DNA of 64,000 nt, taken from sequence record PV245934.1. One strand, 5' to 3'. The position numbers and the translations under genes were made by a program. Source of the stretch: Escherichia phage sutha. This document shows, piece after piece, positions 1-64,000 of the stretch (position 1 is its first letter; the number at the start of each line of letters is the position of its first letter). The notes beneath the pieces were generated by a model. The model searched no databases. It was given only the letters and a program-made list of their open reading frames with translations, and had not been told where the DNA came from.

Positions 1-391
1 ACCGCTTAGCAAGTAACTTAATAATCAATACTTCGGTAGAATCTTCAACCAGTTTTGCCCATTTACCATATCTTTTACCACGAGGAACTGCAGCCATCAG
101 ATAATTAAAATGAGCTTCATCACTTAAACCTGATCCAATTAAATTCATAGCATATACAGCTGGCATGCATTCAGGAAATTGTGATAATGCATTCTCAACC
201 ATGTATTTTGAATAATCTTTTTGAGCAATAGAGCATTTAGTTTTATTATTAATAGCTCCAATTATTTCAAAAAATTCATTTTCAGCTTTTTCTTTAAAAG
301 AATCAGCAGCGGATTGGACAGCTGTCCAATCTTTTGAATACCAAGCAACTTGATGCTCGTTTAATTGAATATCATCTTCAAATAAGCTCAT
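1..391 (-). CDS. 62: clamp loader small subunit gp62 (partial, 3' end runs off window start)
   Basis: Minus-strand ORF from ATG at 391 reading [22 protein letters not shown]..., matching recalled T4 gp62 N-terminus; start overlaps stop of gene 44 (ATGA coupling); not in ORF track because truncated by window edge. Confidence 0.8.
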
Positions 392-392
392 A

Positions 393-1367
393 TCACTTCC
401 ACTGCATTTCACATGCCAATTGAATGAAAAGATAAGCTAGATGCAATTCAGTATTAGCTGCAATACCATGATACTGGTTATTTTCGCCGACAATTTCGTA
501 CATACGAATAATACTTTGCGGAGTTACGCGTGTATAGATTTCTTCGGCAAGTTTACCTACGAACCACGAATAATCAGCTGCATATTTTGGTGCTAAAGCT
601 CTGAGTTGTTTAACATCTTTATTTTTGAGAGACTCAAGAACATCATCAATAGCACCACGATCGTTAGTAACCAGTGATAAAATACCAGCATCCAAAACAC
701 CTTTAGATGAATAACTATCGAGCTCGCCAATAGTTTTACGAAAATCAGGAAAATTCTTTTTAACCAAAGCCGCTACAACTTTCATATCAGCTATAGCAAT
801 TCCTTCATGCTTGCAGATTTCAGTCAATCGACGAATCATCTGCTTCATCATTTCAATTTTATCTTCATCGGTCGGTTGACCGAATGTAATAACTCGGCAG
901 CGTGACTGAAGCGGTTTAATAATACCATCAATATTGTTAGCAGTAATAATAATACTACAGTTTGAACTATAAGCTTCCATAAAGGAACGAAGATGTCGCT
1001 GAGACTCTGCTAACCCTGAACGGTCAAATTCATCAATAACGATTACTTTTTGACGACCATCAAATGAAGCTGCACTGGCAAAATTAGTCAAAGGACCGCG
1101 AACGAAATCAATTTTACAATCTGATCCATTCACAAACATCATATCAGCATTTACATCATGACACAATGCTTTTGCTACAGTTGTTTTACCTGTTCCTGGA
1201 GAAGGAGAATGAAGAATAATATGTGGAATCTTACCTTTACTTGTAATAGATTTAAAGGTTTCTTTATCAAAGGCGGGAAGAATACATTCATCGATAGTAG
1301 ATGGACGATATTTCTGTTCAAGAATGTGTTCTTTTTCATTTACAGTAATCATAATTTCCTCATTCAA
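393..1367 (-). CDS. 44: clamp loader large subunit gp44 (AAA+ ATPase)
   Basis: 324 aa; Walker A GTGKTT, SRC motif; matches T4 gp44; synteny 45-44-62. Confidence 0.95.
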
Positions 1368-1386
1368 GTTTTAGTGTAAATTATAA

Positions 1387-1400
1387 AGGGCCGAAGCCCT
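1387..1400 (-). terminator. stem-loop AGGGC-CGAA-GCCCT (UUCG tetraloop in minus-strand RNA) between genes 45 and 44
   Basis: Perfect hairpin followed by T-rich tract; same element recurs at 6697, 10336, 38568. Confidence 0.4.
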
Positions 1401-1403
1401 TTA

Positions 1404-2090
1404 TTAAAAATCGTGGGTAGAATCAGCTTCAAGAGCTACTACATAATTCGCGTGTTCACCTTCAAATTTAGCAGCGCCTTGTTTACCTTTTGCCCAGAGC
1501 AGAAGTTTATAATTTCCTGGTTGCATTTTCATATTTGCCATATTGATAATGAAATTAAATGTATTTTCACCATCATAATCACCAAGAGTCAAAGAATATT
1601 TAACACGGGTCAGAGCAGAATCTTCTACTTTATTAAAACCGTTAATTACGATTTTACCTTCTTTTACCGTGATAGCAATTGTATCAATTTGCAGACCACG
1701 AGATACACGCAACAGTTGTTGAAGGTCTTCAGCTTTAATTTCGGTAACAACAGATGCTACCGGGAATGGAATTGGTTTATTAGGAGCAACTACTGTACTC
1801 GGATCGGCTGCTGGCCAAAAAATTGTTGAACGGGCATCAGCAATTTTAATATTTCCATCTTCTGACTGGGAAATTTCTGCATCATCATTAACTAAAGACA
1901 GAATACCGAGAAAACCGTTCAAATCGTAAATTGCTACATCAAAATCAATAACGTCAGAAATATTTGCTTCCGCATAAGTTGTACCATTAACTGCGCGAGT
2001 CATAATAAATTGACCGGATTTAAGCATAATACCGGAGTTAATAGTAGCGAAATTTTTAAGCAGAGCAGTAGTATCTTTAGACAGTTTCAT
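1404..2090 (-). CDS. 45: sliding clamp gp45
   Basis: 228 aa, MKLSKDTTALLKNFATINSGIMLKSGQFIMTRAVNGTTYAEANISD... matches T4 gp45. Confidence 0.95.
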   Translation of the reverse strand: MKLSKDTTALLKNFATINSGIMLKSGQFIMTRAVNGTTYAEANISDVIDFDVAIYDLNGFLGILSLVNDDAEISQSEDGNIKIADARSTIFWPAADPSTVVAPNKPIPFPVASVVTEIKAEDLQQLLRVSRGLQIDTIAITVKEGKIVINGFNKVEDSALTRVKYSLTLGDYDGENTFNFIINMANMKMQPGNYKLLLWAKGKQGAAKFEGEHANYVVALEADSTHDF

Positions 2091-2145
2091 GTAATTTCCT
2101 TCAATTCAAATGAGATTTAATTTTATAACTAATTTAATAAAGCAA

Positions 2146-2535
2146 TTAACGATTAAAATCAGCTGCGATTGTTTCAGCAACAATTTGAGCAGCAACAATT
2201 AGACGTTCATCTGCATTACCGCAATAATCATCTTCAAGACGTTCACCGCATGAAGTCATAATAAATTTAGCACCGGCGTTTAGGGATTCTGTAGTATGTT
2301 TGCGCATTAGTTCAATCCATTTATTACTTACTTCACGATCGATAGCTTCATAATACGCATGACGAGCAGGTGCAGATTTAATTTTGTTCTGAATAACTTC
2401 CATTGCGTTATCAGAAAGAGACAAAACCCATGCTCGACGAATTTTATTTTGGTTTTGTGGATTTGATTCAGAACGCACGTGTTTTGGCTGAATATCTTTT
2501 ACGTCAACAGTATAATTCACAGTAATTTTAGTCAT
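2146..2535 (-). CDS. rpbA: RNA polymerase-binding protein RpbA-like
   Basis: 129 aa ORF immediately upstream of gene 45 as in T4; size matches T4 RpbA; sequence identity not verified. Confidence 0.6.
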
Positions 2536-2544
2536 AATACACCT

Positions 2545-2745
2545 TTAGTCATAATAATCAGTAACAGTCCAAGCTTCATTTCTATTGGACATTATTTTTG
2601 TATATTCTGCTTTAAATGCATTCCTAAGCATAGATTCAGTAACTATATGCTCTTCATTAGAAAAATTATTTCTCAGAATATATCGTTTTATTTCAGGAAT
2701 AGTTAATAGATGTTGTCCAGTTGAATATTCCATTTTTTCCTCCAT
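2545..2745 (-). CDS. hypothetical protein (66 aa)
   Basis: ORF in the 45.x position between gene 46 and rpbA. Confidence 0.45.
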   Translation of the reverse strand: MEEKMEYSTGQHLLTIPEIKRYILRNNFSNEEHIVTESMLRNAFKAEYTKIMSNRNEAWTVTDYYD

Positions 2746-2787
2746 AGAGATTATACTCTAATAAATTAAAGCATAATCTCTTATAAA

Positions 2788-4470
2788 TTAAACCATTACA
2801 GTAAATCGACCAACTTTCTTCATTTGAAGATGCTGACCATATTCTTGTGGGTCATGGTCTTTATGCGAAATTATAAAAACATTAGTATTTTTCATTGAAT
2901 TTATAATATTAGCTACACCTTTAATACCTTCGGCATCAAATGACCCATCAAACACTTCATCAAGAATTAATGTACTAATACTAACACCAGATACAATAGA
3001 AGCAATATCACGCCAAGTAAATAAAAGAGCAATATCAATTCGTGCTTTTTCACCTTCACTAAATGAAGCATAACTAAAATCTTCACGACCACGGGATTTA
3101 ATGGTCTCATTAAATTCTTCATCTAATGTAAACACATAATCCGCTTCCATTATTTTAAGATAATGGTTAATCTGCTTATTAAATAATGGAATGTACTTTT
3201 TAATAATAGCACCTTTAATACCAGAATCTTTGAGCATATCAGTCAAAATTCCTCGGTGGTATTTTTCCATTACTAAATTAGTTTTTGTCTTAACAATTTT
3301 ATCAAGTTCTTCTTGAAGCAGTGCTATTTCATCAGCATGGTCAATAAATTCAGAAGATGCTTTTTCTATAGCCGCTTTAACCTTTTTAGCTTTATCTACC
3401 GTCGTGATTAGAGATTGCTTTTTATTGCGAATATCATTTGCTAATGACTGTTGGGTTTTAATATTATCTCGGTATTCATCAACAAGAACTTTTAAATTAT
3501 CGCGATGCGTTGAAAGCTGTTCAAACGAATGCGTACATTCAGAAACTTTATCTTTAATTTTAGAAACAACTTTATCACCGGAACTTAATTGTGACAAACA
3601 GGTTGGACATAATCCACCTTCGTGATACATATTAATGACTTTATTATACGAGTCAATTTTTGATTTAATTAAAAATGCTTCTTGACCGATTTTATTAAAT
3701 GCATCAGTCGGGTCTTCATCCAAAACAATATTAACTAATCTTTCATTAGCTTCTTCTATTTCCGATTTTAGCGTTCTAGCTTCTTTTGCTAAATCATCAT
3801 ACATATTCTGCAGACGAGTAAGGTTATCACCAGTTAATTTTTTCTGGCGTTCAACGTTATCATTATATATTTTAATTTGCTGGATAATACTATCTTTTTT
3901 AACATCAAGCACTTGGTTTTGTGAATTTAATTCACGTATTAGTGCTTTATTAAGCTTATCCATTTCAGCTAATGTTCCTACCTCAAGCAGGTCTTCCACA
4001 AGCTTTCTTCGCGCAGGGGTCGACAAACCCATGAAAGGGGTATACCCTGCTGTACCAAGGACAACAATCTGCTTGAAACTGGCATATGACATTCCGATAA
4101 GCTGTTCAAATTCTGCTTGGAAATCTTTACTGCTGGCAGATTCATTAAGACGTGTACCGTTAACGGTGATTTCGAAAACGTTTGGTTTTTGTCCTCTTTT
4201 GATATAGTACTTTTTCTCATCATATTCCATCCACAGTTCAACTAAAAGCTCTTTCTTATTTGTGCTGTTTATTAATTGGCCTTTCTTTACATCACGGAAT
4301 GGCTTGCCAAAAAGCCCAAATGTGATGGCTTCTAACATAGTAGACTTACCACCACCATTTCGTCCAGTAATAAGAGTTTTTTGAACCTTATCTAATTGAA
4401 TGTCAATAGGATTTCCACCTACTGACATTATATTTTGATACCTAACTCGGTTTAGTTTAAAATTCTTCAC
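2788..4470 (-). CDS. 46: recombination endonuclease subunit gp46 (Rad50/SbcC-like ATPase)
   Basis: 560 aa; Walker A GRNGGGKST at N-terminus, central coiled coil with CPTC zinc hook, C-terminal signature/Walker B region; matches T4 gp46 length. Confidence 0.95.
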   Translation of the reverse strand: MKNFKLNRVRYQNIMSVGGNPIDIQLDKVQKTLITGRNGGGKSTMLEAITFGLFGKPFRDVKKGQLINSTNKKELLVELWMEYDEKKYYIKRGQKPNVFEITVNGTRLNESASSKDFQAEFEQLIGMSYASFKQIVVLGTAGYTPFMGLSTPARRKLVEDLLEVGTLAEMDKLNKALIRELNSQNQVLDVKKDSIIQQIKIYNDNVERQKKLTGDNLTRLQNMYDDLAKEARTLKSEIEEANERLVNIVLDEDPTDAFNKIGQEAFLIKSKIDSYNKVINMYHEGGLCPTCLSQLSSGDKVVSKIKDKVSECTHSFEQLSTHRDNLKVLVDEYRDNIKTQQSLANDIRNKKQSLITTVDKAKKVKAAIEKASSEFIDHADEIALLQEELDKIVKTKTNLVMEKYHRGILTDMLKDSGIKGAIIKKYIPLFNKQINHYLKIMEADYVFTLDEEFNETIKSRGREDFSYASFSEGEKARIDIALLFTWRDIASIVSGVSISTLILDEVFDGSFDAEGIKGVANIINSMKNTNVFIISHKDHDPQEYGQHLQMKKVGRFTVMV

Positions 4471-4730
4471 AAAAGATTCCTTTTAATGTATCTTTTAGAC
4501 CATTCTATCATATCATCATAATCTAAAAAGTATTCATCAAATTCAGCCATGCAAACAACACCTTGTGCTGCTTTTGATGTGATATAAATTATTCCAACAT
4601 ATCTAGAATCTTCTTCGGTGTAATCAATATTTGCTATGAATTCATCGTTAATGTCAAATGTCGAAAACTTCACAGTATGCATCCTTAATACAAGATACAG
4701 CCATATCTTGTAATGATTTAGGTGTGTCAT
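4467..4730 (-). CDS. hypothetical protein (46.1-like position)
   Basis: 87 aa ORF; overlaps next ORF by 77 nt so true start may be the internal Met (MHTVKF...). Confidence 0.4.
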   Translation of the reverse strand: MTHLNHYKIWLYLVLRMHTVKFSTFDINDEFIANIDYTEEDSRYVGIIYITSKAAQGVVCMAEFDEYFLDYDDMIEWSKRYIKRNLL

Positions 4731-4917
4731 TATCTAAAATGTTGAAGTTAAAAGATACAGCCCAGTCAGTGCAGACCGTAACCTTTTTAATACAATTATC
4801 TTCAACCTCTAACGGTTCAAACCAATATTCAATAATTTCTTTATGCCCAATATCATCTTTTACTTCGCATTCAAAATGCTGGCTCATCATAACATTTTTA
4901 AATTCATCAAAAGTCAT
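4654..4917 (-). CDS. hypothetical protein (46.2-like position)
   Basis: 87 aa ORF between 47 and 46, start coupled to gene 47 stop. Confidence 0.45.
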   Translation of the reverse strand: MTFDEFKNVMMSQHFECEVKDDIGHKEIIEYWFEPLEVEDNCIKKVTVCTDWAVSFNFNILDNDTPKSLQDMAVSCIKDAYCEVFDI

Positions 4918-5933
4918 TGTGTTGCCTCTACATATAACTGATTTGCATATTGAATAAGTGCTTCACGGTCAGAATCAGTGATGTCTGGAATTGCATTAAT
5001 GTATTCTTCCATCAACGTCTGAAGAGATTGAACTTCAACTTCTTCGCTATCATCTGACTCGACAGAGTTATCAATCTTTGACACAACTCGTAATGAATGC
5101 ACAACTTTTTCTAGTTCAGATTCGAACTTCGTTAGATTTTTGTCTACCTCAGTTACTATAACACGTACTGATAGATTTGTAAAATCTTTATAGTCAATTT
5201 TTCCCTTAAATGGATATTGAATTCGACGATGCCAGGTAGTGTTGTTTGGAATAAATTCCATTCGTTCTGTTTCTGTATCAAACATCCAGAACCCACGAGG
5301 GTCATTCTCGTCACCTGCAGTTAGTGTCCATGGTGTCCCAATATATCTGACGTTAGCAGCCTCAGAGATAGTATGGAAGTGACCAGACCACACCTCTTTA
5401 TAAGTCTTAAGGAAATCAGGTTCAAGACCGTGAGATTTCATTCCTTTATAAAAATAAAATCCATTCAGCTCCCAGTGACCGACACAAAAAGAAGCAGATG
5501 AAGTTTTGATGTGTTCAAGAATTTCACCAGTATTTTCTTCGCACATCCAAGGAATTAAATCAATCAAACATCCGTCAAAATCTACTGTAGTAGGCTTATC
5601 ATATACTTTAACATTAGGATATTTAGCCAAAAGCTCAGTAGAAGCATTTGGATGCATTACATTTTTATAGTGGAGATCGTGATTTCCTACAATAGTATGT
5701 AATGTGATTCCAGCGTCATCAAGCATTTGAACTATTTCACGGGCAAACTCCATAGTTTTATGCGTGATCGCTTTTCGTACATCAAAAATATCACCGTATT
5801 GAATCCATACAGTAATTCCATTTTTCTTAGAATATTCTATCGCTTGCTTAATTCCGTCAAGTTGAATACCGCGAATCCATTCATCATCAGCTTTAACGCC
5901 TAAATGCCAATCACCCAAGTTTAGTATTTTCAT
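4914..5933 (-). CDS. 47: recombination endonuclease subunit gp47 (Mre11/SbcD-like phosphoesterase)
   Basis: 339 aa; calcineurin-like phosphoesterase motifs (GDWH, GNHD, GHWE, GHFH); matches T4 gp47 length. Confidence 0.95.
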   Translation of the reverse strand: MKILNLGDWHLGVKADDEWIRGIQLDGIKQAIEYSKKNGITVWIQYGDIFDVRKAITHKTMEFAREIVQMLDDAGITLHTIVGNHDLHYKNVMHPNASTELLAKYPNVKVYDKPTTVDFDGCLIDLIPWMCEENTGEILEHIKTSSASFCVGHWELNGFYFYKGMKSHGLEPDFLKTYKEVWSGHFHTISEAANVRYIGTPWTLTAGDENDPRGFWMFDTETERMEFIPNNTTWHRRIQYPFKGKIDYKDFTNLSVRVIVTEVDKNLTKFESELEKVVHSLRVVSKIDNSVESDDSEEVEVQSLQTLMEEYINAIPDITDSDREALIQYANQLYVEATQ

Positions 5934-6534
5934 GGTGTCTTTTCCATCCTAATTTAGCTGCTTTTGAAACTAGTTCTTTAATTTTTCCTTTTGTCCATTC
6001 AGGACCAGGAGGTTCATGACATAACATTTGCTTAACTCCGTTATTATACCATTTTTTACCTTTATTATGCGATGAAGCTTTAAATTTATTTGACCTTCCT
6101 TTTACATAGCCTTCTGGAATATACGGTAAAAAGGCAGATTTTCCTGTTAATGGGTCATGTGAATGTATGTTTCCTTTACAATTATGAGAACCATATAATG
6201 GATGATTTTGTCCTTTAATATCTCTTCCAAATGAACCTTTTGGAGCAGCATATGACATATTAAAGAATAATGGATTTTTAACCGCATCATGCAAACGTTG
6301 ATAATATAACTCACATTTAATAGCTTCTTCGCGCGTATCAAATTCATCTAAAATGCATGAATCAAATAAATGTGGGTTATCTGAAAGTTCTTCATTATAA
6401 ATTTTCTTATACTTTTTAGATAAAACTGATCCATGATATCCGGCTAAATGCCTATCTAAAGATGTAGATCCAATATAAAAAGGAGGAAGTTTATCTCCAC
6501 TATATATTGTTAAATAAGTTATATATTTTTTCAT
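5911..6534 (-). CDS. GIY-YIG family endonuclease-like protein (Seg-like, candidate free-standing homing endonuclease)
   Basis: 207 aa; N-terminus YITYLTIYSGDKLPPFYIGSTSLDRH fits GIY...YIG...R motif; basic Gly/Lys-rich C-terminus (KGKKWYNNG); 3' end overlaps gene 47 start by 23 nt. Confidence 0.6.
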   Translation of the reverse strand: MKKYITYLTIYSGDKLPPFYIGSTSLDRHLAGYHGSVLSKKYKKIYNEELSDNPHLFDSCILDEFDTREEAIKCELYYQRLHDAVKNPLFFNMSYAAPKGSFGRDIKGQNHPLYGSHNCKGNIHSHDPLTGKSAFLPYIPEGYVKGRSNKFKASSHNKGKKWYNNGVKQMLCHEPPGPEWTKGKIKELVSKAAKLGWKRHHENTKLG

Positions 6535-6696
6535 ATATCAAGAACCGTCATTGAAATGCAAAATAAAATTATTGAAATAAATCCATCTGGAGTACTAAAG
6601 AACCCAATCCAACATGCTCTAGTGAATAGATAAAATGCAAGAAAAAGTATCACATATCCAAGAAATATCATTATATCAAACTCCGTATAAAGCTAA

Positions 6697-6710
6697 AGGG
6701 CCGAAGCCCT
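6697..6710 (-). terminator. UUCG-tetraloop hairpin directly downstream of a-gt stop
   Basis: AGGGCCGAAGCCCT followed by T-rich tract. Confidence 0.45.
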
Positions 6711-7913
6711 TTATTTTGTAATAATGTCAAACTGTTCTTTAAAGCAGAAGCTTGAATCTTGGTGCTGATACAAAAATTCATAAGCTTTTTCGCGTTCACG
6801 GTCATAAAGAGCTCGGTCAGATGACAGTTCTTTAATACGCTCAAATGTTGATTCCATGCCATTTTCATCAAACCAAACGATACCGCTATCATGTGAAATT
6901 AACGGAGTATTATCAACACGGAATTTTAAATTTTCACCAGTAGATTTCCAAAATACTGGAATTGTTCCGCATGCACCAAGCTCGAGATGAGTATATTCTA
7001 AAGAACGTTGTAGATATTTTTTGTCCAACTTACTCAGCTGATAACCAAATCCGGATTTACGCATACGTTCAAGCATTTCGCTATTTACATAACGGTCAAG
7101 AATTTGCGTTGGCAAATTAGGAGCAATTTTAATTTGGTCTACTTGATGAAGACGATAATACTCGTATGGAATTCCTTTTTCTTTAATAGGAATGAACGCT
7201 GGAGAACGTTCCAGACCTTCCATAATAGTACTTAGTCCTGCAGGTTTAAGATGTTTTTCATGAAAATCAAACATCTGATAAAAGCCTTTCCATGTAGTAG
7301 TACGACCAATCCAACGGTTGATATTCATGTTAATTTCAGAAACATCTTTCCAGTAGGTTGATCGAACTTTCGCAATATCCATAGGAGGCTGAAAGTTATA
7401 TACGGTCGGTGCTTCTTCAATATCATCAAACAGAGAAACAGTTTCCGGATACCATTCTTTCATCAAAACTTTATTAAAGTCACCATTATCAGAATGACTA
7501 AAAATAACATCAGCTCGACGAACAGTTTCTTCTAATCCCAAATTTCGGCGCAAAGAAAGAGAAGAATGGTCATGTTGATAAACTACAACACGAACCGAAG
7601 GTTTAATGTTATCAATAATTTTTTTATAGTTATTAATTGTGTCTTCTTCAACTGAAGTAGCAGGAACTGAATTGATAATTAGAATATCACAATCATTTAC
7701 CAGCTTAAGGGTTTTATCGTATTCTTTTGCCAATAAAACCGGAATTGAAAATGATTTATAATCATGTGCGCAATTACGAGTAAATGATTTATCTTTAGCA
7801 TAAACCAAAGTTACTTCATGACCATTTTTAATAAACCAATCACGCTGCTCAAGAGAAAATTTAGTTACACCGCAACCTTCAAGACCTCGAGCCATAAAAA
7901 TACATACTTTCAT
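6711..7913 (-). CDS. a-gt: DNA alpha-glucosyltransferase
   Basis: 400 aa, M(K/R)VCIFMARGLEGCGVTKFSLEQRDWFIKNGHEVTLVYAKDKSF... near-identical to recalled T4 alpha-gt. Confidence 0.95.
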   Translation of the reverse strand: MKVCIFMARGLEGCGVTKFSLEQRDWFIKNGHEVTLVYAKDKSFTRNCAHDYKSFSIPVLLAKEYDKTLKLVNDCDILIINSVPATSVEEDTINNYKKIIDNIKPSVRVVVYQHDHSSLSLRRNLGLEETVRRADVIFSHSDNGDFNKVLMKEWYPETVSLFDDIEEAPTVYNFQPPMDIAKVRSTYWKDVSEINMNINRWIGRTTTWKGFYQMFDFHEKHLKPAGLSTIMEGLERSPAFIPIKEKGIPYEYYRLHQVDQIKIAPNLPTQILDRYVNSEMLERMRKSGFGYQLSKLDKKYLQRSLEYTHLELGACGTIPVFWKSTGENLKFRVDNTPLISHDSGIVWFDENGMESTFERIKELSSDRALYDREREKAYEFLYQHQDSSFCFKEQFDIITK

Positions 7914-7929
7914 TTAATATCCTCATTGT

Positions 7930-7961
7930 TTTGGTTTATTTTACCAAAAATTTATAAAGCA
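7930..7961 (-). promoter_or_regulatory. possible MotA-dependent middle promoter upstream of a-gt
   Basis: Minus-strand reads TTGCTTTA (MotA-box-like) followed about 12 nt later by TAAAAT, about 25 nt upstream of a-gt ATG. Confidence 0.3.
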
Positions 7962-7979
7962 ATATAGGAGCCGAAGCTC

Positions 7980-8153
7980 CTATCCGCATAATACACCGTA
8001 CAGAGGCTCATTAGAGCTTCTAAATTTAATACGCTTATATGTTATAGTTCCTTCTGCTTTAGCTTTATCATGAGACTCTTTAAAGCGTCTCATCATTTCT
8101 ACTTTAGAGGAACGAATTTTATTATAATCTATTTCAGAAGTCTGGGTGTTCAT
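7980..8153 (-). CDS. small hypothetical protein (57 aa, below ORF-track cutoff)
   Basis: ORF MNTQTSEIDYNKIRSSKVEMMRRFKESHDKAKAEG... fills the gap between a-gt and the next ORF; stop lies in hairpin GGAGCCGAAGCTCC. Confidence 0.3.
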   Translation of the reverse strand: MNTQTSEIDYNKIRSSKVEMMRRFKESHDKAKAEGTITYKRIKFRSSNEPLYGVLCG

Positions 8154-8156
8154 CTT

Positions 8157-8363
8157 TCACAGTTGCCACCATTTTTTGACTTGATAAGAATCAACCCACA
8201 CTTTCATATTAGGGTCTGCTTTTACAATAGGAGGATTAACTTCTTTAATTGAACTATCATGGTATTCTTTTTCAGAAATTTTCACACAAAGATGACCATT
8301 CAAAGATTCAGTAAATCCTGCATTAATTTTAAGACGCTTGAATTTTACGTGTGTAAGCATCAA
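8157..8363 (-). CDS. hypothetical protein (68 aa)
   Basis: Minus-strand ORF in a-gt/55 intergenic gene block. Confidence 0.4.
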   Translation of the reverse strand: MMLTHVKFKRLKINAGFTESLNGHLCVKISEKEYHDSSIKEVNPPIVKADPNMKVWVDSYQVKKWWQL

Positions 8364-8646
8364 TCATATCCTCAATCTGTGATCTAGTAGTCTTCCAAAG
8401 AATACTAATGAGTTCATCGTTATATGGCTGTTTTAGAATATCCCGACTTTTCTTGATAGCATATTCGTATTGAGCAAAATTATTGTTTTCAGCTGCAATC
8501 TGAGCGTGTTTATAAAGACGGTTCAGTTCGCGTTTGTTTTTAGACAATAACTTATTTGCTTTTCTTTCTGCTTCAAGACGGTTCTTTTCTTCAATAGAAG
8601 AAATAAGCTTTTCCACTTCATCATTAATTTCGGGTTTATCAGTCAT
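8329..8646 (-). CDS. hypothetical protein (105 aa, charged/coiled-coil)
   Basis: Minus-strand ORF, tight packing with neighbours. Confidence 0.45.
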   Translation of the reverse strand: MTDKPEINDEVEKLISSIEEKNRLEAERKANKLLSKNKRELNRLYKHAQIAAENNNFAQYEYAIKKSRDILKQPYNDELISILWKTTRSQIEDMIDAYTRKIQAS

Positions 8647-8647
8647 A

Positions 8648-8866
8648 TTATTTCTCTAATATAAAATAAAAATCATCATCTGTTAAATGATACCGATAGT
8701 TTAATTCTACACCATTAGATTTAAAAGCGGTATCATACGGATTTTCTGGATCAATATCAATGTCAAGAGCTAAAACTTCCCTGAGATACATTTTAAGTAA
8801 ATAGGGAATAGCTTCAACTTCAGGTATTTCTTCCAAGAATCCGGAGAGGTTAATCGTTAGCCTCAT
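8648..8866 (-). CDS. hypothetical protein (72 aa)
   Basis: Minus-strand ORF immediately downstream of gene 55. Confidence 0.4.
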
Positions 8867-9413
8867 ATAAAAAATCCAAACTAGGAGAATCGTCTACAAC
8901 ACTTTTCTTTTCAGCCCCCGGTGTTCTATAGGTTGATTCTTCGTAATGCGTCATTTTATCGTAGATGTCTTGAATAAAAGTTTCATCTACTAACGCAACC
9001 ATATCGTCGTCACGACTGTCATAGACATTGTGAACGAAGTAACTATATTTCTTTGCAACTTCCTTACGTTCTTTTTTAATACGTTGGACGAATGCATTAA
9101 AACAAGCTTGAGTTATATATGCATGTGGGTTTTTATATTTCGTTTCATCAAAATTATGAAGTCCCTTAATAGAAGCTTCTATACCATCTGCAATCATTTC
9201 TTGTTTCCAAGACTGGGTGTATCCTGAAAAGTTGAAACGTTTAGATAAGCCTTCTGCAATAAGCATAATGGCTAATCCGATAGTATCATTCTGACGAACT
9301 ACTTTATTTGGGTCTTTATTATTTGCTAATTCTGTTTTCCAATCAATAATAGCTTGTAAAAGCTCTTTATTGTTTACGTAATTATATTTAGGCTTAGTTT
9401 CTGACATTTTCAC
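8850..9413 (-). CDS. 55: late-transcription sigma factor gp55
   Basis: 187 aa; size and position (between a-gt block and nrd genes) match T4 gp55. Confidence 0.9.
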
Positions 9414-9485
9414 CTCTTAGCTCAATTCATAGATCTATTATATCATAATATTTGAAGATCTATCTTAAAGCATAGAGGATATCAG

Positions 9486-9755
9486 TTATCTAAGTAAACA
9501 GTATGCTTGGAATACTTTCTCCATCATCTTTTTAAATTCATGAATATCTATATAATGACTAGTTAAATCAGCATGATATAAAAAGTCTAAAAACTTTTCA
9601 TGTGTGCTAACATATTCGCTTTCATTTAATTCAGAAACATGACTTTCCCAATATCCAACACCAGTCTTATTTGGGAAAAATGAAATTTTCATATATTGGT
9701 CAACATAGAAAATTCCATAATTTTCAATAGTAATAGAAATATTAATAAATTTCAT
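9486..9755 (-). CDS. hypothetical protein (89 aa)
   Basis: ORF in 55.x block. Confidence 0.4.
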   Translation of the reverse strand: MKFINISITIENYGIFYVDQYMKISFFPNKTGVGYWESHVSELNESEYVSTHEKFLDFLYHADLTSHYIDIHEFKKMMEKVFQAYCLLR

Positions 9756-9967
9756 ACATTCATCAACTTAGCCGCTTCAAGAGCTACATCTAACGAATCA
9801 AATTGATCGACATATTCAATCAGTTTGCCGTAATTAGCATATAACCACCATTGGCTAAATTCATACTCAAGGATAAATCCATTTCCTTCAATTTGAGTTA
9901 AACCAATGCCATTTGTATTTACTTCATATCCGGCAAGACGTAAATCGTTAATAAGAGCTTCGTTCAT
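9752..9967 (-). CDS. hypothetical protein (71 aa)
   Basis: ORF in 55.x block, start/stop coupled to neighbours. Confidence 0.4.
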   Translation of the reverse strand: MNEALINDLRLAGYEVNTNGIGLTQIEGNGFILEYEFSQWWLYANYGKLIEYVDQFDSLDVALEAAKLMNV

Positions 9968-9969
9968 AA

Positions 9970-10296
9970 TTATGCCTTAGTAATTTTCAGGTCAGCAAAT
10001 TTTTTCTTGCGTTGATTTTTCATACGACGAATAGTTTTATCGGAAATTTCATGCTTTTGATAAGCTTTAGATTCTACGCCAAAAGCTTTAACATCAAATT
10101 CTGACAAGATATATTGAACCAACAATTCACGGACAGTGTTGCGTCCAATCTTCTGATCATTCTGTTTCATCATTTGATGAAGCTCTTTTTCCCATTTATC
10201 CAAAATTTGAGGAGTTACAATATCGCCTTTTTCTAGCAAAGAAACTACTTTATCATATGCGTAAGAATTAATGACGTTTTTAATTTGAATAGTCAT
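9970..10296 (-). CDS. hypothetical protein (108 aa)
   Basis: ORF in 55.x block. Confidence 0.45.
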   Translation of the reverse strand: MTIQIKNVINSYAYDKVVSLLEKGDIVTPQILDKWEKELHQMMKQNDQKIGRNTVRELLVQYILSEFDVKAFGVESKAYQKHEISDKTIRRMKNQRKKKFADLKITKA

Positions 10297-10348
10297 ACAT
10301 TATCCTCAATTGCGTTAAAATTTTATTATCCAAAAAGGGCCGAAGCCC

Positions 10349-10549
10349 TTAGCTAAACTGTTTGGCTCCCTTCCAGCCTTCGTACATCATTGCGGCTGAT
10401 ATTAATATTGCTCCTGCGCATTTTGAATATTTGTGATTCCAAAACCAGTTCAGAAAAACTTCGTCATCAATACCTTGGGCTATCATATTTTCAAAGAACT
10501 GACGACGAGCTTCGGCAATTCGTTGCGATAATTTAGATTCAGGATTCAT
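10349..10549 (-). CDS. hypothetical protein (66 aa)
   Basis: ORF; stop codon embedded in UUCG hairpin at 10336-10351. Confidence 0.4.
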   Translation of the reverse strand: MNPESKLSQRIAEARRQFFENMIAQGIDDEVFLNWFWNHKYSKCAGAILISAAMMYEGWKGAKQFS

Positions 10550-10765
10550 TTAAATTTTCCAGTTACCGTTTTCATCAATAAATTTAATCCAGTCATTTAC
10601 TGACCACTTGGTCGTATCGCCTTTTGGAGCAACATTTAAAGTGTATAATCCTTGTTTAAAAAGCATGCGTTTGATATTCATATTTTCCTCAGCTATAACG
10701 ATAACACTCGTTTGATTTGCGCTTAGCAACTCGTTGAGAAGTATTGTAATCAAAATCATCGTCAA
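10550..10765 (-). CDS. hypothetical protein (71 aa)
   Basis: ORF in 55.x block. Confidence 0.4.
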   Translation of the reverse strand: MTMILITILLNELLSANQTSVIVIAEENMNIKRMLFKQGLYTLNVAPKGDTTKWSVNDWIKFIDENGNWKI

Positions 10766-11028
10766 TGTAAACTGATTTTTTTCAACTTTCTTACTTCACT
10801 ACGTAATTGACGATTTAGCTCATCTTTAACTTCTGAATCAATGCCTTTCATTCTACGCCATTTATCAGAGCGAAAAATGTTTTCAACCATATCTTTATGA
10901 CTTACACCATCAGGAGCTTTACGCTTTCCGAAATAGTCATAATCACGTACTTTTAAATCTTTACGACGATACGTTTTACCCATGGAGTTTAATTTCCTTA
11001 GCAACTGAACTAAATACAGCACGATCAC
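10762..11028 (-). CDS. hypothetical basic protein (88 aa)
   Basis: ORF in 55.x block. Confidence 0.4.
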   Translation of the reverse strand: MIVLYLVQLLRKLNSMGKTYRRKDLKVRDYDYFGKRKAPDGVSHKDMVENIFRSDKWRRMKGIDSEVKDELNRQLRSEVRKLKKISLH

Positions 11029-11158
11029 AAATCATCTGTTTATGTAACTTGAGTATAAGATAATAAACTTCAAAACCGTTTACATAAGTAACACGAACAA
11101 CATTACCATTAATAAAATAATATTGTCCCTTTTTAATCTCTTTATCAACCACAACCAT
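10976..11158 (-). CDS. hypothetical protein (60 aa)
   Basis: ORF with GAGGA SD, directly downstream of early promoter at 11186-11218. Confidence 0.4.
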   Translation of the reverse strand: MVVVDKEIKKGQYYFINGNVVRVTYVNGFEVYYLILKLHKQMICDRAVFSSVAKEIKLHG

Positions 11159-11185
11159 ATCAAATCCTCAAAGGCAATTCATATG

Positions 11186-11218
11186 TTAATAATACCACAG
11201 TTTGAACTTGTTGTAAAC
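11186..11218 (-). promoter_or_regulatory. T4-type early (sigma70) promoter
   Basis: Minus strand reads GTTTAC - 18 nt - TATTAT with A/T-rich upstream tract; 26-bp upstream sequence GTAAACAACTTTGTGAAATTATTTTA is repeated at 44023. Confidence 0.55.
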
Positions 11219-11288
11219 AACTTTGTGAAATTATTTTAGGGAATGATAAGAAGGGAACGATAGCTTAGAATGGTAATATACAGAATGT

Positions 11289-11301
11289 GAGAAAGAAAGG
11301 C
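11289..11301 (-). terminator. hairpin GGCCC-AGA-GGGCC downstream of nrdH
   Basis: Stem-loop followed by U-rich tract in minus-strand RNA. Confidence 0.35.
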
Positions 11302-11315
11302 CCAGAGGGCCCGTC

Positions 11316-11639
11316 TTAGTCTTCTATGATATCTCTATCATATCCAAGTGAAATGAGAGTTTCTTTGAAGTGTTTAATGTTCTTTTGTCTAGAATCATTG
11401 ATGAAAATGACTGGATAACGAATGTTAAGAGATGTGAATCCAGCACGTTTAGCAAGAGATACAATCAGTGGACGATCATACTCAATCTTACCATTATTTG
11501 TAAGAACTTTATAGAAAGTAAAAGGAGCATTGAGCTCCTTTAGAAGTTTTGTAACTGATTGACATCCAGGACAACGACCTACTTCATCTGGAATTCCATA
11601 GACTTCAATCTTATTCTTTGAGTTCGAGTTTTGTTCCAC
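11316..11639 (-). CDS. nrdH: glutaredoxin/NrdH-like redoxin
   Basis: CPGC redox motif in thioredoxin-fold context (KIEVYGIPDEVGRCPGCQS); track ORF extends to 11768 but I place start at GTG 11639 preceded by AAGGAA SD; upstream ORF 11611-11922 overlaps otherwise. Confidence 0.55.
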   Translation of the reverse strand: MEQNSNSKNKIEVYGIPDEVGRCPGCQSVTKLLKELNAPFTFYKVLTNNGKIEYDRPLIVSLAKRAGFTSLNIRYPVIFINDSRQKNIKHFKETLISLGYDRDIIED

Positions 11640-11922
11640 GAGAAATAATTCCTTGATAAGCCCAGTATGGCGGGTTAACAGAATCATCGCCAGAATTTTC
11701 TTCAGGAAAATAAACCTGGATAACAAATCCAGATGCATCAAAGGTAAAATAAACCGTAGGTAATTCACCTAACAATTCAGCACGGTTATTAATTTCTTCA
11801 AGTTCTCGTTCTCGTCCAGCCCAAAAACTAGGATTTAGACTACATTCATAGAAATAATAGTCATTACCGAACATATCAAAACCCTTCCAACTCTCTACCA
11901 CATATCGCTCAAAACTAATCAT
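11611..11922 (-). CDS. hypothetical protein (103 aa)
   Basis: Minus-strand ORF. Confidence 0.45.
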   Translation of the reverse strand: MISFERYVVESWKGFDMFGNDYYFYECSLNPSFWAGRERELEEINNRAELLGELPTVYFTFDASGFVIQVYFPEENSGDDSVNPPYWAYQGIISRGTKLELKE

Positions 11923-11924
11923 AA

Positions 11925-12140
11925 TTAGGCCTTTTTATCAAGAACAGCATTTAGTTTGTTAGTAATTTTATCCAGACGCTCATTGAACTCGCTAGAAGAT
12001 AAGCCTTTTTCTGGAGAAATTAAGCTAATCACGAAAAATATAGCAATAAAAGGAATAAGGAAAATAGCTCCAACTGCCATAAACAGAAAGAATGTTACAG
12101 TTGTAAGAAAATCAGCTAAACCTTTACGAAATTTATACAT
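11925..12140 (-). CDS. small membrane protein (71 aa, one TM helix)
   Basis: Hydrophobic stretch FLFMAVGAIFLIPFIAIFFVISLI. Confidence 0.45.
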   Translation of the reverse strand: MYKFRKGLADFLTTVTFFLFMAVGAIFLIPFIAIFFVISLISPEKGLSSSEFNERLDKITNKLNAVLDKKA

Positions 12141-12149
12141 ATTTTACCC

Positions 12150-12374
12150 TTAATTGATTAACCAAGCATTGATAAGCACTAAACTATACTGTGAATAAAA
12201 TTCTGGACCAAAATGAAAAATCATATCATTTATAGTATCCATAATGTAATTCAATTTAATCATGTTTCCACACCCCATCGGTATTTGACCAAAGTCGCTG
12301 ATTATCTGATCCTCGCCACAGCTTTTTGGTCGGAAGATTTTTCTCATACTTCCCATCAATAATAACATCAACAT
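12150..12374 (-). CDS. possible small ORF (true start probably internal, around 12242-12263)
   Basis: Track ORF overlaps nrdG 3' end by 119 nt; only the distal 30-37 codons are likely real if anything. Confidence 0.2.
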   Translation of the reverse strand: MLMLLLMGSMRKIFRPKSCGEDQIISDFGQIPMGCGNMIKLNYIMDTINDMIFHFGPEFYSQYSLVLINAWLIN

Positions 12375-12726
12375 ATTTAAGCATTTCTAGTTGTTTAATA
12401 TCTTCAAACTTATATCCTGTCCACAACCAAATGCTTTTATTGGGATAAAGATTTTTTACTGTTTGAACAATGCAATGAATAACATCTCGGTTATCAGGAT
12501 AGAGAGGGTCTCCTCCAGTTATAGTTAATCCTTCTATATAATCATTATTCAAACATTCAATTAATTGTTCTAGTGTTTCACCAGTGAATGGAACGCCATT
12601 TCTAGCATTCCATGTTGATTTATTATAACACCCTTCACATTTATGCAAACAACCTGTAACGAAAAGAACGACCCTGCATCCAGGACCATTAACAAAGCAG
12701 CAAGGGTATATTCTGTCATAATTCAT
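12256..12726 (-). CDS. nrdG: anaerobic ribonucleotide reductase activating protein NrdG (radical SAM)
   Basis: Cys cluster CxxxCxxC (GCLHKCEGC); start placed at Met-8 (MNYDRIY...), which abuts stop of upstream ORF and gives 156 aa as recalled for T4 NrdG. Confidence 0.9.
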   Translation of the reverse strand: MNYDRIYPCCFVNGPGCRVVLFVTGCLHKCEGCYNKSTWNARNGVPFTGETLEQLIECLNNDYIEGLTITGGDPLYPDNRDVIHCIVQTVKNLYPNKSIWLWTGYKFEDIKQLEMLKYVDVIIDGKYEKNLPTKKLWRGSDNQRLWSNTDGVWKHD

Positions 12727-13457
12727 AATAATATCCAATTTTTCCAAGCTTCATCAGTAGAATTACAGCGTTTTAGTATAAGATGTCTAGAAACTTTTAT
12801 GGCATTTGAGCACTTTTTAATTGAATCATATTTAATACCGTCAACTGAAACGGTTTTGCTAGTTGGAGAAATTTTTCCATACATTGGATTTTTTGAACCA
12901 ACTTGAAGTCCTTTTAAAGCTTTTGAAAGCTTTTGTCTAGATTCCAATGACATGGGAGAATTCTTTTTACCTTCAATAATTCGCTTGCGATGAAGTTCGC
13001 GTTCTTCTTCACTCAAAGAATTGTAATATTTTTTAACACCGTTTGATATAGATAATTTATCTTTCTCAGACCGCTCTCCAGCTAATTTACTTCTAACATC
13101 TTTTCGCTTCATAGCTATGCTTACGGCTTTATTTAAATTTGCTTGATGCTCTGGCGTACGTTTATATTTCTTTAAAGCACGTGAAATAGCTATTTTAGTT
13201 TCTTCTGTTCTCTTTTTACCTTTATTTGCTAAACTATTTTTGCGGCGATGTTCAAGTGTCTGTTCATAGGCAGTTCCACCTTTTCCACCAGGTTTAATAT
13301 TATATGTATTTTCTTTTAGACAATACTCTTCGGTTACAAGTTCAGCTTCTTTATCATACATTTGTTTTTCATTATCAAAAACATGTAAAATTTCTTTATT
13401 AAAATTTTTTCTACCATGTTTTAATAAAGCGGCACGAATCAATGTTCCTGACCCCAT
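12723..13457 (-). CDS. GIY-YIG homing-endonuclease-like protein, distal portion (linker repeats plus C-terminal DNA-binding domain)
   Basis: 244 aa; GSGTLIRAALLKHGRKNF...EIL resembles second half of I-TevI catalytic domain; Lys/Gly-rich repeat linker; C-terminus VDGIKYDSIKKCSNAIKVSRHLILKRC...WKNW resembles I-TevI HTH tail. Confidence 0.65.
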   Translation of the reverse strand: MGSGTLIRAALLKHGRKNFNKEILHVFDNEKQMYDKEAELVTEEYCLKENTYNIKPGGKGGTAYEQTLEHRRKNSLANKGKKRTEETKIAISRALKKYKRTPEHQANLNKAVSIAMKRKDVRSKLAGERSEKDKLSISNGVKKYYNSLSEEERELHRKRIIEGKKNSPMSLESRQKLSKALKGLQVGSKNPMYGKISPTSKTVSVDGIKYDSIKKCSNAIKVSRHLILKRCNSTDEAWKNWILL

Positions 13458-13464
13458 ATAACCG

Positions 13465-13557
13465 TCATTTATTTATGTTATCGGTGCTATGCGCACCGAT
13501 ATATTCCTTTGAATTAATTATATTTGTTATTTTATAAATTATATAATACCTATGCAT
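13465..13557 (-). pseudogene. N-terminal GIY-YIG motif fragment in a different frame from the downstream ORF (frameshifted or split homing endonuclease gene)
   Basis: Short ORF MHRYYIIYKITNIINSKEYIGAHSTDNINK ending in TGA; ATG overlaps nrdD stop (CATGCATAG); main ORF starts 8 nt later in +1 frame. Confidence 0.5.
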
Positions 13558-15367
13558 GTTTTACTCGTTTTACCATTTCTTTCATTTTACCTAAATTCCA
13601 TGGAACAACGCTAGGAGTTCCAAGATATCCGCATGTTCTTCTTATTGTATTCATCTTTTTAGGATCAGTTTCTCCACAAATAGAACAAACAAATCCGTTT
13701 TCAGTAGGAGTCATTTCATGGGTACTTCCACACGTAAAACATTTATCTACTGGCATATTAACACCAAAATAATCTAAATGTTGTGCAGCATAATCCCATA
13801 CAGCCTCAAGACCTTTTAGGTTATTTTTCATATCAGGAAGTTCAACATAAGAAATGTGACCACCTGTCGCAATGAAATGATACGGTGCTTCGCGAGAAAT
13901 CTTTTCAAACGGAGTAATATTTTCTTCTACTGAAACGTGGAAACTATTAGTGTACCAGCCTTTATCGGTAACATCTTTTACACTTCCATATTTTTCGGTA
14001 TCAAGTTTACAGAAGCGATAACACAGGTTTTCAGCAGGAGTAGAATACAAGCTAAAAGCAAATCCGGTTCTTTCAGTCCACTGTTTAAGACGAGCATTCA
14101 TTTTAGTCAAAATTTCTTGCCCAATATCACGACCGACAAGAATATTCAATTCGTGAATACCGATGTATCCCAGGGATACTGAACTTCTACCGTTTTTAAA
14201 TAACTCAATTATATCATCATCGGGTTTAAGACGAACCCCGAATGCACCTTCTTGGTAAAGAATAGGAGCAACAGTAGCTTTAACTCCTTTTAATGAACTA
14301 ATTCTACACATCAATGCTTCAAAACATAAATCCATTCGCTCATTGAACAATTCGGCAAATTTCTGTTCATTGAATTGTGTTCCAATATAAGAATCTAACG
14401 CAATGCGAGGAAGATTCAGTGTTACAACGCCAAGATTATTACGTCCATCAAGAATTTCATTACCAGTCGAATCTTTCCATACGCTCAAGAAACTACGGCA
14501 ACCCATTGGAGAAACAGGAATAGATGAACCTGTGATAGCTTTATTGTTCTTAGCCGAAATGATGTCAGGATACATTCTTTTGCTTGCGCATTCTAAAGCA
14601 AGCTGCTTAATATCATAGTTCGGATCGTCTTTATAAAGATTAACACCTTCTTCAACAAACATAACAAGTTTAGGGAAAATAGGAGTTATCCCATCACGAC
14701 CAAGGCCTTTAATACGATTTTTCAGAATTGCTTTCTGAATCATTCGTTCAGTCCAGTCAGTTCCCGTACCAAATGTAATTGTTACAAAAGGCGTTTGTCC
14801 GTTTGAACTAAAGAGAGTATTTACTTCATATTCATAAGCTTGGAATGCATCGTATACATCTTTTTCTGTTTTAGATTGGGCATAATTCAACGCATCAGCG
14901 ATTTGCCATTTTTCTGCGTCCTCAATATGTTTTGCATAGGTGCGTTTAACATAAGGAGAAAGGACTTTATCTACATTCGCAAAAGTCGTTCCACCGTATT
15001 GATGGGAAGCAACCTGTGCAGTAATTTGTGCCATAATTGCAGTAGCAACACCGATTGATTTAGGAGTTTCAATCTGTGCATTACCGAGCTTAAATCCGTT
15101 CTCAAGCATTCCTTTTAAATCTACTAAACAGCAATTAGTAAATGGAAGAGCAGGGGAATAATCAATATCATGGAAATGAATAATTCCGCTTTCATGCGCT
15201 TTCATAATAAAAGACGGGACCATATTTTTGGCAATGTGTTTAGACACAATACCAGCCATAAGGTCCCGTTGAGTTGGAAAAACACGAGAATCTTTATTAG
15301 CATTCTCGTTTAAAAGGTCTTTATTAGTTTTATGAATCAATCCTTCAATTTCTTTTTCAATTGTCAT
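13550..15367 (-). CDS. nrdD: anaerobic ribonucleoside-triphosphate reductase NrdD (uninterrupted)
   Basis: 605 aa continuous ORF; C-terminal glycyl-radical motif RRTCGYLG and Zn-ribbon CxxC...CxxC; no intron. Confidence 0.95.
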   Translation of the reverse strand: MTIEKEIEGLIHKTNKDLLNENANKDSRVFPTQRDLMAGIVSKHIAKNMVPSFIMKAHESGIIHFHDIDYSPALPFTNCCLVDLKGMLENGFKLGNAQIETPKSIGVATAIMAQITAQVASHQYGGTTFANVDKVLSPYVKRTYAKHIEDAEKWQIADALNYAQSKTEKDVYDAFQAYEYEVNTLFSSNGQTPFVTITFGTGTDWTERMIQKAILKNRIKGLGRDGITPIFPKLVMFVEEGVNLYKDDPNYDIKQLALECASKRMYPDIISAKNNKAITGSSIPVSPMGCRSFLSVWKDSTGNEILDGRNNLGVVTLNLPRIALDSYIGTQFNEQKFAELFNERMDLCFEALMCRISSLKGVKATVAPILYQEGAFGVRLKPDDDIIELFKNGRSSVSLGYIGIHELNILVGRDIGQEILTKMNARLKQWTERTGFAFSLYSTPAENLCYRFCKLDTEKYGSVKDVTDKGWYTNSFHVSVEENITPFEKISREAPYHFIATGGHISYVELPDMKNNLKGLEAVWDYAAQHLDYFGVNMPVDKCFTCGSTHEMTPTENGFVCSICGETDPKKMNTIRRTCGYLGTPSVVPWNLGKMKEMVKRVKHA

Positions 15368-15837
15368 TTTAAACTCTTTCTAAGCTGCTTCTTAAATGAA
15401 GTTATTAATTGTGTTTTGGTGTCAGATTCATTATATTCAAATCCTCTTTGAAGCATCTCAGCCATCATTTCCTCTTTTCCTAAACGAGAAAATTCCTTTG
15501 ATTTATCTCCAACAAAGTTAGGGTGAATATTATTTTGGGTGTAATCGGATTTTAAATAAGTAAGTAAATTTTCTAACCATTCAAGATAATCAACACCTTG
15601 CCCCTTTAAGCCAGAACGATTAAATTTATGTTTCATTTGACCTTCTGCAGCATTGCAGAGATTACATAGCAACCCACGTACCTTTCCTGCTTTTGGTCCA
15701 TTTAATTCATGGTCATGGTCAAGGTGATTAGCTTGAACATCAGGATTTAGTTCTCGTTGGCAAATTAAGCATTTACCGCTTTGTGCATCATAAAATTTCT
15801 GTTTTTCTTCTTTGTATAATTTGCCAGTCAATAACAT
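15364..15837 (-). CDS. 49: endonuclease VII (Holliday junction resolvase) gp49
   Basis: 157 aa; HNH-like motif with CxxC...HLDHDH...CNLCN; position upstream of nrdD as in T4. Confidence 0.9.
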   Translation of the reverse strand: MLLTGKLYKEEKQKFYDAQSGKCLICQRELNPDVQANHLDHDHELNGPKAGKVRGLLCNLCNAAEGQMKHKFNRSGLKGQGVDYLEWLENLLTYLKSDYTQNNIHPNFVGDKSKEFSRLGKEEMMAEMLQRGFEYNESDTKTQLITSFKKQLRKSLK

Positions 15838-15885
15838 AATAAACCCTTACCTTAAATAGATAAGGGTATTTATTATTTTCAAGTA

Positions 15886-16350
15886 TTAAAATGCTCGTTC
15901 AGAAAAAGAAATTTGAGTTTCAAGCCATTCAATATATTCTGCTGCAGCTTGCATCAAATTTCCTTCATAGCCATCGTTATTTTCTTGTGCAGCTAATTTA
16001 GCTAATGCATATGAAATACGTTCACCCTGAAAAGCGGCTTTAGGTTTATGAATAGCTTGATCAACTCGTTCTACAACTTCTTCAATTTCGCCATTTTCTA
16101 CTGATTCAGTATTCCACAAGCACCAATACGTAATTGGCTTATCATAGATGTTAATAATCTTTCCATCAGAAAGTTCAATTTCAATAATTCCAGTATCAGG
16201 TTCTATATCATCTTCACATTCTTTTGCAAGTTCACGAACTTTAAAGACAGTACCTGCACTAAGTTCCGGCCAGTAATTACACAGCCCTTTATCAGCACGA
16301 TTAATTCTAAACCACTTATCTACTGTAATCATGTCCCATCTCCATATCAA
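15886..16350 (-). CDS. hypothetical protein (154 aa; occupies position of T4 pin)
   Basis: Synteny only; sequence identity to Pin not verified. Confidence 0.4.
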   Translation of the reverse strand: MIWRWDMITVDKWFRINRADKGLCNYWPELSAGTVFKVRELAKECEDDIEPDTGIIEIELSDGKIINIYDKPITYWCLWNTESVENGEIEEVVERVDQAIHKPKAAFQGERISYALAKLAAQENNDGYEGNLMQAAAEYIEWLETQISFSERAF

Positions 16351-16455
16351 TTATGTCATTTATTGTAGGTTCATTATATACTGTTTCTTCATCAGTGTAA
16401 ACCGGTTCTTCCGGTTCTGGCTCTACTGTTTCCCATCTAGCCGCCCACCAAGGTT

Positions 16456-16776
16456 TTATAGCGTAATCCATTCTCGTATTGTCTGAGTTACTACACGTTC
16501 ACGGGGCTCGACTAGTTCAACAGTCGGAACTGCATAATACCAGTCAGAATGGTAAGAACCTGAGCGAGATTCATTTACAGACACATGAACGTTATGTTTT
16601 GGACTAAAATAAACGCACTGCCGATACTGGCATTTGCCATCTTGTACCCAATCTTCTATTTCGACAGGTTTAAGATAATCCGAAAAATCGAAATCATAAT
16701 TTTCTGAAAATGCATCATGGTCTTCGATGATTTCACTCAGAACTGCATCAACATCTAATTTATTTTCAATATTCAT
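16456..16776 (-). CDS. hypothetical protein (106 aa)
   Basis: ORF in 49.x block. Confidence 0.4.
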   Translation of the reverse strand: MNIENKLDVDAVLSEIIEDHDAFSENYDFDFSDYLKPVEIEDWVQDGKCQYRQCVYFSPKHNVHVSVNESRSGSYHSDWYYAVPTVELVEPRERVVTQTIREWITL

Positions 16777-16786
16777 TTTTCACCAA

Positions 16787-16996
16787 TTAATTTCGCAATT
16801 TATTAAGTTCTTCATAATCAATCCAGGATTCTAGTCCTGATGGCAAATCAGATTCAATTTCCCAAAGAAGTTCTTCAATTTTCTGAAGACGATCTAATTC
16901 TTCAGCAGGAATAGTAACCATTGACGGAGTTCTTGATACACTAATATCGTAAATCATATTTATCCCAGTTTGACCATACAATCGCCGTATTTCCAT
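16787..16996 (-). CDS. hypothetical protein (69 aa)
   Basis: ORF in 49.x block. Confidence 0.4.
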   Translation of the reverse strand: MEIRRLYGQTGINMIYDISVSRTPSMVTIPAEELDRLQKIEELLWEIESDLPSGLESWIDYEELNKLRN

Positions 16997-17175
16997 TTAG
17001 AAATAGACTTTTCACCATTAGAATAGTAAACTTCGAGTTTAGCACGATTATTTTTAATTTGAATAACCTTTGCTGTCATCAAAGTTCCATACCCGTAATA
17101 AACTGCAACCTCATCACCTACATATACCGCGCTTCCGCGGTAGTCATGGATATAATCAGTTCCTTCGAGCATCAT
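16960..17175 (-). CDS. hypothetical protein (71 aa)
   Basis: ORF upstream-coupled to nrdC. Confidence 0.4.
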   Translation of the reverse strand: MMLEGTDYIHDYRGSAVYVGDEVAVYYGYGTLMTAKVIQIKNNRAKLEVYYSNGEKSISKWKYGDCMVKLG

Positions 17176-17435
17176 TTAAAGTATTCCCGCAATTGGTCAA
17201 ATCCACCAATATGACTTCCATCAGGAGCAAATACTTGTGGCATTGTCAACCCAATTTGAGTATCACGACCTAGTTTCGCCAGAAGCTCAGCGATTTTCTC
17301 ATCATCAAAAACACCTTTTTCCGGCATAATGTTGATAAATTCAAACGGCTGTTTCTTCACAGTCAAGAGACGTTTTGCATTATCGCAATATACGCATTTG
17401 TGGATGTTGCTATCATAACCATATACTTTAAACAT
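17172..17435 (-). CDS. nrdC: thioredoxin/glutaredoxin NrdC
   Basis: 87 aa, MFKVYGYDSNIHKCVYCDNAKRLL... matches recalled T4 NrdC nearly exactly; CVYC active site. Confidence 0.95.
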   Translation of the reverse strand: MFKVYGYDSNIHKCVYCDNAKRLLTVKKQPFEFINIMPEKGVFDDEKIAELLAKLGRDTQIGLTMPQVFAPDGSHIGGFDQLREYFK

Positions 17436-17436
17436 A

Positions 17437-17679
17437 TTATTCCTTAATTCCTAGTACTTGTTTAAAAGTCTCGTCGTAATCAAGACTTTGACCTGTTTGT
17501 TCTTTATGTTTGTATATAATATCACTTACTTCTGATAGCATATTTTTATATGAACGAGTTAAAGCAGATTTAAGTACGCTGTATCTATCAGGAAATTTAC
17601 CGTGTTCATTATAATACGCTATTGCTAATTCACGGACTGCCTTTTCAGCAATCTCCATATATTCTTTACGCTTTGTCAT
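17437..17679 (-). CDS. hypothetical protein (80 aa)
   Basis: ORF in nrdC.x block. Confidence 0.45.
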
Positions 17680-17984
17680 TTTTTTTCTCGGTTAAATCGG
17701 TGTTTGCAATGACGGCATTTATAACGAAGATTACTAGTCTGCCAATGAACTAATTGAACCTGTTCAGTACCGCATTCAGGACAATTAGGAACGTTTTTAG
17801 AAGCCCTTTCGCGGCGTTCAACCATAGCCATAATGGCATCCCAAGCAGGAGGTTTAAAGTCTAGATCGTCACAACCATGAATCTTTCCACGCATTTCTAA
17901 ATCGTCTTCTTCACCAGCCATAATAATTTTAATTAGACTGGAATTACTTGAAGCTGCAATATCTTCTAATAGACGCTTTTTCAT
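17676..17984 (-). CDS. zinc-ribbon protein (102 aa)
   Basis: CPECG...CRHCKH four-Cys motif. Confidence 0.45.
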
Positions 17985-18892
17985 TTCAATACCTCAATAG
18001 CATTACGTAAACCATTTGCTTTTGCATTAAGAGCTTTTAACAATTTAGTGTGTTCGGCAATCTGAGCTTCAACTTCAACTAGTCGAGATTTGAGGTATTC
18101 ACGTTCTTCACTCAGATTATCAACCTTTTCTGCTTTAGGTTCTTTTACAACTTGCTTATATGTATTAGGGTTCTTCAGTTTAATTAGAATGCGTGAACTG
18201 TATAACATTGAACCATTATCTTCGGTTTCATCATACATTTCCACCATCGTGCAGAGTTTATAAGACAACGAACGAATAGTTTTGTTATGCTTATTAATTT
18301 CTCTAGCTGTCATGGTGCCGAGATTACGTGAGTAATAATAAGGAACCTGGATATTAATTAATACTGATGAACCACCTGGCTTGTGTGTTACTTCATCAGC
18401 AATAACCCAATCCTTAACATGAACTGTATTTGTACGGTCATCGCCTGCGGTAAATAGTTTGCGAGCATGCTTAAAAAGCATATTCACTTGGTCATTGAAT
18501 TGACAAGCAAATTTATCAGCAAATTTAGTTTCAGGAATGGTAGATAACCAATCAGCCAAATGGGTCTTTTTAACATCGTTAACAATAGTAAATTCAACCA
18601 AATCAGTTATAGATGTCTCAGATTTAATAAAGCTCGGCTTCATAAAGTTTTTAATGTTATCACGAGCTATCACAGAAGATAGTAATCGGGAACGTTTGAA
18701 CCACTCTAGCAAAGAACCAAGAGAATGTGAATACGCGTTTTGTGTATCTTTACAAATATGGTTTTCCCATCCAATATAGTCTAAAAAATCACGAAGAATA
18801 TTATTGATTACTGCTCTGTGTCCTATCTGATAATTACGATGTTTAGTAATAAGACTATCAAAATAATCAATATAATGTTTACGAGTTTTCAT
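17981..18892 (-). CDS. hypothetical protein with C-terminal coiled coil (tandem family member 1)
   Basis: 303 aa; N-terminus MKTRKHY...; last about 45 aa heptad-rich ([42 protein letters not shown]). Confidence 0.5.
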   Translation of the reverse strand: MKTRKHYIDYFDSLITKHRNYQIGHRAVINNILRDFLDYIGWENHICKDTQNAYSHSLGSLLEWFKRSRLLSSVIARDNIKNFMKPSFIKSETSITDLVEFTIVNDVKKTHLADWLSTIPETKFADKFACQFNDQVNMLFKHARKLFTAGDDRTNTVHVKDWVIADEVTHKPGGSSVLINIQVPYYYSRNLGTMTAREINKHNKTIRSLSYKLCTMVEMYDETEDNGSMLYSSRILIKLKNPNTYKQVVKEPKAEKVDNLSEEREYLKSRLVEVEAQIAEHTKLLKALNAKANGLRNAIEVLK

Positions 18893-18944
18893 GTTCTTCT
18901 CACTTGGTTAATGATTTATGCTCCGAACCATCCTTGGCTTTAAA

Positions 18945-19946
18945 TTACTTAATTAACTGTAAAGCTTGTTCCAAACGATCAAGGCGATTAACAGATTCTT
19001 CCCAAATCCTTTTAGCCTTCTCATATTCTTTCTGCGCTTTATTAGAAATTTCTAGAACTTCTTTATAAGCTTTTTCTAGTGCAATAACTTCTGGACGAAT
19101 TTCTATCGGTTCAGGCGAATCATCAAGATTATCCATTAGTTCCTCAAGTGTAGTTTCTTCTTTAGGAGTATTCACAATTTCATCACATTTTTGTTGGTAA
19201 ATTTCTTTATCAGTCGGTGAATAAGCACATTTCACTTCACGAAGACTAACTACAATTTTGTATCCTTCCCAACCACACGTATTTTTAAAAGGATAAGTAT
19301 GAATATTTTCTACCGTTTCCATACAAAGTAATGCAGTCTCTAATTGCCAAGTTATATCACTAGCAATTGAGAAAAATTTATTAATGTTCTTTTGATTAGT
19401 TTCTGGTGTAAAAAATCTGTAATTAATAAAAATAGCTACTTTGTTTTTATCAAGCTCATATTCTTCTGCTATAATCATATCATCAGCTAATGGATGAATT
19501 TGACGATAACCGCCATAGCATAATTTAGAAGCTGATTTTAGAATTTGCTTCGTAAAACTCCTAAATTCACTAACCCAACGACGAGTAAAAATATTCTCAG
19601 GGTCTTCTTTATTATTGAGATGATAAGAATTAACATCACCGAACCAATTATATCCTACTACATCTTTAGTTCGTTTAATTTCTTTCCCAAATTTACCAAG
19701 AATATCTCTGTTGACTAAGTATGAAAGAAGACGAGACCCTTTAAAGGTTTTCTTAATGTCATCTTTATCTGTACGACTAGAAATTTCACGAACTTCATGA
19801 ATAAATTTGCCAGAAGAAACAATGCTTACATCAATATTATTGAGCCATTGATTGATAATAGAAAGAACACTATTCTGACTAGACATAGGTTTAACTTTAT
19901 CATCAATAACACTGTTGAATGATTTGATATATTCGTTACGAGTCAT
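18945..19946 (-). CDS. hypothetical protein with C-terminal coiled coil (family member 2)
   Basis: Start moved to Met-18 (MTRNEYIKSF, GAGGAG SD) because early promoter -10 lies inside the longer track ORF; shares motif F-x-KQIL-x-SAS-x-L with member 3. Confidence 0.5.
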   Translation of the reverse strand: MTRNEYIKSFNSVIDDKVKPMSSQNSVLSIINQWLNNIDVSIVSSGKFIHEVREISSRTDKDDIKKTFKGSRLLSYLVNRDILGKFGKEIKRTKDVVGYNWFGDVNSYHLNNKEDPENIFTRRWVSEFRSFTKQILKSASKLCYGGYRQIHPLADDMIIAEEYELDKNKVAIFINYRFFTPETNQKNINKFFSIASDITWQLETALLCMETVENIHTYPFKNTCGWEGYKIVVSLREVKCAYSPTDKEIYQQKCDEIVNTPKEETTLEELMDNLDDSPEPIEIRPEVIALEKAYKEVLEISNKAQKEYEKAKRIWEESVNRLDRLEQALQLIK

Positions 19947-19974
19947 ATTAATCTCCTCAGTAGAAAGTAAGAAC

Positions 19975-20004
19975 ATTATACCACATCCTTGTGGCAAAGT
20001 AAAC
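19975..20004 (-). promoter_or_regulatory. T4-type early promoter
   Basis: Minus strand GTTTAC - 18 nt - TATAAT, then GAGGAG SD and ATG at 19946. Confidence 0.55.
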
Positions 20005-21032
20005 TAGTTCAGTGCATTTAGTGCATTGTTCAGTTTAGAACGTTGCTTCGTAAGATTTTTGACTTTTTCTTGAGCTTTTTCTAGTATCTTTTCAGCTTCT
20101 AGCACTTCATTAGTTGCTTTAACGAGTTCATCATCTACTGCCTTGATAGACTTCTCAATCGCATCCGCGTGCCATTTTTCAACAGGTTTAAGACTCGGAT
20201 TTTCAACAGGAAGAAAATTCACTTTATTGAATTTCCATGCATCATTATTACCTGAACTATACATCCAAAATTTAGGATCGTTTGATGAGTAATTGGATAA
20301 ATTTAAATTTAAGTTATCTTGCACTTCTTGCTTTTTCTCTTGCGGGACTTCGTCCTTTCTCAAAAAATCGTATTTAAATGAAACGATCATATCAAGTTCA
20401 TACGTTGTTGTGTCTAATTTAAATCGTTCAAAACGAGGTAAAATCTTAGATTGAACAGCAGCAACAACATCCATATACTTAAATGCTTCTGTCAACTGCG
20501 ATTTAAGGCATTCGCAAATTGAAAGAGAATTTTTTGTATTAGGTTTAAAGCTAATTCGTGCAGTTCTATTATTTTCTTTTAATGGTCTTACTTCCATCTG
20601 AAGAGTATAACCATCAAATTTCAGATTCTTTAAGTTAATATCAGAACCTTTTAACCGACTCGCAGTTGATAAAATTTGCTTTAATTGTCTACGGAACAGA
20701 GCAATAAATCTCCATTCAATACGATAATGATTTGGATTGAAAAATCCAGATGATAAATCGACCTTACTTTGACCAACGCCTTGAACAAATAGAGGATTTT
20801 TATAATCAATAGTTTTACAGAAATCGGTGAGCTGCTCACGGGCCGTCATTTGTGTAATATACCCTGCTTTACTAAAATTACGCACCCATTCACTGCTATT
20901 CGTATACTTAAAGTGATGAATAACACGATTAACTTTATCAGGGTCTAAATTATTTTCACACAAAAATGTCATAGCATCACGAGTATAGCTGGCATTACGA
21001 ACCATATCTTCAATTTGAGAACGAGTTTTCAT
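20004..21032 (-). CDS. hypothetical protein with C-terminal coiled coil (family member 3)
   Basis: 342 aa; MKTRSQ... N-terminus like member 1; central motif shared with member 2. Confidence 0.5.
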   Translation of the reverse strand: MKTRSQIEDMVRNASYTRDAMTFLCENNLDPDKVNRVIHHFKYTNSSEWVRNFSKAGYITQMTAREQLTDFCKTIDYKNPLFVQGVGQSKVDLSSGFFNPNHYRIEWRFIALFRRQLKQILSTASRLKGSDINLKNLKFDGYTLQMEVRPLKENNRTARISFKPNTKNSLSICECLKSQLTEAFKYMDVVAAVQSKILPRFERFKLDTTTYELDMIVSFKYDFLRKDEVPQEKKQEVQDNLNLNLSNYSSNDPKFWMYSSGNNDAWKFNKVNFLPVENPSLKPVEKWHADAIEKSIKAVDDELVKATNEVLEAEKILEKAQEKVKNLTKQRSKLNNALNALN

Positions 21033-21040
21033 GGTATTCC

Positions 21041-21949
21041 TTAAGATTTAAGTAAATCAACAATTTTAATTAACTTTTCACGCTCAGATTTAGCTTTACT
21101 ACTCAGTCCAGATAGTCTGAAAATTTCATCATCATATTGTTGAATAGAAATATTCAGCTCTTCAATCTGCTTATTAAAATAATCAATTTGTTCAGAATGT
21201 TTTTCGTTACTACGAACTGGTACAGGTTTTGCAGGCAATGTAGTTGAACTGGATTCATCCGGGCGATAAATTAAAATACAACTTGAACCAATAGGGCATT
21301 TTGCACCAGATGAATATTCTAATGTTCCAGCTTCTTTTAAAACTTCAAAAGCTAAACAGAGATGATGCCCCATATTAACATAATCTGTAGAGTGAGCTCT
21401 GATGTAATAATCATCTCCACGAGTACTAAATTTAAAGCATTTAAGGTCTTCTGTATTATTGGTCTTAAAAATCATTTGTTTATCTAGACCTTTAGCTAAT
21501 CGAGCACCTAATGCTAATAATCGTCGTTGATTTTCCCACAAATCTGCGATCATTTGGTCAAATGATAATTTCGGCATTAGTCGACCATAAAGGTCATATC
21601 CTTTATTATAATTGCGAAGGATTTCACTCGCATTAATACGAGACAACGCTCCAATTTTATTAAGGGCTTTCATAATGCGATTAGATAAAAGCATTCCAGA
21701 CCCGTTTGTTCGTTGTAAATGTTTTTCTAATCCAAATCCAATATCAACTTTAAACTTATCTAAAATTTCGGCGTGAACATCTTTATCAATAACATTTAAA
21801 TTTAGTACTGGGTTAAATTTATGAAAAAATTTATCTGACTCGTCGTGTTGAAGTACAGTCCATTCATTTGATTTTTTATTAACTAAAGATTTAATTACTG
21901 CATTGACATTATTAATTGCTACTGACATATTTTCCTCACTCAATTTCAA
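21041..21949 (-). CDS. hypothetical protein with C-terminal coiled coil (family member 4)
   Basis: 302 aa; heptad-rich C-terminus; membership in family is by architecture only. Confidence 0.45.
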   Translation of the reverse strand: MKLSEENMSVAINNVNAVIKSLVNKKSNEWTVLQHDESDKFFHKFNPVLNLNVIDKDVHAEILDKFKVDIGFGLEKHLQRTNGSGMLLSNRIMKALNKIGALSRINASEILRNYNKGYDLYGRLMPKLSFDQMIADLWENQRRLLALGARLAKGLDKQMIFKTNNTEDLKCFKFSTRGDDYYIRAHSTDYVNMGHHLCLAFEVLKEAGTLEYSSGAKCPIGSSCILIYRPDESSSTTLPAKPVPVRSNEKHSEQIDYFNKQIEELNISIQQYDDEIFRLSGLSSKAKSEREKLIKIVDLLKS

Positions 21950-22343
21950 TTTTACTAAATATACAGAATAAGATGGAACAGACTATATAAGCACCACACA
22001 CAGATTGAACTAATACCATTCCAAAGAACCAAACAATATTATCAAACAGTGTCTGTTTTACGTCGAAAGGACGTAAACTTACAGTAATATTATCACCTTT
22101 TTCTATTGAAGAATACATCTCTGGGGAAATATATTCACTAAATCTATAACCGTCTTTGAGTTCATATACGGCAATAAACGATAAACTAGACCCTTTTCCT
22201 TGTGTTCCTGTAATGGTATTAACTACAGTAACATCATAATCTTTATAATGCATATAATCATTAATAGCATAATAACCGTATGCAACTACTACGCATAAAC
22301 AACATATCAATAAATTCAATCTTTTAATTATCAACTGTTTCAT
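21936..22343 (-). CDS. membrane protein (135 aa, N- and C-terminal TM helices)
   Basis: Hydrophobic segments LLICCLCVVVAYGYYAI and IVWFFGMVLVQSVCGAYIVCSILFCIF. Confidence 0.45.
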   Translation of the reverse strand: MKQLIIKRLNLLICCLCVVVAYGYYAINDYMHYKDYDVTVVNTITGTQGKGSSLSFIAVYELKDGYRFSEYISPEMYSSIEKGDNITVSLRPFDVKQTLFDNIVWFFGMVLVQSVCGAYIVCSILFCIFSKIEIE

Positions 22344-22398
22344 AATAATCTCAATTAAAAGGGCTTAGAACCATTATACCATCCTTGGTATAAAGCGG

Positions 22399-22926
22399 TT
22401 ATGCGAGTACCGTCTTTAACCGTTCTTCAAACTTCCGAAGAGTATTTTGGCGTTCAGCTCTTTGCTTTTTGTAAGTTTCAATACGCTCTGAAATGAGAGT
22501 GTATCGTTCATTTACTGATTCTTTCATAAAATCAGGAATTTCACGAGAAGCTTTAATCTCATCAAATTTATCAATAACAGCTTGCTCTTCAGCAATTAAG
22601 TTATCATACATCAAAATATCTTTCTTGATGAACTCAATATCTTCTTGAGTTACACGAGATAATTTAGATGCTTTATCCTTTTTGTACTGTTCGTTAGTAT
22701 CACGAGACCAGTGTAATGTACGATTTTTATTCGTATTCTTGTAAATTTCTACAATACCAATCTCATCAATAATAACGATCCAATTCCAACGGGATTTGTA
22801 AATTTGTCCTCCATCAACAGTGATTTCACCTCCGATTGAGATGTCATTAAAGAACTTGCTTTGTGCTTCAGATTTAAATTTACCATCGTTGTAATTTACC
22901 AAGTTGAAAATATCTTTAGCGTTCAT
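22399..22926 (-). CDS. hypothetical protein (175 aa)
   Basis: ORF with GGAGG SD directly downstream of early promoter. Confidence 0.5.
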   Translation of the reverse strand: MNAKDIFNLVNYNDGKFKSEAQSKFFNDISIGGEITVDGGQIYKSRWNWIVIIDEIGIVEIYKNTNKNRTLHWSRDTNEQYKKDKASKLSRVTQEDIEFIKKDILMYDNLIAEEQAVIDKFDEIKASREIPDFMKESVNERYTLISERIETYKKQRAERQNTLRKFEERLKTVLA

Positions 22927-22954
22927 TTTCTGTTCCTCCGTAGTTGATAGTTGT

Positions 22955-22984
22955 ATAGTACCACAGAGGAACAGTCTTGTAAAC
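22955..22984 (-). promoter_or_regulatory. T4-type early promoter
   Basis: GTTTAC - 18 nt - TACTAT on minus strand. Confidence 0.55.
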
Positions 22985-22986
22985 CA

Positions 22987-23301
22987 CTAAAAGAAACTTC
23001 TTTCACAATTTTTTCCACTGAACCAAGCGCTCACTGCTTTCTTAGTCTCAGGAGCAGTGTTATCCATAAACCATTCAAAGGCAGCCTTTTTATGATTCTG
23101 GAGGGCTTCTCGGGCTTTAATCTGCTCACGGTCTATTAACACTAACATATGAGCCTTTCTTGTCACCAGGGGCTTCTTATGATTTTTTGAATATTCCCAA
23201 TCATTTGTCCATCGCATCGTTGTTGCGAACTGAAATACTGCTTCTTTAATTTTAGTTTCGTAAATTTCACGAGCCTTTGAGTATAACATCATTACCTCCA
23301 T
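22987..23301 (-). CDS. hypothetical protein (104 aa)
   Basis: Minus-strand ORF. Confidence 0.45.
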   Translation of the reverse strand: MEVMMLYSKAREIYETKIKEAVFQFATTMRWTNDWEYSKNHKKPLVTRKAHMLVLIDREQIKAREALQNHKKAAFEWFMDNTAPETKKAVSAWFSGKNCERSFF

Positions 23302-23391
23302 TTACCAGTTTAATTCTAGTCATCTTTTTAACGGCAGTCCATATAATCTATTTCTGAACTGCCTTTTTGTCTTAGAAGGCCTCTTATGAAT

Positions 23392-24372
23392 TTATTTCAG
23401 AAGAGTAACCTCAGCGATTTCTTGCCAACCGTTTTTGTCGGTCATAATAAAGTCAGCAAGATACAGAGCAGTACGCAGTGAAACATTGCGTAAACGATTA
23501 ACATTGACTTTCATCCATGATAATGCTTTATAAGTTTCTTCATCAGAAAGACCGCGCTTTTGCATCATGTCGGTTGAAAGAATAACATCTTCAACCCTGA
23601 CCATAATTTCTTCATTAGTGTGAACACCCAAATCCAAATAAACTGAGCGGGACACTAATGCTTGTAAATGTGGAGCAAGTTTAGTACCACGGTCTAATTC
23701 GCGGTCAATGTCAACGTTTGTGATAAAAACAATCGTTCCTTTAAATTCAAACTCACGCTCAATGCCTTTTTCTTCTAAGTAAGAAGATGCGGTGCTCCAG
23801 CAGACTTTACGGGTCTCTCCAGTGTCCAGAGCAGCTTTCAGAAGATTAAGAATGTCCATATCAGAGAAAACATCCACATCATCAATCAAAAGGACAGAAT
23901 TCTCTTCACGATTATTCCAAAGCTGTTCATAAAGACCGATACCAGAGATTTTACCATTAATGCTTTTATATTCAATGTATCCATTATCATTTGCTTTATT
24001 CAAAGCTTTATCTAAAGAATACGTTTTACCAATACCCGCCGCACCAGAGATAATCAATGAACGAATATTTCCGTTAATAATACCATTCGTCATCATTCCC
24101 ATAACATTAAATCTTTTATTAATGCGGGTTTTCATATCTTCATATGATTCTTTAACTTCTTCAACTTTTACACCATCATATGAAATATCTGATTTGTAAA
24201 CCCAAACACCGCGACGTTTACCGTCAATTTCAACAAAAACTTTACCATCTCCTTGTGCATCTACCGGAGCATTATCTGGGAACCATTCGCCTAAGAGCTC
24301 AAAAGTTCCAGAGATTTCTTTACCGAAGTAGATACCCTTATTGATAGTTACAGTTTTCATTTTATTCTCCAA
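23392..24372 (-). CDS. P-loop NTPase (AAA-like ATPase)
   Basis: 326 aa; Walker A GAAGIGKT, Walker B VLLIDDVD. Confidence 0.65.
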   Translation of the reverse strand: MENKMKTVTINKGIYFGKEISGTFELLGEWFPDNAPVDAQGDGKVFVEIDGKRRGVWVYKSDISYDGVKVEEVKESYEDMKTRINKRFNVMGMMTNGIINGNIRSLIISGAAGIGKTYSLDKALNKANDNGYIEYKSINGKISGIGLYEQLWNNREENSVLLIDDVDVFSDMDILNLLKAALDTGETRKVCWSTASSYLEEKGIEREFEFKGTIVFITNVDIDRELDRGTKLAPHLQALVSRSVYLDLGVHTNEEIMVRVEDVILSTDMMQKRGLSDEETYKALSWMKVNVNRLRNVSLRTALYLADFIMTDKNGWQEIAEVTLLK

Positions 24373-24396
24373 TTTTACATTTGTTTTGATAGGGTA

Positions 24397-24426
24397 ATAG
24401 TATCACACTACTACCCTGCTGTAAAC
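24397..24426 (-). promoter_or_regulatory. T4-type early promoter embedded in palindrome (PeSL-like cassette)
   Basis: GTTTAC - 18 nt - TACTAT; -10 flanked by inverted repeat AGGGTA...TACCCT. Confidence 0.55.
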
Positions 24427-24429
24427 AAT

Positions 24430-24693
24430 TTATTTTAATGTTTGCCAAATTTTTACTGCTTCGCGACGAGATACTTCTACGGCGCCAAGTTCTATAGCTT
24501 TTTGGCGTCGCCGAGCGTGTAAGTCATAATGTTTAATGCGTTTATCTTGAAACCAAGAACGTTTCATTCCTATTGCTTCTGCCATTTCGTGAAGCTCTTC
24601 AATATCTCCATCAGTGAACATATGACAATTTTTAGTTGGATGACCGCGAAGTTTCCATCCATGATTCATTAAAACATCTACGTAAACTGTCAT
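24430..24693 (-). CDS. hypothetical basic protein (87 aa)
   Basis: ORF; start overlaps stop of an upstream 49-aa ORF (about 24690-24839) in ATGA fashion. Confidence 0.45.
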   Translation of the reverse strand: MTVYVDVLMNHGWKLRGHPTKNCHMFTDGDIEELHEMAEAIGMKRSWFQDKRIKHYDLHARRRQKAIELGAVEVSRREAVKIWQTLK

Positions 24694-24875
24694 TGATTCT
24701 TCTCCAAATAAGTTTCGATAATTTTCTGGGCGAGATAAACCGCGTTATCTTCAGTTGCGTCTTCTAAGAAACTTTCAAAACACTCTGAAATTTCTTCTGT
24801 ATCAATCAACTTTTTTACTTCAATTGGTGTAATTTTCATTTTGTTTTCCGTTTAAGTGTTTGTTTTGATAGTTGT

Positions 24876-24905
24876 ATAGTACCATAAAGCTTTATGCTTG
24901 TAAAC
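24876..24905 (-). promoter_or_regulatory. T4-type early promoter
   Basis: GTTTAC - 18 nt - TACTAT on minus strand. Confidence 0.55.
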
Positions 24906-24937
24906 CATTTTGTGAAAAAATTTTGAAATAAAAAAAA

Positions 24938-24953
24938 GGAGCCCGAAGGCTCC
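24938..24953 (-). terminator. rho-independent terminator (UUCG tetraloop) downstream of nucleotidyltransferase gene
   Basis: GGAGCC-CGAA-GGCTCC followed by U8 in minus-strand RNA. Confidence 0.6.
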
Positions 24954-24956
24954 CTA

Positions 24957-25970
24957 TCATTTATAATAACTTCGGTGGTTTTCAAGATAAACCCTCTCAA
25001 GGAAGTCATCCCAGAAACCCATGTCTACTTTTTGCTGCATACCGTTCTTAGAAGCTTCAATGGATGCTGCTTCTACTTGATCGACCACATCTTCCAAAAA
25101 CTCTTGAACAGTTTTAAATGGATGCTTACCCAGCTTCACGTCGAGAATAAATGGAGCATCTTGGAGTGGATAAACCAAGTCACCAGTTTTGTAAATTTCC
25201 AATAGTTGAAGTCCACCACGGCAGGCATGGCTCAGAGCTTTCCAGTCAATGCCTTCGTTGGCTTCGGCCTTACGAGCACGTTCACCGTATTCAGCATCTA
25301 ATTTGTTCAGTGACTGCTTAAGCTCAATAAGAGAAAGCGTTGTCTGATATTTACGACCCAACACAGTGTAGAACGTTTGCGGGCCTGTTTTCTCATGATT
25401 ATGGAACACCCATTCACAGAATTCGTTTTCTGGAAGACGATGCTTAATATCTTCAACTTTAGTACGACGCTGCTTAATGGAACCGTCTTCTTGGTAATCA
25501 ACCCATTGCTCAGGGATTTGATTAACTACTTTCAATACATCGCGTAATGCAGCCAAACGAGAACCCTTGACACCGTATTTAGAAGCTTGCTTGCGGACAT
25601 ATCCTAAATAGGATTTCATGTTAGTCGTATAAAAACGAGAACGGTTGTCTTGAATAAACTTCCACACATCAGGCAAATCAGATTTAACCACTAGCTCAGG
25701 TGGAGTGTGGAGCATATCCAATGCTACAGTTTCACCATCTGCTGCTAATTTAAAGAAATATTTAAGACTGTATAGTTCATGGTCAATATCATCTTTAGTG
25801 TTTTTAGATGATGTGTTGTTAGTGTTTTTACTCATATGCTCTTTAACATTTCCGATAAGAATATCGCGAGCAGGAGGAACAAAGATTTCTTTAAAATCTA
25901 CATCAGATTCTGGAGTAGAAGTTCCATAAAGATGACTACCAAAATAGCTTTTCATTACTGTTTTCATCAT
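24957..25970 (-). CDS. predicted nucleotidyltransferase (Pol-beta-like fold)
   Basis: 337 aa; N-terminal motif FGSHLYGTSTPESDVDF = hG[GS]-x10-DxD, the minimal NTase signature. Confidence 0.55.
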   Translation of the reverse strand: MMKTVMKSYFGSHLYGTSTPESDVDFKEIFVPPARDILIGNVKEHMSKNTNNTSSKNTKDDIDHELYSLKYFFKLAADGETVALDMLHTPPELVVKSDLPDVWKFIQDNRSRFYTTNMKSYLGYVRKQASKYGVKGSRLAALRDVLKVVNQIPEQWVDYQEDGSIKQRRTKVEDIKHRLPENEFCEWVFHNHEKTGPQTFYTVLGRKYQTTLSLIELKQSLNKLDAEYGERARKAEANEGIDWKALSHACRGGLQLLEIYKTGDLVYPLQDAPFILDVKLGKHPFKTVQEFLEDVVDQVEAASIEASKNGMQQKVDMGFWDDFLERVYLENHRSYYK

Positions 25971-26437
25971 TCAGCCTTATATTCAATAACAGGACATACT
26001 TTAGCTTTACGCGCTTTTAAAAATTCGACGATAATAGACTTCTTGGGTTGAATAGGAGGTAAACCTTTATACGCCCTATCAATATTTTCTACATGTAAAG
26101 CATAATCCTTTTTCCATTTATAATCTTTATAATCTTTATATTTTTCATGCAGTTGTGCAGGAATAACAAATGAACCAATAATAAGTAAAACAAGCAAAAT
26201 AGCAAGTATAAATGCTGATGGAATAAGAGTCCATAAACTACCAAAAATAAGCCATTTCTGCATGATTTCTGCGCAGATGATAGTTAGACCTGCTAGTATA
26301 GTACATCCGAAAAAAGAAACGAAAAATGTAGGAATAACAATAGACCAAAAATACGCGCACAGTGTCTTAGGTCGTTTCCATTCATCATTAAACATTTTGA
26401 ATAATTTATAGTGCCAAGAGCTTTCATTAATAATCAT
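25967..26437 (-). CDS. integral membrane protein (156 aa, about 4 TM helices)
   Basis: Multiple long hydrophobic segments; start coupled to NTase gene. Confidence 0.5.
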   Translation of the reverse strand: MIINESSWHYKLFKMFNDEWKRPKTLCAYFWSIVIPTFFVSFFGCTILAGLTIICAEIMQKWLIFGSLWTLIPSAFILAILLVLLIIGSFVIPAQLHEKYKDYKDYKWKKDYALHVENIDRAYKGLPPIQPKKSIIVEFLKARKAKVCPVIEYKAE

Positions 26438-26439
26438 AA

Positions 26440-26961
26440 TTATCCTTTCATTGAAGGTGTAACAGTTGTTAAATACTTAATCATAGCTTCAGCTTCTGAT
26501 TTTGATAATGAAATTTCTCCATTGTTTTGACGAATAGAAATAAAATCCGGATGACGGTCACCACCAGCTTTTAAAACACACATATAAGTATCAGTTTCAT
26601 CTTCAATATCTGAAATGATTGAAGCAGTTCCACATGAATGTGGTTTTTGATAAATCAATGCAGCTTTTCTTCCACCGTTTGACTGCTCATAGGCTTTTAA
26701 TACATCAAGCAAATCAGTTCTTTTATCAATAGCTAAGATGTTGTTTTCATCTTCAATGTTAAATCCTTCGGATACTTCATAAAGTGTCACCCATAAATCG
26801 CCAATATCAATGACAGCATTCACCTTTCCATGATTTTCAAGAGCATTACAAATTTTCTTGATTTCGTCATAACTCATTTTAATAATATCATCTCCTTGAA
26901 TAAGGAAGATGTCATTTTTAAATTTAACACGAATTAAACCACTTTCACTTGAAATAAACAT
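26440..26961 (-). CDS. hypothetical protein (173 aa), paralog of 26968-27522
   Basis: C-terminus SKSEAEAMIKYLTTVTPSMKG aligns with KDEAIALKTYLDSVIPTMISK of neighbour. Confidence 0.5.
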   Translation of the reverse strand: MFISSESGLIRVKFKNDIFLIQGDDIIKMSYDEIKKICNALENHGKVNAVIDIGDLWVTLYEVSEGFNIEDENNILAIDKRTDLLDVLKAYEQSNGGRKAALIYQKPHSCGTASIISDIEDETDTYMCVLKAGGDRHPDFISIRQNNGEISLSKSEAEAMIKYLTTVTPSMKG

Positions 26962-26967
26962 ATTTCC

Positions 26968-27522
26968 TCACTTTGAAATCATAGTTGGAATGACAGAATC
27001 AAGATAAGTCTTTAGCGCAATAGCTTCGTCTTTGGTAAATGTGACAATATGCGATCGAAAATCATCAATTTGGCGAATAGTTAAGACATCTCCCTCTTCA
27101 TAGCATTTTGATACATTTAAAAGAGTTTCATCATTCTGATTGCAAGCGTTAGTAATAATAGCATTGCAATTTTTAAGCCATTTTAAACTACGTTTTCTTT
27201 CATTAGAATAATAAAAATATTTAATCTTAGCTATAAAACTATCCCAATGGATAACTGATAAGCATATTGACTCGCTTTCAATATTAAATCCTGGGCATGA
27301 AGAATAAAAATGAATTTTATGCTCATCATTAATGCTTACAATTTTATCAGTATAAGGATTTTCAATTTGGGTTAAATGAATGATTTCACTAGGCGTAAAA
27401 TATAGCATATCGTCTTCTTGTGTCAAACGATACATATTATTTACTTTTTCTATAGCCAATTCACCAAAAAGTGAACTAACTTCTAATACTAATCGTTTCA
27501 TATTAATCCTTTTTATTGGCAC
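26968..27522 (-). CDS. hypothetical protein (184 aa), paralog of 26440-26961
   Basis: Shared C-terminal motif with adjacent ORF. Confidence 0.5.
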   Translation of the reverse strand: MPIKRINMKRLVLEVSSLFGELAIEKVNNMYRLTQEDDMLYFTPSEIIHLTQIENPYTDKIVSINDEHKIHFYSSCPGFNIESESICLSVIHWDSFIAKIKYFYYSNERKRSLKWLKNCNAIITNACNQNDETLLNVSKCYEEGDVLTIRQIDDFRSHIVTFTKDEAIALKTYLDSVIPTMISK

Positions 27523-27781
27523 GAATTTGTTCTAAAATTTTAGAGTATTCCTTTGTATCAGATTTACGTACAATCGATACACAATAAGGCATACTGTCGG
27601 TGTCTTTTATAAAGCGTTCCAAATGACACTCTAATAAAATTTCTGGATTATAAATCGTGTACATCAAATTACCTGTTGCTCCACGATATTGACAGATTTC
27701 TACTGATTGAACACCATTCCATAATTTTGTTAAGACCAAATCACCTACTTCTAATTTAGGAAAGCCCATGTTATTCACCAA
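27503..27781 (-). CDS. hypothetical protein (92 aa)
   Basis: Minus-strand ORF. Confidence 0.4.
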   Translation of the reverse strand: MVNNMGFPKLEVGDLVLTKLWNGVQSVEICQYRGATGNLMYTIYNPEILLECHLERFIKDTDSMPYCVSIVRKSDTKEYSKILEQIRANKKD

Positions 27782-27956
27782 TTAAAGTTTCAATATAAGA
27801 ATCAAGATTTACTTTAGCTTCTTCCATAAGAGTTTTGTATTTAATCTTGTTAGCATGTCCGGAGAAAGCTGATTCATCAATAATTGTTGATGTATGAACA
27901 GCTTTACTATACGTCTCAATTAATTCTCTTAATTTAAAAGCCTGCTCACTTGTCAT
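27771..27956 (-). CDS. hypothetical protein (61 aa)
   Basis: Minus-strand ORF. Confidence 0.4.
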   Translation of the reverse strand: MTSEQAFKLRELIETYSKAVHTSTIIDESAFSGHANKIKYKTLMEEAKVNLDSYIETLIGE

Positions 27957-28088
27957 TACATACTCCTCTGAATCATATCAATAATGTTGTTCACCAGATT
28001 ATAAGTAAACAAAGGATAATTATATTGAATCATCACATACACAACAAACAAAATTTTCATTCTCTTCTCCTTGGCAGTTGACAAGATT

Positions 28089-28118
28089 ACTATACCATAA
28101 CCTTGTCAACTTGTAAAC
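28089..28118 (-). promoter_or_regulatory. T4-type early promoter within inverted repeat TTGACAAG...CTTGTCAA
   Basis: GTTTAC - 18 nt - TATAGT; -10 sits inside 8-bp inverted repeat. Confidence 0.5.
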
Positions 28119-28283
28119 CGTTAAATGACGTTTTCAATAAAATTCTGGAGTTTTGTGTGAGCATCAACCATGATTTTCATTTCTTCTTTTGCGAAAGCTG
28201 TACCTCTTTCCCGAGCAGAATACTCATAGTCAGAAACTGCATTAGCATATTCTTCAATTAGCTTCATTAAAAACATCTGCTTT

Positions 28284-28478
28284 TCAGTTTTCATTATTCC
28301 ACCTAATCATTTCAAGATATTGAACTAACTTAGCTTTAGATTTATCCAAATCCTTTTTAGCTGCTGCTATACCTTCGTATGAATATCCTTCACAATGCTC
28401 AACTGCCAATTGGTATGAATCTATTTCAACATCACGTACTAATTTAATGATTTTTTCAAACTGTTCGCGTGTCAGCAT
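28284..28478 (-). CDS. hypothetical protein (64 aa)
   Basis: Minus-strand ORF. Confidence 0.4.
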   Translation of the reverse strand: MLTREQFEKIIKLVRDVEIDSYQLAVEHCEGYSYEGIAAAKKDLDKSKAKLVQYLEMIRWNNEN

Positions 28479-28480
28479 AC

Positions 28481-28720
28481 TTAAACTCTCGTATTGTGAT
28501 CGATAATTTCATCAAGAAACATATCTAACGCTTCTAAAGCATTATCAACTTTAGCTTCAAGTTCTTCAGCGCCTTTATTTGCAATGCCTGTCGAAAACCA
28601 AGCAAAGTCACTAAGTTCCTCGTCTGCTTTGCGAATTAAAGCTACCAATTCTTTAATTTTATCTGCTTGTTCGATACTAATCATTATTCCACCACATATG
28701 AAAGAGAGAATATTGCACAC
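28481..28720 (-). CDS. hypothetical protein (79 aa)
   Basis: Minus-strand ORF. Confidence 0.4.
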
Positions 28721-28872
28721 GCCATATGAGTTGCAGCTTCATCACACATATCATAACGTTTCTTAAGAAGTTCTACAAGTTCTTCACTGGTAACTTCATC
28801 CATGTCGACGAAAAAATCACCATTAATGATGACGTAGATATTTCCTTCTTGATTAAGTGCTTCAATTTTCAT
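28684..28872 (-). CDS. hypothetical protein (62 aa; start moved to internal Met)
   Basis: Early promoter -10 at 28901-28906 lies inside the longer track ORF; GAGGAG SD precedes ATG at 28872. Confidence 0.4.
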
Positions 28873-28900
28873 GATGTTCTCCTCTTTATCTGATAGTTGT

Positions 28901-28930
28901 ATAGTATCACAGCTCAAATGGAAAGTAAAC
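28901..28930 (-). promoter_or_regulatory. T4-type early promoter
   Basis: GTTTAC - 18 nt - TACTAT. Confidence 0.55.
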
Positions 28931-28946
28931 CGGTAAAATGAAAAAA

Positions 28947-28962
28947 GTCTCCCGAAGGAGAC
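28947..28962 (-). terminator. rho-independent terminator (UUCG tetraloop) downstream of rI.-1-like gene
   Basis: GTCTCC-CGAA-GGAGAC followed by U6 in minus-strand RNA. Confidence 0.55.
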
Positions 28963-28967
28963 TAATG

Positions 28968-29354
28968 TTATTCGAGGGAAAGAAGATATTTACTTTGATA
29001 AAACATTCCAGTAATATCATCTATCGTACTTTGAATGGCTGGAGGCATTTCTTTGTAAATGCTGTTAGATTGGTCTAGTATGCGATCAATCATTTTAATT
29101 GTGTCGGTAGGAAGTTTACTGGCATCTGGAATAGAAGGTGTGTATTTTCTACCAGAATACCCCAAATATTGCTCACCAAATTTATCAATCAAATCTGGCA
29201 ACTCAGAGAAAATAAAATCGTATGCTTTGTGTCTAGCATAACTTTTAGTTTCAAAATGCGCAGAATGAAAATAAGCTTGTGCAGCCATTAATAAACCTAA
29301 GTATTCATCTGCCTTTGAAGGTTTTCCACTTTGTGAAAAGTCGCTGAATTTCAT
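28968..29354 (-). CDS. hypothetical protein (128 aa, rI.-1 position)
   Basis: Synteny: immediately downstream of rI. Confidence 0.5.
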
Positions 29355-29644
29355 TCAGTCTCCAATTTAATGTTCATAATTCTAGCGTATGATTGTGCCA
29401 TCTCCGCGCCTCGCTCTATACATTCAAAATCGGAAGAGCACGGGTCATTTTTATAGGTCGTTCGCATAAAACTATAGAACTGTTCAGATGATTCTACGCT
29501 TTTATTTTCAAAAAGCATATAAACGTGTCTAATACCAGATTCCATAAATTTATCAAAATGAGGATCGACATTCGCTTCAATCGGTGGAGATAAAGCAAAC
29601 GCTAATCCTAGCATGGCAAATAGTGCCGTTGCTTTTAAGGCCAT
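29351..29644 (-). CDS. rI: lysis inhibition regulator RI
   Basis: 97 aa, MALKATALFAMLGLAFALSPPIEANVDPHFDKFMESGIRHVYMLFENK... near-identical to recalled T4 RI. Confidence 0.95.
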   Translation of the reverse strand: MALKATALFAMLGLAFALSPPIEANVDPHFDKFMESGIRHVYMLFENKSVESSEQFYSFMRTTYKNDPCSSDFECIERGAEMAQSYARIMNIKLETE

Positions 29645-29656
29645 AAAGGCCTCCTA

Positions 29657-29869
29657 TCATTTTTGTCCTGTATTTACTTTGTGCCGGTGCACGGCCTTAA
29701 CTTTATCAAGGTATTTTTCAAAATTTCGCAATCTAGTATAGTCTGCCGGAGATTGGTTGAGTGATACTTCTCGACGCAAAGCTGAAATGATATTTCCAAC
29801 TTCCCTACGAATTTCATCTAATTGAAGAACAGTAAGATTGCGAAGTTGCTTTTCAGTTAATTGTAGCAT
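29657..29869 (-). CDS. hypothetical protein (70 aa, rI.1 position)
   Basis: Synteny between tk and rI. Confidence 0.45.
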
Positions 29870-29911
29870 ATATACCCCTTTAGTTAGATAAACCTATTTA
29901 TAACTTTTGCA

Positions 29912-30493
29912 TTAACCGAGCTTTTTAGTTAATTCATTCCAATGTTTTCTACACAAAGAAACATAAATTTCATCACCAATACAGATTTGATCACCTTCTT
30001 TAACTGGTGTTCCATCTTCCATTAATCGAGCCGTCATAATCGTTTTTTTACCGCAATGACAAACTGCCTTTAGTTCAATAAGTTTATCTGCAATCGCCAA
30101 AAGTTCTTTAGAACCTTCAAATAATTTTCCGGCGAAATCAGTCCTTAGACCATAAGCCATAACAGGAACATTATATGTATCAACAATTCGACTTAATTGA
30201 TGCACCTGTTCAGTTTTTAAAAACTGGGCTTCATCTACAAATACACAATGAATATCTTTTTGTGCTTCAGCCCATTTATAGAACTCAAAAATATCCATAT
30301 CATCCGTAATAATATTCGCTTCCTGCTTAATTCCAATGCGAGAAACGACTTCACAGACAGAATCGCGAGTATCAATAGCAGGTTTAAGAACTAATACACC
30401 CATTCCGCGTTCTTTATAATTATGCGCAGCAGTCAAAAGAGAAGCAGATTTTCCAGCATTCATTGCTGCATAAGTAAAAATTAAACTCGCCAT
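29912..30493 (-). CDS. tk: thymidine kinase
   Basis: 193 aa; P-loop GKSAS, Zn-ribbon CHCG...C; matches T4 Tk. Confidence 0.95.
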   Translation of the reverse strand: MASLIFTYAAMNAGKSASLLTAAHNYKERGMGVLVLKPAIDTRDSVCEVVSRIGIKQEANIITDDMDIFEFYKWAEAQKDIHCVFVDEAQFLKTEQVHQLSRIVDTYNVPVMAYGLRTDFAGKLFEGSKELLAIADKLIELKAVCHCGKKTIMTARLMEDGTPVKEGDQICIGDEIYVSLCRKHWNELTKKLG

Positions 30494-30502
30494 ATCACCT
30501 TC

Positions 30503-30709
30503 TTAAAGCGTATTCACATAAGCTATTAATTCGTTTTCTTTCTTATCAAACCGGTCAGCAAATTCTTCTTGCTGTTCGGGAGATAGCGGGCCGTATTCAT
30601 CATAAAAGGTGTTTGCTTCTGTATGCTCATCTAGAAGTTCATGGATAAGCTCAAACAATTTATCTTTTTGTTCTTTACTCAGACTCATAACCATGTAACC
30701 TTTAAGCAA
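30503..30709 (-). CDS. hypothetical acidic protein (68 aa)
   Basis: ORF in tk.x block. Confidence 0.4.
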   Translation of the reverse strand: MLKGYMVMSLSKEQKDKLFELIHELLDEHTEANTFYDEYGPLSPEQQEEFADRFDKKENELIAYVNTL

Positions 30710-30897
30710 TATTCTTCTACATGTTGTTTACGACCTTTCCTATCAATAAAGGTATATTCAACGAATGTTCCAATATAGTCTTTATCTACATCATGAGGAC
30801 TATTAATTGGGCATTTAGTACGGCAAATGCGTTCCCATTGACGAATAATTTCTGCTTTGTTTTTAGGATCAAACGGATGCGGGTAATGTGCTTTCAT
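30685..30897 (-). CDS. hypothetical protein (70 aa)
   Basis: ORF in tk.x block. Confidence 0.4.
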   Translation of the reverse strand: MKAHYPHPFDPKNKAEIIRQWERICRTKCPINSPHDVDKDYIGTFVEYTFIDRKGRKQHVEEYCLKVTWL

Positions 30898-31348
30898 AAT
30901 CCACCACTATTAAATCAATATCAGGAGTAAACATGTCGATTAATTTAGAAACCTTATCCCAATCACCGCCAGCAATACCGCAACCTATGCGTGGAATGTA
31001 AATTACTGGTTTAAACAAAAGGGTCTCTGCCTGTAGATTTAATTCTATCATGCAGTTTACTAAAGCACCATAATCAAGATTAGGACCCGGTTCGTATTGC
31101 GTATACAGGTTATAGCATATACCAAATCCCGTAGGACTATGTTTAAAAACAATAGACATATCGCCTAATTTATCGCGAGAACCGTACTCGGTAGTAGTTT
31201 TATCTATTTCTAAAATTTTAGGATAGGCCCTCGCTAATTGACCCGCTACACCTGAACCCATAGTATGAAAGCAGTTGCACCCGTGCGCAATAATATTACC
31301 TTGAAGAAATAGGGCGACAATATCGCCCTTGATATATTTTACAATCAT
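30869..31348 (-). CDS. macro-domain protein (ADP-ribose binding/processing family)
   Basis: 159 aa; motifs GDIV...IAHGCNC...MGSGVAGQLA typical of macro domains. Confidence 0.6.
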   Translation of the reverse strand: MIVKYIKGDIVALFLQGNIIAHGCNCFHTMGSGVAGQLARAYPKILEIDKTTTEYGSRDKLGDMSIVFKHSPTGFGICYNLYTQYEPGPNLDYGALVNCMIELNLQAETLLFKPVIYIPRIGCGIAGGDWDKVSKLIDMFTPDIDLIVVDYESTLPASV

Positions 31349-31686
31349 CTAGTACTCAATCCTCGATTATAAGAATCTACCAAACGGTCAACCATTGAAT
31401 GACAAGCGGCTTTATCTTTCTCCTCCGCAACTGAACATTCTAAGGTATTCCACTTTTTAGCATATCGTTTTAATAAAGTATCGTTCTTGTATCTGCTTGA
31501 TTTATCTCTTTCTCCGTCTTTATATGCATATATTAATTTCTGCGCAAATTCAGCTTGGCATGCTTTATTTTTCCCACAATAATCCGCGGCAGTACGGTTT
31601 ACATACTCTCTAATTTCAGTATATGATGTATTTGCTAACGCAGAAAATGAAATTAATCCTATACATAAAACCAAAATTTTAGTCAT
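31345..31686 (-). CDS. small secreted protein with signal peptide (occupies T4 vs position)
   Basis: N-terminal signal-peptide-like MTKILVLCIGLISFSALA; four Cys. Confidence 0.45.
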   Translation of the reverse strand: MTKILVLCIGLISFSALANTSYTEIREYVNRTAADYCGKNKACQAEFAQKLIYAYKDGERDKSSRYKNDTLLKRYAKKWNTLECSVAEEKDKAACHSMVDRLVDSYNRGLSTR

Positions 31687-32224
31687 TTACTATTTCCAAA
31701 AGTTTATTATTTTTAAGGTAGTTAGCCTTTTCTAGGACTTCAGAAGCATATTTAGAACCTGCTTTAACATTCCATCCCGAATTATAAGAGGATATCGCCT
31801 TTCTTATATCGCCCTTATGTATATTTAACCAATAAGAAAGTTCAATGTACGCCCAGGAAGCTGAATTGGACCGTTTATTCAACATTCTTTTTATTTCGGC
31901 ATCGGTCATATTATAACCAAGTTCCTTAACTCTTGCTCGCATAGTTGGCAAATAATTTTGGAACATTCCATAGGCATGATGTTTTGGTTTAGATTTTAAA
32001 TTAACTCCGGCAGAGCTTTCTTGCCATAAAATAGCAGCCATTATATGACCTAATCCGCTCTTGTGGATATTTTTATGTGTTTTATATTTTCCATCCTTAG
32101 AAAATTGTTCCCCGAATTGATACGCGTAACGCATGTTATCGAGTTGGACATTACTGAAAGTATGCTCGGAGCTATGTGCCATCATTGAAATGGCCAATAG
32201 ACCAGCGAGTAGTGCTTTTCTCAT
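31679..32224 (-). CDS. periplasmic lytic transglycosylase-like protein (SLT family)
   Basis: Signal peptide; motifs WQESS, YGMFQ, SYNSGW resemble SLT catalytic motifs. Confidence 0.6.
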   Translation of the reverse strand: MRKALLAGLLAISMMAHSSEHTFSNVQLDNMRYAYQFGEQFSKDGKYKTHKNIHKSGLGHIMAAILWQESSAGVNLKSKPKHHAYGMFQNYLPTMRARVKELGYNMTDAEIKRMLNKRSNSASWAYIELSYWLNIHKGDIRKAISSYNSGWNVKAGSKYASEVLEKANYLKNNKLLEIVND

Positions 32225-32231
32225 GCTTACC

Positions 32232-32693
32232 TCATTGAGTTTTAATTACTGCTTTAGAAGCCTTTCCCGGTAAACGACGACTATTGATAATTGCCATCCT
32301 GCACTGAAGTGACGGGTCTTTGAACTTCGCATTAGGTTTACAAACTGTAAATCCAAGCCAAAGATTTCCATCTGTGATTTCTAAACGTCCAGGACGATAT
32401 TCAACCCCATCAATAAAATCCTCGTCAATGTCAGGACGCGGAGGCATACTCAGGAATTCATTAACTTCTAAAACATGGTCTTTTATTTTGTGGAATAATT
32501 CAAAAACATATGTCTCATCAATCTCCCGTTGAATTGCACGATCAAGAAGATGCTGAGAATATTTTAGATGAAACGATGAGACCCCTGCTGCTTTTGATGC
32601 CTCACGAATCTCATTGTTAATTTGACGAAACTCCGACTCAAAGTGACGACGGAGCTTATTTCGACGGATAAAAACTTCTGTGTTGATAGTCAT
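32232..32693 (-). CDS. regB: endoribonuclease RegB
   Basis: 153 aa; size, position and recalled sequence match T4 RegB; own early promoter directly upstream. Confidence 0.85.
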   Translation of the reverse strand: MTINTEVFIRRNKLRRHFESEFRQINNEIREASKAAGVSSFHLKYSQHLLDRAIQREIDETYVFELFHKIKDHVLEVNEFLSMPPRPDIDEDFIDGVEYRPGRLEITDGNLWLGFTVCKPNAKFKDPSLQCRMAIINSRRLPGKASKAVIKTQ

Positions 32694-32720
32694 GTTATTC
32701 TCCTCTTAACTGATAGAAAA

Positions 32721-32750
32721 ATTATACCACAGTCAAGAGGAAAAGTAAAC
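32721..32750 (-). promoter_or_regulatory. T4-type early promoter of regB
   Basis: GTTTAC - 18 nt - TATAAT - GAGGAG - ATG(regB). Confidence 0.6.
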
Positions 32751-32752
32751 AG

Positions 32753-33073
32753 TTATTCTTTAAATCTAATCAATTTATTCATAGACTTTGTAACTTCTGC
32801 ACGAACCTCATGTAGATTTTTGAGCTGTTCAAGACGTTGCTCATAGTAAGCAATTTCATCTTCTTCGAGACAGTCCTGCGAATCTTCTTTAAGATAACGT
32901 GCATAGTCCTGGAAAGCTTTACGGACTACTTCCTGGAAGTCATCAAGACTTTGAATTTTCTTAGGAGCAACAGATACACGACGAGGGGCAGTATAATACT
33001 CATAACCAAACCCTGCGCTTAATTGAGCCATTAATATTTTTCCTCTGGTTGGAACACAGCACGACAAGCCCAC
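32753..33073 (-). CDS. hypothetical protein (106 aa, vs.3 position)
   Basis: Synteny. Confidence 0.4.
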
Positions 33074-33297
33074 ATACTGGCTTCTTTGAGTTTCGTTTTA
33101 GCAATAGTTAACTGATCAAGACTTTCAGCATAATTCTTCGCGAATTCACAGTCTTCACAATTATCTAGTGCTTCCCAGAATTCATCATATAAAGCATCAA
33201 AGATAAGTCCTAAACGAACTTCAGCATCTTTGATAGCATTCACTTTACCGATTTTCTCTTCAGTATGTGGATTATAACCCTTAATATCTTCAATCAT
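33031..33297 (-). CDS. hypothetical protein (88 aa, vs.4 position; possible Acb2-like)
   Basis: Position matches T4 vs.4, which I recall encodes the anti-CBASS sponge Acb2; sequence identity not verified. Confidence 0.35.
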
Positions 33298-33511
33298 ATT
33301 TTACTTCCTCACCAGTACCCAAATCATATTCAACTAAACGAATAGGTTCATGAATGCCATATCCCTGAACAGAAATTTCTGTCGTAGGATAAATTCCACT
33401 AATATCACCCATGTTCCATGCTTCATTAAATTGCTGTTCGCCTGAATTACTAAACCACTCGGCGAAAGCATTTAGCACATCTTTAGAACCTTCAATAATT
33501 ATCTTTGCCAT
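33290..33511 (-). CDS. hypothetical protein (73 aa)
   Basis: Synteny (vs.5 position). Confidence 0.4.
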   Translation of the reverse strand: MAKIIIEGSKDVLNAFAEWFSNSGEQQFNEAWNMGDISGIYPTTEISVQGYGIHEPIRLVEYDLGTGEEVKYD

Positions 33512-33885
33512 TACAGACTCTCAGTAAAGGTACGAGCGATAACGTCGCGCTGCTGTTCCGGAGTCAGAGAGTTAAAGCGAACTGCATAACCGGATACACG
33601 GATGGTCAGCTGCGGATATTTTTCCGGATGCTTAACTGCATCTTCCAGAGTTTCACGACGCAGAACATTAACGTTCAAGTGTTGACCACCTTCAATTTTA
33701 ACTGTAGGTTGTGTTTCAATTTCAATTTCACGGGCATGCAAACCGTAGAAAATTTCTGGGTCTACAAAAGAGTCCTCTTTAAAGGTTTTAGAGACAATAA
33801 TTCGTGCTTGAATACCGTCTTCAAAATAAATAGTACCTTTATGCGTGCCTTCAAGAATTTGATATGCTTTCATATAACCTCTCAA
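33511..33885 (-). CDS. autonomous glycyl radical cofactor (GrcA/YfiD-like)
   Basis: 124 aa; C-terminal about 60 aa (...[59 protein letters not shown]) matches recalled E. coli GrcA with RVSGY glycyl-radical signature. Confidence 0.85.
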
Positions 33886-34262
33886 TTAGAAAATAAATTT
33901 ATCCAAGATTGCTCTTTAATTAAAAATGGCTCAGAATCATATGCCATTAAACTTTGGGTGATTAGTCCTTTAAAAGGTCCATCAATAAATTCCATGGTAA
34001 AATATGGAATTTTATTCATTAATCTTGCATTAGGAGCAGTGCACAAAACTCTGCATCCTTTGAATACGCCTTTTTGTAATTTGTATTGCTTAGGATAAAA
34101 TTCGCTCAAGACGTTGTTATTTGCCAAAATTTCAAAATGATTCACCAATTTATTTTTAATAGTTTTTGGCGAAAAATAAAGATATTCGAAAAGTTGCGTA
34201 TCTGTCATCATTGCATTCCGATTACGAAAAACTGTGGACGAGTAATACCACCAGTACAGCAT
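33882..34262 (-). CDS. hypothetical protein (126 aa)
   Basis: Synteny (vs.7 position). Confidence 0.4.
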
Positions 34263-34798
34263 TTACTATTGCAGCAGTGTTGCACAGTTTCAATATGAAT
34301 ATCGTAAATTTTATCCATATCAGGAGATTTAACAGGCTCATCGATTATATACAAAATTCGAGAAAGCGATAAACCTCTGAACTTGCTACCTCTATTACCA
34401 ACAAAACTACGGACAGAATCAGTAAATAAGCGGAATCGAATATCATCATTAGAATAACGCGAAAATTCTTTTTTAATGCGGCCCGCAGAAATTTTAGCGT
34501 AAGCTGAAGTATTAGAAAGAACAATAACTGTTCCACCGTCATATAACCAATTAGCGGCAAAATTAGTTACTGCAGTTGATTTACCGGATTGACGTCCACC
34601 ATCTAAACGAAGTGTACAATATTCTTTAAATAAATGCGACGAATCAGGTACATAAAATCCACTATTACAAATTTCTTCTACTCTAGCATCAGAATGGTGT
34701 GTAAAAGCATTCATCAGGGATAGATAAGGACCAGTTAAAAATGTTCTCATTTTATTCTCTCTAAATTTGGGCCATTCCATGGCGCATGAATTGTCCAT
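34208..34798 (-). CDS. small P-loop NTPase-like protein (196 aa)
   Basis: Walker A GGRQSGKST and Walker B-like LYIIDE; occupies the slot where T4 has vs.8/denV. Confidence 0.45.
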   Translation of the reverse strand: MDNSCAMEWPKFRENKMRTFLTGPYLSLMNAFTHHSDARVEEICNSGFYVPDSSHLFKEYCTLRLDGGRQSGKSTAVTNFAANWLYDGGTVIVLSNTSAYAKISAGRIKKEFSRYSNDDIRFRLFTDSVRSFVGNRGSKFRGLSLSRILYIIDEPVKSPDMDKIYDIHIETVQHCCNSKCCTGGITRPQFFVIGMQ

Positions 34799-34891
34799 TT
34801 CTGTATTTACCCATTACCGCACTTGGGCTCGACCTTATTACAGGTTGGCGGGAATCCCTCACAGAATCATGAGGTCCAGGTTGTTCCCATA

Positions 34892-35365
34892 TTATTTGAA
34901 TGATTTGACGTACTGAATAGAACCTTTACTATTCACGAAAGCGATTTTACCATTCTTATTATACATGGTAGCAGTACGCTGATAGCCATAAGTTTGCTTA
35001 CCAGATTGATAACCAACTAATGCGAAATTATCTTCGCCCATTTTATTCTGTTTAGCGCGAATACGTTCATGACCGTGTGCCATAAGAACCTTAGCATCGC
35101 CAGTTGCAATGGATCTACGAGTTTTTTCATCTTCAACTGTATTAACAAAGTCGTCAAATGAATCAAATTTAGCGTGAGATTTATTATACAGTTTTCCATC
35201 TACTGCATAATTGTATCCTTGTACATCCATCTCAACTTCTGTACCATCATCCAATACAGCAGTGATTTTCTGTCCTTTTTTAAATTTCAAAAGATCAGTA
35301 AAAGATTCAGCAATAATTTGAGAATTAATAGCTGCTTCAGTAATAAATTCTTGATATGTTTTCAT
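34892..35365 (-). CDS. internal-protein-like (capsid-targeting-sequence bearing) protein
   Basis: 157 aa; N-terminus MKTYQEFITEA matches T4 IP capsid targeting sequence with L/I-x-E protease site. Confidence 0.6.
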   Translation of the reverse strand: MKTYQEFITEAAINSQIIAESFTDLLKFKKGQKITAVLDDGTEVEMDVQGYNYAVDGKLYNKSHAKFDSFDDFVNTVEDEKTRRSIATGDAKVLMAHGHERIRAKQNKMGEDNFALVGYQSGKQTYGYQRTATMYNKNGKIAFVNSKGSIQYVKSFK

Positions 35366-35380
35366 GTGTATCCTTTAATT

Positions 35381-35698
35381 TTATTCTTTAGGGAAGTTTT
35401 TAGAATATGCATCATAAAGCTTATTTCCAATACGGCGGAAAACTTTAGCCGCAAAACGATTTTCTGGGTTTTTAATCATGATTTGCATCATATAAGTACC
35501 CGCGTCAGAAAGAGCTTCTTCATAGTACCCGTTAATTTCTTTAAGAGTCCTACGTTTACCACCAGGACCATCAACAGTGATTTTCCATTTACCCGTAGAA
35601 GTGCGACTTGGCGGCTCAATTTGTTCAATCCAGATATAACCACCTTCTACACGTTGTCCTGCAGCAGATTCTGCAATAAATTCTTTATAGGTTTTCAT
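35381..35698 (-). CDS. internal-protein-like (CTS-bearing) protein
   Basis: 105 aa; N-terminus MKTYKEFIAES; adjacent to lysozyme e as ipIII/ipII are in T4. Confidence 0.6.
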   Translation of the reverse strand: MKTYKEFIAESAAGQRVEGGYIWIEQIEPPSRTSTGKWKITVDGPGGKRRTLKEINGYYEEALSDAGTYMMQIMIKNPENRFAAKVFRRIGNKLYDAYSKNFPKE

Positions 35699-35733
35699 GT
35701 GTTTCCTTTAAATATTTTAATTAGTAATTGTGA

Positions 35734-35765
35734 ATATACTATCACAGTTTTAGGAGAAAGTAAAC
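35734..35765 (-). promoter_or_regulatory. T4-type early promoter
   Basis: GTTTAC - 18 nt - TAGTAT upstream of IP-like gene. Confidence 0.5.
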
Positions 35766-35769
35766 AACT

Positions 35770-36300
<531 letters not shown>

Positions 36301-36756
36301 TTAAAAGAGGCTGTTCATTATTCGGTAAAGTGAAGGACCCATCACATATTGCCACTGGGTACGAGGAATAAGAGCAAAAGCGTCCATCTCTGGAATCATA
36401 ACGCCATCTTTATTTTCAAAATAAGACTCACAATGGCAATTTCTAAACATCTCATGCTCTACTGGAATCGTATAATAAAACAACTGTAAGTCTTTATTAC
36501 TAGAATATTTAAATACACCTAGGTCTTCTAGAAGGTCTGGATTATAATTGCTAAAGCCAGTCTCTTCTAAGCATTCTCTTTTTGCAGCTTCCAGTGCATT
36601 CAAATCAAAACTTTCTACGCGGCCCTTTGGAATATCCCAGCGATGTGCTATCATTCCGGGCTTACGAGAACCAGTAACTCGTCCCATAAATAAATCTTTA
36701 TCTTCTGTCATAAAGATAATACCAGCTGATAGTGTTTTCATTTTAATTTCCTGCAT
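36301..36756 (-). CDS. nudE: Nudix hydrolase NudE (e.1)
   Basis: 151 aa; Nudix box GRVESFDLNALEAAKRECLEETG. Confidence 0.85.
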   Translation of the reverse strand: MQEIKMKTLSAGIIFMTEDKDLFMGRVTGSRKPGMIAHRWDIPKGRVESFDLNALEAAKRECLEETGFSNYNPDLLEDLGVFKYSSNKDLQLFYYTIPVEHEMFRNCHCESYFENKDGVMIPEMDAFALIPRTQWQYVMGPSLYRIMNSLF

Positions 36757-37226
36757 TCAGTGATAAAGTTATTTAAATTTTGAGTATATTTCTTTTCATC
36801 AAAAATCTTTTGCTGCCTACGTAACCGCCATGGCATTTCAATGAACACGCACCATATTCCTGATAGTACTGCTGCTGTAAAAATATTAACAAGTATAATT
36901 AAAAGAATCCAATCTTCCGTTCTGCCTACTGGACTTTCTCCAAAGAAGCAAAATACAAATGATGTCACAGGAAAACTAATGATATACCACAGAATAACCT
37001 TCTTATCTGTGAACCAATCAGCGTTCGTTAATTTAGCGCGACCATTATAAATACACACGAATTTATCATCTGTTGCAGTAGATGGCTTAACTGGTTGATA
37101 TCCCATTCTAAACTCCCTAATTAATCGTTTCTTTGTATCTTCAGAACAGCCGCTCCAGTCAACTCTATCGACTGAAATGCCATCGTCCCCATCATCTAAA
37201 TCATACCAGCGAGTTTTTAAAATCAT
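36738..37226 (-). CDS. membrane protein (162 aa)
   Basis: TM segments VILWYIISFPVTSFVFCFF and ILLIILVNIFTAAVLSGIWCVFI. Confidence 0.45.
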   Translation of the reverse strand: MILKTRWYDLDDGDDGISVDRVDWSGCSEDTKKRLIREFRMGYQPVKPSTATDDKFVCIYNGRAKLTNADWFTDKKVILWYIISFPVTSFVFCFFGESPVGRTEDWILLIILVNIFTAAVLSGIWCVFIEMPWRLRRQQKIFDEKKYTQNLNNFITECRKLK

Positions 37227-37597
37227 TTGATTTTCCTACAATCATTCACGAATTCTTTCATTGATTCATTTTCAATATAAGACATGTAGTTATTATATTC
37301 TTTTAATTGTATTTTGTAATCCTTTTTTCTTTGCCAATTTATTTTAAAATTATCATAATGAAAATATAAAATAATACTAAAGAATGAAAATAATGAAATC
37401 GCTATAGTATAATGAAGTTCACTCCAAACTTCTATTATATCTACTATACCGCTGACGTTACTGCGGATGTTTAAAATAATACAGTCAATCGTTAATCCAA
37501 TAAGACTACCAGCAAGAGCTGCAGCCAACGCCACAGCAAAAATTAAAAATGACTCAGAAAAAGAATATTTGACTTTATTTAGTTTTGGCTTTTGCAT
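37223..37597 (-). CDS. membrane protein (124 aa)
   Basis: TM segments FLIFAVALAAALAGSLIGLTI and IAISLFSFFSIILYF. Confidence 0.45.
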   Translation of the reverse strand: MQKPKLNKVKYSFSESFLIFAVALAAALAGSLIGLTIDCIILNIRSNVSGIVDIIEVWSELHYTIAISLFSFFSIILYFHYDNFKINWQRKKDYKIQLKEYNNYMSYIENESMKEFVNDCRKIK

Positions 37598-37992
37598 CGT
37601 GATTCCTTAACAAATTTCATAATTTCATTAAATTCATACATATTTAGTTTAAGCTGGTGTTCCTTTTTAATCTTTTTACACTGAGCTTTCCATTCACGTA
37701 CACGTTTACGATAATGCCTTCCTTGATACCAATATCCTACCCAATTTACAGGTACCAATAAAAATGGAACTACTAATGGAAGAATTAATACTAACAAAAA
37801 TATTACGCCAGATTCAATATCAGTCATAAAGTCTATAACCATTCCAACAATCAATAGAATTACAAATGATATAGCTGTCACAGGACCTATTAATACATCA
37901 GTAGGAATTAGCTGACGCTTTAGTTCATACTTCACAGGTTTACTTGGAAGGTATAGTGATGGCTTTGACATATTCTCTACATTCCTTAACAA
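37579..37992 (-). CDS. membrane protein (137 aa)
   Basis: Two TM segments (VTAISFVILLIVGMVIDF, VIFLLVLILPLVVPFLLVPV). Confidence 0.45.
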   Translation of the reverse strand: MLRNVENMSKPSLYLPSKPVKYELKRQLIPTDVLIGPVTAISFVILLIVGMVIDFMTDIESGVIFLLVLILPLVVPFLLVPVNWVGYWYQGRHYRKRVREWKAQCKKIKKEHQLKLNMYEFNEIMKFVKESRCKSQN

Positions 37993-38548
37993 ATTTTTCT
38001 AATAATAAATCGCTTTCAAAATTAGGATTTTCCACGAATTTATCAAAAAGATCATCAACGATAGTTAAGATATTCTTTTTACTAAGAATACGCTTATTTT
38101 CATATTTTGTTTCAGAGTCAACTATAAGAGTAAAGAAATATTTCTTTCCCTGAAATTTTACCGTAGTATCAATATAGAACAAATTTGACTTTTGTAAATT
38201 ACGTTTAAACCATGCGTCACTTAAACTATAAACGCCAAGATAATCATAATCGTCATTTAAATAACAAACTGTCCATTCAGGAGAAATGAAATCAGTAAAT
38301 TCAACATCAAAATCACACGTCAATGAATGAATTGATTCAATACTTTTAATGAGTATTCCAGGACGTATTAAAGACTTTTTACCTCTACAAAATCTTCCAG
38401 AAAGACTTTCATCAGTTTCATATGAAGACCCCCAATAGTAATTACGTCCTTCTGCCATACGTTTAAGAGCATTTAATAATTGATCTGGAACATCAACCTG
38501 TCTTTGGAACTCTTCAAACATTGAATTGAAATCACTTTGCATTTTCAT
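37940..38548 (-). CDS. hypothetical protein (202 aa)
   Basis: Minus-strand ORF in e.x block. Confidence 0.45.
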   Translation of the reverse strand: MKMQSDFNSMFEEFQRQVDVPDQLLNALKRMAEGRNYYWGSSYETDESLSGRFCRGKKSLIRPGILIKSIESIHSLTCDFDVEFTDFISPEWTVCYLNDDYDYLGVYSLSDAWFKRNLQKSNLFYIDTTVKFQGKKYFFTLIVDSETKYENKRILSKKNILTIVDDLFDKFVENPNFESDLLLEKFVKECREYVKAITIPSK

Positions 38549-38567
38549 TCCTATTTACTCCAAGTAA

Positions 38568-38583
38568 TAGGGGCCGAAGCCCC
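38568..38583 (-). terminator. UUCG-tetraloop hairpin downstream of 38590-39183
   Basis: AGGGGCCGAAGCCCCT. Confidence 0.4.
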
Positions 38584-38589
38584 TTATCA

Positions 38590-39183
38590 TTATTTCAGAG
38601 AATTAATGTATTCCTGAACATCGGCAGAGGTAGTTTCAACCCCGGAAATATTACCATTAAAGGTTTCAACTCGAGCAAGGGTATCTTCAATATCAACCTT
38701 AGTCAGTGCTGCAATTTCAACTACATCATCGGCAGTACTAATTCCAAGGGCATTTGCCGCACGAGTTTCACGGATATATTCCAATTTAACTGCAAGTTCT
38801 TGACGAGCATCATCTAACTCAACTACTTTCTTGGCGATTTCAATTCGCATTTCAGCATAACCATCAGCTTTAGTAGTCAACTGCTCAGCTGTTCGACGAT
38901 ATAGTAAACCGAGCTTAGCATGCATTGTTACATCTTGACCTTCGGAAAGAAGTTTGCGAATTTCACGCTCTTTTGATTCGGCTTGTCGATTCTTTTCGAT
39001 AACAAGTTCACGAATACGTTTTTCTTCATTAATAGATTTAACAGAAGCAGTTTTTAGGTCTTTAATTTTATCAAGAAGTTTTGCTGCTGCAGCAGTATAC
39101 TGTTCTTCAACAGATAGATTTTTAGCCATAGCAGAACCAAGTTTAGTGCGAATAAACTCAACAATTTTCTTCAGTGTGTTCAT
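38590..39183 (-). CDS. coiled-coil protein, possibly PspA/IM30-like
   Basis: 197 aa, all-helical heptad-rich; loose resemblance to PspA; adjacent to three small membrane proteins. Confidence 0.35.
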
Positions 39184-39226
39184 AGTATTTCCTTAGGTTG
39201 ATTAAAAATTAAAATCTGTGGAAGAA

Positions 39227-39757
39227 TTATATCATGCTATTTAAGAGATGTAAACTATTTTTAATTTTACAAATTCGTTCAGCTTCTTCAACAGCGGCGG
39301 CGATAATGCTTTTAGCTATAGGAGTACTAATACTAGTAGCTTTTACACTTAACACGATTTCTTTATCTTTACCAGGCCAACCCCACGATTTTTCACCGTG
39401 AGTGCCTTTAATTACAGCAGACACCTCAAGTGAGCATCCATTATCATATGTTTTTACATTGACAACCCAAGGTTCACTTTTCTCAATCGGTTTCTCAATC
39501 GGTTTATCCCAGTAAATATTAAGAATACGTGGGACATCAAATTTGGCAGGACAAATCTTAACTGTAAGACCTTCGCTTTCTAGCCAATTAATAAGAGGGC
39601 GTTCATACAGGAGACGATGTGGGCTTGGGATTCGACAAGCCTTATGTCCGTTGCTTGCGGCTTCACTAAGCTGTTCTAATACCTGCTTTTGCATTATTGA
39701 TAAGATACCATCAAAAGATTTTTCGGAAGTTTCATTCAGTTCGGTATAAAGAGACAT
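39227..39757 (-). CDS. hypothetical protein (176 aa)
   Basis: Minus-strand ORF. Confidence 0.45.
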   Translation of the reverse strand: MSLYTELNETSEKSFDGILSIMQKQVLEQLSEAASNGHKACRIPSPHRLLYERPLINWLESEGLTVKICPAKFDVPRILNIYWDKPIEKPIEKSEPWVVNVKTYDNGCSLEVSAVIKGTHGEKSWGWPGKDKEIVLSVKATSISTPIAKSIIAAAVEEAERICKIKNSLHLLNSMI

Positions 39758-39812
39758 AACAGTTTCCTCAAATTATAGGCTCATAATATCTCAATCATGA
39801 GCCTATGTAAAC

Positions 39813-40076
39813 TTATTTCATATTATTAAAATATTCTTCTGCGATTTCGTCGTTATCATGGTAAACTTTAGAAGACAGTTTAACATAACCTTCAGCAGTG
39901 AACATGTTAATCACAACCTTTACAGTATACCACTGACCATCTTCATTACCCATTACTGCGTAAGTTTCAAACATCGGATGATCAGGACCGATAACTTTAA
40001 TATCATTCACTGTACGACCGAAATCTTCTGAAACGCATTTCATAAAGAAGTTGAACAGTTCGCCGTAATTATCCAT
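39813..40076 (-). CDS. hypothetical protein (87 aa; start moved to internal Met)
   Basis: Early promoter -10 at 40121-40126 lies inside the longer track ORF; GGAG SD precedes ATG at 40076. Confidence 0.4.
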   Translation of the reverse strand: MDNYGELFNFFMKCVSEDFGRTVNDIKVIGPDHPMFETYAVMGNEDGQWYTVKVVINMFTAEGYVKLSSKVYHDNDEIAEEYFNNMK

Positions 40077-40120
40077 TTCATTCTCCAAGTTGTTTTTCTG
40101 TATCAGTAGTTGATAGTTGT

Positions 40121-40150
40121 ATAGTACCATGGAAGAACGGGGATGTAAAC
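40121..40150 (-). promoter_or_regulatory. T4-type early promoter
   Basis: GTTTAC - 18 nt - TACTAT. Confidence 0.55.
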
Positions 40151-40288
40151 CGTTTTGTGAAAAAATTTTTTAAAAAGTTTTAGGGAATTCTAGGGCAGGG
40201 ATGGGCAATTAAAGGATAGGATAATATATTATAAAGGGTATAAACTAAATGATGCCTAGAGAGGTCCAGAAAGGCCTAGATATCAAAA

Positions 40289-40317
40289 AGCCCCAACCTT
40301 TCGGTCGGGGCTAAAAT
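40289..40317 (-). terminator. GNRA-loop hairpin terminator; copy 1 of 29-bp direct repeat
   Basis: AAAAAGCCCCAACCTTTCGGTCGGGGCTA; in minus-strand RNA forms AGCCCCGACC-GAAA-GGUUGGGGCU followed by U5; identical copy at 40840-40868. Confidence 0.6.
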
Positions 40318-40318
40318 G

Positions 40319-40792
40319 TTATTTGATTTGTTTAGCAGACCAAATGCGGTCTTTAATAATTTTTTGGATGTCTTCAACATACTCTAGGTCATGAGCATGT
40401 GGGTTGTCTTTGAAACTATAAGCACGGGCTAACTTTTGGCCTTCGGTTTTGATTACTAAAAGCTCTTTAAGGATAGCTTCATATTTAGCGATAATTCCTT
40501 TAACAATATTTTTTTCTTGTGCAGCTTTAGGATCTGCTTTAGGAGCAGGTTTACCGGAAGGTTTTTCGAAAGCCGCACCAGTAGCAACCAGGCTTTTCCA
40601 GGCGGTGGTAACATAGTTACCCACAAAGCCTTCAGCTCTCATATCGTCGTAGAACTTGTACCGGGATTCATCAGAAGCATCTTTATAAGAATATTTACCA
40701 GCTTTAATAGCAGCAGTTGCTACAGCGCGAACATCTGAAGCGGATGCTTCATTTAACGCCACTTCATTTAAAAATTGAGCATATGATTTCAT
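40319..40792 (-). CDS. CTS-bearing internal-protein-like protein
   Basis: 157 aa; N-terminus MKSYAQFLNEVALNE resembles IP capsid targeting sequence with two L-N-E protease sites; preceded by late promoter. Confidence 0.5.
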   Translation of the reverse strand: MKSYAQFLNEVALNEASASDVRAVATAAIKAGKYSYKDASDESRYKFYDDMRAEGFVGNYVTTAWKSLVATGAAFEKPSGKPAPKADPKAAQEKNIVKGIIAKYEAILKELLVIKTEGQKLARAYSFKDNPHAHDLEYVEDIQKIIKDRIWSAKQIK

Positions 40793-40831
40793 CTTATTTC
40801 CTGTTTTAATTCGTGATTTAATATACTACTA

Positions 40832-40839
40832 TATTTATA
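40832..40839 (-). promoter_or_regulatory. late promoter (TATAAATA) for CTS-bearing gene
   Basis: Minus-strand TATAAATA about 40 nt upstream of ATG at 40792. Confidence 0.5.
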
Positions 40840-40868
40840 CCAAAAAGCCCCAACCTTTCGGTCGGGGC
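40840..40868 (-). repeat. copy 2 of 29-bp hairpin direct repeat (terminator-like)
   Basis: Identical to 40289-40317. Confidence 0.6.
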
Positions 40869-40869
40869 T

Positions 40870-41150
40870 AAGCCTTGCGGCAACCTTGTCGGGGTTCCAC
40901 CTGCTAAGGCAAGTGTTTGTACGAAACGCCGGGATTCGAACCCGGTTATTAAGCAGTTGACGCTACTCAATATTTTTAAAAGGCCATATCTCGACCATAT
41001 CCGAACGTTCCGTCAAAAACGCTACTCGGCTTACGGCAAAGATATTTCCTCGAATCGATAATTCGGTGCGCCGTTTCAGCTGTGATAGTAAAGAACCAGA
41101 ACACAGTAAAACTGTGGGAGGAACTATACTCCAGGGAACATCAGTCCGAC
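40870..41150 (-). ncRNA. putative small stable RNA locus (T4 species 1/2-like), boundaries approximate
   Basis: Non-coding 280 bp downstream of tRNA cluster with tRNA-like T-arm (GGGTTCGAATCCCGG) and paired ends CGAAACG/CGTTTCG about 140 nt apart. Confidence 0.4.
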
Positions 41151-41153
41151 GAC

Positions 41154-41708
41154 TTACCGGTAGCGACCCGGTTTCTCATTTGGTATTTCAAATTGTGTAG
41201 ATTTAGTATCTAATTTTTTAACTATGGAACTTATGTCATGAAAGAAAAACCATTCACTATTTATATGGTCCTGATTATAAATGCTGTGCATATATTTTTC
41301 AAGTTCTACTGCATCCTGGGAATATCTAAATGATACTATTTTAAAACTTTTAAACGGTGAAAATGTATTTGCTGTTATAACTCTAACATCAGGTTCTATA
41401 CTTCTTCCTATTTTATAATAATTAGGATTTGTAGTATCTACCATTATGTATACGAAAGCCTGTCGATAGCTTTTTTCTATATCAAATTCATCTTTAAATT
41501 TCAAAAGATTTAGGGCGGCAGTCCTACAAAATACTTTCCATTTTGACAAGCGTTTGGCTTTAGTCATAGAAAAGAATTTTTTCTTATCTGTTATTTTAAG
41601 AAAAGCAACATTTTCAATTAGTTCTTGTGTTATTTCAAAATTACCATGGTATATTAATCCAGCTTTTATAGCCAAATTAATTTGGTCCCAGTCTACATCA
41701 CTTCTCAT
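41154..41708 (-). CDS. T5orf172/GIY-YIG-like domain protein
   Basis: 184 aa; C-terminal half has AFVYIMVDTTNPNYYKIGRSIEPDVRV... resembling T5orf172 (KIG-x-S/T) motif; sits between tRNA-Arg and stable RNA locus. Confidence 0.5.
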   Translation of the reverse strand: MRSDVDWDQINLAIKAGLIYHGNFEITQELIENVAFLKITDKKKFFSMTKAKRLSKWKVFCRTAALNLLKFKDEFDIEKSYRQAFVYIMVDTTNPNYYKIGRSIEPDVRVITANTFSPFKSFKIVSFRYSQDAVELEKYMHSIYNQDHINSEWFFFHDISSIVKKLDTKSTQFEIPNEKPGRYR

Positions 41709-41729
41709 AATATTATTCTCTCAATAATT

Positions 41730-41806
41730 TGGCCAGGGTGAAAGGATTCTAACCTTTAACCTGCGGTTTAGAGGACCGCTACTCTATACAATTGAGTTAC
41801 ACCCCG
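41730..41806 (-). tRNA. tRNA-Arg (anticodon UCU)
   Basis: Cloverleaf folded by hand: acceptor CGGGGTG/CACCCTG, anticodon loop CCTCTAA, T-arm AAAGG-TTAGAAT-CCTTT, CCA encoded. Confidence 0.8.
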
Positions 41807-41912
41807 TAATTAGTTCACAGCAATACCTACTCCAACAATCAAGATGTCTTCACACGAAATTAAGAGAAGAGTGATCAGTTCAACCCCTATAACCGCGTCA
41901 AGTAGATATTAA

Positions 41913-41928
41913 TGTGACAATTGTCACA
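41913..41928. promoter_or_regulatory. perfect 16-bp palindrome TGTGACAATTGTCACA (CRP-consensus-like TGTGA-N6-TCACA)
   Basis: Read directly between tRNA-Asn and tRNA-Arg; flanks AA...AA extend consensus. Confidence 0.35.
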
Positions 41929-41932
41929 AATT

Positions 41933-42007
41933 TGGCGGACGTGATAGGATTCGAACCTATAACCAATCGCTTAACAGGCGATCGCTCTGCCATTGAGCTA
42001 CACATCC
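41933..42007 (-). tRNA. tRNA-Asn (anticodon GUU)
   Basis: Acceptor GGATGTG/CACGTCC, D-arm GCTC-AATGGCA-GAGC, anticodon loop CTGTTAA, T-loop TTCGAAT, CCA encoded. Confidence 0.8.
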
Positions 42008-42011
42008 AAAT

Positions 42012-42098
42012 TGGTGGGGAGTGGTGGAGTCGAACCACCCGAGTCGCAATGACAATGGATTTACAGTCCACACCGCTACCTCTACGGGATAACTCCCC
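42012..42098 (-). tRNA. tRNA-Tyr (anticodon GUA)
   Basis: 87 nt with long variable arm; acceptor GGGGAGT/ACTCCCC, anticodon loop CTGTAAA, T-arm GGTGG-TTCGACT-CCACC, CCA encoded. Confidence 0.8.
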
Positions 42099-42107
42099 TA
42101 ATTAATT

Positions 42108-42184
42108 TGGTGACCCAGACCAGATTTGAACTGATAACCTTTCCCTTATGAGGGGACTGCTGCTAACCATTGAGCTACAGGGCC
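42108..42184 (-). tRNA. tRNA-Ile (anticodon CAU)
   Basis: Anticodon loop CTCATAA, T-loop TTCAAAT, CCA encoded; CAU assigned to Ile by analogy with T4 cluster (could be Met). Confidence 0.7.
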
Positions 42185-42185
42185 T

Positions 42186-42261
42186 TGGTGCTGATTGACG
42201 GAATCGAACCGCCGACGTCCTCATTACAAGTGAGGTGCTCTACCTACTGAGCTAAATCAGC
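42186..42261 (-). tRNA. tRNA-Thr (anticodon UGU)
   Basis: Acceptor GCTGATT/AATCAGC, anticodon loop CTTGTAA, CCA encoded. Confidence 0.85.
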
Positions 42262-42266
42262 AAAAC

Positions 42267-42356
42267 TGGCGGAGGCGATAGGATTTGAACCTATGAGTCG
42301 CCGGAGCGACTGCCGGTTTTCAAGACCGGTGCATTAAACCACTCTGCCACGCCTCC
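42267..42356 (-). tRNA. tRNA-Ser (anticodon UGA)
   Basis: 90 nt class II tRNA with long variable arm; anticodon loop CTTGAAA; CCA encoded. Confidence 0.85.
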
Positions 42357-42358
42357 AG

Positions 42359-42432
42359 TCTCCGCGGCAGGATTTGAACCTGCGACATTCTGCTCCCAAA
42401 GCAGACGCTCTACCAAACTGAGCTACACGGAG
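42359..42432 (-). tRNA. tRNA-Pro (anticodon UGG)
   Basis: Acceptor CTCCGTG/CGCGGAG, anticodon loop TTTGGGA, CCA not encoded. Confidence 0.8.
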
Positions 42433-42442
42433 TAAATTAAAT

Positions 42443-42516
<74 letters not shown>

Positions 42517-42521
42517 AAATT

Positions 42522-42608
42522 TGGTGCGAGAAGTGGGACTCGAACCCACAAGGAAATCATTCCGCAGCATTTTAAGTGCTGTGCCTTTACCAATTTGACC
42601 ATTCTCGC
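42522..42608 (-). tRNA. tRNA-Leu (anticodon UAA)
   Basis: 87 nt class II; anticodon loop CTTAAAA; CCA encoded. Confidence 0.85.
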
Positions 42609-42609
42609 G

Positions 42610-42682
42610 CTGGGAATAAAGGACTCGAACCTTTGCATCTAGCAGTCAAAGTGCTATGCCTTACCAACTTGGCTAATTCCCA
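42610..42682 (-). tRNA. tRNA-Gln (anticodon UUG)
   Basis: Acceptor TGGGAAT/ATTCCCA, anticodon loop CTTTGAC, CCA not encoded; first gene of cluster as in T4. Confidence 0.85.
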
Positions 42683-42779
42683 ATTATTAACAAAGGCTCT
42701 CAAGCAAGAACCCTTGATGATAGAGGGTATTAATCAGTGCGATATGAGTTAATAATAACAAATAATTCTTAAAGCATAT

Positions 42780-43073
42780 TTACCATTTATGATAATACAT
42801 GTTTACGATGCATTCAAGACCCAAAGGATTCTTGAAAATATCATATTCAAGAGGACCTTTTTCTGTTTCAATAAAGAAATCAAAGTTAACTGTGTTAAAT
42901 TTACGGTCTTCCTTAACTAATTTAACCTGAGAAGATGAACGGTCAATATAAACCTTTTCAACTTCAAAGTATGTTAAAATGCCATAATCATCAATCAAGG
43001 CTTTAGCCGCGTCTTGATCATATTTATATCCATTTTCAATGGATGATACTTTCGCGTAAAGAATCATTATCAA
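42780..43073 (-). CDS. hypothetical protein (97 aa)
   Basis: Minus-strand ORF. Confidence 0.45.
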   Translation of the reverse strand: MIMILYAKVSSIENGYKYDQDAAKALIDDYGILTYFEVEKVYIDRSSSQVKLVKEDRKFNTVNFDFFIETEKGPLEYDIFKNPLGLECIVNMYYHKW

Positions 43074-43450
43074 CCTTCATCAACAATAGTATGCGTATTG
43101 GCATTTACAATTTGCCACCAATCAAAGCGATTAGAACCATACATCAGTTTGTTTTCATTTTCTTTGATAATATCACGGAGTTCATCTTCAGTGGCGGCTT
43201 TCGCGATTAAATCAGCATATCCACCACGAGGATAATAATTATCACCTGCAAAAAGTAAAAAGTTTGGTTTAATGTTATTGAACTCTTCAAGAGTAATAAC
43301 TTTTCCTGACGGTTGAACAATCTCTACATATTTATATCCCAATTTTTGAGCAGCATCTACTGCTTCAAGCAAAGTATCATGAGCCCATCCAATTTGACAA
43401 CCTGGCTTTTCAGATGGATTAGCCTGATAATCCGCATACACTTTGTACAT
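43070..43450 (-). CDS. hypothetical protein (start placed at Met-14, 126 aa)
   Basis: ORF; AGGTGA SD before MYKVYADY...; longer track start would overlap upstream ORF. Confidence 0.45.
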   Translation of the reverse strand: MYKVYADYQANPSEKPGCQIGWAHDTLLEAVDAAQKLGYKYVEIVQPSGKVITLEEFNNIKPNFLLFAGDNYYPRGGYADLIAKAATEDELRDIIKENENKLMYGSNRFDWWQIVNANTHTIVDEG

Positions 43451-43451
43451 T

Positions 43452-43637
43452 CTATTCACCTTTAGAAATTTTATCCATAACGATAGCAATTAAACCAATT
43501 AAAAATGCTACTACAAGTGAAAACACATTTTCTGCTGTAGTTAATAATCCGCATATAAATCCAACAAACATTGAAAAACTAAAAGCGGAAGCAGAAATTG
43601 CAATAGCAACATTTCGAATTAATTCACAACGTTTCAT
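43452..43637 (-). CDS. small membrane protein (61 aa)
   Basis: Two hydrophobic segments; GAGGAG SD; directly downstream of early promoter. Confidence 0.45.
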   Translation of the reverse strand: MKRCELIRNVAIAISASAFSFSMFVGFICGLLTTAENVFSLVVAFLIGLIAIVMDKISKGE

Positions 43638-43665
43638 TTTATTCTCCTCAGTAGTTGATAGGGTA

Positions 43666-43695
43666 ATAATATCACTACCCTATCTAAAAGTAAAC
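43666..43695 (-). promoter_or_regulatory. T4-type early promoter embedded in palindrome (PeSL-like)
   Basis: GTTTAC - 18 nt - TATTAT; -10 flanked by ATAGGGTA...TACCCTAT. Confidence 0.55.
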
Positions 43696-43968
43696 TCATT
43701 TTAAATAAATTGCGTATTTTTTATAGCCACCAGGCTCGTGTCGAAGACCCTTATCATTAGCAAAACGCTCAATGTTGTTAATTTGATTCTGGTCAAGTTC
43801 AGAGATGTCAAACACGAAATAGTTACGTTTGTTACCAACTGTTACATAGTCAGTTAAATCAATACCATATAGGTAATTGATGTTATCAATCATAGTCTTG
43901 ACAGCTTTGCTAATTTTTACTTCTTCATTAAGAGCAGATTCAACGATAAACTCTTTAAATGTTTTCAT
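43696..43968 (-). CDS. internal protein I-like (CTS-bearing) protein
   Basis: 90 aa; N-terminus MKTFKEFIVESALNE; position upstream of 57B as T4 ipI. Confidence 0.6.
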   Translation of the reverse strand: MKTFKEFIVESALNEEVKISKAVKTMIDNINYLYGIDLTDYVTVGNKRNYFVFDISELDQNQINNIERFANDKGLRHEPGGYKKYAIYLK

Positions 43969-43998
43969 TTTATTTTCCTAATTAATTTTGATGAGGTA

Positions 43999-44028
43999 AT
44001 AGTATCACTACCTCATCAGTATGTAAAC
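43999..44028 (-). promoter_or_regulatory. T4-type early promoter embedded in 9-bp inverted repeat (PeSL-like)
   Basis: GTTTAC - 18 nt - TACTAT; -10 flanked by GATGAGGTA...TACCTCATC. Confidence 0.55.
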
Positions 44029-44040
44029 AACTTTGTGAAA

Positions 44041-44737
<697 letters not shown>

Positions 44738-44738
<1 letters not shown>

Positions 44739-45451
44739 TATAGTACCTTTAGTGTATTTTTAATTTTAGAAAAAAGTTCTTCAAGAGAACCATCGTTTGT
44801 AATTACTAAATCGCCATCACGAATTGGCAATCCAGCTTCTGTAATATGTGTATCATTGGATTTTTGACCAGGACGAACTACATGAATTACTGTAGCACCC
44901 ATCGCCCTAGCCGCATCCATTTCATGATCTTGACGAGTATCAGGAACGATATAGTAATCATAGCCTGAGTTAAATTTATCAAGATAATCTAAAGCAAATA
45001 ATTTTACCCAATACATGCGGTCGAAGTTATTAACAATCAAATCCGTACCTAGGGCTTGCATCAGACGACGGACTGACCATTGATCTTCAATATTATTTAT
45101 AACGTCAGCAATCTTGTTAAATGCTACGAAATTAACTGCGTCATCAAAAACAAACACACCTTTAATTGGGCTTTTACTATTAAGATAGCAAAATGCTTGT
45201 TCCATAATCGTAATTACTTCTAATTTAGTCAGATTTAAATTAGTTTCACGATCATAGTCAATTCCTTCAAACTCTTTACGAGTTAAGCAAGGATAGTCAG
45301 TGTTTGCTGCAAATACACCCCATGCATAAGCCAATGCATCCTTAATAGGACCAGCAAGTTGATATTTAACTGCAGAATAATTATTCATAATAAAATCTGC
45401 AGTAGTATCTTTTCCACTACGCTTTACACCACTTAAAAAGATTAATTTCAT
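44738..45451 (-). CDS. 1: deoxynucleoside monophosphate kinase (gene 1)
   Basis: 237 aa; P-loop GVKRSGKDT; synteny 57A-1-3-2-4. Confidence 0.9.
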
Positions 45452-45500
45452 ATGTTTCTCCTCAAATTTAGTTAAGATTATAACACATGAAACTGAAGCA

Positions 45501-46031
45501 TTAAACTTTTGCTATAATTTTTCCATCTTTTTCTACTTGAAAATACGTATAAGGAATCGTTGCTGTGCATACTAAGGCTGGGTCTGAATCTTCTGTGTAG
45601 CTAAATTCTACTTCAGACAGGTCAGAAACCCAGGGCTTATAAAAATTTATTGACATCACGATTTCAGTTTTACTATTATCTAAAATGTAAAGCGTAATGT
45701 ATTCAGGACCTGTTTTTTGGGCAGTATTTTCGCCTGTAAGATAGTTACTAGTTCCTAGCATCCATTCATACATTCCTATCCATGACTTAAGCTCTTCATC
45801 AACTATAAATCTCACGATGAGTGGGTCGTACTCAAATGTAACACCTGGACGTTGTGCTCGGCCTAGTCCAAACGGCCCAGTCACGGTATCAGTAACAGGT
45901 ATCCTAATTCCTGGAATAGGAACTGACTGAGCATTTAAAGTAAAAGCAGATGTAGTATTACTATGCGGTATTGATACTACAAAGTTAGTTGTATTTGCTT
46001 GGTTAAAAATTTGTTGCAATGCTTGCGACAT
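45501..46031 (-). CDS. 3: tail completion / sheath stabilizer gp3
   Basis: Track ORF is 203 aa; start placed at Met-28 (MSQALQQIF...) giving 176 aa as recalled for T4 gp3. Confidence 0.75.
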   Translation of the reverse strand: MSQALQQIFNQANTTNFVVSIPHSNTTSAFTLNAQSVPIPGIRIPVTDTVTGPFGLGRAQRPGVTFEYDPLIVRFIVDEELKSWIGMYEWMLGTSNYLTGENTAQKTGPEYITLYILDNSKTEIVMSINFYKPWVSDLSEVEFSYTEDSDPALVCTATIPYTYFQVEKDGKIIAKV

Positions 46032-46137
46032 ATATTCCTCATAATGCTTCATAAATGTTGGTGGTATAATGGGTCTAAGTCCCTTCCATTCAATTCCAAT
46101 TAGAACAAACAATAGAAAAGAATGGAAGATAATAGAA

Positions 46138-46962
46138 TTAGATATTTGACCAGACTTTGTTTGCAGAGAAACGTTTTCCTTTTGAAACGAACTGCTGAAG
46201 TGGCATTAACACAACGTTCGCCCAGTCTTTCGGGGCGATTTCAACAAGGCTACCCATAATATTACCAGGTATATATGCCTTAATCATTTGGTCTGCACCC
46301 CTAAATCCTTTCACTTGACTCCAATCAATTTTTAATTTCGTTTTATTAGTAATAGTAGGTGTATTCGAATATTGCTTTAAAAGCTCTTCTAGAAATTGCT
46401 GACGAGCTTTAGGTGGAATATAGTGCAAGTTCAATCCGTACATTAAATTATGTTTACCTAAACCGAGGTAAATTATCAAAGGAAATTTATCCCAGTAAGG
46501 AAGAGTTTCTTTGTGTTTAGCATCGTAAGCAAAAGCATATATTCGTCCCGGCTGCGGGCGAACAACTTTATGTCCTTTTACCTGCTTAATAGTTTCAGCA
46601 AACCACTTTCTGGTTTTATTATTAATTGCTGCACCTTCATTACGAATTTTATCGCGCAATGTTTGTCTGAATGAATTTATCATAAGCAGTTGTCTTTCTT
46701 GCTTATTGAGTTTATTCATTGGTTTTGATTCAAGCTTTTGAATCTTTTCAGCCGTTTTAATTCCTGAAGCATATTTTGACATTGCCGAAGTAAACGTAGA
46801 GTATTTGATTCCTCTTTCTTCAGCAAATTGCTTTCCTGTCATTCCTTTTGCTTTGGCCTTTCTGTATTCAAGACCTATTTGAATCCATTTCTTTTCGTTT
46901 AATGATTGCTTAACCTTTGGAACTTGGGGAGTGCTTTCATTAATTATTTGAAAAATAGCCAT
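46138..46962 (-). CDS. 2: DNA end protector protein gp2
   Basis: 274 aa; size and synteny match T4 gp2. Confidence 0.85.
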
Positions 46963-47414
46963 TATGCCCCCTTAAAGCCAAGAGCTCTTAATCCATCTTC
47001 TGTTAGAATTCTAAATTTTATTCCACGCTTTTCAGCTAAAGCTTGAGCTGCTTTCCATTTGTCAGTATTAACGGAATATGTATAAATTTCATTCATAAAT
47101 CTTTTCTTCGCTGCAGTTGTTAGATGTGCTGGTTTAACTGGTGGTTGTGTTTCTTTTTTAGGTTTTATTTCAATAAAAAATTCTTGCCCAGAAGAATCTT
47201 TCATCCAAATATCCATGAAGTATCTACGTTTTTTCCCTTCTGCATTACAAAAATAAGGAATTACTGCTGTTTCACTACCCCATGCAATAATTTCTGGATT
47301 TTTATCTAACCATTCAAAAAAGAATTTTTCCCAATTTGATCTATACGTAATTTTTTTAGGGTCACCTCTATATTTTGATATATTTTTAGGAACCCATTTT
47401 CCAGAATATGCCAT
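46962..47414 (-). CDS. 4: head completion protein gp4
   Basis: 150 aa; size and synteny; start coupled to gene 2. Confidence 0.85.
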
Positions 47415-47425
47415 TGGATTCTCCT

Positions 47426-47433
47426 TATAAATA
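47426..47433 (+). promoter_or_regulatory. late promoter TATAAATA for gene 53
   Basis: Exact TATAAATA 29 nt upstream of gp53 ATG; GGAGGG SD follows. Confidence 0.7.
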
Positions 47434-47440
47434 GATAATA

Positions 47441-47448
47441 TATTTATA
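47441..47448 (-). promoter_or_regulatory. late promoter TATAAATA for gene 4 (divergent)
   Basis: Exact TATAAATA on minus strand 27 nt upstream of gp4 ATG. Confidence 0.65.
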
Positions 47449-47461
47449 AACAGGAGGGCCC

Positions 47462-48052
47462 ATGCTCTTTACATTTTTTGATCCGATTGAATATGCGGCC
47501 AAAACAGTGAATAAAAACGCGCCGACTATTCCTATGACAGATATTTTTAGAAACTATAAAGACTATTTTAAACGCGCTCTTGCGGGATACCGCTTACGTA
47601 CTTATTATATCAAAGGTTCACCACGCCCGGAAGAATTAGCAAATGCTATATATGGAAATCCGCAGTTGTATTGGGTTTTATTGATGTGTAATGATAATTA
47701 TGATCCGTATTATGGATGGATTACTTCGCAAGAAGCTGCTTATCAAGCATCTATACAAAAATACAAAAACGTAGGTGGAGACCAAATAGTATATCATGTG
47801 AATGAGAACGGTGAAAAATTCTATAATTTAATATCATACGATGATAATCCATATGTTTGGTATGACAAAGGCGATAAAGCTAGAAAATATCCTCAATATG
47901 AAGGAGCACTTGCTGCGGTCGATACGTATGAAGCTGCTGTTCTTGAAAATGAAAAACTTCGTCAAATAAAAATAATAGCAAAATCAGACATCAATTCATT
48001 TATGAACGACCTTATACGTATAATGGAGAAATCTTATGGAAATGATAAGTAA
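47462..48052 (+). CDS. 53: baseplate wedge protein gp53
   Basis: 196 aa; matches T4 gp53 length and synteny. Confidence 0.9.
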   Translation: MLFTFFDPIEYAAKTVNKNAPTIPMTDIFRNYKDYFKRALAGYRLRTYYIKGSPRPEELANAIYGNPQLYWVLLMCNDNYDPYYGWITSQEAAYQASIQKYKNVGGDQIVYHVNENGEKFYNLISYDDNPYVWYDKGDKARKYPQYEGALAAVDTYEAAVLENEKLRQIKIIAKSDINSFMNDLIRIMEKSYGNDK

Positions 48053-49808
48053 TAACCTCAATTGGTTTGTTGGTGTTGTTGAAGATAGAATGGACCCATT
48101 AAAATTAGGTCGTGTTCGTGTTCGTGTAGTTGGTCTGCATCCACCTCAAAGAGCGCAAGGCGACGTAATGGGTATTCCAACCGATAAATTACCATGGATG
48201 TCAGTTATTCAACCTATAACTTCTGCAGCAATGTCTGGAATTGGAGGCTCCGTTACTGGTCCGGTAGAAGGAACTAGAGTTTATGGTCATTTTTTAGACA
48301 AATGGAAAACTAACGGAATTGTCCTTGGCACATATGGCGGAATAGTTCGCGAAAAGCCTAATAGGCTTGAAGGATTTTCTGACCCAACTGGACAGTATCC
48401 TAGACGTCTAGGAAATGATACTAACGTATTAAACCAAGGCGGAGAAGTAGGATATGATTCGTCTTCTAATATTATCCAAGATAGCAATCTAGACACTGCG
48501 ATAAATCCCGATGATAGACCACTATCAGAAATTCCAACTGATGATAATCCAAATATGTCAATGGCTGAAATGCTTCGCCGTGATGAAGGATTAAGACTAA
48601 AAGTTTATTGGGATACTGAAGGATATCCGACAATTGGTATTGGTCATCTTATCATGAAGCAGCCAGTTCGTGATATGACTCAAATTAATAAAGTTTTATC
48701 AAAACAAGTTGGTCGTGAAATTACCGGAAATCCAGGTTCTATTACAATGGAAGAGGCGACAGCTTTATTTGAACGCGATTTGGCTGATATGCAACGTGAC
48801 ATTAAATCACATTCTAAAGTTGGCCCAGTTTGGCAGGCAGTTAATCGTTCTCGTCAAATGGCATTAGAAAACATGGCATTTCAGATGGGTGTTGGTGGTG
48901 TAGCTAAATTTAACACATTGTTAACTGCTATGTTAGCAGGAGATTGGGAAAAAGCATATAAAGCTGGTCGTGATTCATTGTGGTATCAACAAACAAAAGG
49001 ACGTGCATCCCGTGTTACTATGATTATTCTTACGGGAAATTTGGAATCATATGGTGTTGAAGTGAAAACCCCAGCTAGGTCTCTATCAGCAATGGCGGCT
49101 ACTGTAGCTAAATCTTCTGACCCTGCTGACCCTCCTATTCCAAATGACTCGAGAATTTTATTCAAAGAACCAGTTTCTTCATATAAAGGCGAATATCCTT
49201 ATGTGCATACAATGGAAACTGAAAGCGGACATATTCAGGAATTTGATGATACCCCTGGGCAAGAACGATACAGATTAGTTCATCCGACAGGAACTTATGA
49301 AGAAGTATCACCATCAGGAAGAAGAACAAGAAAAACTGTCGATAATTTGTATGATATAACAAATGCTGATGGTAATTTTTTGGTAGCCGGCGATAAAAAG
49401 ACTAACGTCGGTGGATCAGAAATTTATTACAACATGGATAATCGTCTCCACCAAATAGATGGAAGCAATACAATATTTGTGCGTGGCGATGAAACGAAAA
49501 CTGTTGAAGGTAATGGAACTATCCTAGTTAAAGGTAATGTTAAAGTAGTTATTCAAGGAACAGCAGATATAACTGTTGAACAGGAAGCATACATAACTGT
49601 TGAAAAAGACACGACTGTTAATGTTAACCAAAACGCAGACATAAGTGTTAAAAATAAAGCAACTGTTAATGCTGAAAATATGGATGTCAACGTTGAGCAA
49701 GATTTAAATTTTTCAGCGACAAATATTAATTTAAGTGCATCTAATACTGTTCATATGGATGGCGGGGTTCTTTCTAAAGTATCAGGTGGAAACGTACAGG
49801 TTGGTTAA
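48036..49808 (+). CDS. 5: baseplate central spike / tail lysozyme gp5
   Basis: 590 aa; N-terminal OB domain, central lysozyme domain homologous to gpe (DEGLRLKVYWDTEGYPTIGIGHL), C-terminal beta-helix repeats. Confidence 0.95.
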   Translation: MEMISNNLNWFVGVVEDRMDPLKLGRVRVRVVGLHPPQRAQGDVMGIPTDKLPWMSVIQPITSAAMSGIGGSVTGPVEGTRVYGHFLDKWKTNGIVLGTYGGIVREKPNRLEGFSDPTGQYPRRLGNDTNVLNQGGEVGYDSSSNIIQDSNLDTAINPDDRPLSEIPTDDNPNMSMAEMLRRDEGLRLKVYWDTEGYPTIGIGHLIMKQPVRDMTQINKVLSKQVGREITGNPGSITMEEATALFERDLADMQRDIKSHSKVGPVWQAVNRSRQMALENMAFQMGVGGVAKFNTLLTAMLAGDWEKAYKAGRDSLWYQQTKGRASRVTMIILTGNLESYGVEVKTPARSLSAMAATVAKSSDPADPPIPNDSRILFKEPVSSYKGEYPYVHTMETESGHIQEFDDTPGQERYRLVHPTGTYEEVSPSGRRTRKTVDNLYDITNADGNFLVAGDKKTNVGGSEIYYNMDNRLHQIDGSNTIFVRGDETKTVEGNGTILVKGNVKVVIQGTADITVEQEAYITVEKDTTVNVNQNADISVKNKATVNAENMDVNVEQDLNFSATNINLSASNTVHMDGGVLSKVSGGNVQVG

Positions 49809-49809
49809 T

Positions 49810-51846
49810 ATGAATTATAACGAAATTGTTGATGAATTAGTTGATACCATACAATCAGCTTGTTCAATTATTCCCGAAGGTTATTATAGACGAGTTAAAT
49901 GGGAATTATACAATCCCAATAAAGAAATGATTCAACCCGATAATGGGGTTGAATGGGACACTGAAATTATTAAATTAGATACCCATCTTTACACCGAAAA
50001 TCCATTTGGTCATTCTTCTGATACATTTACTGAATCATCTGATGGAGAAACCCAAACTGGTGTTTTTTGTCATAAAATCGGCGTGTATTTTCCAACTCAA
50101 ACTGCGTTAGAAGATTACGTTGAACAAATTGGTGCAACTTTACTTCCAGGTAATACTTGGTATGGTGCTGATTTATCGAAACGTGAATTTTTTAAAACTG
50201 AAATTGAATATGATATGTATCGCATTGAAAATCGCGGAGGTACATGGCATCATACGGGTCCTAGAATAGATGCTAGGACAATGATCGGTGTTAACAATGA
50301 CTATACAATGTATGTTAACTTTAACGGTTTAGGAGATTATCGAAGAGCATATTTAAAATATTATGAAGATAAACCATGCACATATGTCGGTTTAACACTA
50401 AATTTAAATATAGATACATCAATTCCCGGTATTCCTTATTCACCTCCATCAATTATTGGAGAGCTTCCACTTAATGCAATTTCATGCGTTAATTTTACTG
50501 CCCAATTTCCATACAATGGCTTAACAACTGCAATTATTGAGGCTTGGAACACCTCAAGAGATTCATTTAAACTATATTGGGATATGTTGCCTGGTATGCC
50601 GGCAATTAGCGGAAGTGATTTTGAAAAATATTTTAATTCGGCATATACACATTTATCTGTAGCAATGGAAGAGCTTGGAAATTCGGCAATTGCCATGTGT
50701 CAATATGTTCAGCAACAAGCCTTTATGGTTTTTAAAAATTCTGTTTCACAAGTTCTAAATATTGTCGGTGGCGGATGGGATTTATTAAAAAGTTTTTTAC
50801 CTAAAATAACAATAATGGGCATATCTATTGATATTGAAGATTTATGTACATCAACAGATGGTGTTCAAAAATTGAAGGAAACCTTTGAAAATTTTAATCT
50901 GGAAGATACTATTAGTTCAATTTATTCTGCAATGGGTTCTGCATATGACTATTCTATAGAACGCGTTAAAATGTATTCGCGGGATTTAGTTGATGCAATA
51001 ACAGATTTATATGATTGGGCCTGGTCAAAATTAATGATGGCCGGTGTCGCTTTATCAAAATTATGTGTTGATTTAGCACAAATCTGGAGCATGCCACCAA
51101 TTATTCCAAATCCAGTGTGGTCTGTTATCACTTTAGTGAAGGAAATGATGAAACAAATTCCTCCATTAGATATGATTATGTCAGGTAATTTTCCTGGATT
51201 TACTGCTTCTGATGTATATCAGATGGTTATGTCTATCGTATCTGAAAAAATTAAACAAGTTTATAATGAAATAGAATCATTAAAAACCCAAGCATTGGAT
51301 GTATGGAATGAAATTAAACTAAAAACACAGGAATATAAAAAGCAAACGATTGAATTTAAACAATATTTATCAGGAATGGCTGAAAAGGTTGAAGATGAAA
51401 TAACTATAGCAAAAAAGAAAGCGTTACAAGAAGCTGAATCCGCTTTAAATGTTTTAAAGGATAAATATAACAGTATTAAAGACTTGATAAAAAATAAACA
51501 GATTTCTGTGTCTGATGTATTAGATTTAGCTTTGACTGAATTTCGAAAAATTCCATTAATTTCACAAATGGAATCATTATTATCTTTAGCTGGAGCATCT
51601 ATCGATGATATAATGAAAGTATATGAAAATAGCGTTACTAAAGCAAAATCATTATATCACGAATTCACCGATGGCGCTCGGTCAATGAAAGATCTATGCA
51701 AATCATTATACAATCAAATTTCGACTTTATGTTTGAGTAAGGTTGTGCAATGGATTAATAAAATGCTTGGAATATTTGGATTAAGTATTACATTTCCAAC
51801 AGTATCAATATGCATTCCATGCTTAAAAACTCCTATGAGGAATTAA
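49810..51846 (+). CDS. large hypothetical protein (678 aa) between spike gp5 and gp6
   Basis: Start placed at ATG 49810 (MNYNEIVDEL), 1 nt after gp5 stop; helical/coiled-coil C-terminal half and hydrophobic, Cys-containing tail (LGIFGLSITFPTVSICIPCLK); no motif I recognise. Confidence 0.6.
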   Translation: MNYNEIVDELVDTIQSACSIIPEGYYRRVKWELYNPNKEMIQPDNGVEWDTEIIKLDTHLYTENPFGHSSDTFTESSDGETQTGVFCHKIGVYFPTQTALEDYVEQIGATLLPGNTWYGADLSKREFFKTEIEYDMYRIENRGGTWHHTGPRIDARTMIGVNNDYTMYVNFNGLGDYRRAYLKYYEDKPCTYVGLTLNLNIDTSIPGIPYSPPSIIGELPLNAISCVNFTAQFPYNGLTTAIIEAWNTSRDSFKLYWDMLPGMPAISGSDFEKYFNSAYTHLSVAMEELGNSAIAMCQYVQQQAFMVFKNSVSQVLNIVGGGWDLLKSFLPKITIMGISIDIEDLCTSTDGVQKLKETFENFNLEDTISSIYSAMGSAYDYSIERVKMYSRDLVDAITDLYDWAWSKLMMAGVALSKLCVDLAQIWSMPPIIPNPVWSVITLVKEMMKQIPPLDMIMSGNFPGFTASDVYQMVMSIVSEKIKQVYNEIESLKTQALDVWNEIKLKTQEYKKQTIEFKQYLSGMAEKVEDEITIAKKKALQEAESALNVLKDKYNSIKDLIKNKQISVSDVLDLALTEFRKIPLISQMESLLSLAGASIDDIMKVYENSVTKAKSLYHEFTDGARSMKDLCKSLYNQISTLCLSKVVQWINKMLGIFGLSITFPTVSICIPCLKTPMRN

Positions 51847-51847
51847 A

Positions 51848-53827
51848 ATGACAACTCCTGTAAATTATCAATTAACAAGAACAGCAAATGCTATTCCCGA
51901 GATATTCGTCGGGGGTACATTTGCTGAAATAAAACAAAACCTCATTGAATGGCTTAATGGTCAAAATGAATTTTTGGATTATGATTTTGAAGGCTCAAGA
52001 TTAAACGTTCTGTGCGACCTTTTGGCTTATAATACATTATACATTCAGCAGTTTGGTAATGCTGCCGTATATGAAAGCTTTATGCGTACTGCTAACTTAC
52101 GTAGTTCAGTAGTTCAAGCGGCACAAGATAATGGATATTTACCTACTTCAAAATCAGCTGCTCAAACTGAAATTATGCTAACTTGTACAGATGCATTGAA
52201 TAGAAATTACATTACTATTCCTCGCGGTACTCGCTTTTTAGCATATGCAAAAGATACTTCTGTTAATCCATATAACTTCGTTTCTACTGAAGACGTTATT
52301 GCTATTCGTGATAAAAATAACCAATATTTTCCGCGTTTAAAATTAGCCCAGGGGCGTATAGTAAGAACTGAAATCATTTATGATAAATTAACACCTATTA
52401 TCATTTATGACAAAAATATAGATAGAAACCAAGTTAAACTATATGTTGATGGAGCAGAATGGATTAACTGGACAAGAAAGTCAATGGTTCATGCTGGTTC
52501 TACATCAACAATTTACTACATGCGTGAAACTATTGATGGAAATACTGAGTTTTATTTTGGTGAAGGCGAGATTTCTGTTAATGCGGCAGAAGGAGCATTG
52601 ACTGCTAATTATATTGGAGGTCTTAAACCTACCCAGAACTCTACGATTGTTATTGAGTACATCAGTACTAACGGTGCAGATGCGAATGGTGCAGTCGGAT
52701 TTTCATACGCAGATACATTAACAAATATAACTGTCATCAACATTAATGAAAATCCAAACGATGACCCAGATTTTGTTGGGGCAGATGGCGGCGGCGATCC
52801 AGAAGATATTGAGCGTATTCGCGAATTGGGTACTATTAAACGCGAAACCCAGCAACGCTGCGTAACTGCGACTGACTATGATACATTCGTTTCAGAGAGA
52901 TTTGGTTCTATTATTCAAGCAGTTCAGACTTTCACTGATTCTACTAAACCTGGTTATGCATTTATTGCTGCTAAACCTAAATCAGGGTTGTATTTAACTA
53001 CTGTACAACGCGAAGATATTAAAAATTATCTCAAAGACTATAATTTAGCTCCTATTACGCCATCAATTATTTCTCCTAATTATCTTTTTATTAAGACTAA
53101 TTTAAAAGTCACATATGCTTTAAATAAGCTACAAGAATCCGAACAGTGGCTCGAAGGTCAAATAATTGATAAAATTGATCGTTATTATACCGAAGACGTA
53201 GAAATTTTTAACTCATCTTTCGCTAAATCTAAGATGTTGACATATGTAGATGATGCAGATCATTCTATCATTGGTTCATCAGCGACAATTCAAATTGTTC
53301 GTGAAGTACAAAACTTCTATAAAACGCCTGAAGCAGGTATTAAATACAATAATCAAATAAAAGATCGTTCTATGGAATCTAATACGTTTTCATTTAATTC
53401 TGGACGAAAGGTTGTAAATCCTGATACTGGTTTAGAAGAAGATGTATTATATGACGTTCGCATAGTATCAACAGACCGAGATTCTAAAGGAATTGGTAAA
53501 GTTATTATTGGTCCATTTGCTTCTGGCGATGTTACAGAAAATGAAAACATTCAGCCGTATACAGGCAACGATTTTAACAAATTAGCAAATTCTGATGGAC
53601 GCGACAAATACTATGTTATCGGTGAAATAAATTATCCAGCTGATGTGATTTATTGGAATATCGCTAAAATTAATTTAACATCTGAAAAATTTGAAGTTCA
53701 GACTATTGAATTATATTCTGACCCAACCGATGATGTTATCTTTACTCGCGATGGTTCACTGATTGTATTTGAAAATGACTTACGTCCACAATACTTAACT
53801 ATCGATTTGGAGCCTATATCACAATGA
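51848..53827 (+). CDS. 6: baseplate wedge protein gp6
   Basis: 659 aa, MTTPVNYQLTRTANAIPEIFVGGTFAEIKQNLIEWLNGQNEF... matches T4 gp6. Confidence 0.95.
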   Translation: MTTPVNYQLTRTANAIPEIFVGGTFAEIKQNLIEWLNGQNEFLDYDFEGSRLNVLCDLLAYNTLYIQQFGNAAVYESFMRTANLRSSVVQAAQDNGYLPTSKSAAQTEIMLTCTDALNRNYITIPRGTRFLAYAKDTSVNPYNFVSTEDVIAIRDKNNQYFPRLKLAQGRIVRTEIIYDKLTPIIIYDKNIDRNQVKLYVDGAEWINWTRKSMVHAGSTSTIYYMRETIDGNTEFYFGEGEISVNAAEGALTANYIGGLKPTQNSTIVIEYISTNGADANGAVGFSYADTLTNITVININENPNDDPDFVGADGGGDPEDIERIRELGTIKRETQQRCVTATDYDTFVSERFGSIIQAVQTFTDSTKPGYAFIAAKPKSGLYLTTVQREDIKNYLKDYNLAPITPSIISPNYLFIKTNLKVTYALNKLQESEQWLEGQIIDKIDRYYTEDVEIFNSSFAKSKMLTYVDDADHSIIGSSATIQIVREVQNFYKTPEAGIKYNNQIKDRSMESNTFSFNSGRKVVNPDTGLEEDVLYDVRIVSTDRDSKGIGKVIIGPFASGDVTENENIQPYTGNDFNKLANSDGRDKYYVIGEINYPADVIYWNIAKINLTSEKFEVQTIELYSDPTDDVIFTRDGSLIVFENDLRPQYLTIDLEPISQ

Positions 53828-56800
53828 CAGTAAAAGCACCTTCAGTCACTAGTCTCAGAATTTCCAAGTTATCCGCAAATCAGGTGCAAGTACGCTGGGA
53901 TGACGTTGGTGCTAATTTCTACTATTTTGTAGAAATCGCTGAGACAAAAACAAACTCGGGGGAAAATCTCCCGAGTAATCAATACAGATGGATTAACTTA
54001 GGATATACTGCAAATAACAGCTTCTTTTTTGATGATGCTGACCCATTGACATCATACGTTATTAGAGTAGCTACAGCTGCACAAGATTTTGAACAGTCTG
54101 ATTGGATTTATACCGAAGAGTTTGAAACTTTTGCTACAAATGCTTATACATTTCAAAACATGATTGAAATGCAATTAGCTAATAAATTCATTCAGGAAAA
54201 ATTTACTCTTAATAATTCTGATTATGTCAATTTTAATAATGACACTATAATGGCTGCATTAATGAATGAATCATTTCAGTTCAGCCCATCATATGTTGAC
54301 GTTTCATCAATAAGCAATTTTATTATTGGTGAAAATGAGTATCATGAAATACAAGGTTCTATTCAGCAAGTATGTAAGGATATTAACCGAGTTTATTTGA
54401 TGGAATCGGAAGGGATTTTATACCTTTTTGAGCGTTATCAACCTGTAGTTAAAGTATCCAATGATAAAGGACAAACTTGGAAAGCTGTAAAGCTCTTCAA
54501 TGACCGCGTAGGATATCCTTTATCTAAGACAGTATATTACCAATCTGCGAACACAACATACGTTCTAGGATACGACAAGATTTTCTATGGCCGCAAATCG
54601 ACTGATGTTAGATGGTCAGCTGATGATGTCAGATTTAGTTCTCAGGATATAACATTCGCTAAACTTGGCGACCAATTACATTTAGGATTTGATGTAGAAA
54701 TTTTTGCTACTTACGCGACTTTACCGGCGAATGTATACCGTATTGCAGAAGCTATTACTTGCACCGATGATTACATTTACGTTGTCGCCAGAGACAAAGT
54801 TAGATACATAAAAACTAGTAATGCACCTATAGATTCTGATCCATTATCTCCGACATATTCGGAAAGACTTTTTGAACCTGATACAATGACTATAACCGGA
54901 AATCCTAAAGCAGTATGCTATAAAATGGATTCTGTCGGTGATAAAGTTTTTGCTCTTATTATTGGTGAAGTTGAAACACTAAATGCTAATCCTAGAACAT
55001 CAAAAATAATTGATTCTGCTGATAAAGGAATATATGTTTTAAATCATGACACAAAAACATGGAAAAGAGTTTTTGGCAACACTGAAGAAGAAAGAAGACG
55101 TATTCAACCAGGGTATGCGAATATGTCAACTGATGGTAAATTAGTTTCTCTATCATCGAGTAATTTTAAATTTTTAAGTGATAATGTTGTTAATGACCCT
55201 GAAACTGCAGCAAAATATCAGTTAATCGGTGCCGTTAAATATGAATTTCCTCGTGAATGGCTAGCTGATAAGCATTATCATATGATGGCATTTATAGCAG
55301 ATGAAAAGTCTGATTGGGAAACTTTTACTCCTCAGCCGATGAAATACTACGCTGAACCATTCTTTAACTGGTCTAAAAAATCTAACACACGTTGTTGGAT
55401 AAACAACTCTGATAGGGTTGTAGTAGTTTATGCTGATTTAAAATATACTAAAGTTATAGAAAACATTCCTGAAACATCACCAGATAGATTAGTTCATGAA
55501 TACTGGGACGATGGCGATTGTACTATAGTAATGCCAAATGTTAAATTCACTGGATTTAAAAAATATGCATCTGGGATGCTTTTCTATAAAGCCTCTGGTG
55601 AAATAATTTCTTACTATGATTTTAACTATCGTGTTAGAGACACTGTCGAAATTATTTGGAAGCCAACTGAAGTATTTTTAAAAGCATTTTTACAAAACCA
55701 AGAGCATGAAACTCCTTGGTCGCCTGAAGAAGAGCGTGGATTAGCTGACCCTGATTTAAGACCGTTGATTGGCACAATGATGCCTGATTCTTATTTGTTA
55801 CAGGATTCGAATTTTGAGGCATTTTGCGAAGCATATATTCAATATCTTTCTGATGGATATGGAACTCAGTATAACAATTTACGAAATTTAATTCGTAACA
55901 AATATCCACGAGAAGAGCATGCATGGGAATATTTGTGGTCAGAGATATATAAAAGAAACATTTATTTAAATGCTGATAAACGTGATGCTGTTGCGAGATT
56001 CTTTGAATCACGTAGCTATGATTTTTATTCTACTAAAGGAATTGAAGCATCATACAAGTTTCTTTTTAAAGTTCTTTATAATGAAGAAGTTGAAATTGAA
56101 ATCGAATCTGGGGCTGGTACTGAATATGACATAATCGTTCAATCTGATTCTTTGACTGAAGATTTAGTAGGACAAACGATTTATACAGCTACAGGAAGAT
56201 GTAATGTTACTTATATAGAAAGAAGCTATTCTAATGGTAAATTGCAATGGACCGTAACTATTCATAATCTTTTAGGAAGATTAATTGCTGGTCAAGAAGT
56301 TAAAGCAGAAAGACTCCCTAGTTTTGAAGGCGAAATTATTCGCGGGGTTAAAGGGAAGGATTTGCTTCAAAACAATATAGACTATATTAATAGAAGTAGA
56401 TCATACTATGTAATGAAAATTAAATCCAATTTGCCTTCTTCCCGCTGGAAATCTGACGTTATTCGTTTTGTTCATCCAGTAGGATTTGGATTTATAGCAA
56501 TTACTCTTTTAACAATGTTTATTAATGTTGGTTTAACTCTTAAACATACAGAGACTATAATTAATAAATACAAAAACTATAAATGGGATTCTGGATTGCC
56601 TACTGAATATGCTGATAGAGTAGCTAAATTAACTCCAGCTGGTGAAATTGAACATGATCCAGTAACAGGCGAAGCAATTTATGAGCCTGGCCCAATGGCT
56701 GGCGTAGAATATCCTCTTCCTGATGACTATAATGCTGAAAATAACAATTCAATATTTCAAGGTCAATTGCCATCTGAACGACGTAAATTAATGAGTCCTC

Positions 56801-56922
56801 TATTTGATGCATCTGGAACAACATTTGCACAATTTAGAGATTTAGTTAATAAACGTCTAAAAGATAATATAGGAAATCCAAGAGACCCTGAAAATCCAAC
56901 ACAGGTTAAAATAGATGAATGA
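53824..56922 (+). CDS. 7: baseplate wedge protein gp7
   Basis: 1032 aa; size and synteny match T4 gp7. Confidence 0.95.
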   Translation: MTVKAPSVTSLRISKLSANQVQVRWDDVGANFYYFVEIAETKTNSGENLPSNQYRWINLGYTANNSFFFDDADPLTSYVIRVATAAQDFEQSDWIYTEEFETFATNAYTFQNMIEMQLANKFIQEKFTLNNSDYVNFNNDTIMAALMNESFQFSPSYVDVSSISNFIIGENEYHEIQGSIQQVCKDINRVYLMESEGILYLFERYQPVVKVSNDKGQTWKAVKLFNDRVGYPLSKTVYYQSANTTYVLGYDKIFYGRKSTDVRWSADDVRFSSQDITFAKLGDQLHLGFDVEIFATYATLPANVYRIAEAITCTDDYIYVVARDKVRYIKTSNAPIDSDPLSPTYSERLFEPDTMTITGNPKAVCYKMDSVGDKVFALIIGEVETLNANPRTSKIIDSADKGIYVLNHDTKTWKRVFGNTEEERRRIQPGYANMSTDGKLVSLSSSNFKFLSDNVVNDPETAAKYQLIGAVKYEFPREWLADKHYHMMAFIADEKSDWETFTPQPMKYYAEPFFNWSKKSNTRCWINNSDRVVVVYADLKYTKVIENIPETSPDRLVHEYWDDGDCTIVMPNVKFTGFKKYASGMLFYKASGEIISYYDFNYRVRDTVEIIWKPTEVFLKAFLQNQEHETPWSPEEERGLADPDLRPLIGTMMPDSYLLQDSNFEAFCEAYIQYLSDGYGTQYNNLRNLIRNKYPREEHAWEYLWSEIYKRNIYLNADKRDAVARFFESRSYDFYSTKGIEASYKFLFKVLYNEEVEIEIESGAGTEYDIIVQSDSLTEDLVGQTIYTATGRCNVTYIERSYSNGKLQWTVTIHNLLGRLIAGQEVKAERLPSFEGEIIRGVKGKDLLQNNIDYINRSRSYYVMKIKSNLPSSRWKSDVIRFVHPVGFGFIAITLLTMFINVGLTLKHTETIINKYKNYKWDSGLPTEYADRVAKLTPAGEIEHDPVTGEAIYEPGPMAGVEYPLPDDYNAENNNSIFQGQLPSERRKLMSPLFDASGTTFAQFRDLVNKRLKDNIGNPRDPENPTQVKIDE

Positions 56923-57919
56923 TTCAAGTGTTATCTATCGTGCGATAGTTACTTCAAAATTTAGAACAGAAAAAATGTTGAATTTTTATAATTCAATTGG
57001 AAGTGGTCCGGATAAAAACACTATCTTTATCACATTTGGAAGATCAGAACCATGGTCATCAAATGAAAATGAGGTGGGATTTGCCCCACCTTATCCCACC
57101 GATTCTGTATTAGGTGTAACTGACATGTGGACTCATATGATGGGAACTGTAAAGGTTCTTCCATCTATGCTCGATGCAGTTATTCCTCGTAGAGATTGGG
57201 GAGATACTAGATATCCGGATCCATACACATTTAGAATTAACGATATTGTAGTATGTAACTCAGCTCCTTACAATGCTACCGAATCAGGCGCAGGCTGGTT
57301 AGTATATCGCTGTTTAGATGTTCCTGACACAGGAATGTGTTCAATTGAGTCTTTAACTAATAAGGATGAATGCCTTAAGTTAGGTGGAAAATGGACTCCT
57401 TCTGCTAGGTCAATGACTCCTCCTGAAGGTCGAGGAGACGCGGAAGGAACAATCGAACCTGGAGACGGGTATGTATGGGAATATCTTTTTGAGATTCCGC
57501 CTGATGTATCTATAAATAGATGTACGAATGAATATATCGTGGTTCCTTGGCCGGAAGAATTAAAAGAAGACCCGACTAGATGGGGGTATGAAGATAACCT
57601 CACTTGGCAACAAGATGATTTTGGATTAATTTACCGTGTTAAGGCAAATACTATCCGTTTTAAAGCATATTTAGATTCAGTTTATTTTCCTGAAGCTGCA
57701 CTGCCGGGAAATAAAGGATTTAGGCAAATATCAATAATCACGAATCCTCTTGAAGCTAAAGCTCATCCAAATGACCCAAACGTTAAAGCTGAAAAGGATT
57801 ATTATGATCCGGAAGATTTAATGAGGCATTCGGGCGAAATGATTTATATGGAAAATAGGCCACCTATTATCATGGCAATGGATCAAACAGAAGAAATCAA
57901 TATTCTGTTTACATTTTAA
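56915..57919 (+). CDS. 8: baseplate wedge protein gp8
   Basis: 334 aa; size and synteny match T4 gp8. Confidence 0.95.
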   Translation: MNDSSVIYRAIVTSKFRTEKMLNFYNSIGSGPDKNTIFITFGRSEPWSSNENEVGFAPPYPTDSVLGVTDMWTHMMGTVKVLPSMLDAVIPRRDWGDTRYPDPYTFRINDIVVCNSAPYNATESGAGWLVYRCLDVPDTGMCSIESLTNKDECLKLGGKWTPSARSMTPPEGRGDAEGTIEPGDGYVWEYLFEIPPDVSINRCTNEYIVVPWPEELKEDPTRWGYEDNLTWQQDDFGLIYRVKANTIRFKAYLDSVYFPEAALPGNKGFRQISIITNPLEAKAHPNDPNVKAEKDYYDPEDLMRHSGEMIYMENRPPIIMAMDQTEEINILFTF

Positions 57920-57924
57920 CTTAA

Positions 57925-57949
57925 GGGAGCCCATGGGCTCCCTTTTTCT
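57925..57949 (+). terminator. rho-independent terminator after gene 8
   Basis: GGGAGCC-CATG-GGCTCCC followed by T5. Confidence 0.6.
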
Positions 57950-57950
57950 T

Positions 57951-57958
57951 TATAAATA
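57951..57958 (+). promoter_or_regulatory. late promoter TATAAATA for gene 9
   Basis: Exact TATAAATA about 25 nt upstream of gp9 ATG. Confidence 0.7.
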
Positions 57959-57982
57959 CTATAAACTCATAAGGAAACCGCT

Positions 57983-58849
57983 ATGTTCATTCAAGAACCA
58001 AAGAAATTGATTGATACCGGCGAAATTGGTAACGCTTCTACTGGTGATATCTTATTCGACGGTGGTAATAAAATTAATAGTGATTTTAACGCAATTTATA
58101 ATGCGTTTGGCGATCAACGTAAAATGGCAGTAGCAAATGGAACTGGAGCAGATGGCCAAATTATCCATGCTACTGGATATTATCAAAAACACTCTATTGC
58201 AGAGTACGCAACTCCAGTAAAAGTTGGCACTAGGCACGATATTGATACTTCTACTGTAGGTGTTAAAGTTATCATTGAAAGAGGCGAACTTGGCGACTGT
58301 GTTGAATTTATTAACTCAAATGGATCAATATCAGTTACTAATCCTTTAACAATTCAAGCCATTGATTCAATTAAAGGTGTTTCAGGTAATTTAGTAGTAA
58401 CTAGGCCATATAGTAAAGTAACTTTACGTTGTATTTCATCTGATAATTCTACATCGGTTTGGAATTATTCTATTGAAAGCATGTTTGGACAAAAGGAATC
58501 ACCAGCTGAAGGTACATGGAATATTTCTACATCTGGATCAGTTGATATTCCACTATTTCATCGTACTGAATACAATATGGCTAAATTGTTAGTTACGTGC
58601 CAATCAGTAGATGGAAGAAAAATTAAAACAGCAGAAATAAATATTCTTGTGGATACTGTTAATTCAGAGGTCATTTCTTCTGAATATGCTGTCATGCGAG
58701 TTGGGAATGAAACCGAAGAAGACGAAATCGCTAATATTGCATTTAGTATTAAAGAAAATTATGTAACGGCGACTATAAGTTCTTCAACTGTCGGTATGAG
58801 AGCAGCAGTTAAAGTTATCGCTACGCAGAAAATCGGGGTGGCTCAATAA
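57983..58849 (+). CDS. 9: baseplate protein gp9 (long tail fiber socket)
   Basis: 288 aa; size and synteny match T4 gp9. Confidence 0.95.
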   Translation: MFIQEPKKLIDTGEIGNASTGDILFDGGNKINSDFNAIYNAFGDQRKMAVANGTGADGQIIHATGYYQKHSIAEYATPVKVGTRHDIDTSTVGVKVIIERGELGDCVEFINSNGSISVTNPLTIQAIDSIKGVSGNLVVTRPYSKVTLRCISSDNSTSVWNYSIESMFGQKESPAEGTWNISTSGSVDIPLFHRTEYNMAKLLVTCQSVDGRKIKTAEINILVDTVNSEVISSEYAVMRVGNETEEDEIANIAFSIKENYVTATISSSTVGMRAAVKVIATQKIGVAQ

Positions 58850-60657
58850 TGAAACAAAATATTAATATCGGTAATGTTGTAGATGATGGTACCGGTGACT
58901 ACCTGCGTAAAGGTGGTATAAAAATAAATGAAAACTTTGATGAGCTTTATTATGAACTCGGTGATGGTGATGTTCCATATTCAGCCGGTGCCTGGAAAAC
59001 TTATAATGCTTCATCAGGACAAACATTAACAGCAGAATGGGGAAAATCATACGCTATTAATACCTCTTCTGGAAGAGTGACTATAAATCTTCCAAAAGGA
59101 ACTGTCAATGATTACAACAAGGTAATTAGAGCTAGAGACGTATTTGCTACATGGAACGTTAACCCAGTTACATTAGTAGCTGCTTCTGGTGATACGATTA
59201 AAGGGTCTGCAGTACCAGTTGAAATTAATGTTCAATTCAGTGATTTGGAATTAGTGTATTGCGCTCCAGGACGTTGGGAATATGTCAAAAATAAGCAAAT
59301 TGACAAAATTACCAGTTCAGACATTAGTAATGTAGCTCGTAAAGAATTTTTAGTCGAAGTCCAAGGACAAACAGACTTTTTAGATGTTTTCCGTGGAACT
59401 AGCTATAATGTAAATAACATCAGAGTAAAACATCGCGGTAACGAATTGTATTACGGTGATGTGTTTAGCGAAAACAGCGATTTTGGCTCTCCGGGTGAAA
59501 ATGAAGGAGAGCTAGTTCCTCTTGATGGATTTAATATTCGATTAAGACAGCCTTGTAATATTGGTGACACTGTTCAAATTGAAACATTTATGGATGGTGT
59601 ATCGCAGTGGAGAAGTTCATATACAAGACGTCAAATTAGATTGTTAGATTCAAAATTAACGTCAAAAACTTCTTTAGAAGGAAGCATTTACGTTACTGAT
59701 TTATCAACAATGAAATCAATTCCATTTTCTGCTTTTGGATTAATTCCAGGAGAACCTATTAATCCTAACTCTCTTGAGGTTCGTTTTAACGGGATTTTAC
59801 AGGAATTGGCTGGCACAGTTGGAATGCCATTATTTCATTGCGTTGGTGCCGATTCAGACGATGAAGTAGAATGCTCTGTTTTAGGTGGAACTTGGGAACA
59901 ATCTCATACCGATTATTCAGTTGAAACTGATGAAAATGGCATACCAGAAATTTTACATTTCGATAGAGTATTTGAGCATGGCGACATTATCAATATCACC
60001 TGGTTTAATAATGATTTAGGCACATTATTAACAAAAGATGAGATTATTGATGAAACTGATAATCTCTATGTATCGCAAGGACCAGGAGTAGATATTTCCG
60101 GTGATGTAAATTTAACAGACTTCGATAAAATTGGTTGGCCAAATGTAGAAGCAGTTCAATCTTATCAACGCGAATTTAACGCTGTTTCAAATATCTTTGA
60201 TACGATTTATCCTATTGGAACTATATATGAAAACGCTGTTAATCCAAATAACCCTGTTACATATATGGGATTCGGCTCATGGAAATTATTTGGGCAAGGA
60301 AAAGTTTTAGTTGGATGGAATGAAGATATTTCGGACCCTAACTTTGCTCTAAATAACAACGATTTAGATTCGGGTGGAAATCCTTCACATACTGCGGGCG
60401 GAACAGGTGGTTCTACTTCTGTTACATTGGAAAATGCTAATCTTCCTGCAACTGAAACAGATGAAGAAGTTCTAATAGTTGATGAAAATGGATCAGTCAT
60501 TGTTGGTGGGTGTCAATACGATCCAGATGAATCCGGTCCAATTTACACTAAATACCGTGAAGCTAAAGCATCTACTAACTCTACTCACACTCCGCCAACA
60601 TCAATAACTAACATTCAACCATATATTACAGTTTATCGTTGGATAAGGATTGCATAA
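58849..60657 (+). CDS. 10: baseplate wedge / short-tail-fibre attachment protein gp10
   Basis: 602 aa; size and synteny match T4 gp10. Confidence 0.95.
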
Positions 60658-61316
60658 TGAGTTTACTTAATAATAAAGCGGGAGTTATTTCCCGCTTAGC
60701 CGATTTTCTTGGTTTTAGACCTAAAACTGGCGACATCGATGTAATGAATCGTCAATCAGTTGGGTCAGTGACAATTTCTCAATTAGCGAAAGGATTTTAT
60801 GAACCAAACGTAGAATCAGCTATTAATGATGTTCATAATTTTTCTATAAAAGACGTTGGTACAATTATTACTAATAAAACTGGTGTTTCTCCTGAGGGTG
60901 TTTCTCAAACTGATTATTGGGCATTTTCAGGAACTGTGACAGATGATTCGCTTCCTCCTGGTTCTCCTGTTACTGTATTAGTATTCGGTCTTCCAGTTTC
61001 AGCAACAACCGGAATGACAGCTATTGAGTTTGTCGCCAAAGTTCGTGTTGCCTTGCAAGAAGCTATTGCGTCATTTACTGCTATCAATTCATATAAAGAC
61101 CATCCAACCGATGGTAGTAAATTAGAAGTTACTTATTTAGATAATCAAAAACATGTATTAAGCACATATTCTACATATGGAATAACTATTTCCCAAGAAA
61201 TTATTTCCGAATCTAAGCCTGGATATGGCACATGGAATTTGCTTGGTGCACAAACTGTAACTTTAGATAATCAGCAAACTCCAATAGTACTTTATCATTT
61301 TGAGAGAACAGCATGA
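60657..61316 (+). CDS. 11: baseplate wedge protein gp11
   Basis: Start placed at MSLLNNKAG (ATG overlapping gp10 stop, TAATG), giving 219 aa as in T4. Confidence 0.9.
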
Positions 61317-62896
61317 GTAATAATACATATCAACACGTTTCTAATGAATCTCGCTATGTAAAATTTGATCCAACTGGCACAAATTTTCCGGCAGAGATTA
61401 CTGATGTTCAGGCTGCTATAGCAGCCATTTCTCCTGCTGGTGTAAATGGAGTTCCTGATGCATCATCAACAACAAAAGGAATTTTATTTCTTGCCACTGA
61501 ACAGGAAGTTATCGACGGAACTGATAATACCAAAGCAGTTACACCAGCAACGTTGGCAACAAGATTATCTTATCCAAACGCAACTGAAACTGTTTACGGA
61601 TTAACAAGATATTCAACCAATGATGAAGCGATTGCCGGAGTTAATAATGAATCTTCTATAACTCCTGCTAAATTTACTGTTGCCCTTAATAATGCCTTTG
61701 AAACTCGTGTTTCAACTGAATCAAAGAATGGAGTTATTAAAATTTCATCTCTACCGCAAGCATTAGCTGGCGCAGATGATACTACTGCAATGACTCCATT
61801 AAAAACGCAGCAGTTAGCTATTAAACTAATTGCGCAAATCGCTCCTTCTGAATCCACAGCTACCGAATCGGCCCAAGGTGTTGTTCAATTAGCGACAGTA
61901 GCTCAAGTTCGTCAAGGAACTTTAAGAGAAGGCTATGCAATTTCTCCTTATACGTTCATGAATTCTACTGCTACTGAAGAATATAAAGGCGTAATTAAAT
62001 TAGGAACACAATCAGAAGTTAACTCGAATAATGCTTCTGTTGCGGTTACTGGTGCAACTCTTAATGGTCGTGGTTCTACAACGTCAATGAGAGGCGTAGT
62101 TAAATTAACTACAACTGCCGGCTCACAGAGTGGAGGCGATGCTTCATCAGCATTAGCTTGGAATGCTGATGTTATCCACCAAAGAGGTGGTCAAACGATT
62201 AATGGAACACTTCGCATTAATAATACGCTTACAATAGCTTCAGGTGGAGCAAATATTACCGGAACAGTTAACATGACCGGTGGTTATATTCAAGGTAAGC
62301 GTGTTGTAACACAGAATGAAATAGATAGAACTATTCCTGTTGGAGCTATTATGATGTGGGCGGCAGATAGTCTTCCTAGTGATGCTTGGCGCTTCTGTCA
62401 TGGCGGAACTGTTTCAGCATCAGATTGTCCGTTATATGCTTCTAGAATTGGAACAAGATACGGCGGAAGCTCATCAAATCCTGGATTACCTGATATGCGT
62501 GGCCTTTTTGTTCGCGGCTCTGGTCGCGGCTCTCACTTAACAAATCCAAATGTTAATGGTAATGACCAATTTGGTAAGCCTAGATTAGGTGTAGGTTGTA
62601 CTGGTGGATATGTTGGCGAAGTGCAAAAACAGCAGATGTCTTATCATAAACACGCTGGCGGATTTGGTGAATGGGATGATTCTGGAGCATTCGGTAATAC
62701 CCGTAGATCAAATTTTGTTGGTACACGTAAAGGACTTGACTGGGATAACCGTTCATACTTCACCAATGATGGATATGAAATTGACCCAGCATCACAACGA
62801 AATTCTAGATACACACTAAATCGTCCTGAATTAATTGGAAATGAAACACGTCCATGGAACATTTCTTTAAACTACATAATTAAGGTAAAAGAATGA
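61313..62896 (+). CDS. 12: short tail fibre protein gp12
   Basis: 527 aa; size and synteny match T4 gp12. Confidence 0.95.
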
Positions 62897-64000
62897 CAGA
62901 TATTGTACTGAATGACTTACCATTCGTTGACGGCCCTCCTGCAGAGGGCCAGAGCCGCATTTCCTGGATTAAAAACGGCGAAGAAATATTAGGAGCTGAC
63001 ACACAATATGGAAGTGAAGGCTCAATGAATAGACCTACAGTTTCTGTACTAAGAAATGTTGAAGTTCTTGATAAAAACATTGGAATACTTAAAACATCTT
63101 TAGAAACCGCAAATAGTGATATTAAAACAATTCAGGGCATCTTAGATGTATCTGGTGATATTGAAGCTTTGGCCCAAATAAGTATCAATAAAAAGGATAT
63201 TTCTGACCTTAAAACGCTAACCAGTGAACATACAGAAATATTAAATGGAACTAATAGTACAGTTGACAGCATTCTTGCTGATATTGGTCCATTTAACTCC
63301 GAGGCTAACTCTGTATACAGAACGATCAGAAATGATTTACTGTGGATAAAGCGTGAACTTGGACAATACACAGGCCAAGATATTAATGGTCTTCCTGTTG
63401 TAGGAAATCCTAGCACAGGAATGAAGCATCGCATTATTAATAATACTGATGTCATCACTTCACAGGGAATACGTTTAAGCGAATTAGAAACAAAATTTAT
63501 TGAATCTGATGTAGGTTCTTTAACTATTGAAGTTGGTAATCTTCGCGAAGAGCTTGGACCTAAACCACCGTCATTTTCACAAAATATCTACAGTCGTTTA
63601 AATGAAATTGACACTAAACAGACAACAGTTGAGTCTGACATTAGTGCTATTAAGACCTCAATAGGATATCCAGGAAATAATTCGATTATCACGAGTGTTA
63701 ATACAAACACTGATAATATTGCATCTATTAATTTAGAGCTAAATCAAAGTGGAGGTATTAAACAGCGTTTAACCGTTATTGAAACTTCTATTGGTTCAGA
63801 TGATATTCCTTCGAGTATTAAAGGCCAAATCAAAGATAATACAACTTCAATCGAAGCTCTAAATGGAATCGTCGGTGAAAACACTTCATCTGGTTTAAGA
63901 GCGAATGTTTCGTGGTTAAACCAAATTGTTGGAACTGATTCTAGCGGTGGACAACCTTCTCCTCCTGGGTCTCTTTTAAACCGAGTTTCTACAATTGAAA
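62893..64000 (+). CDS. wac: fibritin (whisker) Wac, partial (3' end beyond window)
   Basis: [71 protein letters not shown]... matches T4 fibritin; ATG overlaps gp12 stop (ATGA). Confidence 0.9.
   Translation, partial: MTDIVLNDLPFVDGPPAEGQSRISWIKNGEEILGADTQYGSEGSMNRPTVSVLRNVEVLDKNIGILKTSLETANSDIKTIQGILDVSGDIEALAQISINKKDISDLKTLTSEHTEILNGTNSTVDSILADIGPFNSEANSVYRTIRNDLLWIKRELGQYTGQDINGLPVVGNPSTGMKHRIINNTDVITSQGIRLSELETKFIESDVGSLTIEVGNLREELGPKPPSFSQNIYSRLNEIDTKQTTVESDISAIKTSIGYPGNNSIITSVNTNTDNIASINLELNQSGGIKQRLTVIETSIGSDDIPSSIKGQIKDNTTSIEALNGIVGENTSSGLRANVSWLNQIVGTDSSGGQPSPPGSLLNRVSTIE

Follow-up and report, generated by a model that had tools for sequence, protein, structure and literature searches.

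A segH homing endonuclease allele split by a four-nucleotide duplication between nrdD and nrdG of a Tequatrovirus

Introduction

In T-even phages, the free-standing GIY-YIG homing endonuclease SegH reportedly cleaves co-infecting phages in the nrdD-nrdG region, and its gene is then copied in by break repair. SegH of RB3, LZ2 and related T-even phages was reportedly described by Sandegren, Nord and Sjoberg in 2005 (NAR 33:6203). The original RB3 and LZ2 deposits (AY262138 and AY262139) carry the gene under the name SegH, and its layout is identical in PP01, T6, e11/2 and LZ2, where segH lies between nrdD and nrdG, co-oriented with them and overlapping both.

Two further systems bear comparison with SegH. 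I-TevI shares with it the beta-beta-alpha-beta-alpha GIY-YIG catalytic fold (1MK0 and 1LN0) and a modular architecture that combines NUMOD3 with a helix-turn-helix DNA-binding domain at the C-terminus; the two enzymes are about 25% identical, and I-TevI is encoded within the T4 td intron whereas SegH is free-standing. The second is mobC of T4, which fills the slot that segH takes up between nrdD and nrdG (PMC2988022 Table 1) but belongs to the unrelated HNH family. Phage homing endonuclease genes characteristically acquire frameshifts and deletions, as already described (PMC10448857), and the truncated I-TevIII of T4 and the frameshifted homing endonuclease genes of ICP1 phages are cases where a nuclease gene was inactivated but kept in place (PMC2790892; PMC10448857).

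Here we examine the nrdD-nrdG junction in a 64,000-nt stretch of phage DNA (the window), whose source is a Tequatrovirus with a top long-range identity of ~96% to phage records. The original prediction placed a frameshifted, free-standing endonuclease gene between an intron-less nrdD and nrdG, and offered either decay or a +1 recoding event as its explanation. Our comparisons put a name to that gene, segH, and we estimate a probability of about 0.75 that the cassette was recently inactivated by a real 4-nt duplication, in the ordinary course of homing-endonuclease decay. Both the gene and this kind of decay are known; the allele itself is private.

Results

The reading frames between nrdD and nrdG correspond to segH

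We recovered each element of the predicted arrangement (Table 1): a 30-codon frame (ORF1) that overlaps the nrdD stop and ends at TGA, a 244-codon frame (ORF2) that continues in the +1 frame, a continuous nrdD and a 3′ end that abuts the nrdG start. The ATG of ORF2 lies 7 nt past the TGA of ORF1, and the two starts are separated by 100 nt. By tblastn, nrdD is 99.7% identical to NrdD of phage KIT06 over its full length, and it is a continuous frame; therefore, it has no intron. The neighbouring nrdG is 98.1% identical to its KIT06 counterpart by the same method.

Table 1. Positions of the features discussed in the text, counted from the first letter of the window
Feature	Coordinates	Strand	Description
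207-aa ORF with a GIY-YIG N-terminus	5911-6534	minus	PF01541 20.1 bits, just below cutoff
T4 gene 55.5 homolog	10550-11028	minus	split at ~10782 by a T6-to-T7 run (+ strand); 97 aa in KIT06
nrdG	12256-12726	minus	156 aa; ATG overlaps segH TGA (ATGA, 12723-12726)
segH, entire cassette (assigned as a pseudogene)	12723-13557	minus	835 nt; 831 nt in intact relatives
ORF2	12723-13457	minus	244 codons, +1 frame; PHROG 314, E=7e-45
NUMOD3 and I-TevI-type C-terminal DNA-binding (helix-turn-helix) region	12735-12956	minus	Pfam PF07460, PF20987
GIY-YIG catalytic domain coding region	13275-13557	minus	codes for repaired-protein residues 1-93; split by the duplication
ORF1	13465-13557	minus	30 aa, MHRYYIIYKITNIINSKEYIGAHSTDNINK; stop TGA; ATG 8 nt inside nrdD
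4-nt tandem duplication	13467-13476	minus	ATAAATAAAT instead of ATAAAT; shifts the frame and creates TGA at 13465-13467
Perfect 9-bp inverted repeat	13479-13501	minus	TATCGGTGC-5 nt-GCACCGATA; segH codons 19-27
nrdD	13550-15367	minus	continuous ORF, 605 aa, intron-less; last 8 nt overlap the segH start
184-aa ORF with T5orf172/MUG113 domains	41154-41708	minus	36 bits; tRNA-region neighbourhood

When positions 12200-13800 were searched by megablast against 50,697 phage records, 842 T4-like phages were matched, and in 70 of these the whole query was covered at 97-99% identity. The full-coverage phages carry the annotation "homing endonuclease" between nrdD and nrdG, and the gene is called SegH by name in PP01, T6, F2 and e11/2. 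Nucleotide identity to segH-carrying T-even phages is 98-99%, and both the location of the gene and its overlaps are shared. At the protein level, residues 1-29 of KIT06 SegH match ORF1 at 100% identity and residues 28-276 match ORF2 at 99.6%, in different frames (tblastn), and this two-frame match means that the resemblance of the two ORFs to SegH has not arisen by chance.

Intact segH is one 831-nt ORF of 276 codons in all eight relatives that were translated, and the gene in the window departs from this by its split into 30 and 244 codons. Removing four nucleotides restores a 276-aa protein whose gene differs from PP01 segH by a single nucleotide, resulting in the substitution Y46H. The repaired translation differs from RB3 SegH by Y46H alone and from LZ2 SegH by two residues, and the repaired gene is 1-3 nucleotides away from those of RB3, LZ2 and PP01. 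On the strength of these alignments, we identify the two ORFs together as the already described segH, and classify the copy in the window as a pseudogene allele rather than a functional member.

A private four-nucleotide duplication separates the two frames

Alignment and gapped blastn against KIT06 revealed a single length difference from the relatives at segH: GATAAC-ATAA-ATAA-ATGACGG stands in the window and GATAAC-ATAA-ATGACGG in every relative. The lesion is thus a 4-nt tandem duplication and not the 1-nt indel at 13458-13467 that had been proposed. Nor is a segment missing between the two parts, as had been suspected, since intact homologs read ...STDNINDGYMGSG... straight across the ORF1/ORF2 junction.

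A 71-nt probe centred on the duplication site found 67 segH-carrying phage records, none with the extra four bases; 66 match at 94.4%, which is exactly a 4-nt gap. The exact 244-aa product of ORF2 is not on record. Exact-pattern scans of IMG/VR and JGI metagenome contigs found neither the duplicated nor the intact junction, and these collections are uninformative on the duplicated allele because the intact junction is absent from them as well.

A perfect 9-bp inverted repeat lies just ahead of the duplicated tetranucleotide, its end 2 nt away in the mRNA sense. It forms part of the centroid RNA fold, is identical in the relatives and is present in all segH copies aligned; conceivably, it may have promoted slippage or may influence translation. 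An Rfam scan of positions 11500-16000 yielded nothing credible.

The substitution Y46H is also private (0/66 records), and we considered it as a second inactivating hit. We rejected this because His is common at this column of the profile alignment (45 of the 120 homologs) and is also the residue in I-TevI; Y46H is a conservative change.

The repaired protein has an I-TevI-like GIY-YIG fold

The original prediction of an I-TevI-like GIY-YIG enzyme was borne out by profile and structure comparisons. The sequence matches PHROG 314 ("homing endonuclease") with E=5e-60, and ORF1 by itself matches this family with E=6.7e-7. TIGR01453 ("group I intron endonuclease") is matched with E=5e-13, at 49.5 bits and below its cutoff of 56. 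Among Pfam models, NUMOD3 (PF07460) scores above its cutoff (34.8 bits), while I-TevI_DNA-bd (PF20987; 21.4 bits, cutoff 27) and SegE_GIY-YIG (19 bits, cutoff 25) fall below theirs, and all Pfam GIY-YIG matches are sub-threshold. Many of 518 homologs carry PF01541 or PF19835.

Searches of PDB sequences with the repaired protein and with a 120-sequence profile gave no meaningful match. I-TevI is too remote for HMMER, and we consequently turned to hhalign and to Foldseek on an AlphaFold2 model of intact SegH. Residues 3-93 of the 120-homolog profile align with I-TevI residues 1-98 (95.5% probability, E=1.4e-8), so the GIY-YIG fold, whose absence by profile search would have refuted the prediction, was found. 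The model has pLDDT values of 96-98 over residues 1-90 and contains strand beta1 (4-12), strand beta2 (18-25), a helix (37-46), strand beta3 (51-59) and a second helix (62-72). The first three Foldseek matches are all the I-TevI catalytic domain (1MK0 and 1LN0), with probability 1.00 and target TM-scores of 0.59-0.64. Based on the profile match, the Foldseek ranking and TIGR01453, the GIY-YIG assignment is therefore sound.

The GIY-YIG motifs read YIIY...EYIG. The residues invariant in the 120 homologs are Y8, Y19, G21, H23, D30, Y32, G34, S35 and G36, followed by F51, E69, V73, Y84, N85, G89 and G90. The catalytic Glu and Asn correspond to E69 and N85; N85 aligns with I-TevI N90 by hhalign, and E69 is off by one in register from I-TevI E75, within a low-confidence stretch of the alignment.

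The absent arginine segment is a family trait

An Arg-containing segment was expected between the two parts of the gene, and its absence was taken as a possible sign of decay. The absence itself is real. In the profile alignment, the I-TevI helix with catalytic R27 (DFEKRWKRH) faces a gap of nine residues in the SegH family, and the AlphaFold2 model of intact SegH has a loop rather than a helix at this position. Where I-TevI has its R27 helix, the SegH family instead has an invariant D-G-Y-M-G-S-G loop. As a sign of decay, the missing segment was rejected because the whole SegH family lacks it, intact genes included. Position 40 is Lys or Arg in 93 of the 120 homologs and Gln in SegH of Salmonella phage KM16, and a Lys or Arg at this position might substitute for the catalytic Arg.

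The break divides the catalytic residues

The break in the frame follows codon 28-29 and lies in the loop that joins beta2 to the invariant DGYMGSG motif. None of the 120 homologs has an insertion in this loop (positions 22-37). ORF1 covers the hairpin of beta1 and beta2, which carries the GIY and YIG tyrosines (Y8 and Y19) together with G21 and H23, and the remaining functional positions (D30, Y32, G34-S35-G36, E69 and N85) lie downstream of the break. ORF2 starts at M33; it is without the hairpin, D30 and Y32, and keeps the GSG residues, E69, N85 and the DNA-binding region. Because the break falls within a loop of invariant length and splits the catalytic residues, neither ORF alone is predicted to be a complete or active nuclease, and no active nuclease should be made from the split allele.

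Other states of the junction

Most Tequatroviruses (e.g. RB32) have no insert, and their nrdD TGA overlaps the nrdG ATG. T4 has mobC in the slot and, unlike the window, an I-TevII intron in nrdD. Phage PD112 (vB_vPM_PD112) retains a segH remnant at 544-860, in which ~590 nt were deleted between the short direct repeats TTAAAATATG and TTAAATATG, fusing the first ~46 codons to the last ~45; at this locus, it represents a decay event independent of that in the window. Taken together, the junctions of T4, RB32 and PD112 indicate that the nrdD/nrdG locus shows every stage of the homing-endonuclease cycle, with the window representing the earliest degeneration.

Between phages with and without segH, divergence is strong over the final ~80 nt of nrdD and the initial ~35 nt of nrdG, a pattern that we read as the usual footprint around a homing site. 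Comparing nrdD at 13550-13640 with RB32 470-551, the C-termini are ...KEMVKRVKHA* in segH-positive phages vs ...KEIMHRVKHQ* in segH-negative ones. The start of segH, ATGCATAGG, resembles ATGCATAGGG of RB32 nrdD, and this resemblance hints at the route by which the cassette was inserted.

In the segH-positive phages G3F7 (1569-2040), G3F10 and PM123, nrdG is annotated in two pieces, which suggests a frameshift in nrdG itself, beside segH.

Elsewhere in the window, the 207-aa ORF is flanked by gene 47, whose start it overlaps, and by alpha-gt. KIT06 lacks this ORF (alignment gap 5934-6527), which probably encodes a further Seg-type endonuclease of the free-standing kind. The 184-aa ORF may be another putative homing-endonuclease-like gene.

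A sequencing or assembly artefact is unlikely

The extra ATAA could instead be an error in a low-complexity A/T stretch, in which case the phage would carry an intact 276-codon segH. In favour of this, the insertion is unique among the 67 segH-carrying records, and the remaining gene is essentially identical to functional alleles. We compared ~90 CDS of KIT06 and F26 with the window by tblastn as a check on the assembly. Only segH and the T4 gene 55.5 homolog are frameshifted, while the essential replication, baseplate and tail genes are intact. The second frameshift, a T7 run 2.7 kb from segH, is likewise unique (shared by 0/417 phage records), and its type, a homopolymer +1 (T6 to T7), is typical of some sequencing platforms and speaks for an artefact. 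However, tandem duplications of 4 nt typically arise by replication slippage and differ from the usual 1-nt homopolymer error, and the absence of further frame disruptions across ~90 CDS, long essential genes included, indicates a low error rate. Moreover, both frameshifts fall in dispensable accessory genes, as expected of real mutations under selection. On balance, we consider an artefact unlikely.

The same tblastn comparison returned one in-frame stop in the nrdC.2 homolog (17670-17984, minus strand) relative to its KIT06 counterpart, close to a T run that differs by 1 nt at 17679; the C-terminus of its product is probably altered.

Re-initiation and recoding are poorly compatible with the allele

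If ribosomes re-initiated at the AUG 7 nt past the UGA, the allele could retain a partial function as a 244-aa, nuclease-dead DNA-binding SegH, which might shield the target from a co-infecting SegH, act as a repressor or merely couple nrdG translation. In I-TevI, the DNA-binding domain can bind its target when the nuclease domain is missing; I-TevI also reportedly acts as an autorepressor, according to Edgell et al. in 2004. The NUMOD3 and I-TevI-type DNA-binding region is complete in ORF2, and coupling is plausible since nrdG overlaps the ORF2 stop and has no obvious Shine-Dalgarno sequence upstream of its start. The stop-to-AUG distance of 7 nt is within the range discussed for re-initiation in T4 endonuclease genes (PMC2988022). 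Against these points, the AUG is the Met of the conserved DGYMGSG motif (Met in 115 of the 120 homologs) rather than a start that has evolved as such, it is not preceded by a Shine-Dalgarno sequence, and so private and young an allele has left selection no time to shape a new function. A retained partial function thus seems distinctly improbable, and still more so the specific version in which the re-initiated fragment would protect the SegH target site or repress local transcription with nrdG still coupled.

The least probable reading is programmed +1 recoding at AAA-UGA-C (or AAU-AAA), which would yield a 277-aa SegH with one extra residue and serve as a throttle on a toxic nuclease. The frame could be regained by a +1 shift at one place alone, the AAU AAA codons that immediately precede the UGA, and a UGA followed by C, as found here, is the context of the prfB frameshift site. 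In addition, T4 homing endonucleases are made at very low levels via unusual translational arrangements (PMC2988022). We nevertheless rejected programmed +1 frameshifting as very unlikely: the shift is not conserved (0/67 relatives, and a plain in-frame gene in 8/8 translated), there is no Shine-Dalgarno-like stimulator in the upstream sequence ACCGATAACATAAAT and no GGAGG-like element in the 20 nt upstream, re-pairing of tRNA-Lys from AAA to AAU is imperfect, and the extra residue would fall next to invariant D30 in a loop that has no insertion in 120 homologs. Spontaneous shifting at a low level may nonetheless occur.

Discussion

The choice left by the original prediction, decay or +1 recoding, falls to decay, as the shift is private (0/67 records) and lacks a stimulatory signal. 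In the decay that we favour, an intact SegH, with its N-terminal I-TevI-like nuclease domain and its C-terminal NUMOD3/helix-turn-helix DNA-binding region, would have been disrupted by a 4-nt duplication that most likely arose through replication slippage in the A/T repeat ATAAAT. Translation would halt after 30 codons, parting the two catalytic tyrosines from the catalytic Glu and Asn. The remainder of the gene is essentially unmutated, so the duplication event would be recent. The dead cassette presumably stays in place because it overlaps the nrdD stop at one end and the nrdG start at the other, and a clean removal would need a precise deletion.

Compared to SegH of RB3, LZ2, T6 and PP01, with which it shares the nrdD/nrdG junction and the overlaps with both neighbours, the allele differs by the 4-nt duplication after codon 28-29, the resulting 30-/244-codon split and the private Y46H. 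It differs from the truncated T4 I-TevIII and the ICP1 genes in the kind and age of its lesion, which is younger and amounts to one 4-nt duplication, the gene being pristine in all other respects.

For annotation, both ORFs should be recorded jointly as a segH pseudogene, and not as a "hypothetical protein" and a "homing endonuclease". The absence of the R27-helix motif in SegH-type GIY-YIG enzymes should not be read as decay. Beyond annotation, the finding has little significance, though crosses with segH-positive and segH-negative T-even phages could use the allele as a naturally occurring nuclease-null control. If the ORF2 fragment did prove functional, the allele would mark the beginning of the domestication of a homing endonuclease as a site-specific DNA-binding protein. 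Under the preferred reading of recent decay, it would be a snapshot of the first degeneration step in the accepted cycle of homing endonuclease genes, which runs through invasion, fixation, degeneration and loss.

Follow-up and report, generated by a model that had tools for sequence, protein, structure and literature searches.

The tandem nrdC.3 to nrdC.6 genes of a T4-like phage form one superfamily with a probable role against bacterial immunity

The T4 protein NrdC.5 counteracts Dsr1, a SIR2-domain defence protein, so that cells carrying dsr1 can again be infected (Srikant, Guegler & Laub, eLife 2022; PMC9391042); nrdC.5 supplied alone on a plasmid had this effect (PMC9391042). A functional analogue is DSAD1 of SPbeta-like phages, which neutralises a defence-associated sirtuin and is described as repressing DSR2 (PMC10973363, PMC10981675). 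T-even phages possess further anti-defence clusters, including the dmd-tifA-adfA "anti-TA island" and the genes 49.2 and nrdC.1, reported to inhibit OLD and Septu, respectively. The array described here resembles these clusters in being early, non-essential, fast-evolving and host-range-determining, and lies 0.3-1.5 kb from 49.2 and nrdC.1, which are transcribed in the same direction. It differs from them in that they specify small unrelated proteins, whereas the array encodes large tandem paralogues with a common fold and a predicted coiled-coil tail. No DSAD1-like sequence or structural similarity was found in the four proteins. Gene 3 is the orthologue of T4 NrdC.5; genes 1, 2, and 4 are remote paralogues showing 10-25% identity to it and possessing different tails, so that Dsr1 cannot be assumed to be the common target. 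The anti-Dsr1 activity belongs to T4 nrdC.5, that is, to one of the four paralogues and in another phage, and by analogy is a candidate function for gene 3.

The window, by which we mean the whole stretch of 64,000 nucleotides analysed, shows 94-96% DNA identity to Tequatrovirus genomes, which identifies it as DNA of a Tequatrovirus (T4-like) phage. The four consecutive open reading frames described in an earlier note on this DNA were found at the same coordinates, the sole amendment being a likelier start for gene 4; by their sequences they are orthologues of T4 nrdC.3, nrdC.4, nrdC.5, and nrdC.6, the names being taken from synteny (Table 1). The array is located in the nrdC to nrdC.11 segment (in T4, between nrdC.2 and nrdC.7), a position which was found in the window, in W143, UPEC07, VR25, UGJNEcP4, and moha, in two metagenomic T4-like contigs, and in Acj61. 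Gene 1 is syntenic with the T4 "36.3 kDa protein in nrdC-mobD region," and its nrdC.3-type relatives carry PF26897; nrdC.4-type sequences returned no Pfam label. The start of gene 2 is that given previously (19946), the alternative upstream starts being overlapped by a T4-early-like promoter; in the consensus scan such promoter-like sites were not more numerous in the whole region than in shuffles. The T4 annotation of nrdC.4 is 1002 nt in length. Gene 3 matches the Pfam model DUF7235 (PF23882) with 421.5 bits (cut-off 30; E 2.8e-126) over residues 1-342 and model positions 1-307, and is 95.5% identical to T4 nrdC.5 over residues 1-333, with which it also agrees in genomic position; genes 1, 2, and 4 gave no match to this model. 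The label PF26899 (Phage_T4_Y05B) is precomputed in 109/109 homologues that the gene 4 profile retrieved, including those that are 94% identical, and through these labels and phrog_2257 gene 4 is assigned to PF26899 (nrdC.6). Its start is most likely the ATG at 21928 rather than the TTG at 21949, 21 nt upstream, since a GAGGAA ribosome-binding site lies 4 nt upstream of the ATG, the homologues all begin MS.AIN, the phrog_2257 match begins at residue 8 when counted from the TTG, and nrdC.6 is 891 nt in the T4 annotation. No transmembrane segments were predicted in any of the four proteins.

Table 1. Features of the nrdC.3 to nrdC.6 array, with positions numbered from the first nucleotide of the window.
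Feature	Position	Strand	Description	Basis
Gene 1	17981..18892	-	nrdC.3 orthologue, 303 aa	ORF, phrog_1435 (E 3.8e-110), synteny
Gene 1 tail	17984..18130	-	aa 255-303, ends ...LRNAIEVLK	Heptad score and register
Gene 2	18945..19946	-	nrdC.4 orthologue, 333 aa	ORF, phrog_1435 (E 5.5e-164)
Gene 2 tail	18948..19094	-	aa 285-333, ends ...LEQALQLIK	Heptad score and register
Gene 2 conserved body helix	19521..19565	-	FRSFTKQILKSASKL, the motif of the earlier note	Alignment
Promoter-like site	19975..20003	-	Sigma-70 / T4-early type, TTTACT-17-TATAAT with TG extension; just upstream of gene 2	Consensus scan only
Gene 3	20004..21032	-	nrdC.5 orthologue, 342 aa	DUF7235 (PF23882), phrog_2351
Gene 3 tail	20007..20177	-	aa 286-342, ends ...LNNALNALN; modelled as one long helix	Heptad score and register
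Gene 3 conserved body helix	20652..20696	-	FRRQLKQILSTASRL, same helix as in gene 2	Alignment
Gene 4	21041..21928	-	nrdC.6 orthologue, 295 aa from ATG	phrog_2257 (E 2.5e-150), RBS, homologue starts
Gene 4 tail	21044..21211	-	aa 240-295, ends ...LIKIVDLLKS; modelled as helix-loop(SGLSS)-helix	Heptad score and register

The databases hold these proteins as three separate families of unknown function (Pfam; PHROGs 1435, 2351, and 2257), in which only nrdC.3 and nrdC.4 are merged, as phrog_1435. Profile comparisons show that all four genes belong to one superfamily: they are paralogues in tandem that trace back to a single gene of T4-like phages (Straboviridae). BLASTP of gene 1 against gene 2 gave 26% identity over 182 aa (E 3e-7), most other pairwise comparisons among the four not being significant. 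Alignment of the nrdC.3/4 and nrdC.5 profiles with hhalign gave E 2.2e-6 (probability 89%, 171 columns) at full length and E 8.3e-6 with the bodies only, while nrdC.6 was not significantly similar to either in direct comparison (E about 0.1). The similarity among the four is direct for three of them, and nrdC.6 is linked to the family through intermediates selected with its own profile and through a matching predicted domain order. These intermediates are five distant metagenomic T4-like members picked with the nrdC.6 profile from an exhaustive hmmsearch; they match nrdC.6 (E 2.6e-19), nrdC.5 (2.5e-13), and nrdC.3/4 (7.5e-9) in hhalign. The same order of profiles gave E 2.2e-12, 2e-6, and 5.3e-6 with the bodies alone, and 2.4e-9, 4.4e-11, and 3e-4 with the tails alone; the reversed-sequence controls for these body and tail matches were not significant. 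A pooled profile of nrdC.6 and the distant members matched nrdC.5 at E 2e-10 and nrdC.3/4 at E 3.9e-7. Genes 1 and 4, which had been placed in the family on architecture only, thus enter it by BLASTP and through the distant intermediates, respectively.

The short sequence features noticed previously are present. Genes 1 and 3 both begin MKTR and gene 2 starts with MTR; all of 12 diverse nrdC.3/4/5 sequences have T3 and R4. The motif common to genes 2 and 3 occurs as EFRSFTKQILKSASKL and LFRRQLKQILSTASRL and falls in a conserved body helix, the gene 4 equivalent of which is NQRRLLALGARLAKG. Two conserved helices of the N-terminal domain have the patterns ...LS..xA...L..F.K and F......LL..A.[RK]L..G, and alignment places both of them, as well as the tail, in genes 1 and 2 too. 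The superfamily alignment showed no polar residues that are conserved and look catalytic.

The heptad-rich C-terminal tails that had been proposed for all four proteins are supported by heptad scoring (a home-made procedure, not COILS or MARCOIL) and by their register, and those of genes 3 and 4 are helical in AlphaFold2 models. The top 28-residue windows lie at the C-terminus, at residues 251-300, 286-333, 286-342, and 239-274 of genes 1-4, and score above the 95th percentile of same-protein shuffles in every case (p <= 0.01); the controls NrdD and NrdC.11 did not exceed this level in the same scoring. A heptad-rich tail is also present in nrdC.8, a neighbour outside the family. Each tail maintains one unbroken register over 49-57 residues (7-8 heptads) with 75-94% hydrophobic residues at a/d positions, compared with 18-26% elsewhere, and contains 0-1 Pro/Gly; judged by heptad periodicity with hydrophobic a/d positions over >= 4 heptads and no helix breakers, all are predicted coiled coils. 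Tail indels are of exactly 7 residues, and the family end motif is L-x-x-A-[LI]-x-x-L-[KN]. Among orthologues the tails are more conserved than the bodies in 10/10 comparisons. Among paralogues they are not: the tails of nrdC.3 and nrdC.4 are 11% identical, as against 25% for the bodies, and direct tail-tail hhalign gave E 1.4e-3 to 0.11. The idea that the bodies vary while the C-terminal module is conserved is consequently not upheld; body and tail were duplicated together, so that this is not domain shuffling, the whole protein having been copied rather than different bodies being put on a common tail.

In AlphaFold2 the proteins of genes 3 and 4 were modelled with the same order of elements: a helical N-terminal domain, a small beta-beta-alpha-beta-beta domain, a disordered linker, and an amphipathic C-terminal helix or hairpin; the gene 3 model has an overall pLDDT of 61, its N-terminal part being of low confidence. 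As monomers, gene 3 is predicted to end in a free 56-residue helix (286-341) and gene 4 in a helical hairpin (245-271 and 277-294). Neither an enzyme nor a DNA-binding fold was found in the PDB for the modelled proteins. Both models match one protein of Enterobacter phage IME523 (E 4.5e-6 and 7.3e-7) as well as other Straboviridae proteins of ~300-370 aa. These uncharacterised proteins, encoded beside nrdC in Acj61 (p120/p121), Pectobacterium PM2, and Enterobacter IME523, were matched by the gene 4 model in all three phages and by the gene 3 model in IME523 (probability 1.0, E 7e-7 to 5e-4). The two from the Acinetobacter phage Acj61 are in tandem beside nrdC, and their coiled-coil tails end in LNKALEIMML and LAKALVV.... 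They differ from the array, together with their PM2 and IME523 counterparts, in having no detectable sequence similarity to it (hhalign not significant, tblastn orphans), and TM-scores to viral structural matches are low (0.3-0.47), which we attribute to flexible domain placement; their homology to the superfamily is probable but not established.

The four genes evolve rapidly. Cross-genus identity of nrdC.3-6 is 23-51% or below detection, with the exception of nrdC.3 in Mosigvirus moha (77%); where detected, it is 67-97% for nrdD, endonuclease VII, nrdC, nrdC.1, nrdC.8, nrdC.10, and nrdC.11. Orphan sequences even between related genera reveal an extreme sequence turnover. Gene-wide dN/dS values are 0.13-0.20, versus 0.02-0.09 for most neighbours, so the family may be called diversifying, as the earlier note had it, in the sense of a rate faster than that of its neighbours, but the ratio is well below 1 and positive selection is not demonstrated. 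Copy number does vary across T4-like genomes, between 1 and 4, and fusions and deletions between members have arisen in nature. We read this pattern as a probable signature of an arms race.

The explanation we favour, and regard as rather probable, is that the array is a tandem paralogue family of immune antagonists with different targets, which self-associate via their tails. All four, which are soluble proteins of about 300-340 aa, would be made early in infection, each acting as a binder or decoy of a host immune protein and adapted to its own target or allelic variant. Homo-oligomers would form through the heptad tail, and these may add avidity for oligomeric defence proteins. The tails are paralogue-specific yet the best-conserved part among orthologues, which self-association appears to fit better than a common partner. 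NrdC.5 may bind Dsr1 directly, and for nrdC.3, nrdC.4, and nrdC.6 a comparable function is inferred.

It is highly improbable that the four are unrelated genes, each with a charged helical end, whose likeness is compositional. Such a view would accommodate the many non-significant BLASTP pairs and the heptad-rich tail of nrdC.8, but the body-only profile matches (E 2e-12 to 8e-6) have clean reversed-sequence controls, the gene 3 and 4 models have equal domain order and common structural neighbours, and the distant-member, body/tail, and pooled-profile matches already contradict it. Were a conserved C-terminal module with interchangeable bodies to dock all four onto one common host or phage partner, one could understand why the four tails derive from one ancestral tail, with the same register and end motif (L..A[LI]..L[KN]), and why conservation within each orthologue line is highest in the tail; this is nevertheless unlikely, as the paralogue tails have diverged, the bodies are homologous too and show no sign of shuffling, and some phages have one, two, or three copies. 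The divergence of the tails also argues against a single hetero-oligomeric complex in which the four paralogues, joined through their tails, act as one unit. The genes are adjacent on one strand, 8-57 nt apart and probably co-expressed, and their coiled-coil tails are related, but copy number varies from 1 to 4, natural fusions and deletions remove single members, and dsr1 cells could be infected again when nrdC.5 alone was supplied from a plasmid, in an experiment whose phage may have kept the paralogues (PMC9391042); we give this arrangement a small chance.

An early role outside immunity, such as host takeover or nucleotide/DNA metabolism, with the Dsr1 effect of nrdC.5 as a side effect, would be consistent with the location of the array among nrd genes, with the lack of a published mechanism for nrdC.5, and with one HIDEN-SEQ condition in which no significant phenotype was recorded for any of the four genes. 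Against it stand the non-essential nature of all four genes in T4, their turnover, and the lack of conserved catalytic-looking polar residues and of an enzyme or DNA-binding fold in the PDB, and we consider it doubtful. A more specific proposal, which we likewise think improbable, holds that the proteins are modular decoys, the beta-beta-alpha-beta-beta domain imitating a fold of phage structural proteins (tail tube, terminator, or completion-like) recognised by host sensors, for example DSR proteins. Different defence systems would have their sensors occupied by different paralogues, each forming separate homo-oligomers via its paralogue-specific tail. DSR2 is described as sensing the tail tube protein, and the one hint in the array itself comes from Foldseek, in which tail completion, terminator, and tube proteins were weakly matched by the gene 3 model (E 5e-3 to 4e-2, probability 0.18-0.98). 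If the decoy proposal is true, duplication could create new specificities without cross-interference.

The superfamily put forward here joins the database families PF23882, PF26899, and PF26897, and PHROGs 1435, 2351, and 2257. As nrdC.5 disarms Dsr1, its paralogues nrdC.3, nrdC.4, and nrdC.6 make good candidate antagonists of other bacterial defences.

The 5 kb around the array exhibit 94-96% identity to hundreds of E. coli, Shigella, and Yersinia T4-like genomes, and on this basis the source phage of the window is a member of the T4-like genus Tequatrovirus. Synteny with annotated genomes equates the four genes with nrdC.3, nrdC.4, nrdC.5, and nrdC.6. Flanked by nrdC.2 and nrdC.7, they follow the nrdC.7-nrdC.11 genes and precede nrdC, pin, gene 49, and nrdD. 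Two close neighbors, recognized by synteny, are the orthologues of gp49.2 and NrdC.1. These proteins were reported in 2025-2026 to inhibit OLD and Septu, respectively (PMC13096335; bioRxiv 10.1101/2025.11.20.689424), which places the array within a counter-defence-rich segment. In many deposited GenBank genomes nrdC.1-nrdC.11, the four array genes included, are called "thioredoxin," and one gene carries the label "Mur ligase domain-containing protein." Pfam detects neither a thioredoxin nor a Mur ligase domain in the array genes; judged by sequence these labels are annotation artefacts, the former of which was apparently propagated from the name of the locus, nrdC. In Gapriver-, Dhaka-, and Mosigvirus an ORF of 66-71 aa separates the nrdC.6 and nrdC.5 homologues; in the window this small ORF is absent and the gap measures 8 nt.

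Positions of the array genes and of associated features
Feature	Sequence	Position	Strand	Basis or remark
Gene 1 (nrdC.3)	window	17981-18892	-	synteny with annotated genomes
Gene 2 (nrdC.4)	window	18945-19946	-	synteny with annotated genomes
Gene 3 (nrdC.5)	window	20004-21032	-	synteny with annotated genomes
Gene 4 (nrdC.6)	window	21041-21928	-	synteny with annotated genomes; most likely start
T4-early-like promoter	window	20003-19975		ahead of gene 2
gp49.2 orthologue	window	16456-16776	-	synteny
NrdC.1 orthologue	window	17437-17679	-	synteny
nrdC.8	window	22399-22926	-	175 aa
Small ORF, nrdC.6/nrdC.5 gap	locus L003	6733-6948
Small ORF, nrdC.6/nrdC.5 gap	locus L011	3860-4060
Small ORF, nrdC.6/nrdC.5 gap	locus L012	6879-7079
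nrdC.4/nrdC.3 hybrid	phage CJY920 (locus L013)	5971-6927
nrdC.3 remnant	ACG-C40 (NC_019399.1)	47512-47727

All four consecutive ORFs described in the earlier note are present. The start it gave for gene 2 (19946) is preceded by GAGGAG and is retained; the promoter ahead of this gene reads TTTACT-17-TATAAT. For gene 4 the most likely start is ATG 21928, not TTG 21949. A GAGGAA ribosome-binding site is found 4 nt 5′ of this ATG, the homologues from four genera all start MS.AIN, and the annotated length of T4 nrdC.6 is 891 nt. MKTR does open the products of genes 1 and 3, and gene 2 begins with MTR; T3 and R4 are invariant across 12 diverse nrdC.3/4/5 sequences. The motif shared by genes 2 and 3, FRxxxKQILxxASxL, was likewise recovered. 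At approximately residues 215-222 the gene 1 product lacks six residues found in its relatives (...LCTMVEM[MDVVEM]YDETE...), giving 303 aa instead of 309, a loss suggestive of slippage at a short VEM repeat.

BLASTP of gene 1 against gene 2 reveals 26% identity over 182 residues (E 3e-7), both proteins belonging to phrog_1435, and these two genes are, by sequence, paralogues. The remaining pairs among the four proteins gave no significant BLASTP match. Profiles were drawn from the Tequatro-, Gapriver-, Dhaka-, and Mosigvirus loci. In hhalign the nrdC.3/4 and nrdC.5 profiles align over 171 columns (E 2.2e-6, 89% probability), and the match persists upon removal of the tails (E 8.3e-6), so that this similarity is independent of the coiled coil. 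Compared directly with the other groups the nrdC.6 profile was not significant (E about 0.1); these weak alignments still pair the same two helices. The nrdC.6 profile, searched exhaustively (hmmsearch) against 1.84 billion representative proteins, yielded only 18 proteins, five of which are distant full-length members (288-345 aa); two of the five reside on T4-like metagenomic contigs at the equivalent genomic position. The comparison of these distant members with each group is shown below.

Profile comparisons (E-values) of the five distant members with the array groups
Group	Full length	Body only	Tail only
nrdC.6	2.6e-19	2.2e-12	2.4e-9
nrdC.5	2.5e-13 (238 columns, body and tail)	2e-6	4.4e-11
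nrdC.3/4	7.5e-9	5.3e-6	3e-4

Reversed-sequence controls of these comparisons were not significant. When nrdC.6 and the five distant members were pooled, the E-values were 2e-10 against nrdC.5 and 3.9e-7 against nrdC.3/4. The intermediates interleave nrdC.5-type motifs (HYA..IE.SI; QR.KL..AI.AL) with nrdC.6-type motifs (RRLLALGARL; E.FRLS), which makes a recombinant origin unlikely. We conclude that genes 1-4 constitute one superfamily derived by tandem duplication; the finding of the earlier note is real, and its central claim, a single family of four, holds more strongly than its author could have known. In the databases this superfamily is divided into three (Pfam PF26897, PF23882, and PF26899; PHROGs 1435, 2351, and 2257). 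An IMG/VR locus search using the nrdC.5 alignment recovered only 7 loci, the back-translated patterns being too degenerate, and single-sequence hhalign of a 310-aa neighbor in one compared locus (L017) was not significant.

The AlphaFold2 models of the gene 4 and gene 3 products (pLDDT 77 and 61, respectively) share a common order, in which a helical N-domain is followed by a beta-beta-alpha-beta-beta domain and this, across a disordered linker, by a C-terminal helix. Neither nrdC.4-type proteins nor nrdC.5-type proteins from outside Tequatrovirus were recovered when the merged nrdC.3/4/5 alignment was used in a word-indexed search; the alignment behind the gene 3 model was therefore shallow and the model weak. 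Both models match a protein of Enterobacter phage IME523 in BFVD (E 4.5e-6 and 7.3e-7), together with uncharacterized proteins of ~300-370 aa from T4-like phages of Acinetobacter, Pectobacterium, Yersinia, Erwinia, Klebsiella, and Aeromonas. In Acinetobacter phage Acj61 two matched genes, whose products possess coiled-coil tails, are in tandem and adjoin nrdC. The only tblastn match of these two proteins was Acj61 itself, making them unusable as bridges, and their single-sequence hhalign comparison was not significant. Relatives of the superfamily probably adjoin nrdC in T4-like phages of Acinetobacter; the matches in the Pectobacterium, Yersinia, Klebsiella, and Aeromonas phages are by structure only. 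Neither fold nor sequence searches of the PDB were informative, the match to dTor_6x35L, a designed repeat protein, being set aside as compositional. The gene 3 model also exhibits weak BFVD matches (Foldseek, ranks 11-49, E 5e-3 to 4e-2) to tail completion, tail terminator, head-to-tail connector, minor tail, and tail tube proteins. These presumably arise via the beta-beta-alpha-beta-beta domain and, given the low overall confidence of the model, are only a lead.

The tails were assessed with a simple self-written heptad score. In four of four proteins the top-scoring windows are C-terminal and lie above the 95th percentile of shuffles (p ≤ 0.01), in agreement with the heptad-rich tails first noticed; the same score revealed no comparable C-terminal signal in the controls NrdD and NrdC.11. 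Each tail is a single unbroken register of 49-57 residues with 0-1 Pro/Gly, in which 75-94% of the a/d positions are hydrophobic versus 18-26% elsewhere. Indels among homologues are of exactly seven residues, as would follow from a need to preserve heptad phase. In the AlphaFold2 predictions the gene 3 tail is a 56-residue helix and that of gene 4 a helix-loop-helix. Heptads also occur in nrdC.8, where residues 135-175 score above shuffles; it was rejected as a fifth member, being without profile similarity to the nrdC.3-6 superfamily. Conservation of the nrdC.8 product is high, at 99-100% inside the genus and 67-84% between genera (dN/dS 0.02).

Ten cross-genus or cross-allele comparisons within orthologue lines all show higher conservation in the tail than in the body (for nrdC.6, for example, 70% vs 42% and 57% vs 29%). 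The earlier note had envisaged variable bodies on a conserved C-terminal module that docks onto a common partner. Nothing points to bodies having been placed on a common tail: body and tail were duplicated together, and between paralogues the tails have diverged as much as the bodies. The identity between nrdC.3 and nrdC.4 is 11% in the tails and 25% in the bodies, and direct tail-tail hhalign between paralogues gave E-values of 1.4e-3 to 0.11. Such a tail, constrained but specific to its paralogue, fits possible self-association better than possible docking onto one shared partner.

The cross-genus identity of the four genes is 23-51% or below detection, except for nrdC.3, which is 77% in Mosigvirus moha; where detected, that of NrdD, endonuclease VII, NrdC, NrdC.1, NrdC.8, NrdC.10, and NrdC.11 is 67-97%. 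Within Tequatrovirus the dN/dS values are 0.13-0.20 for the four genes and 0.02-0.09 for most neighbors (pin, 0.17; nrdC.7, 0.13). The term "diversifying" is thus appropriate for a rate faster than that of most neighbors, but not for gene-wide positive selection. Comparison across T4-like genomes, as had been proposed, reveals one to four copies: four in Tequatrovirus, three each in Gapriver-, Dhaka-, and Mosigvirus, two in Acj61 and one metagenomic contig, and one in another contig. Of the nrdC.3/4 pair, Gapriver- and Dhakavirus have kept the nrdC.4 type and Mosigvirus the nrdC.3 type. Tblastn with gene 1 separates the Tequatrovirus nrdC.3 alleles into two classes with ~92% and ~61% identity to the window; nrdC.3 of RB69 (Mosigvirus), at 75%, is nearer to the window than is the T2-type allele of Tequatrovirus itself. 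This pattern suggests either exchange between genera or long-lived allelic lineages.

Natural rearrangements between members also occur. Protein P0056, encoded on three contigs (the longest 167 kb), is an in-frame nrdC.5::nrdC.3 fusion joined at a shared "VN," with nrdC.4 deleted. The sole nrdC.3/4-type copy of phage CJY920 is a hybrid of nrdC.4 leader and nrdC.3 body, and ACG-C40 retains only the last 72 codons of nrdC.3. Protein P0201 was set aside as proof of body swapping. On its 803-bp single-sample metagenome contig (L014; ENA contig ERZ27280904 k141_89665) a foreign N-terminal part of 120 aa is joined, within a short shared string, to an exact nrdC.5 tail followed by the nrdC.4 start. 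This part is unrelated, of higher G+C, contains a helicase-like "RPNQQDAI" string, and had no match in the phage collection. Most likely P0201 arose as a chimera during metagenome assembly and does not record a natural exchange of bodies.

Although no lytic phage has been studied better than T4, most of its nrdC-mobD segment is without an assigned function. Transposon mapping in T4 found all four genes to be non-essential. On E. coli with dsr1, a SIR2-domain defence gene from ECOR17, a T4 deletion mutant plates again when supplied with T4 nrdC.5, which the study terms an uncharacterized early gene (PMC9391042, Srikant et al. 2022). Our literature search found no follow-up on anti-Dsr1 nrdC.5, and only gene lists for nrdC.3, nrdC.4, and nrdC.6; DSR1 was still termed poorly characterized in a 2026 paper. 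The best-supported reading is that the four are binding proteins which antagonize host immune proteins. NrdC.5 would target Dsr1, the targets of NrdC.3, NrdC.4, and NrdC.6 would be other defence systems or variants, and the coiled-coil tails would give rise to homo-oligomers. In this proposal the paralogy is demonstrated here and the nrdC.5 function comes from published work, whereas the functions of the other three genes and the role of the tail are inferred.

These genes are long-annotated T4 ORFs, one with a published role; what is new is their paralogy and the nomination of three candidate antagonists, a useful lead. The paralogy unites three database families of unknown function which are listed as unrelated. 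If they are paralogues of nrdC.5, then nrdC.3, nrdC.4, and nrdC.6 become three specific, testable candidate immune antagonists, whose targets may be other NADase or SIR2 systems or else allelic variants of Dsr1. The array would exemplify how a phage widens its counter-defence repertoire through tandem duplication and divergence.

Follow-up and report, generated by a model that had tools for sequence, protein, structure and literature searches.

Nucleotidyltransferases (NTases) of the Pol-beta superfamily include the RlaP family, whose members act on RNA. In vitro, Pseudomonas RlaP adds one or two NMPs onto an RNA 3'-OH, preferring Mn2+; it favours mimics of cleaved tRNA and makes a tRNA that is one nucleotide short partly competent for aminoacylation again (10.64898/2025.12.29.696909). 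RlaP labelled RNA in these assays and did not label E. coli proteins or DNA. The same December 2025 preprint (Carruthers, Fatma & Huang) places NrdC.11 of phage T4 in RlaP cluster 5 and records that T4 has Pnkp together with the RNA ligases Rnl1 and Rnl2 (10.64898/2025.12.29.696909). RlaP and RNA ligases show matching distributions across jumbo phages (Iyer et al. 2021, PMC7824862). The neighbouring T4 protein NrdC.10 was reported as an AAA+ ATPase by Nolan et al. 2006. T4 tolerates the loss of nrdC.11–mobD.3 when grown on a laboratory host (PMC9825161), which is compatible with an accessory role of nrdC.11. Two bacterial defence systems provide further points of reference: CBASS, whose CD-NTases share the Pol-beta superfamily with NrdC.11, and Hailong, in which HalB and HalA protect against phages.

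Here we analysed the corresponding region of Escherichia phage sutha within a window of 64,000 nucleotides (PV245934.1). A first-pass annotation had singled out positions 23392-27956 as an early-gene island in which an ATPase, an NTase and a membrane protein might form a nucleotide-signalling module of defence or counter-defence. As that annotation stated, the locus lies between nrdC (17172-17435) and rI (29351-29644).

An ordinary Tequatrovirus early region

The genes of the locus, in the direction of transcription, are as follows.

27956..28084, minus strand: MobD.2-like small ORF, start uncertain; its counterpart in ACG-C40 is annotated 'similar to T4 MobD.2'
27771..27956, minus strand: DUF7438 protein, 61 aa; absent from T4
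27503..27769, minus strand: Phage_tudor domain protein (E 2.5e-40), 88 aa from the likelier ATG at 27769; absent from T4
26968..27501, minus strand: MobD.1 ortholog with y05I-like N- and C-terminal domains; probable ATG at 27501
26440..26961, minus strand: second y05I-like paralog; not in T4
25967..26437, minus strand: membrane protein, 156 aa, phrog_944; two long hydrophobic stretches, then a basic tail at the C terminus
24957..25970, minus strand: NrdC.11, Pol-beta-superfamily NTase of the RlaP family (PF10127)
24690..24839, minus strand: orf49, 49 aa, phrog_6888; in a cassette that T4 does not have
24430..24693, minus strand: DUF4031 protein, 87 aa (E 1.5e-21), with an ATGA overlap with orf49; absent from T4
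23392..24360, minus strand: NrdC.10, AAA+ ATPase

The caveat that T4 itself might carry orthologs, an outcome that the first-pass annotation had named as refuting its module reading, proved apt. NrdC.10, NrdC.11 and MobD.1 are 99%, 98% and 84% identical to their T4 counterparts, and the locus is therefore the ordinary nrdC.10–nrdC.11–mobD.1 early region of Tequatrovirus rather than a special island. The entire 4.8 kb was found again in 306 phage records at a coverage of at least 80%. Compared with T4, where the gene order is nrdC.10, nrdC.11, mobD, mobD.1, only three cassettes differ: orf49 with DUF4031, the membrane protein with the second y05I paralog, and Tudor with DUF7438. The second of these occupies the slot that in T4 is filled by the homing endonuclease mobD (PMC2988022), so that the upstream neighbour of nrdC.11 is mobD in T4 and the membrane-protein gene in phage sutha. 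T4 lacks all three of these small accessory cassettes, and the locus is not one functional module.

All previously named ORFs were present on the minus strand at their coordinates, and the domain calls (P-loop/AAA+ ATPase, Pol-beta NTase, membrane protein, paralog pair and early promoters) were correct. The gene list had left out the ORFs at 24430-24693 (DUF4031) and 24690-24839 (49 aa), and the starts of three ORFs (ATPase, MobD.1 and Tudor) had probably been placed too far upstream. For NrdC.10, the ATG at 24360, preceded by GGAG, is a likelier start than the TTG at 24372 that gave an ORF of 326 aa.

The two ORFs within 26440-27522 are indeed adjacent paralogs (28% identity, E 4e-9). Each has both a T4_y05I_N and a T4_y05I_C domain, annotated in Pfam as 'putative transcription factor'. 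PHROG labels the DUF7438 protein 'helicase loader', for which we found no support here. Its gene, together with orf49 and those for the membrane, Tudor and DUF4031 proteins, belongs to the variable early accessory genes. The membrane protein is limited to T-even-like phages; its hydrophobic stretches span residues ~25-60 and 62-98, and the TGA stop of its gene overlaps the nrdC.11 ATG (GAATGATGAAA).

NTase and ATPase genes in separate transcription units

Four regulatory elements organize the locus.

28089..28117, minus strand: T4-early-type promoter, TTTACA-17-TGgTATAGT, a 10/12 match plus TG extension; heads the operon from the mobD.2-like ORF to nrdC.11
24936..24955, minus strand: intrinsic terminator with a UUCG tetraloop, an 8-bp stem and then a U-run (dG -14.8, z -3.7), directly past the nrdC.11 stop
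24876..24904, minus strand: early-type promoter, TTTACA-17-TGgTACTAT; here drives orf49 and DUF4031
24397..24425, minus strand: second early-type promoter, TTTACA-17-TGaTACTAT; drives nrdC.10

All three promoters combine a GTTTAC -35 element with an extended -10 of the T4-early type. They had been described as palindrome-embedded, which holds for two of them: the promoter at 28089..28117 lies within a palindrome with a 15-bp stem (about 28076-28111; dG -19.6, z -5.9), and that at 24397..24425 within one with a 12-bp stem (about 24391-24417; dG -15.2, z -3.3). The promoter at 24876..24904, in contrast, is without a strong palindrome (dG -4.6, z -0.25).

The UUCG terminator, previously thought to close the locus, is actually internal and sits just 3' of the NTase stop (24955..24936). 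The genes for NrdC.10 and NrdC.11 therefore belong to different transcription units. Searching the sequence 3' of the ATPase gene revealed no terminator-like site. The locus thus comprises at least three transcription units: the mobD.2-like ORF through nrdC.11, orf49 with DUF4031, and nrdC.10 onward. The terminator is also present in T4, as is the division of ATPase and NTase over separate units. There, the counterpart of the promoter at 24876..24904 drives nrdC.10 directly, whereas in phage sutha the orf49–DUF4031 cassette, bringing an extra promoter, is inserted between this shared promoter and nrdC.10.

NrdC.11 as a divergent RlaP-family nucleotidyltransferase

Phage sutha NrdC.11 and T4 NrdC.11 (NP_049709) are 98% identical along their full length, differing by a handful of substitutions, and share the Pfam family, the flanking UUCG terminator and the promoter. 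NrdC.11 scored 43.8 bits against Pfam RlaP (PF10127; E 3.3e-11), for which the gathering threshold is 23 bits, with a match confined to residues 7-135, the N-terminal ~130 residues. The NTase signature G-S-x10-D-x-D noted in 24957-25970 was confirmed as G11-S12-x10-D23-x-D25. Across 93 diverse homologs (34-54% identity), G11, S12, D23, D25 and D63 are invariant, and these residues supply the complete Pol-beta catalytic signature (hG[GS], DxD and a third carboxylate). The AF2 model (pLDDT 94.5) places D63 on the strand 62-68 and depicts an N-terminal NTase domain, a beta-rich insert at ~155-209 and a C-terminal helical domain with a long final helix. The PfRlaP crystal structure is described as an NTase domain at the N terminus and a helical domain at the C terminus, with the last helix packing back onto the former. 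Judged by its sequence, NrdC.11 belongs to the RlaP RNA-repair family and not to a nucleotide-signalling system.

NrdC.11 is nonetheless set apart from canonical bacterial RlaP, such as that of P. fluorescens or P. aeruginosa, which is encoded in RtcB–RlaP–RtcA operons. The two share a Pol-beta NTase core with the GS motif and the Asp triad. Their likeness is limited to the first ~120-130 residues, at 28% identity over 118 residues, and a profile comparison with one canonical RlaP returned a probability of only 8%. Relative to canonical RlaP, NrdC.11 is ~80 residues longer, carries the beta-rich insert and has a diverged helical C-terminal part. NrdC.11-type proteins are a distinct, longer subfamily.

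NrdC.10 as a generic AAA+ ATPase

NrdC.10 is 99% identical to T4 NrdC.10 (NP_049708), whose gene has the same place downstream of nrdC.11. The Walker A/B ATPase recognized at 23392-24372 was borne out, with GAAGIGKT and LLIDDVD both present and invariant in 46 homologs. Further invariant residues accompany them in these homologs; in the numbering of the 326-aa ORF, the full set is Walker A G110-T117, Walker B D164/D165, N219, R242, R295 and R300. An N-terminal beta domain (~7-66, same numbering) precedes the AAA+ core and a helical lid, and the AF2 model has a pLDDT of 91. NrdC.10 has the hallmarks of AAA+ proteins: Walker A and B, sensor 1, an arginine finger and an alpha/beta core with helical lid. 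The conserved arginine R242 suggests that it probably acts as an oligomer. Foldseek matched the model at a probability of 1.0 to PspF, RFC, RuvB, Hda, ORC/Cdc6 and dynein AAA modules, of which the dynein-type modules were the best matches. Against Pfam, every match fell below threshold and no specific AAA+ clade emerged. NrdC.10 is a generic, separately transcribed AAA+ ATPase.

Bacterial relatives of NrdC.11 reside in RNA-repair operons

Genomic context connects NrdC.11 relatives to RNA repair. Bacterial relatives with 33-41% identity lie directly 3' of Pnkp, which in turn has Hen1 on its upstream side, as at loci L156 and L151. At L133 the relative adjoins Pnkp only, and at L118 it occupies position X of a Ro60–RtcB–RtcA–X–RlaP–Hen1 operon; the neighbour assignments at all four loci are backed by Pfam. 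Altogether, RNA-repair neighbours arranged as Hen1–Pnkp–X or Ro60–RtcB–RtcA–X occur in 15 bacterial loci. A canonical RlaP gene follows immediately after the NrdC.11-type gene, in tandem, in 13 of 70 bacterial loci, and the two types may therefore differ in function.

The phage setting differs in that ligase genes are not adjacent. The 25 conserved neighbour clusters listed for the 41 more distant of 78 phage loci included neither an RNA ligase nor Pnkp. In T4-type phages, the genes for Pnkp, Rnl1 and Rnl2 map to other parts of the genome, outside the 64,000-nt window.

A candidate role in tRNA repair and its alternatives

We consider it fairly probable that the locus is a standard Tequatrovirus early region in which RlaP-family NrdC.11 serves as an RNA 3'-terminal nucleotidyltransferase in tRNA repair. 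By analogy with its characterized relatives, NrdC.11 is most likely a template-independent enzyme of this kind, and the leading hypothesis for a counter-defence function is the repair of tRNAs cut by host anticodon nucleases. A host nuclease of the RloC type would cleave a tRNA and trim at least one nucleotide off the 5' fragment. NrdC.11, with two metal ions bound by D23, D25 and D63, would then put one or two NMPs on the 3'-OH, refilling the trimmed nucleotides ahead of ligation. End-healing by Pnkp and a phage 5'-phosphate RNA ligase would reseal a full-length anticodon loop. For phage sutha, we infer both the RNA substrate of NrdC.11 and its anti-ribotoxin role.

Among other functions, NrdC.11 might serve host takeover, either by tailing host RNAs for decay or by nucleotidylating a protein or small molecule in the manner of aminoglycoside NTases. 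This is unlikely given the selectivity of RlaP for RNA over E. coli proteins and DNA (10.64898/2025.12.29.696909) and the embedding of bacterial NrdC.11-type genes in Pnkp/Hen1 and RtcB/RtcA operons. Less likely still is a partnership in which NrdC.10, as an AAA+ remodeller, hands damaged RNA or RNP to NrdC.11, comparable to the MoxR-type ATPases of some bacterial Ro60/RtcB repair operons. Its appeal comes from the adjacency of the two genes across T4-, RB69-, JS98-, Klebsiella- and Acinetobacter-phage groups, from the AAA_5/MoxR ATPase and VWA protein beside the RlaP genes of the L118 repair operon, and from the dynein-type modules that top the Foldseek list of NrdC.10. However, the two genes are transcribed separately, and an hhalign comparison of NrdC.10 with the ATPase of L118 reached only 56% probability over the P-loop core. 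Their phage distributions also differ (1517 versus 1311 records), with unequal genus counts and jumbo-phage matches to NrdC.10 only, and about half of the NrdC.11 phage loci have no NrdC.10 within 8 kb.

Similar considerations apply to the originally proposed signalling module, in which NTase, ATPase and membrane protein would act as one CBASS-, Pycsar- or Thoeris-like (counter-)defence unit or its mimic. All three component types are present under early-type promoters, and about half of the 78 phage loci have NrdC.10 at a distance of 0.4-3 kb downstream of NrdC.11. Yet the other half lack it within the 8-kb range, a terminator and the ATPase's own promoter part the two genes in phage sutha and T4 alike, and the membrane gene, missing in T4, adjoins the NTase gene in no more than 11 of 78 phage loci. 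None of nine ORFs matched the PADLOC defence models, and Pfam detected no SAVED, TIR, STING or patatin sensor or effector domain among the locus ORFs. The NTase falls in RlaP rather than among CD-NTases, with no cGAS/DncV-like CD-NTase recovered by HMM or among the NrdC.11 fold matches. No effector with a nucleotide-sensing domain is encoded beside it, its neighbours being the y05I-like, Tudor, DUF7438, DUF4031, small membrane and AAA+ proteins; in these respects NrdC.11 departs from the CBASS CD-NTases. We regard this module as very improbable. The same holds for a Hailong-like pair, in which an oligonucleotide made by NrdC.11 would gate or silence the membrane protein, for example in superinfection exclusion or lysis control. 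Correspondingly little weight falls on reading the overlapping genes as a phage-borne version of that pair (superinfection exclusion, lysis timing or decoy) with NrdC.10 as a possible accessory. NrdC.11 is 15% identical to HalB, with no sequence-level signal even using a 93-sequence profile. Comparing the membrane protein with PDB chains at E<=10 gave nothing beyond a chance match to unc-93, and neither this comparison nor the 78 phage loci yielded a HalA-type tetrameric channel protein encoded beside NrdC.11. Moreover, the genes adjoin in just 2 of 80 bacterial loci, in addition to the few phage loci above, and NrdC.11 occurs in T4 without the membrane protein. Whereas HalB/HalA constitute a bacterial anti-phage defence, NrdC.11 is a phage early gene product with bacterial relatives in RNA-repair operons.

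Implications

The finding is essentially known already, and its discovery value is small: the T4 orthologs have been annotated since 2006 as an AAA-motif ORF and a COG3541 NTase, and the NTase family has meanwhile received the name RlaP and a biochemical characterization, with T4 NrdC.11 explicitly listed as a member. Two smaller subjects may merit follow-up: the longer NrdC.11-type subfamily, which bacterial repair operons often encode in tandem with a canonical RlaP, and the conserved AAA+ protein NrdC.10. The practical value lies in the tractable genetics that T4-like phages offer for testing a candidate role of RlaP as the antidote to anticodon nucleases that, like RloC, excise nucleotides. 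If true, this antidote role would extend the classic T4 story of Pnkp/Rnl1 versus PrrC.

Genomic setting and relation to T4

Every gene between ~13 and 31 kb of the window is encoded on the minus strand, in an order that matches phage T4: nrdC (17172-17435), the nrdC.x series, rI (29351-29644) and tk (29912-30493). The first-pass annotation had singled out 23392-27956 as encoding a P-loop ATPase, a nucleotidyltransferase (NTase), a membrane protein and two paralogs, and our ORF listing of the window recovered all of these genes as described. The 23392-24372 ORF carries Walker A (GAAGIGKT) and Walker B (LLIDDVD) motifs, and the 24957-25970 ORF has the NTase signature G11-S12-x10-D23-x-D25. Two long hydrophobic stretches mark the product of 25967-26437, whose own TGA stop overlaps the next ATG; the adjacent ORFs at 26440-26961 and 26968-27522 are 28% identical (E 4e-9), both with Pfam domains T4_y05I_N and T4_y05I_C. 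A caveat that T4 itself might carry orthologs was borne out. Comparison with T4 proteins identified the ATPase as NrdC.10 (312/316 residues identical), the NTase as NrdC.11 (330/336) and the 26968-27522 product as MobD.1 (84% identity). The finding is not new: an AAA motif in nrdC.10 and a COG3541 NTase domain in nrdC.11 have been on record since 2006 (PMC1524935). Because nrdC.11–mobD.3 can be removed from T4 (PMC9825161), the block comprises non-essential early genes, not housekeeping genes.

Megablast with 23300-28100 matched 709 phage records. The block is a common arrangement among T4-like phages, since in 306 of these records, mostly Tequatrovirus at 95-97% identity, one place covered at least 80% of the query. 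We considered a horizontally acquired island and rejected it: its GC content does not stand out (0.29-0.43, rising locally over nrdC.11, compared with 0.29-0.38 in flanking DNA), and the core genes are T4 orthologs.

Differences from T4 lie between the shared genes. Between nrdC.11 and nrdC.10, the two phages share a UUCG terminator and a promoter, but here an orf49+DUF4031 cassette with an extra promoter sits between the shared promoter and nrdC.10; phage ACG-C40 has an additional ModB-like ADP-ribosylase gene in this slot. The y05I paralog (26440-26961) and the membrane protein occupy the slot that in T4 holds the free-standing HNH homing endonuclease mobD (PMC2988022), and Tudor and DUF7438 genes lie between mobD.2 and mobD.1. 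The nrdC.11/nrdC.10 spacer (window 24840-24956 and 24373-24429; 11322-11435 and 4540-5278 in the relatives' loci L002 and L001) holds only a terminator and promoter in T4, whereas in this phage the cassette brings a duplicated early-type promoter; the spacer looks like an insertion hot spot.

Names in public records need care in this region. NrdC.8 (22399-22926) is named merely after its neighbour nrdC and is a 'hypothetical protein' in the annotated records examined; a 2026 DRT1 paper found T4 nrdC.8 down-regulated and treated it as a nucleotide reductase (PMC13275509). In many GenBank records, homologs of NrdC.10 and NrdC.11 appear as 'thioredoxin', MobD.1 or MobD.4 as 'molybdopterin-guanine dinucleotide biosynthesis protein MobD', and the DUF7438 protein of 61 aa as 'helicase loader'. 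These three labels appear to be name-propagation errors.

Transcription units

We located the following signals and units, all on the minus strand.

28117..28089, minus: T4-early-type promoter (GTTTAC -35, extended -10) in a strong palindrome (z -5.9)
24955..24936, minus: UUCG terminator directly after the NTase stop codon (dG -14.8 kcal/mol, z -3.7)
24904..24876, minus: T4-early-type promoter (GTTTAC -35, extended -10), no strong palindrome
24425..24397, minus: T4-early-type promoter (GTTTAC -35, extended -10) in a strong palindrome (z -3.3)
Unit 1: from the promoter at 28117 through a MobD.2-like ORF, DUF7438, Tudor, MobD.1, the y05I paralog, the membrane protein and NrdC.11 to the terminator
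Unit 2: from the promoter at 24904 through orf49 (24690-24839) and DUF4031 (24430-24693), two ORFs absent from the first-pass list
Unit 3: from the promoter at 24425 through NrdC.10, continuing into nrdC.9

Early promoters embedded in palindromes had been proposed, and this description fits two of the three promoters. The UUCG terminator, thought to close the block, is in fact internal, and a terminator search of the window found no terminator-like site after the ATPase gene; the block is therefore at least three transcription units. Genes in unit 1 are spaced by -4 to +6 nt, and three ORF starts (ATPase, MobD.1 and Tudor) are probably 12-21 nt too long.

Both palindromes, at 28076-28111 (15-bp stem, z -5.9) and 24391-24417 (12-bp stem, z -3.3), are perfect, each enclosing an early-type promoter from its spacer to just beyond the -10 element. 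RNA reading through from upstream would fold into stable hairpins at both sites. Separately, the coding strand in the 5' part of mobD.1 contains a near-perfect sigma-70 consensus (27399-27426; TTGACA, 16 nt, TG-n-TATATT, 11/12), which might serve the y05I paralog, membrane protein and nrdC.11 genes downstream as an internal promoter.

NrdC.11 belongs to an RNA-repair family

NrdC.11 exceeds the Pfam gathering threshold for the RNA 3'-end NTase family RlaP (PF10127; 43.8 vs 23 bits), with the match limited to residues 7-135. Among 1.84 billion representative proteins, 830 relatives reached E<=1e-30. Aligning 93 of them (34-54% identity) leaves G11, S12, S22, D23, D25, N57, D63, Y132, K244, H248, R251, P268 and K279 invariant, a set that constitutes the Pol-beta signature plus a third carboxylate. 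The confident AlphaFold model (pLDDT 94.5) combines the NTase domain with a long helix, a beta-rich insert (~155-209) and a C-terminal part made of helices. Sequence searches of the PDB, singly and with the 93-sequence profile, gave no meaningful match, and the isolated C-terminal part had no match in Pfam.

Relatives at 32-54% identity occur in 80 bacterial genomic loci, and in 15 of these RNA-repair genes lie within 4 kb of the NrdC.11-type gene (X). Pfam-confirmed operons include the following.

L156: Hen1–Pnkp–X
L133 (3338-8277): Pnkp–X–RlaP–Macro
L118 (1558-12060): Ro60–RtcB–RtcA–X–RlaP–Hen1–MoxR–VWA

A canonical RlaP gene (~250 aa) follows the NrdC.11-type gene (~320 aa) in tandem in 13/70 bacterial loci. 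Because of this tandem, and because the two proteins resemble each other only over the first ~120 residues, NrdC.11 represents a distinct, longer subfamily. T4-like phages have only the long type, as opposed to the tandem pair of bacterial repair operons, a pairing that suggests either a heteromer or two NTases that are not redundant.

NrdC.10, the membrane protein and a signalling module

NrdC.10 is 55-99% identical across T4-like phages of Escherichia, Klebsiella, Acinetobacter, Aeromonas and Vibrio, and jumbo phages carry truncated homologs that have lost this protein's N-terminal domain or lack it. Its model (pLDDT 91) has an N-terminal beta domain, an AAA+ core and a lid. Foldseek matched dynein modules, PspF, RFC, RuvB, Hda and ORC/Cdc6 about equally (all E ~1e-5), so the protein cannot be placed in a particular clade. 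Its homologs share invariant Walker A and B motifs and residues N219, R242, R295 and R300, consistent with an active, oligomeric ATPase. Neither a PDB search by sequence nor a Pfam search with the isolated beta domain gave a meaningful match. We tried and rejected a MoxR-like assignment: in hhalign, an AAA_5 ATPase from a bacterial repair operon aligned at 56% probability, confined to the P-loop core, and the resemblance to this MoxR-type ATPase is no more than generic P-loop similarity. The link between NrdC.10 and NrdC.11 is weak: they belong to different transcription units, NrdC.10 is missing within 8 kb in about half of the 78 phage loci that carry NrdC.11, the distributions of the two differ and the P-loop similarity is generic.

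The membrane protein (phrog_944) occurs solely in T-even-like phages and evolves fast, with only 14 homolog clusters found; a PDB search by sequence gave no meaningful match. Its gene directly abuts that of NrdC.11 in 11/78 phage loci. In other loci, the ORF that overlaps the NrdC.11 start is a different one and does not encode a membrane protein, and T4 has no membrane protein of this kind at all. In loci L013-L033, from Klebsiella-type and related phages (NrdC.11 64-69% identity), the replacement is an overlapping non-membrane ORF of 140-185 aa. The tight membrane/NrdC.11 coupling is normal operon packing. A Hailong-like pair of membrane protein and NTase, whose whole basis is a generic fold match and this adjacency, is in our estimate very improbable.

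The first-pass annotation had likened the NTase, ATPase and membrane protein to a nucleotide-signalling module, a reading we now regard as highly unlikely. It had itself named clear orthology to T4 nrdC.x genes as counting against that reading, and the orthology is clear. All nine ORFs were scanned with PADLOC and NCBIfam, and nothing scored above threshold, with 0/9 matching a PADLOC model. Moreover, the NTase family is one of RNA repair, sensor and effector domains are absent, and the three genes lack both a common transcript and a consistent linkage. For the remaining ORFs, the only matches are to families without an assigned function or to the label 'putative transcription factor'. We found no functional study of NrdC.10, NrdC.11, DUF4031, y05I or MobD.1 in the literature, alternative names included.

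A possible role in RNA repair

Outside the block, the window holds a cluster of 10 tRNA genes (41730-42682) that includes tRNA-Asn(GTT) and tRNA-Tyr(GTA). T4 has eight tRNAs, which are not known to include these two. Both isoacceptors are probably targets of known anticodon nucleases, and the genes may relate to the theme of RNA damage.

In T4, the Pnkp/Rnl1 pathway counters PrrC. Among the RNA-end NTases that jumbo phages encode, RlaP is the most common, and its distribution there mirrors that of RNA ligases (Iyer et al. 2021, PMC7824862). In a preprint of December 2025 (10.64898/2025.12.29.696909), Pseudomonas RlaP was found to extend RNA 3'-OH ends by one or two NMPs, with a preference for Mn2+ and for mimics of cleaved tRNA, and to restore in part the aminoacylation of a tRNA missing one nucleotide. 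The same study assigns T4 NrdC.11 to RlaP cluster 5 and proposes RlaP as an antidote to nucleotide-excising ribotoxins such as RloC. By analogy with this literature and with the T4 repair pathway, NrdC.11 would most likely act ahead of religation, putting back nucleotides that cleaved tRNAs have lost. The domain calls of the first-pass annotation stand without its signalling module, and a counter-defence role through RNA repair is plausible for this phage.

What the first reader, a model, noticed from the sequence alone, without database searches (positions are those of the whole stretch)
40289..40868. Identical 29-bp hairpin direct repeats bracket a late-promoter-driven, CTS-bearing gene
AAAAAGCCCCAACCTTTCGGTCGGGGCTA occurs at 40289-40317 and 40840-40868, each forming a GNRA-loop hairpin with a U-tract in the minus-strand transcript. 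Between them are a TATAAATA late promoter and a 157-aa ORF whose N-terminus (MKSYAQFLNEVALNE) resembles the internal-protein capsid targeting sequence. Identical flanking repeats suggest a cassette exchangeable by homologous recombination.
Basis: seen in the sequence. Interest (0 to 1): 0.5.

Follow-up and report, generated by a model that had tools for sequence, protein, structure and literature searches.

The report
Terminator-bounded optional internal-protein gene in T4-like phage
Two copies of one transcription terminator flank an optional late gene in this T4-like phage; the gene probably encodes a protein packed into the phage head, belongs to an uncharacterised family missing from T2, T4 and T6, and its gain or loss follows an already described pattern.

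Summary
The repeat is real. On the minus strand each copy is a 10-bp stem, a GAAA loop and a U5 tract, which is an intrinsic terminator. Copy 2 is the terminator of the tRNA/rnaD/rnaC operon. T4, T2 and T6 carry it once and have no gene between rnaC and e.8.

Between the copies lie a TATAAATA late promoter and a 157-aa ORF. Its N-terminus has all four critical residues of the capsid-targeting sequence (Y4, F7, L8, E10) and two L-x-E protease sites. The protein belongs to phrog_2280, a small family found only in T4-like phages and always annotated "hypothetical".

Relatives show four states at this site: empty, gene A, paralog B, or A+B. Every junction falls in the 3' half of a terminator. That fits gain or loss of modules by recombination at the terminators.

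The stronger claim fails. Only members of this one family occupy the slot, allele-exchange breakpoints lie inside the gene, and the two copies differ by 1-3 nt in relatives. This is a new member of known kinds (internal-protein genes, PeSL/moron-like modules). Packaging into the head is inferred, not shown.

The parts
40842..40870 (-). Hairpin copy 2. This is the intrinsic terminator of the tRNA/rnaD/rnaC operon. The extended repeat is 40837-40871.
   Evidence: Exact 29-mer. Folds at -21.6 kcal/mol and is followed by U5. T4 has the same 29-mer once, directly after rnaC. PMC2330249 states that the T4 tRNA-operon transcript terminates after the species I RNA gene.
40832..40839 (-). TATAAATA, the T4 late-promoter consensus, 2 nt after the U-tract of copy 2 and 39 nt upstream of the ATG.
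   Evidence: Sequence. It sits at the same position in all Tequatrovirus gene-A modules examined and in L008, L010 and LF82-35. It reads AATAAATA in the 154-aa gene-A modules of RPN187, ST2, L009 and the Dhakavirus 04086. The motif count in the window is not above chance.
40799..40802 (-). Shine-Dalgarno-like AGGA, 6 nt upstream of the ATG.
   Evidence: Read from the sequence.
40319..40792 (-). Gene A: a 157-aa ORF of family phrog_2280. It has a CTS-like propeptide (MKSYAQFLNE/VALNE/), a helical N-domain, a Pro/Lys linker and a C-terminal helical hairpin.
   Evidence: ORF. phrog_2280 at E = 2e-54. Present in 511 phage records. dN/dS of about 0.1-0.17. CTS alignment. AF2 model with pLDDT 73. 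Mature protein pI 9.3.
40285..40313 (-). Hairpin copy 1: the intrinsic terminator of gene A, 5 nt after its stop codon. The extended repeat is 40280-40314.
   Evidence: Exact 29-mer. Folds at -20.9 kcal/mol and is followed by U5. In A+B genomes, paralog B is inserted immediately after this U-tract, at window position 40281-40284.
40920..41058 (-). rnaC (species 1 RNA) homolog, the last gene of the operon that copy 2 terminates.
   Evidence: Full-length alignment to the T4 rnaC annotation.
41065..41179 (-). rnaD (species 2 RNA) homolog with a divergent core.
   Evidence: Alignment to T4 rnaD with a low score in the central part. The core differs completely from RPN226.
39813..40076 (-). e.8 homolog, the conserved downstream neighbour. 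Its early-type promoter lies at about 40121-40149.
   Evidence: The phrog_2678 match starts at residue 19 of the mechanically listed ORF. T4 annotation. Promoter scan. Member of the early-promoter repeat families D1, D2 and D4.

Best explanation
The two repeats are two copies of one rho-independent terminator used on minus-strand transcripts. Copy 2 ends the early/middle tRNA-rnaD-rnaC operon. Copy 1 ends a single-gene late transcription unit that starts at the TATAAATA promoter directly after copy 2.

That unit encodes a 157-aa basic protein of an uncharacterised family restricted to T4-like phages (phrog_2280). Its first 10-15 residues are a capsid-targeting propeptide. I infer that the protein is made late, drawn into the prohead core, cut by the gp21 prohead protease after FLNE(10) and/or ALNE(15), and injected with the DNA, as the known internal proteins are. 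Its role after injection, possibly anti-defence, is unknown.

The unit [promoter-gene-terminator] is optional. Because it ends with the same sequence that precedes it (about 34 nt, ...GGTTGGGGCTTTTTGGTAT), recombination between the two terminator copies removes it cleanly and leaves the single-terminator arrangement seen in T4, T2 and T6. Integration of an excised circle at a single terminator, or a cross with an occupied genome, would add it.

Shown here: terminator anatomy, the optional module, junction positions, and the paralog array. Inferred: late transcription, packaging and cleavage, and terminator-terminator recombination as the event that makes the indels.
For: - Terminator: the fold, the U-tract and the position after a stop codon and after rnaC. 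Hairpin variants in relatives mostly keep pairing as RNA on the minus strand, for example a GA-to-AG swap and a C-G to U-A change. The literature reports termination after species I RNA in T4.
- Empty site: T4, T2 and T6 have one exact copy that joins the left flank of copy 1 to the right flank of copy 2.
- Four states, all with junctions at GGGCTTTTT: A only (window, RPN226, RB68, L011), B only (RB14), A+B (F13076, D5505, HMD-9, ST2, L007) and empty.
- Frequency: gene A is in 511 phage records and gene B in 165, out of about 745-772 records that match the region.
- CTS: the N-terminal pattern picks out only this ORF, the genes at the two classical IP loci, and one weak neighbour among all ORFs of at least 50 aa in the 64 kb. 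Y4, F7, L8 and E10 fit the functional map of the CTS. The first 15 residues resemble the window's own ipI-locus protein, MKTFKEFIVESALNE. The Dhakavirus homolog's N-terminus hits the IPII profile at E = 7e-4. The mature protein has pI 9.3, like T4 IPI-III at 8.9-9.5.
- Real gene: dN/dS is well below 1.
- Homology length: about 34 nt is within the range of small homology patches (<50 bp) that Arbiol et al. (PMC2839356) cite as sufficient for T4 recombination.
Against: - No virion proteomics or transcript mapping for this family could be found.
- TATAAATA is not enriched in the window.
- Hairpin covariation is statistically weak: 164 of 500 shuffles reach the observed score.
- Paralog B ends in a different hairpin that shares only about 14 nt (GGGCTTTTTGGTAT) with the rnaC terminator junction. 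Its gain or loss needs microhomology, not a 29-nt repeat.
- Junctions at terminators could reflect selection for intact transcription units rather than a preferred recombination site.
- Allele mosaicism has breakpoints inside the gene.
- The classical IP genes in this window use early-type promoters with stem-loops, not a lone late promoter.
Confidence: 0.6

Rival explanations
1. The repeat is only a by-product. An ancestral [promoter-gene-terminator] unit duplicated in tandem, and each unit needs a terminator. The copies stay alike through functional constraint and the general mosaic recombination of T4-like phages. Indels spread by ordinary homologous recombination in the flanks during co-infection, and the hairpins are not preferred crossover sites.
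For: - A, B and C are paralogs of one family arranged in tandem.
- The copies differ by 1-3 nt in several relatives.
- Another identical terminator pair exists at 1384 and 6694.
- H-like hairpins follow unrelated genes in a Dhakavirus.
- The allele mosaic breakpoints lie within the gene.
- The window is a mosaic around 40824-40863 relative to RPN226, which can explain why its two copies are identical.
Against: - A and B are only about 28% identical, yet the rnaC terminator and the gene-A terminator are 29/29 identical. Descent from the old duplication alone does not explain that identity.
- Every one of the four states has its junctions inside the hairpin 3' half.
- The empty state is exactly what repeat-mediated deletion predicts.
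Confidence: 0.3
2. The ORF is an ordinary late cytoplasmic protein. Its CTS-like N-terminus is a relic or a coincidence of a shared translation-start region, so it is not an internal protein.
For: - The mature part has no detectable similarity to IPI, IPII or IPIII.
- All records annotate it as hypothetical. The curated RB14 record names Ip4, IpI and Ip5 but leaves paralog B unnamed.
- It lies outside the two recognised IP loci.
Against: - The motif is conserved across alleles that are 70-96% identical, and in paralogs B and C (MKTYAEFLTE, MYTFNEFLAE), while the bodies diverge to 28%.
- The DNA of the leader is not part of the repeat family shared by the classical IP genes (D3), so the conservation is at the peptide level.
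- Known IPs are not homologous to each other either (one search places them in different PHROGs).
Confidence: 0.22
3. The hairpins act mainly as RNA 3'-end stabilisers or processing signals for the rnaC precursor and the late mRNA, and not as terminators.
For: The hairpin lies 49 nt beyond the annotated mature 3' end of rnaC, so the primary transcript is processed. GNRA-loop hairpins are very stable.
Against: A U5 tract follows immediately, which is the intrinsic-terminator signature. The literature places termination of the tRNA operon after species I RNA. The two roles are compatible with each other.
Confidence: 0.08

Closest known systems
T4 internal proteins IPI, IPII and IPIII, and the polymorphic Ip4, Ip5... 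set of T-even phages (Repoila et al. 1994; Mullaney & Black 1996)
   Same: A roughly 10-residue N-terminal CTS (MKTYQEFIAE type) with the critical Y4/F7 and I-or-L8/E10. L/I-x-E protease sites. Small basic proteins. Variable presence among close relatives. Bodies unrelated between family members.
   Different: - It sits at a third locus (rnaC/e.8), not the denV-e or 57B-tRNA.4 loci.
- It is absent from T2, T4 and T6.
- It is driven by a lone late promoter behind a strong terminator, rather than an early-type promoter with a stem-loop.
- Packaging is untested.
- It has never been annotated as an Ip.
PeSL cassettes (promoter-early stem-loop) of RB49/phi1 and other T4-like phages (Arbiol et al. 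2010, PMC2839356; Comeau et al. 2014, PMC4122927)
   Same: Short conserved terminator/promoter composites flank optional single genes. The indel between relatives leaves one copy of the element. The model is recombination between flanking copies, with possible circular intermediates.
   Different: The promoter here is the late TATAAATA, not a sigma-70-like early one. The shared element is essentially the terminator alone (29-35 nt, against about 100 nt). Only one gene family uses the site. No mini-circles have been shown.
Morons of lambdoid phages (a gene with its own promoter and terminator inserted between two genes)
   Same: An autonomous transcription unit inserted between conserved neighbours and insulated by terminators.
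   Different: [quoted passage not shown] Here the boundary repeats are themselves plausible recombination substrates.
The T4 tRNA-operon terminator after species I RNA (rnaC)
   Same: Copy 2 is this element. The 29-mer is 100% identical to the T4 sequence.
   Different: In this genome a second copy also terminates the inserted late gene.

Membership tests
T4-type internal (CTS-bearing, head-packaged) proteins | An N-terminal capsid-targeting sequence of about 10 residues, with targeting residues at positions 4 and 7 and processing residues at 8 and 10 | tested here: met
   MKSYAQFLNE against MKTYQEFIAE gives Y4, F7, L8 (for I8) and E10. The pattern is specific to IP genes within the window.
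T4-type internal (CTS-bearing, head-packaged) proteins | A gp21 prohead-protease cleavage motif (L/I-x-E) at the end of the propeptide | tested here: met
   L-N-E at residues 8-10 and again at 13-15. The motif is retained in the alleles and in paralogs B and C.
T4-type internal (CTS-bearing, head-packaged) proteins | Physical presence of the processed protein in the mature head, and injection with the DNA | not testable with these tools
   No proteomic report was found. This needs LC-MS/MS of virions.
T4-type internal (CTS-bearing, head-packaged) proteins | Location in one of the two recognised IP loci (denV-e, 57B-tRNA.4) | tested here: not met
   The gene lies between rnaC and e.8. Arbiol et al. 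state that IP genes are confined to two loci. Location is a descriptive feature, not a mechanistic one.
T4-type internal (CTS-bearing, head-packaged) proteins | Expression compatible with prohead assembly (late transcription) | tested here: inconclusive
   An exact TATAAATA sits 39 nt upstream and is conserved in relatives. The motif is not enriched in the window, and there are no transcript data.
Rho-independent (intrinsic) terminators | A G+C-rich stem-loop immediately followed by a U-tract, downstream of a gene on the transcribed strand | tested here: met
   A 10-bp stem with 7 G-C pairs, a GAAA loop and U5, at -21 kcal/mol. It lies 5 nt after the ORF stop codon and after rnaC.
Rho-independent (intrinsic) terminators | Demonstrated termination activity | not testable with these tools
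   There is only the literature statement for the T4 operon.
PeSL (promoter-early stem-loop) mobile regulatory cassettes | [quoted passage not shown] | tested here: not met
   The promoter next to the stem-loop is the late TATAAATA. No -35/-10 pair lies between copy 2 and the ATG.
PeSL (promoter-early stem-loop) mobile regulatory cassettes | Copies flank optional genes, and relatives that lack the gene retain a single copy | tested here: met
   T4, T2 and T6 have a single copy. The window, RB68 and D5505 have two.
PeSL (promoter-early stem-loop) mobile regulatory cassettes | Excised mini-circles carrying the gene and one element | not testable with these tools
   This requires inverse PCR on infected cells or virions.
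T4 late promoters | TATAAATA at about -10, with no -35 element | tested here: met
   Exact octamer at 40832-40839 on the minus strand. Function was not tested.

The most novel reading that the evidence does not exclude
phrog_2280 is an unrecognised family of head-packaged, injected internal proteins that occupies a third IP locus directly behind the tRNA-operon terminator. It was missed because T2, T4 and T6 all lack it. The tRNA-operon terminator also serves as the docking and excision sequence for these late-gene modules, as a late-promoter analogue of PeSL cassettes. The divergent N-domain (dS of about 1.2 between alleles) would then be a host-interaction or anti-defence surface.
Probability: 0.35. 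Interest if true: 0.55.

Novelty: new member of a known kind. Interest (0 to 1): 0.4.

Why it matters
Internal proteins are injected with the DNA and act before any phage gene is expressed. IPI blocks the GmrSD restriction system, and IPIII is needed on E. coli ECOR17. A further CTS-bearing family that is present in roughly two thirds of sequenced T4-like coliphages but absent from the model phages would be a ready set of candidate first-response anti-defence effectors. It would also be a natural payload slot for CTS-based protein delivery.

The four-state locus is a clean natural example of how terminator sequences delimit gene gain and loss in T4-like genomes. The concept itself is already published (Repoila 1994; Arbiol 2010; Comeau 2014).

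Tried and rejected
- The IMG/VR scan anchored on rnaC gave only 5 loci, too few for a census. The population picture therefore rests on BLAST tables and 20 fetched loci.
- Rfam has no family covering rnaC, rnaD or the hairpin; only tRNAs were found.
- Hairpin covariation: only one true compensatory pair, and the shuffle control is not significant. I did not use it as evidence.
- Cassette alleles swapped at the hairpins: rejected. Divergence between alleles is concentrated in codons 16-75, with identical CTS/leader and similar 3' halves.
- Unrelated genes in the slot: the apparently different L010 gene turned out to be a frameshifted member of the same family, and the intact form is in LF82-35.
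- Fold searches of the AF2 model against PDB and BFVD gave only self-family hits. Pfam and NCBIfam gave nothing.
- Literature: no paper mentions RB69ORF148c/149c, RB14ncORF136c or RB32ORF133c. A proteomics search and an Ip4/Ip5 search were unproductive. Repoila 1994 and Miller 2003 are not held. The supplement of the PST/T4 comparison is not held.
- TATAAATA as statistical evidence: rejected, because the count equals the chance expectation.

Full report
**Observation**

The window is a Tequatrovirus (T4-like) genome: 772 phage records match the region, and the best matches are 94-98% identical. The 29-mer AAAAAGCCCCAACCTTTCGGTCGGGGCTA occurs exactly twice, at 40285-40313 and 40842-40870. No further copy appears with up to 3 mismatches, and none appears in 100 shuffles. 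The repeat extends to 35 nt at 34/35 identity.

As minus-strand RNA each copy is a 10-bp stem with 7 G-C pairs and one G-U pair, a GAAA loop and UUUUU. The energies are -20.9 and -21.6 kcal/mol. Between the copies lie TATAAATA (40832-40839, minus strand), an AGGA ribosome-binding site, and a 157-aa ORF (40319-40792, minus strand) that starts MKSYAQFLNEVALNE.

**Context**

Reading the minus strand, the order is:
- ten tRNA genes (42682-41730);
- a 184-aa T5orf172/MUG113-domain ORF;
- rnaD (41179-41065) and rnaC (41058-40920);
- hairpin copy 2, the late promoter, the ORF, and hairpin copy 1;
- about 150 nt holding an early-type promoter, then the e.8 homolog.

In T4 the same 29-mer is present once, directly after rnaC, and no gene lies between rnaC and e.8. 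T2 and T6 are the same. The T4 tRNA operon is reported to terminate after species I RNA, which is rnaC (PMC2330249). Copy 2 is therefore that known operon terminator. The T4 single copy joins exactly the left flank of the window's copy 1 to the right flank of its copy 2.

**Occupancy states**

A 60-record spread sample of 745 matching records, plus fetched loci, shows four states of the rnaC-e.8 interval:
- empty: T4, T2, T6, RB3, SV76;
- gene A only: the window, RPN226, RB68, L011, and most of the sample;
- gene B only, a 187-aa paralog: RB14, P922, EP01;
- A followed by B: F13076, D5505, HMD-9, ST2, L007.

On the minus strand the modules read as follows:
- rnaC-H-TTTTT | (G/A)GTATAAATA...A...H-TTTTT
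- | AGTTTGAATC...AATAAATA...B...H'(CCCTATCTAAATGATAGGGC)-TTTTT
- | GGTATCTAGGCC...e.8

Every junction lies right after ...GGGCTTTTT. Each state can therefore be derived from another by an exchange within a terminator. Gain or loss of A has about 34 nt of homology available. Gain or loss of B, or of A+B together, has only about 14 nt (GGGCTTTTTGGTAT).

By tblastn, gene A is in 511 records and gene B in 165. The exact 31-mer is in 419 records at 514 places, so roughly 95 genomes carry two exact copies.

**The protein**

A, B and a third form C all fall in phrog_2280, function unknown. Form C is 208 aa, starts MYTFNEFLAE, and is intact in Mosigvirus LF82-35 but frameshifted in L010. The family is tiny: 11 clusters in 5.8 billion proteins, all named hypothetical. 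Pfam and NCBIfam give no match.

The AF2 model has pLDDT 73. It shows a disordered residue 1-15 segment, a confident helical domain (18-75), a Pro/Lys linker and a C-terminal helical hairpin. It has no fold match in PDB, and only its own family in BFVD.

The N-terminus matches the capsid-targeting sequence of T4 IPII and IPIII (MKTYQEFIAE) at M1, K2, Y4, F7 and E10, with conservative S3, Q6 and L8. The review of Black's work reports that positions 4 and 7 carry targeting and positions 8 and 10 carry processing (PMC9026906). All four fit. L-x-E protease motifs occur at residues 8-10 and 13-15. The 15-residue propeptide resembles that of the window's own ipI-locus protein, MKTFKEFIVESALNE, which falls in phrog_7673 'internal head protein'.

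A regular expression for the CTS finds only five ORFs among all ATG-started ORFs of at least 50 aa in six frames: this one, three at the two classical IP loci, and a weak match next door. The mature protein is basic (pI 9.3), as are T4 IPI-III. The gene is under purifying selection, with dN/dS of about 0.1-0.17.

Packaging itself is inferred. No proteomic or transcript data were found. The curated RB14 record names Ip4, IpI and Ip5 at the classical loci but leaves gene B as 'hypothetical'. Arbiol et al. state that IP genes are confined to two small loci (PMC2839356). This would be a third locus, one that T2, T4 and T6 lack.

**Testing the cassette-exchange idea**

Support for the idea is the presence/absence pattern and the junction positions described above. 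Several results limit it.
- Only members of one family occupy the slot directly after the rnaC terminator, in the Tequatrovirus, Mosigvirus and Dhakavirus loci examined. Gaprivervirus SP18 has unrelated early genes nearby instead.
- Between the window's allele and the RB68/D5505 allele, the flanks are 98-100% identical, and divergence is concentrated in codons 16-75 (dS of about 1.2-1.5). By contrast, dS is 0.2-0.3 in codons 76-157, 0.04-0.2 in e.8, and 0 in the CTS codons. So old allelic segments are exchanged with breakpoints at the conserved CTS/leader and at mid-gene, by ordinary homologous recombination and not at the hairpins.
- The two copies are not always identical: they differ by 1 nt in F13076, 2 in RPN226, and 3 in HMD-9 and RB68.
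- The window differs from RPN226 at only one position across 39800-40823. It then differs at 40824, 40841, 40862 and 40863 and throughout the rnaD core. A mosaic junction at the promoter and copy 2 therefore probably explains why the two copies are identical in this genome.
- The window holds another 100% identical terminator pair at 1384 and 6694, and H-like hairpins follow unrelated genes in a Dhakavirus.
- Hairpin covariation is compatible with an RNA stem on the minus strand but is not statistically significant.
- TATAAATA occurs at chance frequency in the window. It is, however, retained at the same place in all Tequatrovirus A modules and in gene-C modules whose leaders are otherwise unrelated. 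It reads AATAAATA in the 154-aa gene-A modules (RPN187, ST2, L009, 04086) and upstream of gene B.

**Mechanism**

I judge the following most likely, with confidence 0.6. Early and middle transcription of the tRNA operon stops at copy 2. Late in infection, gp55-RNA polymerase starts at TATAAATA and stops at copy 1, giving a monocistronic mRNA. The product enters the prohead through its propeptide, is trimmed by gp21, and is injected with the DNA.

The module is gained or lost by recombination between terminator copies. This is the same logic as the PeSL model, in which excision between flanking elements leaves one element behind and a circle could re-integrate (PMC2839356). Because the family occupies the same position in Tequatro-, Mosig- and Dhakaviruses, with a fragment in a Jiaodavirus, the empty T2/T4/T6 state is more likely a loss than the ancestral condition.

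The main rival (0.3) is that the hairpins merely mark transcription-unit boundaries and that selection, not a recombination preference, places the junctions there.

**Verdict**

This is a new member of known kinds: a CTS-bearing internal-protein gene, and a terminator-bounded optional module. Two points of moderate interest remain: a probable third IP locus, and an uncharacterised family that is common in T4-like coliphages but absent from the model phages.

Noticed in passing
window 41154-41708 (-): A 184-aa ORF with a T5orf172/MUG113 domain (phrog_5032, with weaker hits to homing-endonuclease PHROGs) sits between tRNA-Arg and rnaD, and its 3' end overlaps the 5' end of rnaD. Synteny with most relatives breaks at 41176-41184. 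T4 has tRNA-Arg abutting rnaD, and T2, RB68 and D5505 carry a 116-aa ORF there instead. It is probably a free-standing mobile nuclease gene, and it could drive co-conversion of the neighbouring module.
   Followed up: partly
window 41065-41131 (-), rnaD core: The central part of rnaD (species 2 RNA) is completely different from that of T4 and RPN226 but matches HMD-9, while both ends are conserved. So rnaD exists in at least two core variants among close relatives.
   Followed up: partly
window 39227-39757 (-): A 176-aa ORF in the e.7 slot (phrog_6869) starts MSLYTELNE, a weak and shifted CTS-like motif with an L-N-E site. It sits behind an early-type promoter that overlaps a stem-loop. The gene is variable among relatives (many matches start only at 39813) and sits next to gene A in Mosigviruses.
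   Followed up: partly
window 1384-1405, 6694-6715, 10333-10354, 38567-38588: A family of GGGCCGAAGCCC hairpins. Two copies are 100% identical over 22 nt. This shows that identical short terminator-like hairpins recur in this genome outside the locus studied.
   Followed up: no
window 35330-35391, 35663-35724, 43933-43994: The three classical IP genes of the window share a 62-nt DNA repeat covering the RBS, the start codon and the CTS codons (61-81% identity). Gene A is not part of this DNA family even though its peptide motif matches.
   Followed up: partly
window 40110-40152 and 22944, 24386, 24865, 28890, 11178: A repeat family of early-type promoters (GTTTACA ... TGGTACTATACAACTATCAA on the minus strand) that includes the e.8 promoter. 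These are the T-even analogues of PeSL elements described in the literature.
   Followed up: no
proteins P0010 and P0011 (metagenome-derived relatives): Two chimeric proteins. P0010 joins an unrelated PF26894 N-terminus to the last roughly 30 residues of gene A. P0011 joins residues of about 12-42 of gene A to a NudE-like C-terminus, which implies a deletion of about 3 kb from gene A to nudE. The region seems prone to deletions.
   Followed up: partly
L020 (Escherichia phage 04086, OR842557) about 76-285 nt after the rnaC anchor: The record contains a partial duplicate of [hairpin-promoter-first 39 codons of gene A] interrupted by N. It looks like an assembly artefact at the repeated hairpin rather than biology.
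   Followed up: no
window 39813-40130 (-): The mechanically listed e.8 ORF (105 aa) starts upstream of the e.8 early promoter. The PHROG match and the T4 annotation indicate that the real start is at 40076 (87 aa).
   Followed up: yes
window 40747-40763 (codons 11-15 of gene A): Tequatrovirus alleles carry an extra 4-5 residues (V/A-A/V-L-N/T-E) relative to the 154-aa alleles (Mosigvirus, Dhakavirus, ST2). This duplicates the L-x-E protease motif and gives a 15-residue propeptide.
   Followed up: partly
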